Shown: in pieces, positions 1 through 64,000 of the stretch
Position numbering within the stretch: position 1 is the stretch's first letter
Layout of the letters: each line of letters begins with the position of its first letter
NCBI GenBank assembly: GCA_963695245.1
Contig: OY968770.1
Coordinates: forward strand, 1,559,198-1,623,197
DNA: 64,000 nt
Origin: an uncultured Gammaproteobacteria bacterium
GTDB lineage: Bacteria > Pseudomonadota > Gammaproteobacteria > JBGSLN01
Reading direction: 5' to 3'
Notes under the pieces: model-generated
Database searches by the model: none
What the model saw: the letters and a program-made list of their open reading frames with translations, nothing else
What the model was told of the DNA's origin: nothing
Position numbers and translations under genes: made by a program

Positions 1-2040
1 GTCTCCATGGGCATGCTGTGTTCTGAATCAGAGCTTGGATTGGCGGAATCTTCCGATGGTATTATGGAGTTACCTGAAGATGCCAATATTGGGGAAAATT
101 TAAGAGATTATCTCAAACTGGAAGATGTCTCGCTTACCGTGGATTTAACTCCAAATCGAGGGGACTGTTTAAGTGTATCTGGCATTGCCAGAGAAATCTG
201 TGTGAAAAATGAGTTTGCATTTGAAGCGCCTGAAATTGAGCCAGTTAAAGCCACCCATGACTCAGTGTTGAAAGTTGAAGTCAGAGAACCTTCATTTTGC
301 CCGGCTTATTACGGCAGAATCATAAAAAATATAGATAATACTCGCCCATCTCCATTATGGCTGAAAGAAAGATTAAGGCGCAGTGGCATTAAATCCAAAT
401 CACCCGTGGTGGATGTTACAAATTACGTCATGCTGGAACTGGGGCAACCTTTACATGGATTTAATTTTGAAAAAATTAACGATCACATTCAAGTGCGAAA
501 GGCAGAGGCTCAAGAAACGCTTACTCTGCTTAATGAAGATAAAGTCAATCTTAAAGACAATACCTATGTCATTAGCGATGCACAAAAACCCTTAGCCATT
601 GCCGGGGTTATGGGTGGGCTTGACAGTGCTTTTGAAACAGACTCAACCCAAGTGTTATTAGAAAGTGCTTTATTTTTACCAGAAAAAATTTCAGGCATCG
701 CCAGAACCTATGGTATTCATACAGACTCTTCCCATCGATTTGAACGAGGCGTGGATTACCAGTTGCAACAAAAAGCCCTTGAACGTGCAACAGCGTTACT
801 ATTATCCATTACCGGAGGTGAGCCTGGTCCCGTATTTAAAGCGGTTCACGAAACAATGCTACCCTCAGCAGTCAACATTCAACTGTCTTTGCAAAAAGTT
901 AGCAAGCTTTTGGGGGTTACTTTACCTGAAAGTTTTATTGAGAACTTACTAAAATCATTACAAATGCAGGTTACCAAAACTAATGATGGATTTTCAGTGA
1001 TACCGCCAAGTTTTCGTTATGATATTCAGCATCAGGAAGATTTAATTGAAGAAATTATTCGGTTTCACGGTTACAACACGATAGCTTTGGCGTTGCCAAA
1101 GCTTGCTGAAACGCCAACTGTTAAGAAAGAAACTAAACGGGATAAAGAAGATTTTCGTACCACCTTAAGTGCTTTAGGTTATCGCGAAGCCATCACCTAT
1201 AGTTTTGTTGATCCTCAATTACAAACGCTCATTTCCCCTGATGAAAAAAAGCTGGATTTAGCCAATCCCATTTCCCAGGATTTGGCGCAAATGCGAGCTT
1301 CTCTGTGGCCTGGGTTACTTCAGGCATTAAAATATAATCAGCATCGACAGCAGTACGATATCTGGTTATTCGAGTTAGGCAAAAAGTTTGTGTTTGATGG
1401 CGATAGGCTGAACCAAACAGATGTCATAGCAGGCGTGCTTTCCGGAGCAAAAGCGCCTGAGCAGTGGAGTATTGCTCGAGGTGAAGTAGATTTTTTTGAC
1501 ATGAAAGCACATGTGGATGCACTGTTTTCACTCACTAAAAATCAAGAAGCATTACAATTTATTGAAGCCAGCCACCAAGCATTACATCCAGGACAGTGCT
1601 GTAAATTAGTCTATAATGATAAGGAAGCAGGATGGATGGGAAAATTGCATCCAAAAATTCATCAAAAACTGGGGTTAAAGCAGTCTGTATTTGTTTTTGA
1701 AGTGGAAGAATCAGTATTAGCTGAAGCAAAAGTACCGCAGTTTACCGCAATTTCTAAATTTCCTTCCATTCGAAGAGATTTGGCATTGCTGGTAAAACAG
1801 AATGTTCAAGCAGCACAAATTGCAACAGTTGCACAAAATGCTGCTGGTGAGATGCTCAAAGATTTTAAAGTTTTTGACGTATACCAAAGTCAGGAGTTAC
1901 CACAGGGATACAAAAGTATTGCGGTTGGATTTGTGCTTCAGCATGAAGAAAAAACCTTAACCGATGAGGAAATTCATGAAGTAATGAATAATATTTTGAA
2001 TGCTCTGCAAGAAAAATTACAAGCACAATTGAGGGAGTGA
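1..2040 (+). CDS. pheT: Phenylalanine-tRNA ligase beta subunit (5' end outside window)
   Basis: [34 protein letters not shown] motifs; directly upstream of ihfA. Confidence 0.98.
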
Positions 2041-2345
2041 TCATGGCCTTAACCAAAGCTGATTTAGCCGAACAGCTGTCTGAAGACATCGGCATTAATA
2101 AACGCGAATCCAAAGAGCTGGTGGAAGAGTTTTTCGAACAAATCCGTCAGGCTTTACAAAACGGTTATAACATCAAATTATCGGGGTTTGGTAATTTCTG
2201 TCTTAGGGACAAATCCTCAAGACCTGGCCGCAACCCAAAAACCGGTGATGAAATTCCCATTTCTGCCCGCAGAGTTGTCACCTTCAGAGCTGGCCAGAAA
2301 TTAAAAGAAAGGGTAGAGCAATATGCGGGACAACAAGGCGAATAA
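2037..2345 (+). CDS. ihfA: Integration host factor alpha subunit
   Basis: [10 protein letters not shown]...KLSGFGNF...RPGRNPKTG...[13 protein letters not shown]; likely start ATG 2043. Confidence 0.98.
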
Positions 2346-2691
2346 CATACGCTTACCGCCCATTCCAGAAAAACGTTATTTTAGTATCAGTGAAGTAGTC
2401 ACATTGTGTGCTGTAAAGGCCCATGTTTTAAGATACTGGGAGCAGGAATTTCCCAAACTAAAACCAAATAAAAGGCGGGGTAATCGGCGGTACTATCAAC
2501 GAAAAGATGTGTTACTGATTCGAAAAATTCGCGAATTACTTTATCAGCAAGGATATACTATCGATGGTGCTCGCAATGCTTTGCAAAACCAGCTCGCCAC
2601 AAAAAAAGAAGTTGAACATGCCGAAAATCCTATCAGAGAAATTATTCTTGAACTCGAAACGCTTCTTAAGCATTTAGAACAAATAATCTAA
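2323..2691 (+). CDS. MerR-family HTH regulator that follows ihfA
   Basis: [15 protein letters not shown]...[10 protein letters not shown]...RRGNRRYY; conserved pheT-ihfA-merR synteny. Confidence 0.93.
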
Positions 2692-2695
2692 CTCA

Positions 2696-2804
2696 AAATG
2701 TAGGTTGGCGCTGACGAAGGAAGCCCAACAGTCGTGGCAATTAAAAAAGCCGTAATTAAATGAATACCCTGTTGGGCTTCCTTCGTCAGCGCCAACCTAC
2801 ATTT
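2696..2804. repeat. REPIN-like element copy 1 (36-bp perfect inverted arms)
   Basis: AAATGTAGGTTGGCGCTGACGAAGGAAGCCCAACAG (2696-2731) and its exact reverse complement (2769-2804). Confidence 0.95.
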
Positions 2805-2888
2805 ATTAGAGCTGAAAGTTTAAAAATCAGCAAATAAAAAGTCGATTCTAATTATCATAAAAGTAATATTTTAAGTTTTTTTTTTCAT

Positions 2889-2908
2889 ATTAATGTTCCC
2901 TTAAGGTA
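2889..2908 (+). promoter_or_regulatory. Possible PmrA-type direct repeat upstream of the giant effector-like gene
   Basis: ATTAATGTT-CC-CTTAAGGTA resembles the Legionella/Coxiella cTTAATatT-N2-cTTAATatT element; AT-rich context lowers significance. Confidence 0.35.
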
Positions 2909-2969
2909 ATTAACAAAAGAATAAGGTAAAATTTAACTAAGTTAAAAAACTTGTGCAAGAGGTGTCTAA

Positions 2970-5900
2970 ATGATGGGAAATACTAAAAAAACTTATGAAA
3001 TGACTATGTCATTATCCCATTTTTCTATTGATATACTGCGTGGCTACCTGCTTGTGAATCAGACTCAGACTCATGAGCTTGGAAATTTAGTTTTACAGGT
3101 GAGTGAGGCCAGAAAAGCTTTGATGCTGGCTTATGCTAACTTACAAAAAGATGAAAGTTCAGAACGATTGCAAAGTGCTTTAAACGAAGCTTTATCAAGT
3201 TATCTAATTTCTTTAAAAGAGAGTTTCAAGGATCTGCAAACTATTACTGCTGAAAGTGCAGCCAGCTTTTCTATAGAAGATTGTTTAAAAGTATCGGAAT
3301 CTATCGATGAAGTTTCCGCTGTATTCAAAGGCACTTTAACTGAGACTAGATTTCAGGAAAACTTCGAGTCTACCCAGTTACAGTTAAACGATCATCTTGA
3401 GGAACATACCAGCAAAAGCCACTTTGTTTTTGAAAGACGGCCTGAAACTGCTTTTGCAGAACCGTATGTATCTTTAGTTTTTAACGATTTTAAAGAGTCC
3501 TCCAGAAAAATTTTATTAGGAAAAGGTGCTAACTCAGAAGTTTATTACTGTCATTTTAATGGAACACCTTATGTGATACGACAACAACGTTTTGAATCTC
3601 CTGCTACTGAATTTGAAATTATAAACGCTATTCGTGAAGATGATTCAGAAGGTCTGTTTCCAAAAGGCGCCTTAAGTCATGATAAAAAAGATGAAGTACT
3701 CGAAGCAGGCGCAACACTGCCTCGTTTTAATACTGCACAGATGCCTCACCGAATATTAGATTTATTAAATGGACTTCAGTTTTTACATAATAGAAATATT
3801 TTTCATCGAGATTTAAAACCCGCAAACTTGATTCAATTACCGAATGGTAAAGTTGCAATCATTGATTTTGGTGAAGCCATCCGAGCAGAAACTGGTTTGG
3901 GTGATTTACAGGGTGGAACCCATTCCTATTTACCACCAGAGCATCTCGCTTCTGGAGTGAAACAAAGTGAAGCCAAATTTGATCAAGCGAAACGTGATGT
4001 CTGGGCTTTGGGTATCACAGTTTATGAGATGATATTTGGTGAATTGCCTTATGGTGATATTTCTGGGCATAAAAGAAGAGAATTAATCGAACGCATACAA
4101 CAAGAAGGTTGGAAAGCCTGTGAAGCTGCTTACTCTGAAGATGGGACTTATCAATTTAAAAAAATTAATGAATTGAATATCCCAGAAGTTCAAAAAGCAA
4201 AGTTAAATGAATTTTTTCTCAAAAGTTTAGATCCAAAACCACAAAGCCGTGCTACAGCAACCACATTGATGCAACTTGATTTATTTCAAGCAATGCCGGA
4301 AGATAAATCTGGCTTAAGGATGGAAGAAGCACTTCAGATGCAATATCAACTAGATGATAAAAGAACGATTGCAGGACAATCTTTGTCTGCGATGGCGGAA
4401 TATGCCTGTAACCTGATTTTACAAAATAAAAACCCACACCTTGACGTTGACCGTAAAAATCTTCCAGATCAAATTGAAAAAATGCTTGAAAATTTTATGG
4501 GTGATGTCCTCTTGGCAGAAGCAATACATGAACGTGTTTGGAAAGATGTCAGGCAATTACACATGTTTGCCGGTTACGATGCCACAGTCTTAAAAATGTC
4601 CCCTTCAGCCCTTAATCTAGAAGAAGAACTCAAAGTTAAGCTGGATAACGAGCAGATAAAATTGCTGGCTAAATGTCTTGATGGCAAATTTGATAAAGCT
4701 GATAAAGTTAAAATGAATGAAATGCTTACATCCGAACAGTTGGTTGTAAAAGCCATTGGCCAGTATATCAAGGAAAATTACCAAAGATTTCAAAATAAGC
4801 GTCAAGAGCAATTAGCTTTGGAAATACAAAAGGAAAGTAAAATAAAACCCACATTAGCGGGACGTGAAGAAGTAGAAATTGCTGGCAGTTTTTCTTTTAA
4901 ACCTTTCAATAATCTATTTGAAAAACTTATCAACAATTATACGGGTAGTTTAGAGCAACAAGCTTTGGTTGAAGACCTTAAACGAGGTAACAAACATGGG
5001 TTGGGGCACAGTTTTTTTAATGAACATTTACAAAAATATTTTGCGGATTTAGGGTTAGTAGAGGGTGTGGCAAAAGCAGGTAATCCTGAAGCATCGGTTA
5101 AAACGCTTTACCAAATTTTTAATGAAGGCAATGCTGAATTCGGCGTGAATAAAAACCCTGGTAAAGCTGCTATCGTTTTGGCTTTAGCTGGACGACTTAA
5201 AGTTTTTTCAAGCAATGATAAACGGAATGCGGAAACCAACGCTCGATATCTTATCGAACTTGGCAGACATTTCGAAGCTTATGGTGATCTCAATAGAGCT
5301 TATGACTGTTATGATGCAGCATATTTAGCGTACCGGCAATTAAAGCAGGTAGATGCCAAGAGTCTAAAGGTGCTTGAAGAAACTGCTGAAATTGCAAATG
5401 TAAGATTAAAAAATGACAGTGATGCCTGTCAGGACAAAATCGTTGATATATTAAAAAAACTCATTGATGAGGATCCTAAAAATATCGAAAAAGCTCAAAA
5501 TTTTTTGATGACTAAAGTTGGTAACTCAGCCAAAACCCCTAAAATGGAAGCTTTTGACGTATTTATATCTCAGAAGATGCAATCTTCATCTAACACCAAC
5601 AACATTTTGGTAGCCATTCGAGCTATAGGAAATGCCATCACAAATTTTCGTACAAGTTTTCAAGATGAAAAAGTGAATCAAAGTGAACATATCATATATT
5701 TACTAGAAATCACCCAGGAGTTTGGCAAAATATTGGCCGCTGAAAATAACGAAGATGCCAAGCCTTTAATCAACCAACTTAAAAGCTTTGAACAATATTT
5801 GAGAAGCAATGAAAAGAGCCTTGAACTTTTACAAAAACATATGTTTGCTTTGGCTAAAGCTGCACAAGTATATTCAGAAACAAAAAATCTGGGGCTGAGA

Positions 5901-8900
5901 TTATTAGATGACTTGTTACAACAAGAGCCAGACAATTTGATCATCAAACTCTTACATGCAAGTTTATCGGGGCATTCTGCAGCTGATTTAGTTCGAAATA
6001 AAATAAGTACTTTACTCGAATTGGCTTCCCAAACAGATGATTTAACCGTAGCAAAGGATGCTGTAAAATTACTGGTTGATAATTATCCCAGATATAAAGA
6101 TGAGCCTCAAGACGAAGGTCAATATGTCAAAGCAGTCTTACAGGATTTTTATCAGGCACTGAACAAAGAGCCTTATTCACAGTCAGAGGCAGATAAGTGT
6201 TTGATTGAAGTCATTAAAATATATTCCACCACTGCATATACTCGTCAAGGTGTTCTGCTATTTACGGATCGAGAAAAAAAACTGAGTGCTTTATCCGGTG
6301 CCATCAAACGTCTTGAACTTTCAGATGAAATAAGACAATTACTTGAATTAAGAGAATTCGATTTAGTAAATCAACTTTCAGAGGCAAAAGAATACCTGAG
6401 TGATGTTATTAAGACGCCAAAAACAACCACTAAAATTGATTTTTTCTACGAGCAGCTTCGACAAGCAATAAAAGCTAAAGATTACGAAAGTGTTCTTGCG
6501 TTACTGGCAAATTCTGCAGAAATGACCCTGCAAATTGCAACAGATAATCGTTACCAGGATGCTGTAAAATATTGGTTTAGTGAAGTTACAACATTCCTCA
6601 GGCAGAAAAGACCTGAAAAAAATATTAAAGATGAGGAAGGTGAGCGTCCAAACCCTGAATATGCAAATCAATTAAGCAACTATCATCAAAAGCTGGTTTT
6701 AATGATGAAAGCCTACCAGCCAGGTTGGATGGAACTGCAAGCTATTTTTAAGGATGCTTTCGAACTCTTAGCACAAGAGAATCATGAATTGCGCTTAGCA
6801 GCTGTAAATTTGTTGGTAAAGCAGTATCCTCGTAATACCACGGAGCTTTCTCAGGAAGCCAGGTTGATGATGCCAGTATGGGGGCAATTAAAATCAGCCA
6901 TTAAATCAAATGACAAAGAAGCTGAGCAAAAAGTATTGATTGCGATTGCGGAAATTTATTCTCAGGCGGCTTATGGTGTGAACCCTGATACTGGTATTAT
7001 CGATGCAGCATCCAAGCTTCAAAATACTCAAAAATTAATGGCAGAGGATGCGCCTGAAACAAAAGTTTCTCATTTAATACGAGCCAGAAAGTTAAAAGCT
7101 GAAAATAAACTGATTGAAGCGCAAGAAGCATTGCAGTTGGTTTTTGCGGAAGACGAAATCTCTATGCCCGTCTCAGCTTATTTGGATAAAATTGATTTTC
7201 TTGTCAGAGAAAAACAGTATATTGATGCTTTAAAACAACTTGCAGTGTTAAAAGAACAGGAAAATTTTCATTTATATGAAGCAAAATCACGACAATTATT
7301 TACAAATATTTATAACAATTTGCCAGAAGCTATATTTAACACTGAGACAGTAGCAGAAAATATTGAATTATTGAAAACGATGGTAGATTTTCATAATCCA
7401 GAGCAGCATGCCTGCGAATTTGCGATTATGAGTTTAATTACCCTTTCACTACAAACTCACAATCTCGAAGAGGCCCAAAAGGCCGTTGAAAAATTAGCGC
7501 AGCACTATCCTGTTTCAACTAAAGAGCGACCTACAGAAAGCGCTTTAATGCAGCCACTGTGGGCAGATCTTCATGAGGCTTTAACTCAAGAGCACCCCAA
7601 TGATGCCGATGTTCAAAAAGCGCAGTTTGAGATCATCAAAACCTATTTTAATCAGTCATTTTTGAAAGCTAATGAAATGAGTGTTCATAATGCTTACAAC
7701 AAGCTTTCACTAATGTTAAAGACTGTTAAAACAGACGCATTAGTTGCCGAGGATGTTAACCAATTTGAAGTTCTCAAAGCTATTGCAGACATTAAATACC
7801 CACAGGCACTTGAGAAGTTTACTGTTTTAGGCGGTGGGCGTTCAGATAACGAACTGGGTACCGATGCTTTACTGTTCAAAGCTCGAATTTTACTTCAGCA
7901 AGGTGATTACCAAAAAACGATTGATCTATTGAACCTCTTAAAAACTAAAGACGGATTTTTAAAAGTATCTGATTACGCCAGAAGTCTATTTCAAGATGCT
8001 TTGGCAAAAGTGGACTTGGATCCTTTAAAGTTGCTCCAGGAAAAAATCAACTATGATTGTTGTAAGGCTATTGATTTTCAAAAAGCATTCAATAATGTCG
8101 ATGTTCGGAGCTCTAAACAGAACCTCCAAAAAGTTAACGAACTTTATCAGCAATATTTAGAAAAAGAAGCAAGGGCGGTGTGTCAACTCAGCGGAGAAAG
8201 TATCGCTGCAATCAATACAGAAGATCTGGCACTGGCTCGAACTGACTCAAAAAAATATCCTAACACCAGTTTAACGCAAGCCTCTGCTTTATTTAATAAA
8301 TTTTCTGTGCTCATTATTGAGGAGGTTGTTAATTCAGCCGCATCTGCCGAAAATGCAGAGGATAAAATTACTTTTGTAGCTAGAACTATGGAAAAATGGC
8401 TTTTGATAGCCAAAATTGCTAAAGAAAAGTATGGGGATTTTAATTTCTATCAGGCAGTAAATGCAGCTTTTGGGAATGCCATTATTTTTAGTCGCTTAAG
8501 TGTTGCAAAAGATAGTCTTTCGCCTCAGGCTCGAGCAGTCTTAAATGACTTAGATTATACGTTTGCTACTAAGGGTAATAATAAAAACTATCGTGAAATT
8601 ATAGAAAAACAAGAAGGACGTTTAGTGCCTTTTTTGGGAATACTGTGTACGGATGCTACTTTTTTGAATGATACATTACCTTCCAATGCAAAAACACCAG
8701 AACAAAAATTGAATGCATTAAATCAACGCTCTGCAGGTTTAATGCTACAAGTGAATTTTGATGCTATTAAAACGGTGCTTGTGCGTGAACCGCTTCTAGA
8801 TGAAGCAAATTCAGCATATCATAGAATCAAAGCCTTTGAAATACATCCAAATCATGAGACGCTTAACTATAATAAAACATTTGAGATTCAACCCAGAGAA

Positions 8901-11024
8901 AATCCACCCAAGACAACGGATGTGCTAACAAAACAGCCTTTAGAGCTTGCAGAGCAACCTTTAGAAAATATTCTCAAAAACAAGCAATACCAGAATGAAG
9001 CTACCGCACTACTAAAACAAAGAGCCACAGCGCTTGTAGATGTTAACAATGAGAATATAAAAGTTTTAATTGAATCGATTTCAGACACACCGTCTGAAAT
9101 TTCCAAGGAAATCATTGCTAACTTACAAGCAGTTCATGAGCGCACACAAGCTTTGAACGAAGCTTTAAGTCAACGGCTAAATCCAAGTGATGAACTTCGT
9201 ATACAAATCACACAGTTTCAAAGAGAAATAAATCAGTTGTTAAAGTTAGTGAAATTCCAGCAACAGTATTCCAGTGCTGATGCACTCCAATCACCAAGTA
9301 TACAGCATGAGCTGGTTGAACTTTTAAGCTTTAAGCATGGTGAAACTGACTTTCAAAATATTCGAAATGCCCAAAAAAATATTGTTACAGCTTTGGTGGA
9401 CAAAACTGATATCGCCACTGAATTTAATAAAACACTGATTGGATTCATAGAATACAATTTGCCACCATTAACTAATTTACAAGAACAAAAAGTCAAACTG
9501 GATAATATCAAACTTTCTTTTGACAATGTTCAAAAAATCTTGGATGAAAAACCTGTCAGAATTTTAGGTTTTGGGCCAAAATTTACTGAAAAACAAAAGC
9601 AGTTAATTGTAGAAGGCCGATTCAAAGCTTTTCTTGAAGGTCGAAAAATTTGGTTGATGGAAGCCAAAGAAGCCATTCAACAAGCTAAACAACAGCTTGA
9701 GGATGAAAAAGCAAAGCTTAAGCCCTATGAAAATTTATCCGATGAAGCATTGCATATTATTTTAGGTGAAGATAAAGCATTCAACATTAATAGAGCCAGA
9801 GAGAAATATCAAACACTAAAGAGTGAAATTTCTAAACAGCAAATAGAGCTAAATGATAGGCAAATGGAACTTTCGAATATTAGTAGAGATGTTCAGAAAT
9901 TTGAAACACGCTTACAATCAGAGTTCATAAGAGGACGCTTTTTAAAAACTTCTTTAGGATGGGCTACGCAAACACTGCGAGAAAATCAGGAAGTAGATAT
10001 CTTTAATATGGACAAACGTGAATTAGAGCGCGCATCACAAAAGCTTTCTGATATGATTGACCGCGCCAATAGCATGCTATCAAGTATTCCTACTAAAAAT
10101 ACAGAAAGTGCAAACTACCGTAACCGCTTTGAAAGACATCAAAAAATTATAGAACAGCTCCAAAAAACTTTACGAAAATTGCTTGTAGATGCTGAAGCTA
10201 AAAAAACACAAATTGAAGTGGCGTTGCGTGAAATAAAAAGAGGCGAAATTGCATTAGCTCAACATCGGGTTGAGGCAAAAAGTTCGGAAACAGACACGTC
10301 TAAAACCAACAAAGCGCCTTTTAAAAGAATGCGCTCCTCAAGCTTTTTCACCCATAAACCAGCAGAAGATTCCTTAGAATTTTCTACAAGTGGTGATTGT
10401 GCGCTTAAAATATCTTTTGAGCCCGATACAAAAATACCTACTGCCAACAAATATACCACAGTTACTCCAAACTTAGACGTGCTTTCAAAGCCTATACCTG
10501 TTAGCCCCCGTAAAAAAGATGCTTTTGATACTGAACCATTACTGCAAAAAACCTCCAGCATGATCTATAGTGAAAATGGTAAAGGCGTTCCCAGAGCTTT
10601 TGAAAAAGATACAAAAAGTGGTACTCTAATACTGAAGCCTGCTGATGTTGCTGCTTCAAATAAACAGGCTAAAAAACAAGAATATGCCTCTGATAAGGCA
10701 ACTGTAGAACTGATGGTTAAACATGCTTTGGAAGAAGATCATGAAAAGCCGGTTTATCTTGAAGGTACTTTGGCTAAAAAAGCAGCTATATGGTTATTAG
10801 CCCACCGCAAAGCAGATGGTGGTAAAGGCCCTGATATTTTTGTCAAAGATAAAAAAGGTGAGTGGAAAGAAGTTTCCATGAGATCGATGGTGAAATATGC
10901 CCTTGAAATCAACCACAAAGCCAGTTGGTTAAAAGAACAACCTAGAAGTTTACCCTCTGACACATTAATTATCGATCGTGAAAATAGCTTTAAACCACCA
11001 AGATTTGGTGTACCAGCAGCATGA
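2970..11024 (+). CDS. 2684-aa candidate secreted effector: Ser/Thr kinase + helical repeats + RasGEF (CDC25-like) domain + coiled coil
   Basis: Kinase motifs [34 protein letters not shown] (~3510-4290); RasGEF-like FNKFS...[12 protein letters not shown]...SRL...NNKNYRE...[16 protein letters not shown]...EIQPRE (~8180-8900). Confidence 0.85.
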
Positions 11025-11031
11025 TATTTCA

Positions 11032-11060
11032 TTGCCTATTTCATTAGAATTAGGCATAAT
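11032..11060 (+). promoter_or_regulatory. Sigma70 promoter for tRNA-Pro
   Basis: TTGCCT-17 bp-CATAAT ending 10 nt before the tRNA. Confidence 0.65.
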
Positions 11061-11070
11061 ACTTGAGGTT

Positions 11071-11147
11071 CGGGGCGTAGCGCAGTCTGGTAGCGCACTA
11101 GCATGGGGCGCTAGGGGTCGTGGGTTCAAATCCCGCCGTCCCGACCA
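11071..11147 (+). tRNA. tRNA-Pro(GGG)
   Basis: CGGGGCGTAGCGCAGTCTGGTAGCGC...CTAGC-AT GGG GC-GCTAG...GGTTCAAATCC...CCGACCA, 77 nt. Confidence 0.97.
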
Positions 11148-11271
11148 TTACTTCTATTAGTCCAGTCTGTATCGTTAGACATTATATATTCATTAACATG
11201 CTCTTAAAAAATAAACTTGCGCACCAATCTTTATTTGTCATTTTCTAAAAGCCATTATCATGAAAACAGTC

Positions 11272-11378
11272 AATGTAGGTTGGGCTGACGAAGGAAGCCC
11301 AACAGGCTGTGACAATTAATTTAGACCGTAATTAAATGAATACTCTGTTGGGCTTCCTTCGTCAGCCCAACCTACATT
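11272..11378. repeat. REPIN-like element copy 2
   Basis: AATGTAGGTTGGGCTGACGAAGGAAGCCCAACAG ... CTGTTGGGCTTCCTTCGTCAGCCCAACCTACATT. Confidence 0.95.
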
Positions 11379-11515
11379 TATAGTGTTTCAATTTTGAAGT
11401 TTTGCGTTCCATAATAATTATCGATTGTCCATAAGAAGCTGTTATCATGAAAACAGGTGTGATTTAAAGGATTTTTTGCTAAAATATCAATCATTCAAAG
11501 CTTAGGGAGAAAAGG

Positions 11516-11956
11516 GTGGAAAATTATAAAAATATCCTACTGGCGGTAGATTTGCATGAAAATTGTGATGAAAATATCATCAGTCAAGCAATTAAAATGG
11601 CGCGTGAGCATGGCGCAAAATTAACTCTGTTGCATGCCGTTGAGCATTTAAATGCTTATGGGGTTGCTCAGGCTTACCCATCTATCATTGAAGTGGAAGG
11701 AAAACTGATGGAAGAGGCCAGAGCCAGTTTGCAAAAAATCATAGCAGAGCGTCAAATTGAAAAAGTCGCTACCATCGTTGAATCTGGCTCTCCAAAAATG
11801 ATCATTTTGGATTATGCCAAAGCACACGATATTGATTTAATTGTACTTGGCAGCCATGGGCGACATGGTATTAATATGCTGCTAGGCAGCACAGCCAATG
11901 CAGTATTGCATCATGCTCAGTGTGATGTTTTAGCTGTGCGGATACAGTCAAAATAA
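11516..11956 (+). CDS. Universal stress protein (UspA family)
   Basis: YKNILLAVDL...DLIVLGSHGRHG...LLGSTANAVLHHAQCDVLAVR. Confidence 0.95.
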   Translation: MENYKNILLAVDLHENCDENIISQAIKMAREHGAKLTLLHAVEHLNAYGVAQAYPSIIEVEGKLMEEARASLQKIIAERQIEKVATIVESGSPKMIILDYAKAHDIDLIVLGSHGRHGINMLLGSTANAVLHHAQCDVLAVRIQSK

Positions 11957-11994
11957 ATTTTTAAATTTAGCTTTAATCAACAGCAGTGAAAAAC

Positions 11995-15536
<3,542 letters not shown>

Positions 15537-15550
15537 TTTTTTTGTTTTCT

Positions 15551-15658
15551 AATGTAGGTTGGGCTGACGAAGGAAGCCCAACAGGCTTTGGCAATTAAAT
15601 AAAGCCGTAATTAAATGAATAACACTGTTGGGCTTCCTTCGTCAGCCCAACCTACATT
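15551..15658. repeat. REPIN-like element copy 3 (between convergent obgE and wrbA)
   Basis: Same 34-bp arms as copy 2 in inverted orientation, conserved spacer. Confidence 0.95.
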
Positions 15659-15712
15659 TAACTGTGGCCTGATTTAATTCCCACAACCTGTTGGGCCTGT
15701 TAAGCTCTATTA

Positions 15713-17543
<1,831 letters not shown>

Positions 17544-17554
<11 letters not shown>

Positions 17555-18368
17555 TATTTTTAATATCATAACCCAGTTCAAGTATTCTTCCAAAAATTTG
17601 GCGACGGGAGCGACAGTGTAATTTAACTTTAATGTTATCTAAGTGACGTTCTACTGTGCGAGAAGAAATATATAGTTTCTCCCCCAACTCATTGCAGGTA
17701 AATCCTTTCATATACCAGTGTATAATTTCACTTTCTCGCTTAGATAATTTCTTTAAAAAGTGGTTAAAGGCTTTACTGCTGTCAAATTGGATGCTTTCCT
17801 TAAATGGATCGGTAATTGTATTTTGTTTTGTTTGATAAACCTGGCTTAATTTTTCCGGTATGCCAATGGGGGAGGCTTTTTTCAGAAAAGGTTCTAAGCG
17901 ATGTAAAAAGTATTGGTTAAACTCTTTGAACATATCCAGATGATTAACATAAAAATGGTTAATTTCTTTGTTCAGATGGTGAGTAGCAAACATAAAAAAT
18001 TGTAAGATAGTTTCATCACCTCGAGTGGCTTTGTTGAGTATTTGCAAAAAATGACTTTCGTTAAAATAATTGAAAACTTTTTTGAAACGGGGATTATAAA
18101 AATCTTTGTTGGTTAGATCAGAAATATAAATCCCAAAATGATTTCTTTGGATAATATCTAATGGCATTGTTTCTGCTACATTGCTTTCCAGTAAGGCAGT
18201 ATATTTTCTGGCATTATTACACAAAGCGATAAACTCGCCTTTGGTATTGAGTTCAATATAATTAAAGTGGGTAAGGCCAACTTTATCAAACAGTGGCTGT
18301 GTAATATCTTTCACAAGATTTGATTGTTGAATCATTGGCTGGAAAGCAGATTGAGGTAGTTTAAGCAT
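17544..18368 (-). CDS. LuxR-family regulator with N-terminal ligand-binding-like domain
   Basis: C-terminal LSKRESEII...GFTCNELGEKLYISSRTVERHLDNIKVKL HTH. Confidence 0.85.
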
Positions 18369-18455
18369 ATACTCTAGAAATTAGGTGTAAAATACTTAGG
18401 TAATAATACCGTGTAGACAGTAGTGTAGTCAAGGGTTATTAAGGAATACTTTCCT

Positions 18456-19199
18456 TTAATTTCTCTTTTTGGGAGAAATATACTTTTCGCGTCGGATATT
18501 TTGAATAGAAAAACCTTTATCCAAAAGGAAATTAAAAGATTCATCAATCATATCTGGATTACCACAAAGATAAAAGATATCCTGTTCAGGATCCAATGTT
18601 TCATGTTGAAAAAAATGTTGAACATATCCCTGATGCTCAAAAAGTGTTCCAGCAGATGGCGTATGACGACTATAAAAGGCATGAAACTCAAGGTTGGGGT
18701 GTTTTTTGGCAAAATTCCAAAAGTCCTCACCATAAAGTAAATCCTCTGGGGTTTGCACGCCCTGAAGAATGATAACTTTCATATCATGATTGCCAAGCCG
18801 CTCATGTAATTGTGGCAACATGGATCGATAAGGGGTCACACCGGTACCCGTTGCAAGCATAAAGTAACGTTTAGGTATTTCGTCTCTTAAGATTAATCTA
18901 CCAAAGGGACCTGTGGTAGTAACGTTTTCCCCTTTGGTCAAATGAAATAAAAACTCTGTGCCAGGGCCGCCCGGAAAAGGAGAAACGGCAATTTCAATAT
19001 CTTGAGATTGTGTTGGAATGGTAGCAACACTATAACTGCGATTAAAGGTTTCGTTTTCCACCTCAAAATGAAAGGTGATAAATTGTCCTGGCGTAAAGTT
19101 AAAAGGTTCGGATGATTCTGTTGTAAAAATCATGTGGCGCACTTTGGGCGTTATCATTTTAAAATCTTTTAAAATAAGCTTAAATTCTTTTTTTGCCAT
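18456..19199 (-). CDS. Ferredoxin-NADP reductase-family FAD/NAD(P) oxidoreductase
   Basis: PGQFI, RSYS, ATGTGVTPYRSM, YLCGNPDMI. Confidence 0.9.
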   Translation of the reverse strand: MAKKEFKLILKDFKMITPKVRHMIFTTESSEPFNFTPGQFITFHFEVENETFNRSYSVATIPTQSQDIEIAVSPFPGGPGTEFLFHLTKGENVTTTGPFGRLILRDEIPKRYFMLATGTGVTPYRSMLPQLHERLGNHDMKVIILQGVQTPEDLLYGEDFWNFAKKHPNLEFHAFYSRHTPSAGTLFEHQGYVQHFFQHETLDPEQDIFYLCGNPDMIDESFNFLLDKGFSIQNIRREKYISPKKRN

Positions 19200-19272
19200 G
19201 AAGAAAAAGGTAGTTTATCATTTTGGACGATTCTAACAGATTCAGAATTTTAGGTATATGCCTGTGTACAGC

Positions 19273-20364
19273 CTATGATTGATTTTTCATAGAAAAATCT
19301 TCCATAAAATTTAATAAAGCATCGATACCTGCCACGGGCATAGCATTATAAATACTGGCTCGTAATCCGCCTACGAAACGATGTCCTTTTAGGTTTGTGA
19401 GACCTGCTTTTTCTGCGGCTTCAAGAAACTGTGTTTCCAGTGCTGAATTTTTAAGATTGAAAATCACATTCATCCTCGAGCGATAAGCCTTATCCACTTT
19501 GTTATGGTAGAAGGTGCTGTGATCAATGTAATCATATAACTTTTGAGCTTTGGTTAGGTTTTGTGCTTCTATTGCCTTTAAGCCTCCTTGTTTTTGAACC
19601 CATTTTAAAACCAGACTCAAAATATACCAAGGATAAGTGGGTGAGGTGTTTTGCATGGAATCATTTTCAGCATGTAATCGATAATTAAACATATTCGGAG
19701 TTTGAGGGAAAATCTCTCGCTGAAGTAAATCTTTGCGGACAATAACGACTGTGACACCGGCTGGCCCGAGGTTTTTCTGAGCGCAGGCAAAAATAATCCC
19801 AAAGCGACTGACATCAAGACAGCGAGTCAAAAGATTAGAAGACATATCACTCACTAAGGGTAAAGAACTTTTAGGAATGTTTTGAAATTCAACTCCATTG
19901 ACGGTTTCGTTATCCACATAAAATAAATAGGTAGAATCATCAAATTTTTCCCAGGTTGCCGGGTTAGGTATCGTAGTGTAATCCGTGGAACTGGCATCAC
20001 ACACTACATGAACCTTGCCATATTTTTCTGCTTCTTTTGCTGCAATTTCGCTCCAGATGCCCGTTTTCACGTAAGCCATAGATTGAGCCTGATATGCCAG
20101 ATTCATCGGCACCATGGCAAATTGACTTCTGGCGCCACCGTGTAAAAACAGGACTTCATAGTTATCCGGTACCTGTAACAAATTTCGCAAATCCTGTTCA
20201 CAGGCTTTCGCCAGCGCTTTAAAGGCATCGCCTCGATGAGAAACCTCCATCACTGACATCCCTGAGTCCTGCCAGTTAAGAAATTCAGCCTGAGCCTCTT
20301 GCATTACTTCTAAAGGCAGCATTGCTGGGCCGGCACTGAAATTGTAGACACGTTTTTGATTCAT
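19273..20364 (-). CDS. serC: Phosphoserine aminotransferase
   Basis: YNFSAGPAMLP, DMSS, AQKNLGPAG, GHRFVGGLRASIYNA. Confidence 0.97.
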   Translation of the reverse strand: MNQKRVYNFSAGPAMLPLEVMQEAQAEFLNWQDSGMSVMEVSHRGDAFKALAKACEQDLRNLLQVPDNYEVLFLHGGARSQFAMVPMNLAYQAQSMAYVKTGIWSEIAAKEAEKYGKVHVVCDASSTDYTTIPNPATWEKFDDSTYLFYVDNETVNGVEFQNIPKSSLPLVSDMSSNLLTRCLDVSRFGIIFACAQKNLGPAGVTVVIVRKDLLQREIFPQTPNMFNYRLHAENDSMQNTSPTYPWYILSLVLKWVQKQGGLKAIEAQNLTKAQKLYDYIDHSTFYHNKVDKAYRSRMNVIFNLKNSALETQFLEAAEKAGLTNLKGHRFVGGLRASIYNAMPVAGIDALLNFMEDFSMKNQS

Positions 20365-20731
20365 ATAACTTATCCAAAACAAATTTTTCCAATTATATCG
20401 CTCACAGGACAGGATTTACAATGTGTCTTTAAATAAATCAAGCAGTTAATTGATCTTGATCCACTTTAGTAGAGACCAAGTTAAGCAACTTTAAGCCAGG
20501 TACTTGATAACCGATGAAAAGGGTTGAAGCTTCTGTGATTTAAACCCAACTAAATTAGCACAGTTGTACACAATTTGTTTTTCGAACAATGCTTCTTCAC
20601 TATAAGCTTTATTATATTTTTTATAATTACTATACTAAAGTGTAAAGTTTCGTGTGCTTGTGGGTTTTCTACCAGAGCCAGAATATTCTACCAGAGGAAA
20701 ATCAAAAAACGCTGTAACTCACTGAAGAATA

Positions 20732-20807
<76 letters not shown>

Positions 20808-20847
20808 AAAGAGTAGACATGATAATGTTTTCAATTATAAAGATCAA

Positions 20848-21387
20848 CTATTTTATCAAACTTAAAAACTCTGTACGGGTTTTAGGGTTTTCTTTAAAAA
20901 CTCCCATCATTTTAGAGGTAGTCATGCAGGAGTTTTGTTTTTGCACGCCGCGCATCATCATACAAAAGTGTTTGGCTTCAATAATGACTCCCACACCTCT
21001 GGCACCAATTTTTTCCATAACACAAGAGGCAATCTGATGAGTGAGTTGTTCTTGAATCTGTAGTCTTCTGGCAAAATGATCTACGATACGAGCAATTTTT
21101 GAAAGCCCGATCACTTTTCCATTTGGCAAATATGCGACATGGCACTTTCCAACAAAAGGCAGAAGATGATGTTCACATAAAGAATATAGCTCAATATCTT
21201 TGACGATCACCATTTCGTCCATATCGCTTTCAAACACCGCCTCATTGATTAACACATCTATATCTTCAGAGTAACCTTTGGTTAAAAATTTCATGGCTTT
21301 GGCTGCTCTGGCAGGGGTTTTTACGAGACCTTCCCGGGTAACATCCTCACCCAGGGCAGTGATTATTTTTTCGAATTGTTCTTGCAT
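20848..21387 (-). CDS. folE: GTP cyclohydrolase I
   Basis: [32 protein letters not shown]. Confidence 0.97.
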
Positions 21388-21417
21388 ATCTAATCCAATA
21401 ATTTAATAAATTTAAAC

Positions 21418-21774
21418 TCAGCCGGGCGGCCAGTTCATTTGTCGCCCACCCAATAAATGTAAGTGAATGTGATAAACTTCCTGACCACCTTGTTGATTAC
21501 AATTAAATAAGGTTCGATAGCCAGCATCTGCAATGCCATACTGTTGTGCCAAAGATTTGGCGCATAGTAACATGTCTCCTAACAACATTTGTTCTGAGCT
21601 TTTTAAGTCATTTAAGGTGGCAATATGCTGTTTTGGAATAATCAGCAAGTGCGTAGGTGCCTGTGGCTTAATATCTTCAAAAGCTAAAAGGGTTTCTGAT
21701 TCAAAAACTGTTTTACAGGGAATATTTTGCGCGACAATTTTACAAAACAGGCAGTCTAAAGCGTCATTAGTCAT
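21418..21774 (-). CDS. hinT: HIT-family purine nucleoside phosphoramidase
   Basis: CLFCKI...GGQEVYHIHLHLLGGRQMNWPPG. Confidence 0.93.
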   Translation of the reverse strand: MTNDALDCLFCKIVAQNIPCKTVFESETLLAFEDIKPQAPTHLLIIPKQHIATLNDLKSSEQMLLGDMLLCAKSLAQQYGIADAGYRTLFNCNQQGGQEVYHIHLHLLGGRQMNWPPG

Positions 21775-21836
21775 TTGGTTTTATTGTTAAATATTATACA
21801 ATATGCGTATTTTAACGCTTTTACAGGGCAAATAAA

Positions 21837-22670
21837 ATGACTGATATCATCAATATTTCTGGCTATAAATTTATTCCGCTTGCAAAAATTGCTACTTTAA
21901 GGGTGGATTTACTTAAAAAAGCCGATGATTTACAAATTAAAGGTACAATTCTTTTAAGTCATGAAGGAATAAATATCAATCTTGCAGCACAACGCAAGTC
22001 TATTGATGCCTATAAAGCTTTTTTAAAGCAAATACCGGTTTTCGCAGATATCGAGTTTAAAGAAAGCGTATCGGATTTTACCCCATTTGCCAAAATGGTG
22101 ATAAAACTTAAAAAAGAAATCATTAGCATGGGCGTTGAGGGTATTCAACCTCCCAGTCAACCTGAAAATGCCATTGCGCCAGAAACTCTGAAATCCTGGT
22201 ATGAATCAGGTCAGGAATTTAATATTTTAGATACTCGAAATATCTATGAATACAAAATTGGCACTTTTGAAAATGCTCAGACGTTGCCTTTAGAAAACTT
22301 TCGCCAACTTCCTGAATTATTGATGCATTTTTCCGAAGAAGATAAAGAAAAGCCTACGGTGATGTTTTGCACAGGAGGGGTGCGTTGTGAAAAAGCCATG
22401 CCCTATTTAAAAGAGCAGGGATTTCGCAATATTTATCAGCTTCATGGTGGCATCATTAAATATTTAGAAGCCTGCGGTGGTGAACATTATCAGGGAGAAT
22501 GCTTTGTATTTGATGACCGTGTAGCTCTGACAAAAGATTTGAAAGCCTCAGGCGCTCAACTGTGTCAAGGCTGTCAAGCGCCTGTTACCGTAGAGGAGCA
22601 GGCACAATGTGATTTTGAGGCTAAAAAACGCTGCCTAAATTGTCTAAAACCCTACAAATCCTGTGCTTAA
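21837..22670 (+). CDS. Rhodanese-domain protein, TrhO/YceA-like tRNA hydroxylase
   Basis: KGTILLSHEGIN, LDTRNIYEY, FCTGGVRCEKA, CFVFDDR. Confidence 0.85.
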   Translation: MTDIINISGYKFIPLAKIATLRVDLLKKADDLQIKGTILLSHEGININLAAQRKSIDAYKAFLKQIPVFADIEFKESVSDFTPFAKMVIKLKKEIISMGVEGIQPPSQPENAIAPETLKSWYESGQEFNILDTRNIYEYKIGTFENAQTLPLENFRQLPELLMHFSEEDKEKPTVMFCTGGVRCEKAMPYLKEQGFRNIYQLHGGIIKYLEACGGEHYQGECFVFDDRVALTKDLKASGAQLCQGCQAPVTVEEQAQCDFEAKKRCLNCLKPYKSCA

Positions 22671-22774
22671 TAACAGTGTAGTATAGCTAAGAGTTAGTAT
22701 TTATTTCCAATGAATTAAGGGTTATAATCATCCAGGTGAAAATTTACAGACCCAGACAAATTAGGTAAATAAAT

Positions 22775-23311
22775 ATGAGTTTAAAAAATATTTCAGCGGG
22801 TAAAAATGCCCCTGATGAAGTAAATGTGGTTATTGAAATTCCTGCCAACAGTGACCCTGTTAAATACGAAGTGGATAAGGATACAGGAGCTGTATTTGTA
22901 GATCGCTTTTTAAATACAGCTATGTTTTATCCCTGCAATTACGGTTATGTGCCAGATAGTCTATCCGATGATGGTGATCCTGTGGATGTGCTTGTGATTA
23001 CTCCTGCACCATTGGTCGTGGGTTCCGTGATCGAGGTTCGGCCTGTTGGAATGTTGAAGATGACCGATGAAAAAGGTGAAGATGCAAAGGTTTTGGCTGT
23101 GCCAAAGTCAAAGCTTTGTAGCCTTTATGATCAGATTAAAAATATCGATGATGTACCGCCACAATTATTATCAACTATCAGCCATTTCTTTGAGCATTAC
23201 AAAGATTTAGAGTCTGGCAAATGGGTAAAAGTTGATGGATGGGTAGATCTTACGGAAGCAAAAAGGGAGATTTCTGATAGTATAGCTCGTTTTCAAACAA
23301 CAGAAGCTTAG
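22775..23311 (+). CDS. ppa: Inorganic pyrophosphatase (family I)
   Basis: [29 protein letters not shown]. Confidence 0.97.
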
Positions 23312-24250
23312 ATGAGTTTGTACAACATCAAAGTGGCAGTGGCAAGTGCGTTGGTAATTATGATTGCACTTGTTATTGTTTGGATGATGTTGCCCAAAAC
23401 GGAGCTGGTAATTGATGCTCAAAATACAAAAACATTACCAGCTAATTTCAAAGAGATTTCCAACTTAAAAATTCTCAGTAGTGCGCAATTCTCAGCTGCT
23501 CAATTAAAAAAGGTAAAAAAAGAATATTCAGGTGATTTAATCGTATTAGATTTAAGAAAAGAGCCTCATTATTTTATTGATGGAAATTCTGTAAGTTGGA
23601 TGCGTAAAGCATCAGAAGGTTATCAGCCCAGTCAATTAAGTTTTGCAAAAATGCATAAGAAAATTATTCGACTAAAAATGCATGGAATTACCCAGGCTTT
23701 TTTAGTGGATAAAAATCCCGATGGATACTTTCATAATAGTGCGACGATTGCTTTACCAGTATCGGTAACTTATTCTGAACGGGATCTTTGCGGTGTCTTA
23801 AAGCTGCCATATATTCATTTAGAAGTGGCTTATCAATCTACTCCTTCTGCCAAAACCGTTGATAAGTTCGTAGATGTATTTCGCCATATTCCTTCAAACA
23901 CCTGGCTTTACCTCCATGGACTGCGTGAACAACGACCACATTTATTTACTGTGATGGTTGCTATCATGAAAAACAATCAATCACAAAGCTTTCAGCACTT
24001 TATTCATAATGACCAATTAAACGCCAAGCACAAACAAAAAACTTTTACTCCAGCTCAACAAAGATTTTTAAAGCAATTTTATCAATATTGTCAGGCGAAT
24101 CAAAAAACAGCTTATAAAACCGGTTGGTCTAAATGGTTGACTCAACAAAAAGATTCAAACCTAAAAATTTGCTTAGGCTTTTGTTATCAGGATTTTAGCC
24201 TGAGTGGCACCACTAATAACTTAATCCCAATATTCTGTAACTGCCGCTGA
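23312..24250 (+). CDS. Membrane-anchored PTP-like phytase/inositol phosphatase homolog with degenerate active site
   Basis: N-terminal hydrophobic helix; SSAQFS, LDLRKEPHYFIDG-SVSW, VDKFV, FLKQFYQY...WSKWL; P-loop reads HGLREQR instead of HCxxGxGR. Confidence 0.75.
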   Translation: MSLYNIKVAVASALVIMIALVIVWMMLPKTELVIDAQNTKTLPANFKEISNLKILSSAQFSAAQLKKVKKEYSGDLIVLDLRKEPHYFIDGNSVSWMRKASEGYQPSQLSFAKMHKKIIRLKMHGITQAFLVDKNPDGYFHNSATIALPVSVTYSERDLCGVLKLPYIHLEVAYQSTPSAKTVDKFVDVFRHIPSNTWLYLHGLREQRPHLFTVMVAIMKNNQSQSFQHFIHNDQLNAKHKQKTFTPAQQRFLKQFYQYCQANQKTAYKTGWSKWLTQQKDSNLKICLGFCYQDFSLSGTTNNLIPIFCNCR

Positions 24251-26137
24251 ATAGCATCTGCAAAATCGCTGTGTAAAAATCGTGAAAAGAAGGTTTCGCT
24301 ACCATGAATGTACTGAGGGATAAAAAACACATTGTTGTTAAATCTTTTTTGAATATCTTGCGCCATATCAGCGATATCATTCATTGGGTTTGCACCATGT
24401 CCCTCAACAGTTATGGCGGCAATACCATTTTGGCGAGCAAAATTGACTAAATAAGTTAAAATACGATGAGTTCTGTGTTTTAACAATGCCAATGCTTTTT
24501 CACTGCCAAAGCTGCCGGTATCTACATTGCCGTAGCTTACAAATACATAGTTTTTAAAATGCTTTGGAAACATTCTTTCTACCCATAATAAAGTATGCAA
24601 GGTGGAGCCAATTTCTTTAACTAAGAAAACAGCAGTAGGTTCATCGGGCTGTAGTTTTAAAGATTCATCTTCTCTTTGAATCTCTTCTAAAGGTACCTCT
24701 AAGGCTTTGTCTAATTCATGTTTTAATTGTTGGTATCGCTCATAATGTCTTTTTAAAAGGTAACAAAGCCCCATAAGGATTCCCGTTGCAGCAATTGCGA
24801 TCCGAGCTGCCTTGCCAAAATTTTGTGACTAAGGTTACGATTAAAATAAAGAAACAGGTTAAAAATCCCGAACCCGACAACAAAAATCTTGAAAGCCATT
24901 TTGATTCAGTTTTGTTTTGCCACCAGTATTTTGCCAGTCCCAAAAGAGAAATACTAAAAGTGATAAAAACATTAATGGCATAAAGTATGATTAAAAAAGC
25001 GAGCGAGCCATCCGTAAGTACAATGGTAAAAGCAGCACAAACCCCAAAGAAGAGCACCCCGTTTTGTTTCACTAAACGAGAAGATAAAATACTAAAACGT
25101 TTGGGAACCCAGTCATCCTGCGCCATATTAGCAAGTACCGCAGGCCCGCCTAAAAATCCAGTATTACCGCCCACAAGTAACAAACCTGCTTCAAAAAATA
25201 AGAGTATGATTAATGCCAAATGTCCCAGGTGACTTATGCCTAAAATATCCTGAAAGACAACCGCATTTAATGTCATGCCAGCAATAGGCTTAACGTCCCA
25301 TAAAAGATAAAGTAATATTAACCCCGAAGCCATCACACTTAAAGAAAATGCCATATAAATCATGGTCATTTTTCCAGTTTTTACTCTGGGTTCAGCCAGC
25401 ATATTGACATTATTTGAAACGGCCTCAAGACCTGTGTAAGTACCGGAACCTAGAGAATAGGCGCGCAGTAAAATTGCAATCACTGCAATAAGGCCAATAC
25501 TACCCACTGCCTGATGAGTTTGAACCACAGTAGCATGTAACATGTGTGGTAACTCAGCACCATGAACAAAAATACCGTAACTGATAATAATAAGATGGCT
25601 AATAAAAAATCCCATAAAAATCGGTAGCAAAATTTTTATAGATTCTTTCATGCCCCGCAAATTCAGTACCATTAGGAAAAAAATAACAATGATTTCAGTG
25701 ATAATCAGATGACCCTGATAGGATACAGGTAATAAACTAAAAATAGCCTGTACACCACTGGCGATAGAAATGGAAATGGTTAAGGTATAATCTACAATCA
25801 AAGCTGTGCCAGAAGCAAGACCAGCAAAAGGCCCCAATAATTCTTTCGCAACTTTATAACCGCCGCCGCCATTGGGAAACAGTTCAATGACCTGATTGTA
25901 ACTCAAGGCAATTAAAAACACTGTAACTGCTGTTAATAATGCCAAAAACAAAGCCAGATGCTCATATTGATGTAACGCTAAATACCCCAGCGCAGGACCA
26001 TAACAGGAGGAAGACAAACCATCAGCACCTAAACCCACCCAGGCTAAAAAGGCAATCAGGGCAATGTGTTGACGATTTTTGGGGGAAAAAGGATCCTGTG
26101 ATTGACCCAATAAGATAGTTTTTATTTTTGTAAGCAT
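24187..26137 (-). CDS. APC-superfamily permease (KimA/YdaO-like), split by a +1 frameshift near 24804
   Basis: AWVGLGADGLSSSCYGP, FPNGGGGY, TGLEAVSN; removing one base restores GSWIAIAATG and joins the two ORFs. Confidence 0.85.
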
Positions 26138-26211
26138 TATGGGGCGGAACAACTAACGATTTCGGCATTATCGCATGCGCATTAGCTAAAGTATATCCCA
26201 GGAAATTTTAA

Positions 26212-26220
26212 TGCTATAAT
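26212..26220 (+). promoter_or_regulatory. Extended -10 promoter for rnpB
   Basis: TGCTATAAT 6 nt upstream of the RNA 5' end. Confidence 0.7.
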
Positions 26221-26226
26221 CCACTT

Positions 26227-26569
26227 GAGTCAGTCAGGCAATCGCTGTTGAGTTTTACTTGATGGAGGAAAGTCCGGGCTCCACAGGGTGAGGTGCCAGG
26301 TAACACCTGGGGGGCGTAAGCCTACGGCCAGTGCCACAGAAAATATACCGCCTGTTGGATTCAACAGGTAAGGGTGAAATGGTGCGGTAAGAGCGCACCG
26401 CGCTGCTGGTAACAGTAGTGGCAGGGTAAACCCCACCTGGAGCAAGACCAAATAGGGATCCACTAAGGCGTGACCCGCGCCGGATCCGGGTAGGTTGCTT
26501 GAGGTGTCTGGTAACAGACATCCCAGATGAATGATTGCCCACGACAGAACCCGGCTTATCGACTGACTC
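26227..26569 (+). ncRNA. rnpB: RNase P RNA, class A
   Basis: GAGGAAAGTCCGGGCTCC, AGTGCCACAGAAAA, GGTAAACCCC, ACAGAACCCGGCTTAT; P1 helix GAGTCAGTC/GACTGACTC. Confidence 0.98.
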
Positions 26570-26603
26570 GCATAATTTTAAGCTTAAATTTGAATTTGAC
26601 TGA

Positions 26604-27260
26604 TGGAGTTTACACACCGATATTGACACTCCCCAATCTGCAGACTATGCAAAATTCATCATACGTGAAGCATGTAAAAACAAAAATATTGAGTGGGATC
26701 AAATTTCATTACACTCTGATAATGGAAACCCAATGAAAACCTCAACATTTTTATCAACTCTCCATGATTTGGGTATTACGCCTTCATTTAGTCAGCCATC
26801 TGTCAGTAATGATAACTCTTATTCCGAAGCGCTATTCAAAACCACTAAGTATTGTCATTTTTATCTTAACAAGCCTTTCAACGCATTAGAAAGAGCCAGA
26901 AACTGGATATGCAATTTTGTAAACTGGTATAACAACGAGCATTTACACAGTGGCATAAAATTTATAACTCCAAATGATAGACACCAGGGCTTAAGTATAA
27001 GCATATCAAAAAACAGAAGTGATGTTTATTTAAAAGCAAAATCTAAAAATCCAAATCGATGGAGTGGAAATATTCGTAATTGGTCTATTCCGAAGGAAGT
27101 TCATTTAAACCTATCTTTACAGATACGAAACCAATGAAAGATCAACGGCACGGCTTTAAGCATTAATAAAAAAGTTATTTCTAAAATAATTTAAATTGCC
27201 AGAGAAACAAAATGATAGTCTAATAATAGCTTCTAAAGGCGATACCTTTCCTGAAACGGA
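26604..27260 (+). mobile_element. 5'-truncated IS3-like (rve integrase core) transposase remnant
   Basis: In-frame LHSDNGNPMK...SVSNDNSYSEALFKT...WYNNEHLHSGIKFITP...NPNRWSG; no N-terminal HTH; possible end motif GGCGATACCTTTCCTGAAAC near 27238. Confidence 0.85.
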
Positions 27261-27368
27261 TCAAGATCAGAGTGCATTATCCCACTATTCCGATTATAAT
27301 AAGTAATTAAATCTGTACATATATATTTTCAAGAAAATGTAATCAGACTAGGGTGGAGATGACTTGCT

Positions 27369-30300
27369 ATGAACGCACTTACATTGACTTTTACAACAGC
27401 TAAAAAAAGCACTGCCCGATATGATCTTGCTAAACCTTCTGAGTACACCAAAGCAAAGCGTTTCATAACTATAAAAATTAGTCGCGGATCTATCGCTGAT
27501 TTAGAATCCTTAAGAGATCAACTTACGGCTTTTAATAGCAAAGAACATTCTGTAACAACTGAATTAGCTCGAATATCAGCAGAGCTTGCTGAACGAGAAA
27601 AAAGTGGTTCTATTATCATCAAAACAAAATATCAATCTTATGATATAAACAAACTAGAACGACATAAGTTACTAAAATCAGCAATAAAACGTTATGGTAA
27701 GCAAAAAAAGTTTGTAGAGATTAAGACTTTGCTCAAAACCGTCAATAAGAAATTAAAAGATCAACCAAGTCATAAAAGATTGTGTGAGTTGCAGTCACTG
27801 TTACAAAATTTAACTGGCCTTGAACAAGAGCAGGAGTACATACCTTACACCACCTTGTTGCAACAAGAGTTTTTGCCTGCTAAAAAAACTATAAAGAAAA
27901 TAGCTGACTTTGATGCAGATTTTACACCCTCTGAATACTTAGAAGCCTCTGTTACTGCCGAAACTGAAACAGGACAAGATGACATTGATGCTCTTTCAGC
28001 CTGCTTTTGGCTGGATTTTGCCAAAAACACGGGCTTTCTTGCCGGTGAATTTGATCGCCATCATGTCATTCTTTATTTAGTGCTTGTGCAAGGATTTTTT
28101 TCTCATTGCGCCAGTTATTATCCTGAGCAAGGTTATGGCAAGTCACCTAAGGCAGAATGTGAAGATCCATTATTTTATGCTCGTTCACAAGCAAAACATC
28201 ATGCTATTGCTGGTTATAAAAAAGCTCAAGAGGACAGTGTAAATTATGGCAAACAAAATAGAGCGTACTTACAAATGGTTAAAAGCTGTAAAGCATTGAT
28301 GAATAGTGATACTCAAGCATTAGCTGCTAGGGTCAATGTAGATGGTAGTTTAACAGAAAGAGTATCAGGACAACGCCTTGGTGAAATCCTTGCACATTTG
28401 GGTAGTAGAGCAAGTAATGCGACTTTATTTTATGGGTTATTAGAGCGTGCATATGATGGCTCACTGTTGGATGACTTTGAACGTTTAAAACATTACATTC
28501 CAGATAAGGGCAAAAAGCGGTTCTTTAATAAAGTCCGTCTTGGAAAGCGTCTTCTTAGCCTTCGCGAATCTTTTAATGCGTTTAAAATGAGTGATGTGCT
28601 TGTGCTATACCCCAATATTATGGGCGATATTATGGCTTCGCGCTACGCTGCAGCCCAATCTATTAAAACTCAATGCGAAGTTAACACTTTAGAGAATGTT
28701 GCCATTGATGTTCCTGAGAACAGTGGTTTTTTCTACATTCGTTGTTATCCAAACTTTACTGATACTGTTCGAAAAGAATCCAGTAATTTTAATGAAGGCT
28801 TAACTAACGTCATTCTTGGCTTTTTTGGAGCTTTAGTTAATTATTATGCTATGGAAGCAGGTCTTCATTATCGTCTGGCTCGGCGCCAAAGTTTTGGATT
28901 TTTGCGCGCAAGCATAACCGATACAGGTTCTTTAAGATTAAGAGTTTCTTTGGACGCGGATTCAAATGCATTCGCAGGAATTTATGTTCAAGCCTTAACT
29001 CAGCTCAATATTCTTTTGAAAAAATTTGACTTTACTAACCCTGAGTCAATCACAGATCCTAATATAAAATCCACTGTAAAAAACTGTTTAAAACCTTGTG
29101 AAGATTCAAAAGGCAGGAGAGTTACGCAAAATACAGGTGACCATTTAAGGGCGGCAATGCGTTGTGAAGATGATCAATGGATAGCTTTATTGGTTGGTGA
29201 AAAATATCTAAAAAGACAGGAAGGGTCACAGGATGCTGACGCTATAGCTACTGCTGCTTATAAAGCCTATTTAGATGAGTTTATCTATCAACGCGCTAAA
29301 CGGAAAAAAGTTTCTGATGGTGAACACAAAGACATTCCTCGGGATGGTTATTCCGTTGCTAATCCTGCCAAAGTTAAACTGGAAATACCGTCTACTGATG
29401 ACCCCAATAATATTGTTGCGTCTCACCCCATATTAAAACTACTTAACAATATGGTTGTAACCACTGTGGCATACATCAGATCATTACCCAAACTCGACGT
29501 TTCTGAATCAATCTATTTTATTCTTTGGAAATTATTAAGAAACTGTCAGAAAGGCCAAGCCATTCTTAATAACACTCACCGATATGAAATCTCCCATATT
29601 TTAGCAAAAGCAATGGGTGTCGTTGAAACTATTCAAGAGTATTTATTGCCATTAAAAGTTTTGGCAAAAGATGTTTCAACGGCAAAAGATGATTTAATAA
29701 ACATCGACAAAGCTCGCTTTGCCCCTTTAGTCGAAGATTCAAAAGACGCCATAGAGATTTTTTATAACGATGGTGGATTACAATCCATTAATACTGGTTT
29801 ATTAGCTATGGGATTTGAAGGTATAAAAACAGTGCATCTATTTAATGATTGTTATTACGAAATCGAAAAATTTTGTCATGAAAATGGTATAAAAACAACG
29901 AAAAAACCTAACGCAGATCATTGGTTATGTGATATCACCCAAATATCGGCATTGAATATAGCATTAATGGCTGCACTTAATGGCTCTAACCCTGAGAATG
30001 CCAAGCCGAAAGCCATTTTGATTGATATCACCAATAACAGTACAAAAGCTGCCATAGAAAAATTAAAGCCCTTAGTTGAAACCGCTCAGCAAAATAACAT
30101 TTATGTTATCTTGAGTTGCAGCATTTTAAAGCATGAGCAATTAGGACAAGATAAATACCAAAGTGGCCGTAATGTTATCATTAAACCTCCCGAAAAATCT
30201 CTGAAGTCTCGGACAACCCTCAAACATCTTAATGCTATTTCAGAAGAAGCGATGAATGATCTGTTTTCTGCCTGTCGGCAAATTACTGAAACAGTATCCT

Positions 30301-30428
30301 ATCGAGTAGAACATGCAGAAGCACTTAAGGCTCATGGTTTATTTAAACGATCAAAAACACAACCAATGGTTCAAGCTAAAAGTCATTTAAGGAACAGCGC
30401 TGACACACCACCAAAGCTCTTAATATAA
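27369..30428 (+). CDS. 1019-aa hypothetical effector-like protein with possible PLP-dependent transferase-like segments
   Basis: Long uninterrupted ORF with RBS GGAG; motifs DGGLQSI, CYYEIE, ILIDITN, SILKHEQLGQDKYQSG; function inferred. Confidence 0.6.
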   Translation: MNALTLTFTTAKKSTARYDLAKPSEYTKAKRFITIKISRGSIADLESLRDQLTAFNSKEHSVTTELARISAELAEREKSGSIIIKTKYQSYDINKLERHKLLKSAIKRYGKQKKFVEIKTLLKTVNKKLKDQPSHKRLCELQSLLQNLTGLEQEQEYIPYTTLLQQEFLPAKKTIKKIADFDADFTPSEYLEASVTAETETGQDDIDALSACFWLDFAKNTGFLAGEFDRHHVILYLVLVQGFFSHCASYYPEQGYGKSPKAECEDPLFYARSQAKHHAIAGYKKAQEDSVNYGKQNRAYLQMVKSCKALMNSDTQALAARVNVDGSLTERVSGQRLGEILAHLGSRASNATLFYGLLERAYDGSLLDDFERLKHYIPDKGKKRFFNKVRLGKRLLSLRESFNAFKMSDVLVLYPNIMGDIMASRYAAAQSIKTQCEVNTLENVAIDVPENSGFFYIRCYPNFTDTVRKESSNFNEGLTNVILGFFGALVNYYAMEAGLHYRLARRQSFGFLRASITDTGSLRLRVSLDADSNAFAGIYVQALTQLNILLKKFDFTNPESITDPNIKSTVKNCLKPCEDSKGRRVTQNTGDHLRAAMRCEDDQWIALLVGEKYLKRQEGSQDADAIATAAYKAYLDEFIYQRAKRKKVSDGEHKDIPRDGYSVANPAKVKLEIPSTDDPNNIVASHPILKLLNNMVVTTVAYIRSLPKLDVSESIYFILWKLLRNCQKGQAILNNTHRYEISHILAKAMGVVETIQEYLLPLKVLAKDVSTAKDDLINIDKARFAPLVEDSKDAIEIFYNDGGLQSINTGLLAMGFEGIKTVHLFNDCYYEIEKFCHENGIKTTKKPNADHWLCDITQISALNIALMAALNGSNPENAKPKAILIDITNNSTKAAIEKLKPLVETAQQNNIYVILSCSILKHEQLGQDKYQSGRNVIIKPPEKSLKSRTTLKHLNAISEEAMNDLFSACRQITETVSYRVEHAEALKAHGLFKRSKTQPMVQAKSHLRNSADTPPKLLI

Positions 30429-30467
30429 ATCAATGAGTTAGAGCATTAAAGTGACCCCATTGTCTAG

Positions 30468-30704
30468 ACCGCTGATGATAAATTTAGACAGGAACATCAC
30501 AACTTTTTAAAGCTCTTTTTCAATGAGGACAAACTTTTAGCCTGTGGCCGACAAACTTCAAATGCTGGTGGGGTGATTATCGCCAAAACCGAAACAAGGC
30601 AAGTCTTTGAAGTCATTCTAAATACAGATCCTTTTGTGAGAGAAAGGCTGGCTCAGTACGAAATCTATGAGTTTATGCTTTTTTTTCGAATTTATAGTAA
30701 ATGA
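30468..30704 (+). pseudogene. 5'-truncated YciI-family gene
   Basis: DKFRQEHHNFL...ACGRQ...GGVIIA...DPFVRE...YEIYEF; no start codon, in-frame TAG at 30465. Confidence 0.7.
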
Positions 30705-30916
30705 GATATATTCCACTGACATAACAAAAATATAAATATCCAGGCACAATCAGTGTAGATTCAACACAATTTAACGAATTCCCCCCACAAAACCCCACAC
30801 TTTCAAAAATTTCTTTATAAAAGCACCCTTTTTTTGAATTTTTAATCATTAAAGCACTTATTATTTATTTTTGTTCAAAAGACAAACAAAGGAAGGTGGT
30901 TATAAAAATTTATATA

Positions 30917-30978
30917 AATCAAGTGTTTATACAGATTTTCAAAAAGTTATACACATCAAAATAGTAACTTGTGGATAA
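30917..30978. promoter_or_regulatory. IHF site plus two inverted DnaA boxes upstream of the dcw promoter
   Basis: AATCAAGTGTTTA (WATCAANNNNTTR) 30917-30929; TTATACACA 30947-30955; TGTGGATAA 30970-30978. Confidence 0.6.
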
Positions 30979-31030
30979 AAGTGGGAATAAGTGAAAAAAA
31001 GTGGTGTTTTTTCCCAGAAATGTGTATACT
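30971..31030 (+). promoter_or_regulatory. MraZ-binding repeats and dcw promoter
   Basis: GTGGA-TAAAA-GTGGG-AATAA-GTGAA-AAAAA-GTGGT (10-bp period), then extended -10 TGTGTATACT. Confidence 0.75.
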
Positions 31031-31237
31031 GAGTTCTACCAGGTGGGAATTCCTGGGTTGCTAACGACAAACAGTACAGATTTTAGAGTGATGATTTCCC
31101 TCAGACCCCAATCCCCACTCATTGCTTTAAAAATTAGTACTGCGAAGTTGTGGTTTAAGACGTACTTGAATAGCGCAGCATTTATTGCTGCGCACTTTCT
31201 AACAAAGTGCAGCAGTAATTCTGCAAAAGTTTAACGT

Positions 31238-31308
31238 TCTTCTGACCTGTAAGTTTTACTAGAGGGGGCAATTTTTAGTGATACTTCGCAGGGCAGAAGA
31301 CTTTTTTT
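31238..31308 (+). terminator. Long hairpin plus U-tract inside the mraZ leader
   Basis: TCTTCTG-A-CCTGT-AAGT...ACTAGAG / TTTTAGT...ACTT-C-GCAGG-G-CAGAAGA followed by CTTTTTTT. Confidence 0.55.
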
Positions 31309-31359
31309 CTTCAGCCTGGACAGGGCGTTCGGGCATAATTTAGCTAAGTTTATATTCTT

Positions 31360-31821
31360 ATGTTTCGAGGCATTACCGGTATCAACATTGATGCAAAAGG
31401 TCGGATGGCGATTCCCAAGCGCTATCGTGACGTTTTGGCAAAATCAGTGGATAGCAACCATCAGGTTGTGGTTACCATTGATACGGAATCCCCTTGCCTG
31501 TTACTTTATCCTGCCCTTGAATGGGACATCATTGAAAATAAATTACAAGGCTTACCCAGCTTTAATCCGGCAACCCGTCGTATTCAACGTTTATTGATTG
31601 GTCATGCAACGGAGCTTGAAATTGATGGCAATGGACGGTTACTGATTCCGCCAGTTTTAAGGGATTATGCCAGTTTAAACAAAAAACTAATGCTGGTAGG
31701 GCAGGGTAAAAAATTTGAAATCTGGGATGAGGAAACTTGGAATAACATGCGAGAACAATGGCTGGCAGAAACCACTTCAACACAAGCACTGCCTGAAGAC
31801 TTACAGGATTTATCATTATAA
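31360..31821 (+). CDS. mraZ: Division/cell wall cluster regulator MraZ
   Basis: MFRG...IDAKGRMAIP...DGNGRLLIP. Confidence 0.97.
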   Translation: MFRGITGINIDAKGRMAIPKRYRDVLAKSVDSNHQVVVTIDTESPCLLLYPALEWDIIENKLQGLPSFNPATRRIQRLLIGHATELEIDGNGRLLIPPVLRDYASLNKKLMLVGQGKKFEIWDEETWNNMREQWLAETTSTQALPEDLQDLSL

Positions 31822-31824
31822 ACC

Positions 31825-32754
31825 ATGCACAAACCCGTTTTATTTGAACAGACTCTGAATGCCTGGTTAACGGATACTAAAGGTATTTACATCGATGGCA
31901 CTTTCGGTAGAGGTGGGCATGCAAAAGGCCTGTTAGATAAGTTGTGTGAAGAAGGCAGATTGATTGGCATTGATAAAGACTTAACAGCTATTAATTATGG
32001 TAAACAAGTCATAAAAGATCCCCGTTTACAACTTGTACACGGTGGGTTTGCTGAGATTGCAGCCATTGCAAACAAATTTGAGATATATGGCAAAGTGAGC
32101 GGTATTTTACTGGATATTGGTGTGTCTTCACCTCAATTAGATGAAGCTCAAAGAGGATTTAGCTTTTTAAAAGCGGGACCTTTGGATATGCGCATGGATC
32201 AGACACAGACTTTGGACGCACAGCAATGGGTGAATGAAGCGCCCTTAGATGAAATGATTAAAGTCTTCAAAGAATATGGAGAGGAGCGATTTGCTGGAAG
32301 AATTGCCAAAGCCATAGTACAGCATCGGCAGGAAAAACCCATTACTCAAACCTTACAGTTAGCTGAAATTGTCAAACAGGCAAATCCCAAATGGGAAAAG
32401 AACAAACACCCTGCTACTCGGGTGTTTCAGGCAATTCGCATTCGTGTGAATGACGAGCTTGAAACTTTAAAAAGTGCTTTAGCCCAATGTGTGGACATTT
32501 TAAAACCTGGAGGAAGGCTATTAGTCATTAGTTTTCACTCTTTAGAAGACAGAATAGTAAAACAATTTTTTAAAAAGCTCACGAGCGCACCACCTATACC
32601 AAAGGGTTTACCTAAAGGTTTGCCGATACCAGCGGCGCTTGAACCAATTAAATATAAGCTTTGTATCAAAGCTATCAAAGCAAGCGATGAGGAAATAAAA
32701 GAAAACCCCCGAGCAAGAAGTGCAGTGCTAAGAGGGCTGGAGAAATTATCATGA
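31825..32754 (+). CDS. rsmH: 16S rRNA C1402 methyltransferase
   Basis: DGTFGRGGH, DIGVSSPQLD, PLDMRMD, ISFHSLEDR, NPRARSA. Confidence 0.97.
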   Translation: MHKPVLFEQTLNAWLTDTKGIYIDGTFGRGGHAKGLLDKLCEEGRLIGIDKDLTAINYGKQVIKDPRLQLVHGGFAEIAAIANKFEIYGKVSGILLDIGVSSPQLDEAQRGFSFLKAGPLDMRMDQTQTLDAQQWVNEAPLDEMIKVFKEYGEERFAGRIAKAIVQHRQEKPITQTLQLAEIVKQANPKWEKNKHPATRVFQAIRIRVNDELETLKSALAQCVDILKPGGRLLVISFHSLEDRIVKQFFKKLTSAPPIPKGLPKGLPIPAALEPIKYKLCIKAIKASDEEIKENPRARSAVLRGLEKLS

Positions 32755-33107
32755 ATACCATTGTAAGAAGTCTGCCTAATTACTGGGGACAAATAGAATT
32801 ATCTGCATCGCCCTTCGTGAATCTAAAAGATACACTTAAGTCACCGCTTTTGTGGCTGAGTGCTGTGCTTGTAATCGCAGTATTCTTCTCGGCATTAGCT
32901 GTGGTTGTAAATCAGCAAGATAATCGACACTTATTTAATCAGCTGACAAGCCTGCAAAAAAGCAGAAATAGTATGTATGTGAAATGGGGCCAATTGCTGT
33001 TGGAAGAAAGCACTTGGTCAACACAATCGCGTATTCAGAGGATAGCCACTGAAAATTTAGATATGGTGGTGCCAAAACAAAAAAATATTGTTATAGTGCA
33101 ACAATAA
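32751..33107 (+). CDS. ftsL: Cell division protein FtsL
   Basis: TM helix, WGQLLLEESTWS...RIQRIA; dcw position. Confidence 0.92.
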   Translation: MNTIVRSLPNYWGQIELSASPFVNLKDTLKSPLLWLSAVLVIAVFFSALAVVVNQQDNRHLFNQLTSLQKSRNSMYVKWGQLLLEESTWSTQSRIQRIATENLDMVVPKQKNIVIVQQ

Positions 33108-33129
33108 TTTTTGGTTCACATCCTTAGGT

Positions 33130-34884
33130 ATGACACATCCCTGGCGTTACTGGTTAATTGTTGCTCTGTTAGTGATCGCCGTAACAGGAATCATCGCTCG
33201 AATTGTAGATCTGATGGTTGTACAGCGCAAATTCTTACTAAGCCAGGGAGATTCCCGCAGTTTAAGAATGATTAAAATTCCTGCTTACCGAGGTATGATT
33301 ACTGATAGAAATGGTAAGCCATTGGCGGTCAGTGTCCCTGTGGATAACATCTGGATTGATCCGCAGAAATTTTCCCCTGAGGATAGCAATCTTCACAAAC
33401 TTGCAGAAACTCTAAATGAACCTCTTTTCAAGATCCGTAAAGTTTATCGCAACAATGAAAAAAGAGAATTTGCCTACTTAAAAAGAGAAGTCACACCCTA
33501 TATTGGATTAAGCGTGAAAACCTTAAAAATTCCAGGGGTTTATGTGAGCCGACAATTCAAGCGTTATTATCCCGATGGCGAAGTGGCCGCACAATTAGTA
33601 GGATTTACCAATATTGATGATAAAGGTCAGGCAGGTATTGAGCTTGAATATAATAAATGGTTACAAGGGGTTCCTGGAGAAAAAGAAGTACTTGTTAATC
33701 GCATGGGAAAAGTTGTAGCCAGTGTACAATTAATCAAGGCAGCAAGACCTGGCCATAATCTGGCATTAAGCATTAACAGTCAAATCCAATACATCGCCTA
33801 TCGTGCCTTAAAAGAGGCGGTGAAACGCCATCAGGCAGATTCAGGTTCGGTTGTGGTGATGGACGCTAAAACTGGTGAAGTATTGGCCATGGCGGATTAT
33901 CCATCTTTTAATCCGAATAACCGTCCTAAAATACAGGATGGCAGATTTCGTAATCGAGCAGTCACGGATATTACCGAACCGGGTTCAACCATCAAAGCCT
34001 TTACTGTGGCCAATGCGCTTGCCAGTGGTAAATACACACCCACTACACCGATTAACACGGCTCCTGGCTGGATGCTGGTAGATGGAAAAACGGTGCGCGA
34101 TGATGCAGACTATGGATTATTGGATGTAACTGGTGTGCTACAAAAGTCCAGTAATGTAGGGGCATCAAAAATGACCTTGAGTCTACCACCTGTCTCCTTG
34201 TATGATTTATTAAAAAAAGTCGGTTTTGGAACCTTAACTGCTTCCGGTTTCCCTGGTGCCAGTCCAGGATTTTTGCCTTTAAGAGCCATTGAAAACCCGT
34301 TTGATCTGGCTACACTGTCCTTTGGCTATGGTATCGCAGTAACCAATTTGCAACTGGCCCATGCTTACACAGTGTTGGCAGATGACGGATTAAAAAATCC
34401 TGTTTCTTTGCTGAGATTAAACCAGGCGCCAGTACCACAGCGTGTCATCAGTAAAAAGATTGCCAACGAAGTATTGGTCATGTTGGAGTCCGTCATTGAA
34501 AAAGGAGGCACCGCCACTCGTGCGGAAGTGCCAGGTTATCGTGTCAGTGGTAAAACAGGTACGGTGAGAATGGTGGGAGCCCATGGCTATGAACCGCATC
34601 ATCACACGGCTATTTTTGTTGGTGTGGCGCCTGTGAGTAATCCGCAACTGGTGATTTCCGTGATTGTAAAAAATCCAGAGCGCGGCGGTTATTTTGGTGG
34701 ACTGGTGTCAGCCCCTATTTTTGCTAAAGTAATGGGAGTGTCTTTAAGAATTTTAGATATTCCACCGGATAAACCTGGAGTTTTGCAAAATGACTTGCTA
34801 AAGAAGTATTTAGATGCGGGTGCTAAACTTATAAAAAACAATAAAATAAATAATAGGCAATACAGTGAAAAAAAAGCTAAGTGA
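33130..34884 (+). CDS. ftsI: Penicillin-binding protein 3
   Basis: RGMITDRNG, EPGSTIK, KSSN, GKTGT. Confidence 0.96.
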   Translation: MTHPWRYWLIVALLVIAVTGIIARIVDLMVVQRKFLLSQGDSRSLRMIKIPAYRGMITDRNGKPLAVSVPVDNIWIDPQKFSPEDSNLHKLAETLNEPLFKIRKVYRNNEKREFAYLKREVTPYIGLSVKTLKIPGVYVSRQFKRYYPDGEVAAQLVGFTNIDDKGQAGIELEYNKWLQGVPGEKEVLVNRMGKVVASVQLIKAARPGHNLALSINSQIQYIAYRALKEAVKRHQADSGSVVVMDAKTGEVLAMADYPSFNPNNRPKIQDGRFRNRAVTDITEPGSTIKAFTVANALASGKYTPTTPINTAPGWMLVDGKTVRDDADYGLLDVTGVLQKSSNVGASKMTLSLPPVSLYDLLKKVGFGTLTASGFPGASPGFLPLRAIENPFDLATLSFGYGIAVTNLQLAHAYTVLADDGLKNPVSLLRLNQAPVPQRVISKKIANEVLVMLESVIEKGGTATRAEVPGYRVSGKTGTVRMVGAHGYEPHHHTAIFVGVAPVSNPQLVISVIVKNPERGGYFGGLVSAPIFAKVMGVSLRILDIPPDKPGVLQNDLLKKYLDAGAKLIKNNKINNRQYSEKKAK

Positions 34885-36349
34885 AATTCTACCTGATCCA
34901 CAGATAATAAAAGTTAAGCATAATATTGAAGTCAGTGGATTGAATCTCGATAGTCGAAAAGTGTGTGAAGGAGATATCTTTATCGCCTGCCATGGCTATG
35001 AAGCTAATGGCAACGATTATATCATAGATGCTTTGAATCAAGGCGCAAGTGCTATTTTATCAGATGATGAAAGCATTATACAAAGAGGCATTGATACAGA
35101 TAAGCCCGTTATTTATGTAGAAAATTTAAAACAAAAAATCAGCATAATAGCAGCAAATTTTTACGATCATCCTTCAAAAAAGATTAAAGTTATTGGCGTG
35201 ACGGGTACCAATGGTAAAACCTCTTGCTGTCATTTTTTGGCACAGTGCCTGACAAATCTTGGGGCAAAAGTAGGCATTTTAGGCACTTTAGGAGAAGGCA
35301 TTTATGGTGCCCATCATCCATCTTTGTTAACCACAGCAGATCCTATAAAAATTCAACAAAAATTGGCAGAATTTGTAGAGGCCAGAGCGCAATTTGCTGT
35401 AATGGAAGTGTCCTCTCATGGTCTTGCTCAAAACCGCGTCAACGCCATTCGGTTTGATACTGCGGTTTTTACCAACTTATCAAGAGATCATTTAGATTAT
35501 CATGGGGATATGGTGGCCTATGCCAATACCAAGAAAAAACTGTTTCAGTTTGAAAATCTGAAAAATTGCGTGATTAATTCCGATGATGACTTTGGACGAG
35601 CCTGGCTGGAAGAGCTTTATACCGATAAAAACTGCTATGCTTATTCTTTAAATGGTCATGAGCTTGAGGTAAAAGTTCCAACCACTAAAGCCTTTCACTT
35701 GCACCAAAACATCAGTGGTTTAACTGCCAGTATTCATTCACCCTGGGGTGATGGTGTGGTACATGCTAACTTAATAGGCGGTTTTAATTTAAATAATATT
35801 CTGGCGGTCTTATCAGTACTGTGTATTTATGATTTTAATTTCAATGAAATACTGGCAGAAATTCCTAAAATAAAAGGCGTACCTGGACGTATGCATTTAG
35901 TGGGTGGAGATAACAAACCTCATGTTATCATTGACTTTGCTCACACCCCAGACGCTTTAAAGCAAGTATTACAAGCACTTAAAGGCTTAATTGAAGGCGA
36001 AATCTGGTGCGTATTTGGCTGCGGTGGCAACCGCGATCAGGGAAAACGGGCGCAAATGGGACAAATAGCAGAAACCTTTGCCGATCACATCATTTTGACC
36101 GATGATAATCCAAGACATGAAGCGCCGCAGGATATTGTTCAGGATATTTTGCAAAATATTTTAGAGCCAGAAAGGGTTGTTATTGAACATGATCGTCGGC
36201 GTGCTATTGCACACGCTTTAAATTGCGCTAAAATCGGTGATGTGGTGTTGGTGGCAGGTAAAGGTCATGAAAATTATCAAATTTATGGTGAAAGTACTTT
36301 ACCCTTCAGCGATGAGATGGAAGTACAAATTTTACTGACGGAGAAATAA
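34865..36349 (+). CDS. murE: UDP-MurNAc-tripeptide synthetase
   Basis: GVTGTNGKT, MEVSSH, DFAHTPD, DNPR, GKGHE. Confidence 0.96.
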   Translation: MKKKLSEILPDPQIIKVKHNIEVSGLNLDSRKVCEGDIFIACHGYEANGNDYIIDALNQGASAILSDDESIIQRGIDTDKPVIYVENLKQKISIIAANFYDHPSKKIKVIGVTGTNGKTSCCHFLAQCLTNLGAKVGILGTLGEGIYGAHHPSLLTTADPIKIQQKLAEFVEARAQFAVMEVSSHGLAQNRVNAIRFDTAVFTNLSRDHLDYHGDMVAYANTKKKLFQFENLKNCVINSDDDFGRAWLEELYTDKNCYAYSLNGHELEVKVPTTKAFHLHQNISGLTASIHSPWGDGVVHANLIGGFNLNNILAVLSVLCIYDFNFNEILAEIPKIKGVPGRMHLVGGDNKPHVIIDFAHTPDALKQVLQALKGLIEGEIWCVFGCGGNRDQGKRAQMGQIAETFADHIILTDDNPRHEAPQDIVQDILQNILEPERVVIEHDRRRAIAHALNCAKIGDVVLVAGKGHENYQIYGESTLPFSDEMEVQILLTEK

Positions 36350-37692
36350 TGCTTAACTATAAGCTGAGCTTACTTGCAAAAATAACCGGTGGAACCTTAA
36401 GTGGCAAAGATATACCTTTTAAATCCGTCAGCATCGACTCAAGAAATTTAGAAGCGGATGCATTATTTATCGCTATCAAAGGCGAAAATTTTGATGGACA
36501 TGATTTTGCACTGGAAGCTGAGAAAAAAGGTGCTACCGCTTTATTAACTCAAAAGAAGCTTGATAGCCAGTTGCCTCAAGTCATTGTGAAAGATACCAAA
36601 ATCGCTCTAGGAAAATTAGGCGCTTATCATCGCGCACAATTTAAAAATCCAATACTGGGCTTAACCGGCAGTTTTGGTAAAACTACCACCAAGGCTTTAA
36701 TTGCAGGGATTTTAAAAACTAAATTTCAGGTGTTATCACCTGAAGGCTCCATGAATAATGATATTGGTGTGCCGCTGACTTTACTTAAATTGGATCAACA
36801 GGATTTTGCTGTCATAGAAATGGGTACCAATCATTTTGGTGAGATTGAATATCTGGCAAACCTTACACAACCGGATGCTGCCTTAATCACCGTTATTGGT
36901 TCAGCGCACTTGGAATTTTTAAAAGATTTAAAAGGTGTTGCCAAAGAAAAATCAGCTATTTTTAAAGGGTTAAAACCCGATGGTTATGCCTGTATTAATC
37001 TTGATGATCCCTATACAGAATCATTTGCTGACTTATTAAAAGATAAAAACATTGTAACTTTTGGCAATGATGAAAAAGCAATGGTACGGGCAGAAAACAT
37101 TATGCTAAATGATAAAGCTCAAGCCACCTTTACCTTAATTACTTCAAAATTCTCAGGTGAAATCAAACTTAACTGCGTAGGTATTCATAACGTTAAAAAT
37201 GCACTGGCTGCTGTGGCAATGACATTACCTTACCTGGATGACTTTGCCAGTGTAAAAGCAGGACTTGAATCAGTAGATGCGGTGAACAAAAGACTCAAAC
37301 TTCGTTCAGGTTTAAATGGCAGTACTATCATTGACGACTGCTACAGTGCCATTCCAGAGGCCGTCAGCGCCGCTTTGCAAGTGCTTTGTTGTGCTAAAGG
37401 TAAAAAGGTTTTTATTTTTGGCGGTATGGCTGAATTACAGCCTGATAAAATTATCGAAATCCATCACCACATTGGTGAAGAAGCAAAAGCTTTAGGGGTA
37501 GATGAGTTAATAACCCTGGGTGAACGAGCAAAACATACAGCTCAGGCCTTTGGCAGTGGCAGATGTTTTGATGATAAACCTGCCTTAATTGAATATTCAA
37601 AAAGCTTACTGGCAGAAAACGTGACGTTGTTGGTAAAAGGCTCCCGTGGCATGCGGCTCGAAGAAGTCGTGACCCAACTGGTACAAGAATAA
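36349..37692 (+). CDS. murF: UDP-MurNAc-pentapeptide synthetase
   Basis: TGSFGKTTTK, NNDIGVPLT, EMG, VKGSRG. Confidence 0.95.
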   Translation: MLNYKLSLLAKITGGTLSGKDIPFKSVSIDSRNLEADALFIAIKGENFDGHDFALEAEKKGATALLTQKKLDSQLPQVIVKDTKIALGKLGAYHRAQFKNPILGLTGSFGKTTTKALIAGILKTKFQVLSPEGSMNNDIGVPLTLLKLDQQDFAVIEMGTNHFGEIEYLANLTQPDAALITVIGSAHLEFLKDLKGVAKEKSAIFKGLKPDGYACINLDDPYTESFADLLKDKNIVTFGNDEKAMVRAENIMLNDKAQATFTLITSKFSGEIKLNCVGIHNVKNALAAVAMTLPYLDDFASVKAGLESVDAVNKRLKLRSGLNGSTIIDDCYSAIPEAVSAALQVLCCAKGKKVFIFGGMAELQPDKIIEIHHHIGEEAKALGVDELITLGERAKHTAQAFGSGRCFDDKPALIEYSKSLLAENVTLLVKGSRGMRLEEVVTQLVQE

Positions 37693-37701
37693 GGTGTTGA
37701 T

Positions 37702-38784
37702 ATGTTATTTTGGTTAAGTGCATTATTAAAAACCCACTTTCATTTTTTTAATGTTTTTCAATATATTACATTTCGGGCGATTTTATCTGCGTTAACCGCT
37801 TTTGGAATTTGTCTTTTGTTGGGGCCAAAATGCATTCGTTATCTCACCGCTTTAAAAATGGGACAGCCTATTCGGGATGATGGCCCCAGTTCCCATCTGG
37901 CAAAAGCAGGTACCCCAACCATGGGCGGCGTATTAATGCTTATCGCCATCAGTGTATCCGTATTGCTTTGGGGTAACCTTGCCAATAAATTTATCTGGGT
38001 AGTTTTATTGGTGACATTGGGCTTTGGTTTAATTGGCTGCGTGGATGATTATCGAAAACTGGCATTTAATAATTCTAAAGGTTTGAGTGCCCGTTATAAA
38101 TATTTGTTCCAGTCATTGATAGGACTTTTAGCGGCTGTTTTTTTATATGTATATGCAAAATCTCCAGCAGAAACCGAGCTTTTGATTCCTTACTTTAAAG
38201 ATGCAGTGGTTTATATCGGTCCATTATTTATTCTTTTGGCTTATTTAGTGGTGGTAGGCGCAAGTAACGCGGTGAATTTAACTGATGGCCTGGATGGTTT
38301 GGCAATCATGCCTACGGTTTTAGTGGCCGGTGCTTTAGGCGTATTTGCATACGTTGTGGGCAACTATGCTTATGCCAGTTATCTGATGCTACCCTACGTG
38401 CCAGGTGTGGGTGAAGTTGTTATTTTTTGCGCGGCCATGGTAGGTGCAGGTCTTGGATTTCTTTGGTTTAATGCATACCCAGCCGAAGTATTTATGGGCG
38501 ATGTGGGTTCTTTAGGGATGGGCGCTGCTCTTGGCATTATCGCGGTGATTGTGCGACAGGAAATTGTACTGTTTATCATGGGGGGCGTATTTGTGATGGA
38601 AACCTTGTCGGTAATCTTACAGGTTGGCTCTTACAAATTACGCAAAAAGCGAATTTTCAAAATGGCGCCTATCCATCATCATTTCGAGTTAAAAGGTTGG
38701 GCAGAACCAAAAGTTATTGTTCGGTTTTGGATTTTGACGGTAGTTTTTGTATTATGTGGACTTGCAAGTTTAAAACTGAGATAA
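37702..38784 (+). CDS. mraY: Phospho-MurNAc-pentapeptide transferase
   Basis: [33 protein letters not shown]. Confidence 0.97.
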
Positions 38785-38788
38785 CTTA

Positions 38789-40129
38789 ATGGCAAAAAAA
38801 CGCTTTATGGTAATAGGCCTTGGCAAAAGTGGTATTGCCACCGCCGAATTTTTACAGGCAAAGCAGTTTGATTTTGCTTTGTGTGATACCCGTAAAGAAC
38901 CACCGGAAGTTAATTATATTAAAAAGCAATTTAAAGAAGTGCCACTTTTTCTAGGTGAACTGAAGCAGGAAATGTTCGCTGATATAGATGAATTAATTAT
39001 TAGCCCCGGGCTGTCAAAAAAACTACCATTGTTCAAACAGTTGGAGGCACAGGGTAAAACTATTATCGGGGATGTAGAGCTTTTTTTAAAGTTTTGTAAA
39101 ACGCCTGTGTGTGCAATTACTGGCTCCAATGCAAAAAGCACTGTTACTACTTTAGTGACAAAAATGGCAGAAACTGCAGGTGTTAACGTCAAAATGGGCG
39201 GTAATATTGGCACACCCGTTTTGCAGTTACTACAAGCACCAGCGCCGCAACTTTATGTGTTGGAATTATCCAGCTTTCAGCTTGAAACCACTTATTCTCT
39301 CAAGGCTAAAGCCGCCACTATTTTAAATATCTGTCCCGATCATATGGACCGCTATGCTAACCTGCAAGAATATATCAATGCTAAACAGGTAATTTATCAT
39401 AATACACAAACCTGTGTATTTAACCGAGACGATCCAGCAACCTTTGTGAAATCTGTGTATGCTACTGCCAAACATCGAAGTTTTGGGCTGCAACCACAAG
39501 AAGGTGCTTTTGGTTTAATTCGTGAAAATGGTGAAATTTTTCTAAGCTTTGGCTTTGAAAAACTCATGAATATAAAAGAAATGTTGCAGGTTGGATTACA
39601 TCATGCCCAAAATGCACTGGCAGCTTTAAGCCTGGGACAGGCCTGCGGTTTGCCTCTGGATGCTATGTTACAAACTTTAAAAACCTTCAAAGGCTTAAAA
39701 CATCGATGTCAGTTAGTGAAAACCCATCAGGGCGTGAGCTGGTATAACGATTCTAAAGGTACTAACGAAGGCGCCACCCAAGCAGCGATAGAAAGTATCG
39801 GTGAATGTATTTCCGGTAAAGTGATTTTGCTCGCGGGGGGGGTTGGTAAAGGTGCAGACTTTGAAATTTTAAAAAAGCCGGTTGCAAACTATGTAAAAAC
39901 CCTGATTTTATTTGGCGAAGCCAAAGAACAACTCAAAGCAGTCTTAGGACAACTAACGCAAACCCTTGTGGTTGATGATTTATCTGAAGCGATTCAAATG
40001 GCCAAGAAACATGCTCAAACCGGAGACAGTGTTTTACTCTCACCTGCCTGTGCAAGTTTTGATATGTTCAAAAATTTTGAAGATAGAGGTGAGATTTTTG
40101 AAAGACTGGTTTTGGAGCTGGTTCAATGA
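38789..40129 (+). CDS. murD: UDP-MurNAc-L-Ala-D-Glu ligase
   Basis: GSNAKSTVT, ELSSFQLE, NDSKGTN, LSPACASFD. Confidence 0.97.
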   Translation: MAKKRFMVIGLGKSGIATAEFLQAKQFDFALCDTRKEPPEVNYIKKQFKEVPLFLGELKQEMFADIDELIISPGLSKKLPLFKQLEAQGKTIIGDVELFLKFCKTPVCAITGSNAKSTVTTLVTKMAETAGVNVKMGGNIGTPVLQLLQAPAPQLYVLELSSFQLETTYSLKAKAATILNICPDHMDRYANLQEYINAKQVIYHNTQTCVFNRDDPATFVKSVYATAKHRSFGLQPQEGAFGLIRENGEIFLSFGFEKLMNIKEMLQVGLHHAQNALAALSLGQACGLPLDAMLQTLKTFKGLKHRCQLVKTHQGVSWYNDSKGTNEGATQAAIESIGECISGKVILLAGGVGKGADFEILKKPVANYVKTLILFGEAKEQLKAVLGQLTQTLVVDDLSEAIQMAKKHAQTGDSVLLSPACASFDMFKNFEDRGEIFERLVLELVQ

Positions 40130-41280
40130 GCATGGCAAAGCTCAAAGCCGGCATCAGCAAAATATCCGCCAACCAAAATTTTCAGTTTGATCCCTGGCTT
40201 GTGACAGCTACTTTGGCATTAATGGTGTTTGGATTGGTGATGGTTGCTTCGGCTTCCATTGTGGTTTCACAGACGCAGTTTCATTCCTCTTTTCATTTTT
40301 TAATCAAGCAATCCATATATATGATGCTGGGATTATTGGCTGTGAGTATCGTGATTCGAATTGAAACCACTTTGATCCAAAAGATAGCGCCTTATTTTTT
40401 ACTTTTAACTTTTTTGCTGCTGATTTTAGTCTTAGTTCCAGGTATTGGCCGAGAAGTGAATGGCAGTACTCGATGGATAGGGGTGGGTCCCATTGGTTTT
40501 CAGGTATCTGAGCTTGCAAAACTTTTTGCCATATTGTACATGGCAGATTATCTGGCCAGAAGAAATCAGGAAGTGAAAACCCAGGTCAGTGGTTTTTTAA
40601 AACCCATGATTTTGTTAGGGGTAATGGCATTATTGCTTTTAAAAGAACCCGATTTTGGCGCCGCCACTGTAATTATGGCAACCGCCTTAGCCATGATGTT
40701 TTTAGCGGGTGCAAAATTCTGGCAGTTTTTGGTATTACTGGGCTCAGTAGCATCGGCACTGGCGGCGCTGGCCATTTCATCTCCTTATAGGCTGGCGCGC
40801 TTGACTACTTTTTTAAATCCCTGGTCTCATGAATACGCCAGTGGGTATCAGTTAACCCAATCTTTAATTGCCTTTGGTCGAGGTGGCTGGTTTGGCGTTG
40901 GATTGGGAGACAGTATCCAAAAACTTTTTTATTTGCCCGAAGCTCATACAGATTTTCTGTTTGCGGTTTTAGCTGAAGAGTTGGGCATGGCAGGTGTTTT
41001 GGCGGTAATTGCGTTATTTGGTATCATTGTCTGGCGCGCTTTAGTCATTGCCAGACGGGCTCATGAGCGTAATAATCTCTTTGGGGCTTTTCTTGGCTAC
41101 GGGCTTGGATTGTGGATGGCTATGCAGGCAATGATAAATATTGGGGTAAATTCTGGTCTTTTACCGACAAAAGGCTTAACATTGCCACTGATGAGCTATG
41201 GTGGCAGCAGTTTGATTGTGATGTTGACTCTGATAGGCTTATTAATAAGAATCGATTATGAACTGCGTTCTTCGGAGTAA
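40126..41280 (+). CDS. ftsW: Peptidoglycan polymerase FtsW
   Basis: NGSTRW, EPDFG, LPEAHTDF, PLMSYGGSS. Confidence 0.96.
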   Translation: MSMAKLKAGISKISANQNFQFDPWLVTATLALMVFGLVMVASASIVVSQTQFHSSFHFLIKQSIYMMLGLLAVSIVIRIETTLIQKIAPYFLLLTFLLLILVLVPGIGREVNGSTRWIGVGPIGFQVSELAKLFAILYMADYLARRNQEVKTQVSGFLKPMILLGVMALLLLKEPDFGAATVIMATALAMMFLAGAKFWQFLVLLGSVASALAALAISSPYRLARLTTFLNPWSHEYASGYQLTQSLIAFGRGGWFGVGLGDSIQKLFYLPEAHTDFLFAVLAEELGMAGVLAVIALFGIIVWRALVIARRAHERNNLFGAFLGYGLGLWMAMQAMINIGVNSGLLPTKGLTLPLMSYGGSSLIVMLTLIGLLIRIDYELRSSE

Positions 41281-41283
41281 TAT

Positions 41284-42673
41284 ATGAAGCAAATGCAAAC
41301 GCGTATGAAACACATTCATTTTGTAGGTATCGGTGGCTGCGGCATGAGCGGTATCGCAGATGTGATGCTCGCTAAAGGCTATTCAATTTCCGGCTCAGAT
41401 GTAAAACAAAATAAAACCACGGAATACTTAAAAGGACGAGGGGTTACCATTTTCATAGGTCACGGCGCTGATAACATTAATGGGGCTGACACCGTTGTGC
41501 TTTCCAGTGCCATTGATGATAATAATCCAGAAGTTACCGCTGCAGCGAAACACAATATTCCCATCATCAAACGGGCGCAGATGTTATCAGAAATCATGAG
41601 TGAGCAGGTGGGTATCGCCATTGCGGGTACTCACGGTAAAACCACTACTACTAGTTTGACCACCAGCATATTTTTAAAAGGCGATATGCAACCTACTTAT
41701 CTTATCGGCGGTACTTTGCATGAATCTGGCGTGAATGCAAGTCTTGGCATTGGAGACCACTGTATTGCTGAAGCGGACGAAAGTGATGCATCCTTTTTGT
41801 ACTTGAACCCTAAAGTTGCAGTACTTACCAACATCGATGTGGATCATCTTTGGTCCTATGGCAGCGATTTTCAAAATCTAAAACAAACTTTTATTGACTT
41901 TATGAACCGCTTACCCGCAGACGGGGTGGCGGTTATCTGTGCAGATGATCCCATGAATTTAAGTATTATGGATGCCATCGGGCCACCTAAAATCACCTAT
42001 GGTTTTGCTAAATCTGCCGATGTACAAATTCTCAACTTTAAACAAAAGAAAACCCAATCTTCTTTTAAAGTTAAATTTAAAAAAGAAGATGAAGTATTGG
42101 ATATTCAGTCTGAATCTGCCTGGCAGACATAATGCCCAAAATGCAGTTGCTGCCATGGTGGTCGCAAAAGCTCAAGGCGTGGATGATGTGGCTATCAAAA
42201 CCGCACTCATGCAGTTTGAAGGTGTTGGGCGTCGTTTTCAAAGGCGTGGTTATTTTCATGGGGATAAAGCAAAAGCACTTTTGATTGATGATTACGGTCA
42301 TCATCCTCGAGAAATCGCAGCGACGATAGCTGCAGTGAAAGAAGCCTGGCCTGACAATCGTCTGGTTTTAGCATTTCAGCCTCATCGTTATTCTAGAACT
42401 CAAAATCTTTTTGATGATTTTGCAAAAGAATTAGCAAAGGCGGATATGCTGATCTTACTGGATGTTTTTCCTGCGGGTGAGAAACCCATTGCCGGTTATG
42501 AAGGTATAGATTTAAAAGCCGCTGTGATGGCTAAAGGACAAAACAACCTTATATTTGTGCCAAGAGAAGAAAGCCTTGAAACAGTTTTAAAACCTTTAAT
42601 AAAAGAAGGGGATATCTTGATTCTACAGGGCGCAGGCGATATTGGCGCTATGGCCGCCAGTCTGGCAAAATAA
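41284..42673 (+). CDS. murC: UDP-MurNAc-L-Ala ligase, +1 frameshift near 42103-42109
   Basis: GIGGCGMSG, GTHGKTTT, EADESD in ORF1; LNLPGRHN, GVGRRF, DDYGHHP, QPHRYSR in ORF2. Confidence 0.93.
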
Positions 42674-42685
42674 TCAGGATGTATC

Positions 42686-43615
42686 ATGACTCAAATAAAT
42701 GCTATCGATAAAAAAGCTTTTGGCAAAGTCGCGGTGTTAATGGGCGGACCTTACGCAGAAAGAGAAGTGTCCCTCATGTCGGGCAAAGCTGTTTTAAAAG
42801 CTCTGCAAACCAGCGATATTCAGGCTGTAGCTATTGATGTTGATGACCATATCTGTCATAGACTTTTAGAAGAAAAACCTGACAGAGTATTTATTGCCAT
42901 GCATGGTACTTATGGCGAAGATGGTACGGTGCAGGGATTATTAGAAAGTTTAAGAATCCCTTATACTGGCAGTGATGTATTGTCCTCAGCTATTGCTATG
43001 GATAAACACAAAACCAAATTAATTTGGAAAGCTTTAGGATTACCTACTTTAGATTTTCATATCGCAGATGAAACCACAGATTTTTTTGAGCTTAAAGAAA
43101 AATTCAAGACACCGCTGGCAGTCAAGCCAACCTCTGAAGGCTCAAGTGTCGGTGTTACCAAAGTCAATACTAAGCAGGAATTTACTACTGCTTTAGCTAA
43201 AGCTCAGCAACATAAAAATAAAGTGATGATTGAGCCTTGGATAGAAGGCCAGGAATTAACGGTATGTATTTTAGGTGACAAAACTTTGCCTGTAATAAGA
43301 ATTGCAACACCGGTCGGATTTTATGACTATGAAGCTAAATATTTTTCTGAAGAAACTCAGTTTTTTATTCCCAGCGGATTAAAGGATGAGCGCGAAGCAG
43401 AATTAAAAACACTGGCTTTCAAAGCTTATCAAGCCTTAGGCTGTCGCCATTTTGGACGGGTGGACTTAATCATGGATAAACATGAAAAATTTTGGCTGTT
43501 GGAAGCCAATACTATTCCAGGGTTGACCAGCCACAGCCTGGTGCCTCAGGCAGCAGCTGCTGTTGGCATGAGTTTTGCTGACTTAACCCTTGAAATTCTC
43601 CGACAAACCCTTTGA
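42686..43615 (+). CDS. ddl: D-alanine-D-alanine ligase
   Basis: EREVSL, HGTYGEDG, EGSSVG, YDYEAKY, EANTIPG. Confidence 0.96.
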   Translation: MTQINAIDKKAFGKVAVLMGGPYAEREVSLMSGKAVLKALQTSDIQAVAIDVDDHICHRLLEEKPDRVFIAMHGTYGEDGTVQGLLESLRIPYTGSDVLSSAIAMDKHKTKLIWKALGLPTLDFHIADETTDFFELKEKFKTPLAVKPTSEGSSVGVTKVNTKQEFTTALAKAQQHKNKVMIEPWIEGQELTVCILGDKTLPVIRIATPVGFYDYEAKYFSEETQFFIPSGLKDEREAELKTLAFKAYQALGCRHFGRVDLIMDKHEKFWLLEANTIPGLTSHSLVPQAAAAVGMSFADLTLEILRQTL

Positions 43616-43618
43616 TCC

Positions 43619-44374
43619 ATGTCTTTTGCTAGAAATCAGGCCACCACCAAAGCCCAAATGATTGGAAGACGCAAAAAGCGTCAAAAACATTTTTATCGAT
43701 TAACCTACACAGTGCTGGCCGTCAGTCTGTTTCTTTGGGGATATAACTTTCTTCGACAGACACAGTTTTTTCTGATTCGTCATATTCAGGTGGAAGGGAC
43801 ACTGCAGCATGCAGATAAAACCAAAATCAGCAATATTTTGCAGCCATTGATTCATTCAAGTTTATTTTCTTTGAATCAATCCTCGCTACATCAGGCTTTA
43901 GTAGCACTGCCTTGGATAAAGCAGGTAGACATTCATAGAGATTTTCCTCATGAATTGATCATCAAACTCAATGAAAAACAGGTGGTTGCAAGCTTCAATG
44001 GTAAAGCGCTAATTGATAAATCTGGTAATTTATTTACACCAGAAGATAAAAGCATCATAGCGCAATTTCCGGAAATTATTGCATCAAAAGATTTACTGCC
44101 AGCAGCACTCAAAGATCTTCAAACTCTCCAATTGATTCTGGCTTCGCAAAACTTGAAAATTAAATCTTTAATATTGGCGCAACGTAATTCTGTGACTTTG
44201 ATTTTGACCAATGGCCTGAAAATCTTGCTGGGCAAACAAAATATGAGCGCAAGACTGGAAACTTTTCTCGATATTTATCCAAAGGTATTTGAAAATCGCT
44301 TAAATCAGGTACAATACATCGATATGCGTTATACCAATGGTATGGCAGTGAAATGGGCAACCGCAAATAGATAA
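43619..44374 (+). CDS. ftsQ: Cell division protein FtsQ
   Basis: TM + POTRA (LPWIKQV), C-terminal YIDMRYTNGMAVKW. Confidence 0.93.
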   Translation: MSFARNQATTKAQMIGRRKKRQKHFYRLTYTVLAVSLFLWGYNFLRQTQFFLIRHIQVEGTLQHADKTKISNILQPLIHSSLFSLNQSSLHQALVALPWIKQVDIHRDFPHELIIKLNEKQVVASFNGKALIDKSGNLFTPEDKSIIAQFPEIIASKDLLPAALKDLQTLQLILASQNLKIKSLILAQRNSVTLILTNGLKILLGKQNMSARLETFLDIYPKVFENRLNQVQYIDMRYTNGMAVKWATANR

Positions 44375-44390
44375 GCTGGAGACAAGCACC

Positions 44391-45627
44391 ATGGCAAAAA
44401 AAATGGAAAAAAACCTTATTGTAGGTCTAGACATAGGCACCAGCAAGGTTGTAGCGCTAATTGGAGAAATCAGTGATGATAATTCAATTAATATCGTGGG
44501 GCTTGGCCATCATCCTTCCAGAGGTTTAAAACGAGGTGTTGTGGTTAATATTGAAGCCACGGTGCAATCGATTCAAAGAGCTGTGGAAGAAGCAGAATTG
44601 ATGGCTGGCTGCCAGGTACATGCTGCATATACTGGAATTGCTGGCAGTCATATCAAAAGCTTAAACTCTCACGGCATCGTTGCCATCAAAGATCAGGAAG
44701 TCACCTCAGACTGATATCGACAGAGTCATTGATGCTGCCAGAGCAGTGGCAATTCCTGCCGATCAGAAAATTTTACATATTCTGCCGCAAGAGTTTGTAA
44801 TTGACACCCAAGAAGGTATTCGAGAACCCATTGGCATGTCAGGGGTACGATTGGAAGCCAGAGTTCACATGGTTACCGGTGCAGTGAGTGCCGCTCAGAA
44901 TATTGTCAAATGTGTGAGGCGTTGTGGTTATCAGGTTGCCGATGTAATTTTAGAACAGCTTGCCTCAAGTCACGCAGTTTTAAATGAAGATGAAAAAGAA
45001 CTGGGTGTTTGTATGATTGATATTGGGGGAGGCACTACCGATATCGCAATTTTTACCCATGGAGCCATTCGTCATACGGCAGTGATTCCCATTGCAGGTG
45101 ATCAGGTAACCAATGATATTGCAGTGGCTTTACGAACTCCGACTCAAAATGCAGAAGAAATCAAAAAGAATCATGCCTGTTGTTTATTAGAATTGGTTGA
45201 AGCCGGTGATTTTATTGAAGTACCCAGTGTAGGAGAGCGGCCACCCCGTAAAGTGTCCCGTCATGATTTAACCGCAGTGGTGCAGGCTAGATATGAAGAA
45301 TTATTTAATCTGGTTAAAGCAGAACTGCGTCGCAGTGGCTTTGAAGATTTGATTGCAGCCGGGATTGTTCTAACTGGTGGCGCCTCTAGTGTTCGCGGTG
45401 CTTTAGATTTAGCTGAAAAAGTATTTAAAATGCCGGTACGTCAAGGCGTACCACAGCATATTAATGGGCTAAAAGATGTGGTCAATAACCCAATTTATGC
45501 CACCAGTGTTGGACTGTTACTGCACGGGGTCAAGCAGCAGCACAATGGCAAAAACAGCATCATTTTACCAGATAACCAAAATGGTGTCTGGTCCAGAATG
45601 AAAAGCTGGTTCAAAGGCAATTTTTAA
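44391..45627 (+). CDS. ftsA: Cell division protein FtsA, +1 frameshift near 44704-44706
   Basis: GLDIGTSK in ORF1; DIGGGTT, VLTGG, WFKGNF in ORF2. Confidence 0.94.
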
Positions 45628-45722
45628 TGATAGATTTTTTGACAAACTGCTAAAAATTTGAAATAGTACCCACAAGCCGTAAAATTAATAATCAAGCCAG
45701 CAAAGCTTAATGGAGAATTGTA

Positions 45723-46892
45723 ATGTCACAACTGTTTGAACTTATGGATAATGCACCACAAAATGCTGTTATCAAAGTTATCGGTGTCGGTGGTGGCGGT
45801 GGTAACGCTGTCCAACATATGATTGCCGAGAAAAATATTCATGGTGTAGAGTTCATTATTGCAAATACCGATGTACAGGCGTTACAAAATGTCAAAGCCG
45901 ATACGGTTTTGCAGTTAGGTGAAAAAGTCACAAAAGGATTGGGTGCTGGCGCAAATCCCAGCATTGGCCGTGAGTCAGCTTTAGAAGATCAAGAACGCAT
46001 TCAAAATTTACTCGATGGTACAGACATGTTGTTCATTACCGCTGGTATGGGCGGTGGCACTGGGACCGGTGCTGCACCTATTGTGGCAGAAATCGCCCGT
46101 GAAATGGGGATTTTAACTGTAGCAGTTGTTACACGTCCATTTAGTTTTGAAGGCAAAGTACGATCTAGCGTTGCAATAGATGGTCTTGAACAGCTTCGCA
46201 AAAATGTAGATTCTTTAATCACCATTCCTAATAATAAATTATTAAGCGTTCTGGGTAAAAACGTCACATTACTCAATGCTTTTAAAGCGGCCAATAATGT
46301 ACTTCATGGTGCTGTTCAGGGGATCTCTGATTTAATCACCCGTCCAGGACTTATCAACGTAGACTTTGCAGATGTTAGAACCGTTATGTCTGAAATGGGC
46401 TTTGCCATGATGGGAACCGGTCATGCCTCTGGTGAAGGCCGTGCCCGCGCTGCTGCAGAAGCGGCAATTGCTTCGCCATTACTGGATGATGTAGATTTAT
46501 CCGGTGCCAAAGGAGTACTGGTAAATATTACTGCAGGCTTGGATATGTCTATTGGCGAATTTGAAGAAGTGGGCGCCGCGATTCGAGATTTAACTTCAGA
46601 AGGTGCTACGGTCGTTGTGGGAACCGTGATTGATCCTGAATTGAGTGATGAATTAAGAGTGACCGTGGTAGTGACTGGTTTGAGTGAAAAAGAAAACACC
46701 ACTCAAGTTGCCAAAGCCCCTGTTGAAAGTGCTAAGAAATCCGATGGCACAACCGACTACCATAAGCTTGAGCGGCCTACCTTGATGCGTCAGCAGGCAG
46801 TTAACCCAAAACCTGCAGCTGAAAACACTCAAGATGTTGAGTATCTTGATATACCGGCATTTTTACGACGTCAGGAAGAAGCCCAATCGTAA
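45723..46892 (+). CDS. ftsZ: Cell division protein FtsZ
   Basis: GVGGGGGNA, GMGGGTGTG, INVDFAD, YLDIPAFLR. Confidence 0.99.
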   Translation: MSQLFELMDNAPQNAVIKVIGVGGGGGNAVQHMIAEKNIHGVEFIIANTDVQALQNVKADTVLQLGEKVTKGLGAGANPSIGRESALEDQERIQNLLDGTDMLFITAGMGGGTGTGAAPIVAEIAREMGILTVAVVTRPFSFEGKVRSSVAIDGLEQLRKNVDSLITIPNNKLLSVLGKNVTLLNAFKAANNVLHGAVQGISDLITRPGLINVDFADVRTVMSEMGFAMMGTGHASGEGRARAAAEAAIASPLLDDVDLSGAKGVLVNITAGLDMSIGEFEEVGAAIRDLTSEGATVVVGTVIDPELSDELRVTVVVTGLSEKENTTQVAKAPVESAKKSDGTTDYHKLERPTLMRQQAVNPKPAAENTQDVEYLDIPAFLRRQEEAQS

Positions 46893-47116
46893 AAAAAACT
46901 ACCTTTTATCATAAGGTTATGCTAGAATTTTGTATCTTTTAAGTAAAATTATATTTAACTTATTGATTATTTTGAATTTTTATTGGGGTGAGCGGTTTCA
47001 TCCCAAGTTTTTATCACTCACCGTTACCTGAGGGAAATGGAACGGGGTTGGGCGGACTGCAAAAATCTTTTTGCTGGCTCAAAGGGGCGTGACTCAATCA
47101 AGGTCAAAGCAAGATA

Positions 47117-48043
47117 ATGATTAAACAAAGAACATTAAAGAACAAAATCCAAGCCACAGGCGTTGGTATCCACACGGGTGAAACCGTTTATCTCACTTTA
47201 CATCCTGCCCCGGTTAATACGGGAATTATTTTCAGAAGAACAGATTTAAATCCAGCGGTTGAAATACCTGCACGTTCAGAGTTTGTGGGTGAAACCAATA
47301 TGTCTACTTCTTTGACCAACAAAGGCGTAAAAGTTTCAACGGTAGAGCATTTATTATCTGCTTTAGCAGGACTTGCCATTGACAACTGTTATGTAGATGT
47401 TACGGCTGCCGAAGTGCCTATTATGGACGGCAGTGCCAGTCCTTTCGTATTTCTGATTCAATCTGCCGGAATTGAAGAGCAAGATGAGCCTAAAGTGTTC
47501 ATTAAAATCAAAAAAACTGTGCGGATTAAAGCAAACGATAAAACTGCAGCCTTAAAACCTCATGAAGGATTTAAAGTTTCCTTTACCATCGACTTTGATC
47601 ATCCAGTTTTTCGATCTGTACCTCAAACTTCAACCCTTGATTTTTCCAACAGTTCTTATATCAAAAACGTCAGTCGAGCCAGAACCTTTGGTTTTTTGGC
47701 TGATTACGAAAAGCTTAGAGAAATGAACCTTGCCTTGGGTGGCAGCATGGATAATGCTGTCATCATTGATGATTATCGTGTTATGAATGATGATGGTTTG
47801 CGCTATGAAGATGAATTCGTAAAACATAAAATTCTTGATGCGGTAGGAGATTTATATCTGTTGGGTCACAATCTTATTGGTGCATTCGAGGGTTATAAAT
47901 CAGGTCACGCATTAAATAATGAATTAATTAAAACACTGCTTGCTAACGAAAAAGCCTGGGAATTCACAACCCTGGAACAAAAAAGCAAAAGCAAAGCAGC
48001 AGATTCTTATATTTTGCCTGTGATTGATCCTGCTATTGCATAA
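47117..48043 (+). CDS. lpxC: UDP-3-O-acyl-GlcNAc deacetylase
   Basis: [37 protein letters not shown]. Confidence 0.97.
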
Positions 48044-48064
48044 TTTAACTGATTTTGATCAATT

Positions 48065-64000: not shown

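Follow-up and report, generated by a model that had tools for sequence, protein, structure and literature searches.

An apparently clade-specific structured leader with a predicted terminator upstream of mraZ in Gammaproteobacteria: a possible convergent analogue of UpsM

Introduction

Beyond autoregulation by MraZ, control of dcw operon dosage is poorly understood, and the locus described here raises the question of what is encoded between promoter and gene when ~329 nt separate the -10 hexamer of an mraZ promoter (31025-31030) from the mraZ ATG (31360), as against a 5' UTR of 38 nt for the E. coli mraZ1p leader (available text of PMC5089854). All coordinates refer to the window, the whole 64,000-nt stretch of DNA from an uncultured gammaproteobacterium that was analyzed. 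An earlier note on this DNA had put the gap at about 325 nt, an estimate borne out by measurement, and had interpreted it as a structured leader with a terminator/antiterminator switch that serves either as an attenuator or riboswitch-like element or as the source of an MraZ-regulated sRNA. Only one mraZ leader has so far been documented to contain a terminator and to give an sRNA: UpsM, in which a 268-nt mraZ 5' UTR with a Rho-independent terminator gives rise to a 206-nt RNA (PMC5089854; PMC8266604). As described in the available text of these papers, about one read-through occurs per 100 transcription events, no second promoter is present, and a small ORF crosses the terminator (PMC5089854; PMC8266604). 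An RNA of the UpsM type would be expected to be abundant and stable, to be processed in an Hfq- and RNase E-dependent manner, to act in trans and to have a partner like StsR. Such leaders were considered by these authors to be exclusive to Rhodobacteraceae (PMC5089854, available text).

Results

Promoter, operator and leader length

In the genome of the window (G000) the gene mraZ (31360-31821, plus strand; Pfam MraZ, E = 4.2e-35) is followed by ORFs whose Pfam hits give the order mraZ-rsmH-ftsL-ftsI. Upstream of it, four GTG[G/A] boxes follow one another as direct repeats every 10 nt on the plus strand at 30971-31004 (GTGGA at 30971, GTGGG at 30981, GTGAA at 30991 and GTGGT at 31001), followed by a putative -10 element, TATACT (31025-31030), where G000, a congeneric genome (G001) and a locus recovered by an MraZ-based metagenome scan (L009) all read GTATACTG. 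The same MraZ boxes are also present in G001 and L009. Since an MraZ operator is described as four GTG(G/T) boxes with 6-nt spacers (PMC12957436, available text), four direct boxes beside the mraZ promoter, where at least three with such spacers were sought, point to a probable MraZ operator. A consensus scan of 30400-31500 reported no plus-strand promoter and missed even the -10 of mraZ, which it passed over because a good -35 is missing. The predicted TSS lies near 31037-31038 (plus strand), and the 329 nt counted from the -10 thus indicate, for a start site so placed, a 5' UTR above the 200 nt taken as typical of an UpsM-type leader.

The length of this leader is unusual among relatives. 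A GTG-box triple was found upstream of mraZ in 67 of the 85 loci examined, and the distance from triple to ATG is 379 nt in G000, 401 nt in G001 and 205 nt in L009; in 63 of the 64 other loci with a triple it is at most 190 nt, the exception being L064 with 272 nt. The family's three other genera lack the long leader: in them the last GTG-box triple starts 93-127 nt before the ATG and is followed by a -10-like hexamer after ~24-25 nt (L005, L006) or ~16 nt (L007).

A conserved 5' module

The leader consists of two modules, a 5' module (31039-31161) and a 3' module (31173-31308) comprising a GCGCAGC hairpin and a terminator-like hairpin. The 286-nt stretch that holds them has a minimum free energy of -92.1 kcal/mol, compared with -69.1 ± 5.1 kcal/mol for 200 dinucleotide shuffles, none of which folded as well (z = -4.5). 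The 5' module is present in all three known sequences (G000, G001, L009), among which overall identity is ~78-82%. In the three-sequence alignment pairing is kept in 88.9% of 99 pair cells, versus 32-41% when partners are slid; both sides have changed in 6 of 33 pairs, a count reached by 3 of 500 shuffles, and the covariation score is 0.364 versus 0.239 (1/500 shuffles), all of these values being drawn from three related sequences and from a consensus structure derived from the same alignment used for counting. Fold, alignment and covariation thus support the structured leader of the earlier note; the region separating the MraZ-box promoter from mraZ is also conserved and non-coding, and compensatory changes, which the note had proposed to look for in relatives' mraZ leaders, are seen at P2 and P3.

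The 5'-terminal hairpin of the leader, P1 (31039-31056), consists of CCAGG, the loop UGGGAAUU and CCUGG; its five pairs are invariant in all three sequences, so that it shows no covariation, and its pair probability is 0.999. The P0 helix (31057-31070 with 31148-31161) would weakly close the rest of the module and is uncertain: RNAalifold gives it 8 pairs with 87.5% of cells paired and no compensatory changes, and its pair probability in G000 is only ~0.2. Within it, P2 pairs CAGUAC (31072-31077) with GUACUG (31137-31142); in G001 both partners differ in two of its six pairs, 94% of cells are paired and the pair probability is 0.999. P3 (31081-31132, from the RNAalifold alignment) has a 14-bp stem (31081-31094/31119-31132) that differs in sequence in all three cases and yet keeps its pairing, with both partners replaced in 4 of its 14 pairs. 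The stem presents a C-rich loop of 24 nt, UUUCCCUCAGACCCCAAUCCCCAC (31095-31118), that is nearly invariant and occurs once in the 2.17-Mb, 38% GC genome. A coding function of the leader was rejected because its ORFs are not conserved; in G001 one substitution within the conserved loop puts a stop into the candidate ORF across the 5' module, and indels occur in the alignment.

Read as DNA, both conserved loops resemble MraZ boxes, GTGGG in P1 (31043-47, plus strand) being a fifth box and GTGGGGATT (31110-31118, minus strand) lying within the loop of P3; conservation of the loop sequences may therefore not reflect RNA function.

The module is narrowly distributed. A DNA search of 41 relatives found the element in G000 and G001 alone (2/41), and an exact-pattern scan gave no match in metagenome contigs and one in genome contigs, the G001 record itself. 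Among 80 loci of the MraZ-based metagenome scan the element occurs in L009 alone. A covariance model of the 5' module (R1) recovered only its three training sequences from 85 sources at E <= 10, and only G000 when run with stricter filters against 151 genomes of the class. The 5' module thus appears to be clade-specific. The element is single-copy in the genome and hence not a repeat or MITE.

The 3' module and its predicted terminator

The 63-nt hairpin followed by C-T7 that the earlier note had reported is present as described: it spans 31238-31300 with 26 pairs (-29.1 kcal/mol; lower stem UCUUCUG/CAGAAGA; pair probabilities >= 0.99 in G000), and C31301 precedes the T-run at 31302-31308. G001 has a hairpin with T6 in the same place (-24.3 kcal/mol), in which the lower stem and the G-rich apical sequence GAGGGGGCAA (31262-31271) are identical and the upper stem has changed but is still paired. 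These are the two strongest of 11 hairpin-plus-T-run candidates among 67 mraZ leaders. A Rho-independent terminator of the kind found in the UpsM leader is therefore predicted in G000 and G001, and is absent in L009; as no T-run follows the hairpin on the minus strand, termination is predicted for the plus strand only. Because MAFFT misaligns the G000 and G001 hairpins, no pair count was made for this module and individual folds were compared instead.

Ahead of the terminator, hairpin A (31173-31193; GCGCAGCA, loop UUUAU, UGCUGCGC; 8 bp) has a pair probability of 0.81 in G000; G001 also has a GCGCAGC...GCUGCGC hairpin, lengthened and with another loop, and L009 has none. The spacer that follows (31194-31237) is variable, forming small non-conserved hairpins in G000 and a different, larger one in G001. 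The 3' module is thus present in two of the three sequences, and since L009 groups with G001 (bootstrap 90, SH-aLRT 89) it looks, on this moderately supported tree, to have been lost secondarily in L009. At least one lineage can consequently do without the terminator, and the 5' module must have some function independent of it.

From the end of the hairpin (31300) 60 nt, and from the end of the T-run (31308) 52 nt, remain to the mraZ ATG. A strong terminator before essential dcw genes needs either substantial read-through or internal promoters. The stretch between terminator and mraZ cannot be aligned between G000 and G001 and shows no conserved second promoter; a weak TTCAGC-18-CATAAT seen by eye in G000 (31310-31339) is not conserved in G001.

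Variation among close strains was collected from four DNA metagenome runs as contigs of ~150 nt, none of which spans the whole stretch. All five listed changes in 31111-31362 fall in a loop, at a G-U-compatible site, in a non-conserved hairpin, at a bulged base or past the terminator. One close-strain change, C31287G, affects a bulged base of the terminator hairpin, and a 7-nt deletion at 31218 lies in the variable spacer.

Search for partners of the C-rich loop

In the genome, perfect 10-12-nt complements to the C-rich loop are about as frequent as expected by chance, with no convincing partner among them. One candidate, in the ftsZ-lpxC spacer (47028-47062), combines an 11-nt complement with a second G-rich stretch (-25.9 kcal/mol). 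G001 lacks this site and pairs elsewhere at -16.0 kcal/mol, more than 25 G-rich windows genome-wide score better, and the candidate was rejected as chance. By eye, the highest-scoring of these windows (-38.6 kcal/mol) looks like the part of a transporter-like ORF that encodes a glycine-rich motif. The loop pairs weakly with the region around the mraZ start (-7.5 to -9.5 kcal/mol), at sites whose position is not conserved, and with the G-rich loop of the terminator hairpin at -10.7 and -14.2 kcal/mol. The genes for Hfq, CsrA and ProQ are present in G000, which shows that the machinery exists and no more.

Alternative readings of the leader

The switch that the earlier note had proposed would make the leader a regulated attenuator or riboswitch, in which a ligand or factor toggles between terminator and antiterminator folds and so sets dcw transcription. 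The position of the terminator inside the 5' UTR of a dosage-sensitive operon, the structured and conserved region ahead of it and a perfect 9-nt complement to its 3' arm in G000 all speak for such a device. The complement itself is real, ACTTCGCAG (31283-31291) being the exact reverse complement of CTGCGAAGT (31140-31148); its role as a switch did not hold up. Shuffling the upstream leader gave a duplex at least as strong as the observed one (-15.9 kcal/mol) in 38 of 300 cases, which places it within chance, and G001 has no counterpart, its best pairing (-10.3 kcal/mol) being matched by 221 of 300. The complement lies in the 3' strands of P2 and P0 (31137-31161) and overlaps the 3' arm of P2 (31137-31142), a helix conserved with compensatory changes, and the close-strain variant C31287G would break it. 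Moreover, classical antiterminators target the 5' arm of a terminator, whereas this one targets the 3' arm; for pairing to the 5' arms, 22 of 300 shuffles (G000) and 257 of 300 (G001) were as good. The two competing folds noted downstream, GCGCAGCA/TGCTGCGC (31173-31180/31186-31193) and TTATTGCT..GCACTTT/AAAGTGC-AGCAGTAA (31182-31218), can both be drawn in G000, but the second has no counterpart in G001. Known aptamers carry their conserved nucleotides in junctions or internal loops; here these are in an apical loop, and nothing in the sequence hints at a ligand aptamer. The statement that the leader belongs to no known Rfam family was upheld by a cmscan of 30400-31500 against 4227 families, which returned eight matches at E <= 10 (best E 1.4), all far below gathering scores and none of them a riboswitch. 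L009, finally, retains the 5' module without any terminator. With neither a conserved pairing that excludes the terminator nor a recognizable aptamer in these sequences, this reading has become quite unlikely. The authors of the UpsM study weighed the same idea, and the refolding predicted there is, according to the available text, itself not conserved in Rhodobacteraceae (PMC5089854).

Three further readings were considered. The leader might act mainly at the DNA level, with GTGGG in P1 and the inverted GTGGGGATT serving as extra MraZ boxes that extend the operator or permit looping, and with the RNA folds secondary. Both GTGGGAAT in P1 and the minus-strand GTGGGGATT match the local box consensus (compare GTGGGAATAA in box 2) and are conserved in all three sequences, an additional inverted pair of GTGG boxes with a 10-nt period lies ~180 nt upstream (30781-30800) with a counterpart in L009, and MraZ is described as tolerating longer box spacers (PMC12957436, available text). 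The same text presents known MraZ operators as direct repeats, however, and T31044C destroys the P1 GTGGG in a divergent relative (on a single low-depth metagenome contig); pairing in P2 and P3 kept through changes on both sides would go unexplained, as would the terminator hairpin, so that operator extension is an unlikely main function. That the insertion is neutral, a stable spacer devoid of function or what remains of an inserted element, would account for its very narrow distribution (three sequences, with none in the other three genera of the family) and for the missing 3' module of L009, but is very unlikely given the compensatory stem changes and near-invariant loops at ~78-82% identity, the single copy, and a terminator lower stem, apical sequence and T-run that G000 and G001 share amid unalignable surroundings. 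Least probable is translation-coupled control, in which ribosomes at the SD-like GAGGGGG would translate a small ORF, open the hairpin and modulate termination or mraZ translation. In both genomes the G-rich apical sequence is followed after 7-10 nt by a GTG or TTG start: in G000 GAGGGGG lies 9 nt upstream of the GTG of a speculative 21-codon ORF (31278-31343, plus strand) that crosses the 3' arm of the terminator and the T-run, and G001 has a similar layout with an ORF of 11-12 codons; on inspection of the sequence, mraZ itself shows no obvious SD. Neither the peptides (21 vs 11-12 aa) nor the frame in which they run through the stem is conserved, however, the start codon lies within the upper stem, where a ribosome would hardly load before the hairpin closes, and the G-rich loop is equally explained by pairing with the C-rich loop of P3. 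A small ORF over the terminator of R. sphaeroides UpsM showed weak reporter activity and is, in the available text, restricted to that species among Rhodobacter (PMC5089854).

Discussion

The reading that we prefer, and to which we give an even chance of being right, is that of a clade-specific, non-coding, structured mraZ/dcw leader of ~320 nt that works in an UpsM-like manner as a convergent analogue. The sRNA from the mraZ promoter that the earlier note had offered as its other option would, by analogy, fit this one documented precedent. Transcription from the four-box MraZ operator promoter would produce the ~320-nt structured leader, whose 5' module would fold as P1 and a P0/P2/P3 rod that presents the conserved 24-nt C-rich loop. 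The terminator would halt most transcripts, leaving a leader RNA of ~270 nt, the fraction reading through would become mraZ and dcw mRNA, and the C-rich loop might contact an RNA or protein partner that tunes stability, processing or read-through. A more specific form of this proposal is held only tentatively and is, in our judgment, more probably wrong than right: an independently evolved, dual-function leader of the UpsM kind would have the ~270-nt regulatory RNA as its main product and would deliver dcw expression through controlled read-through, with the C-rich loop as a seed or docking site for G-rich, SD-like sequences in trans or for the terminator loop in cis.

The likeness to UpsM lies in leader length, which is unusual for mraZ (268 nt in UpsM, ~320 nt here), in a strong Rho-independent terminator (here predicted) shortly before mraZ, perhaps in the lack of a second promoter, in a short leader RNA (206 nt in UpsM, ~270 nt predicted here), in several structured regions ahead of the terminator and in a small ORF across it (here putative). 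The differences are that the host belongs to the Gammaproteobacteria rather than the Alphaproteobacteria, and that the best-conserved part here is the 5' rod with its C-rich apical loop, one relative having lost the terminator, whereas in Rhodobacteraceae UpsM the conserved parts are R2-R4, terminator included. No relation to UpsM emerged at E <= 10 from the Rfam scan, whose families may not include UpsM. Because intervening genera have no such leader, an origin independent of UpsM is most likely, and the phyletic gap argues for analogy over homology.

Other known leaders resemble this one less completely. SreA and SreB of Listeria are sRNAs derived from riboswitches or attenuators (cited in the available text of PMC5089854). 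Like them, a terminator-bearing 5' leader could here give a short RNA and, upon read-through, mRNA; unlike them, the present leader shows no aptamer, conserved terminator/antiterminator alternative or ligand clue. The actinobacterial mraW RNA motif likewise places a hairpin whose terminal loop is conserved ahead of the mraZ/mraW genes, but it belongs to another phylum and had no match in 30400-31500 at E <= 10. With E. coli mraZ1p and the promoters of relatives the locus shares direct GTG[G/T] boxes by the promoter followed by mraZ-rsmH-ftsL-ftsI; unlike that of mraZ1p, its leader is about eight times longer, structured and equipped with a predicted terminator.

If the UpsM-like reading is true, a terminator-bounded RNA ahead of the division operon would be a recurrent solution and not an oddity of Rhodobacteraceae; the same layout in another, unrelated lineage would point to control of division by leader RNAs having evolved convergently. 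The locus also offers a distinct and compact 5' motif, a C-loop rod with covarying stems. Mimicry of the 16S rRNA site of RsmH by the C-rich loop was considered and set aside, the resemblance being weak. L009 is in effect a natural terminator-less variant, and would help to separate the roles of the two modules.

The mraZ leader and its terminator

The dcw cell-division cluster starts on the + strand of the window with mraZ (31360-31821, +; Pfam MraZ, E = 4.2e-35) and rsmH (31825-32754, +; MraW methylase, E = 1.6e-108), followed on the same strand by ORFs of ftsL and ftsI size and by further ORFs onward to ftsA, ftsZ and lpxC. Four GTG[G/A] boxes in direct orientation, at a period of exactly 10 nt (starts 30971, 30981, 30991 and 31001), precede mraZ, and a -10-like TATACT (31025-31030) lies downstream of them; judged by sequence, the box arrangement matches MraZ operators as described in the accessible part of PMC12957436 (GTG(G/T) boxes with 6-nt spacers, and a 4-box operator). 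The long gap between the -10 and the mraZ ATG, put at about 325 nt in the earlier note, is 329 nt by sequence, and the 63-nt hairpin reported to precede C and T7 is indeed present (31238-31300; 26 pairs, -29.1 kcal/mol); a simple terminator scan did not flag it because its rules accept only uninterrupted stems with small loops. That observation is confirmed, and comparison of three sequences gives good support for a conserved, structured leader that contains a terminator.

Distribution of the leader

The source genome (G000; a single contig of 2.17 Mb, 38% GC) belongs to an order represented in the collection by only five species genomes. A DNA search with the leader matched 2 of 41 relatives, G000 itself and the same-genus genome G001, in which the whole arrangement is present: boxes, -10, 5' part (~78% identity), a hairpin (GCGCAGC...GCUGCGC) that is the counterpart of hairpin A of G000, and a terminator with lower stem UCUUCUG/CAGAAGA and apical GAGGGGGCAA as in G000, then T6. 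A metagenome-contig scan by MraZ returned 80 loci, and the 5' part is present in only one of these, L009 (82% identity; MraZ 79% identical); there it runs directly into mraZ, giving a leader of ~150 nt without the terminator. The three other genera of the family lack a comparable leader, their last GTG-box triple starting only 93-127 nt from the ATG. A box triple is recognisable at 67 mraZ loci; it lies 379 nt from the ATG in G000, 401 nt in G001, 205 nt in L009, 272 nt in a further locus (L064) and at most 190 nt in the remaining 63; of 11 hairpin and T-run candidates in mraZ leaders the strongest two are those of G000 (-29.1 kcal/mol) and G001 (-24.3), the third reaching -18.7.

A maximum-likelihood tree of concatenated MraZ and RsmH (9 rows) unites G000, G001 and L009 (99/99) and, with moderate support, places L009 with G001 (90/89), so that the terminator module was probably already in the common ancestor and lost along the L009 lineage. 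The gene upstream of mraZ (in G000 a 1019-aa ORF, 27369-30428, +, with no Pfam domain at E <= 0.001) is not the same in G001 and L009, and the leader therefore travels with mraZ rather than with that neighbour. Neither G000 nor L009 has an obvious Shine-Dalgarno sequence ahead of the mraZ ATG. The 50 nt 3' of the terminator (31310-31359) cannot be aligned between G000 and G001; a weak promoter-like TTCAGC-18-CATAAT seen by eye in G000 (31310-31339) is not conserved. A metagenome contig of a fourth, more divergent relative covers 30965-31110 (operator and first half of the 5' module); over these 146 nt it shows 17 differences and 1 gap, and one of the changes, T31044C, falls in the loop of P1. 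Further members of the clade thus exist in public reads.

Conserved structure of the two modules

The 286-nt stretch folds much more stably than its shuffles (z = -4.5), 0 of 200 of which were as good. The predicted 5' module opens at the predicted RNA start, in all three sequences, with hairpin P1 (31039-31056; CCAGG, loop UGGGAAnn, CCUGG), after which a rod is closed weakly by P0 and continues through P2 (CAGUAC, 31072-77, with GUACUG, 31137-42) into the 14-bp P3 (31081-94 with 31119-32), capped by the 24-nt loop UUUCCCUCAGACCCCAAUCCCCAC. This loop is nearly invariant and occurs once in the genome, and the stem beneath it has a different sequence in each relative. When relatives' leaders were collected and tested for covariation, standard pairs filled 88.9% of the 99 pair cells of the three-sequence alignment, compared with 32-41% when partners were slid by 1-3 columns. 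Six of 33 pairs (2 in P2, 4 in P3) changed on both sides, a count reached by 3 of 500 column shuffles, and the covariation score was 0.364 versus 0.239, reached by 1 of 500; these counts come from three related sequences, with the structure predicted from the same alignment. P1 shows no variation, and P0 is poorly supported. An ORF through the 5' module in G000 is broken in G001 by a base change within the loop; the module is therefore non-coding. The Rfam scan gave no family match, as the earlier note had anticipated, and a covariance model of the 5' module, run on 85 sources, recovered none but the three sequences it was built from; in 151 genomes of the class it hit G000 alone.

The 3' module consists, in order, of a conserved linker, hairpin A (31173-31193), a variable stretch, the terminator hairpin and the T-run. 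The variable stretch forms a different hairpin in G001. The apical region of the terminator hairpin holds the conserved G-rich GAGGGGGCAA (31262-31271), beside which the upper stem differs in sequence and keeps its pairing (UUACUA/UAGUGA in G000, CACC/GGUG in G001), as read from individual folds without a formal count because MAFFT misaligns this module. All five close-strain differences listed over 31111-31362, which come from single low-depth contigs, leave hairpin A and the terminator intact: 31200 is a loop position, 31213 stays G-U compatible, a 7-nt deletion at 31218 falls in a non-conserved 4-bp hairpin, 31287 is the bulged base of the terminator hairpin and 31330 lies downstream of it.

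The proposed antiterminator

The 9-nt complement between 31140-31148 and 31283-31291, proposed as an antiterminator, exists, as do hairpin A and its alternative fold (31182-31218). However, of 300 dinucleotide shuffles made from the upstream leader, 38 equal or beat the 9-nt duplex with the terminator 3' arm (-15.9 kcal/mol), and in G001 the best pairings with the terminator arms reach only -10.3 (221/300 shuffles) and -9.0 kcal/mol (257/300). The upstream strand of the 9-nt pairing shares nucleotides with the 3' arm of P2, a conserved helix with compensatory changes and a pair probability of 0.999; C31287G, seen in a close strain, would break the pairing, and no counterpart of the second fold was found in G001. 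To form, the pairing would also have to strip the neighbouring 5' arm off the terminator 3' arm; in known attenuators the 5' arm is captured before the 3' arm is made. A riboswitch-like switch is not supported. Pairing is possible between the P3 loop and the terminator loop, which are the two single-stranded segments with the strongest conservation (UUCCCUC with GAGGGGG; -10.7 kcal/mol in G000, -14.2 in G001), yet such a contact would leave the lower stem closed and is thus not an obvious antiterminator.

Function of the leader and alternative explanations

Among documented systems, UpsM of Rhodobacter sphaeroides comes closest. According to the accessible text of PMC5089854, mraZ there has a 268-nt 5' UTR containing a Rho-independent terminator, termination yields the abundant 206-nt sRNA UpsM, about 1 in 100 transcription events reads through to the dcw genes, and the locus lacks a second promoter but has a small ORF across the terminator; the accessible text of PMC8266604 adds that StsR, another sRNA, base-pairs with UpsM and the dcw 5' UTR, triggering RNase E cleavage, and that UpsM affects ftsW and mraY in trans. 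The layout is the same as here, but in another class of bacteria, and since the genera in between have no such leader we read the present element as a convergent analogue. The UpsM authors concluded, in the portion available, that leaders of this kind occur in Rhodobacteraceae only, and in the literature as far as accessible only the Rhodobacter work was found for such elements. By analogy, the best available reading is that the MraZ-controlled promoter would yield mostly a ~270-nt leader RNA, that read-through past the terminator would supply dcw mRNA, and that the C-rich P3 loop would be the docking site of a partner. Hfq, CsrA and ProQ are encoded in G000. A partner and target search for this loop gave nothing above background; a G-rich match in the ftsZ-lpxC spacer (CTGAGGGAAAT...GGGGTTGGG, 47028-47062; -25.9 kcal/mol), complementary to both loop halves, was judged to be chance because it is neither conserved in G001 nor exceptional genome-wide.

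The conserved loops could instead be MraZ-box-like DNA: the loop of P1 forms a GTGGG box, the opposite strand of the P3 loop reads GTGGGGATT, and an additional inverted box pair, perhaps an accessory MraZ site in inverted orientation, lies at 30781-30800, ~180 nt upstream of the operator (C-rich CCCCCCACAAAACCCCACAC, whose minus strand carries two GTGG boxes at a 10-nt period). L009 has a similar stretch (GCCACAAATCCCCAC, ~200 nt upstream of its operator), and G001 has none. A DNA-level role could account for loop conservation but leaves the compensatory stem changes and the terminator unexplained. Translation-coupled control would rest on an SD-like G-run with GTG/TTG starts and on small ORFs that cross the terminator (21 and 11-12 codons), although neither peptides nor reading frame are conserved, and a neutral insertion is unlikely in view of the conservation pattern.

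Outside the clade, the unrelated mraZ leader of metagenome locus L046 (box to ATG 160 nt) has a hairpin of ~-15.6 kcal/mol followed by TTTTT, ~73 nt before the mraZ ATG, and may be another independent terminator in an mraZ leader.
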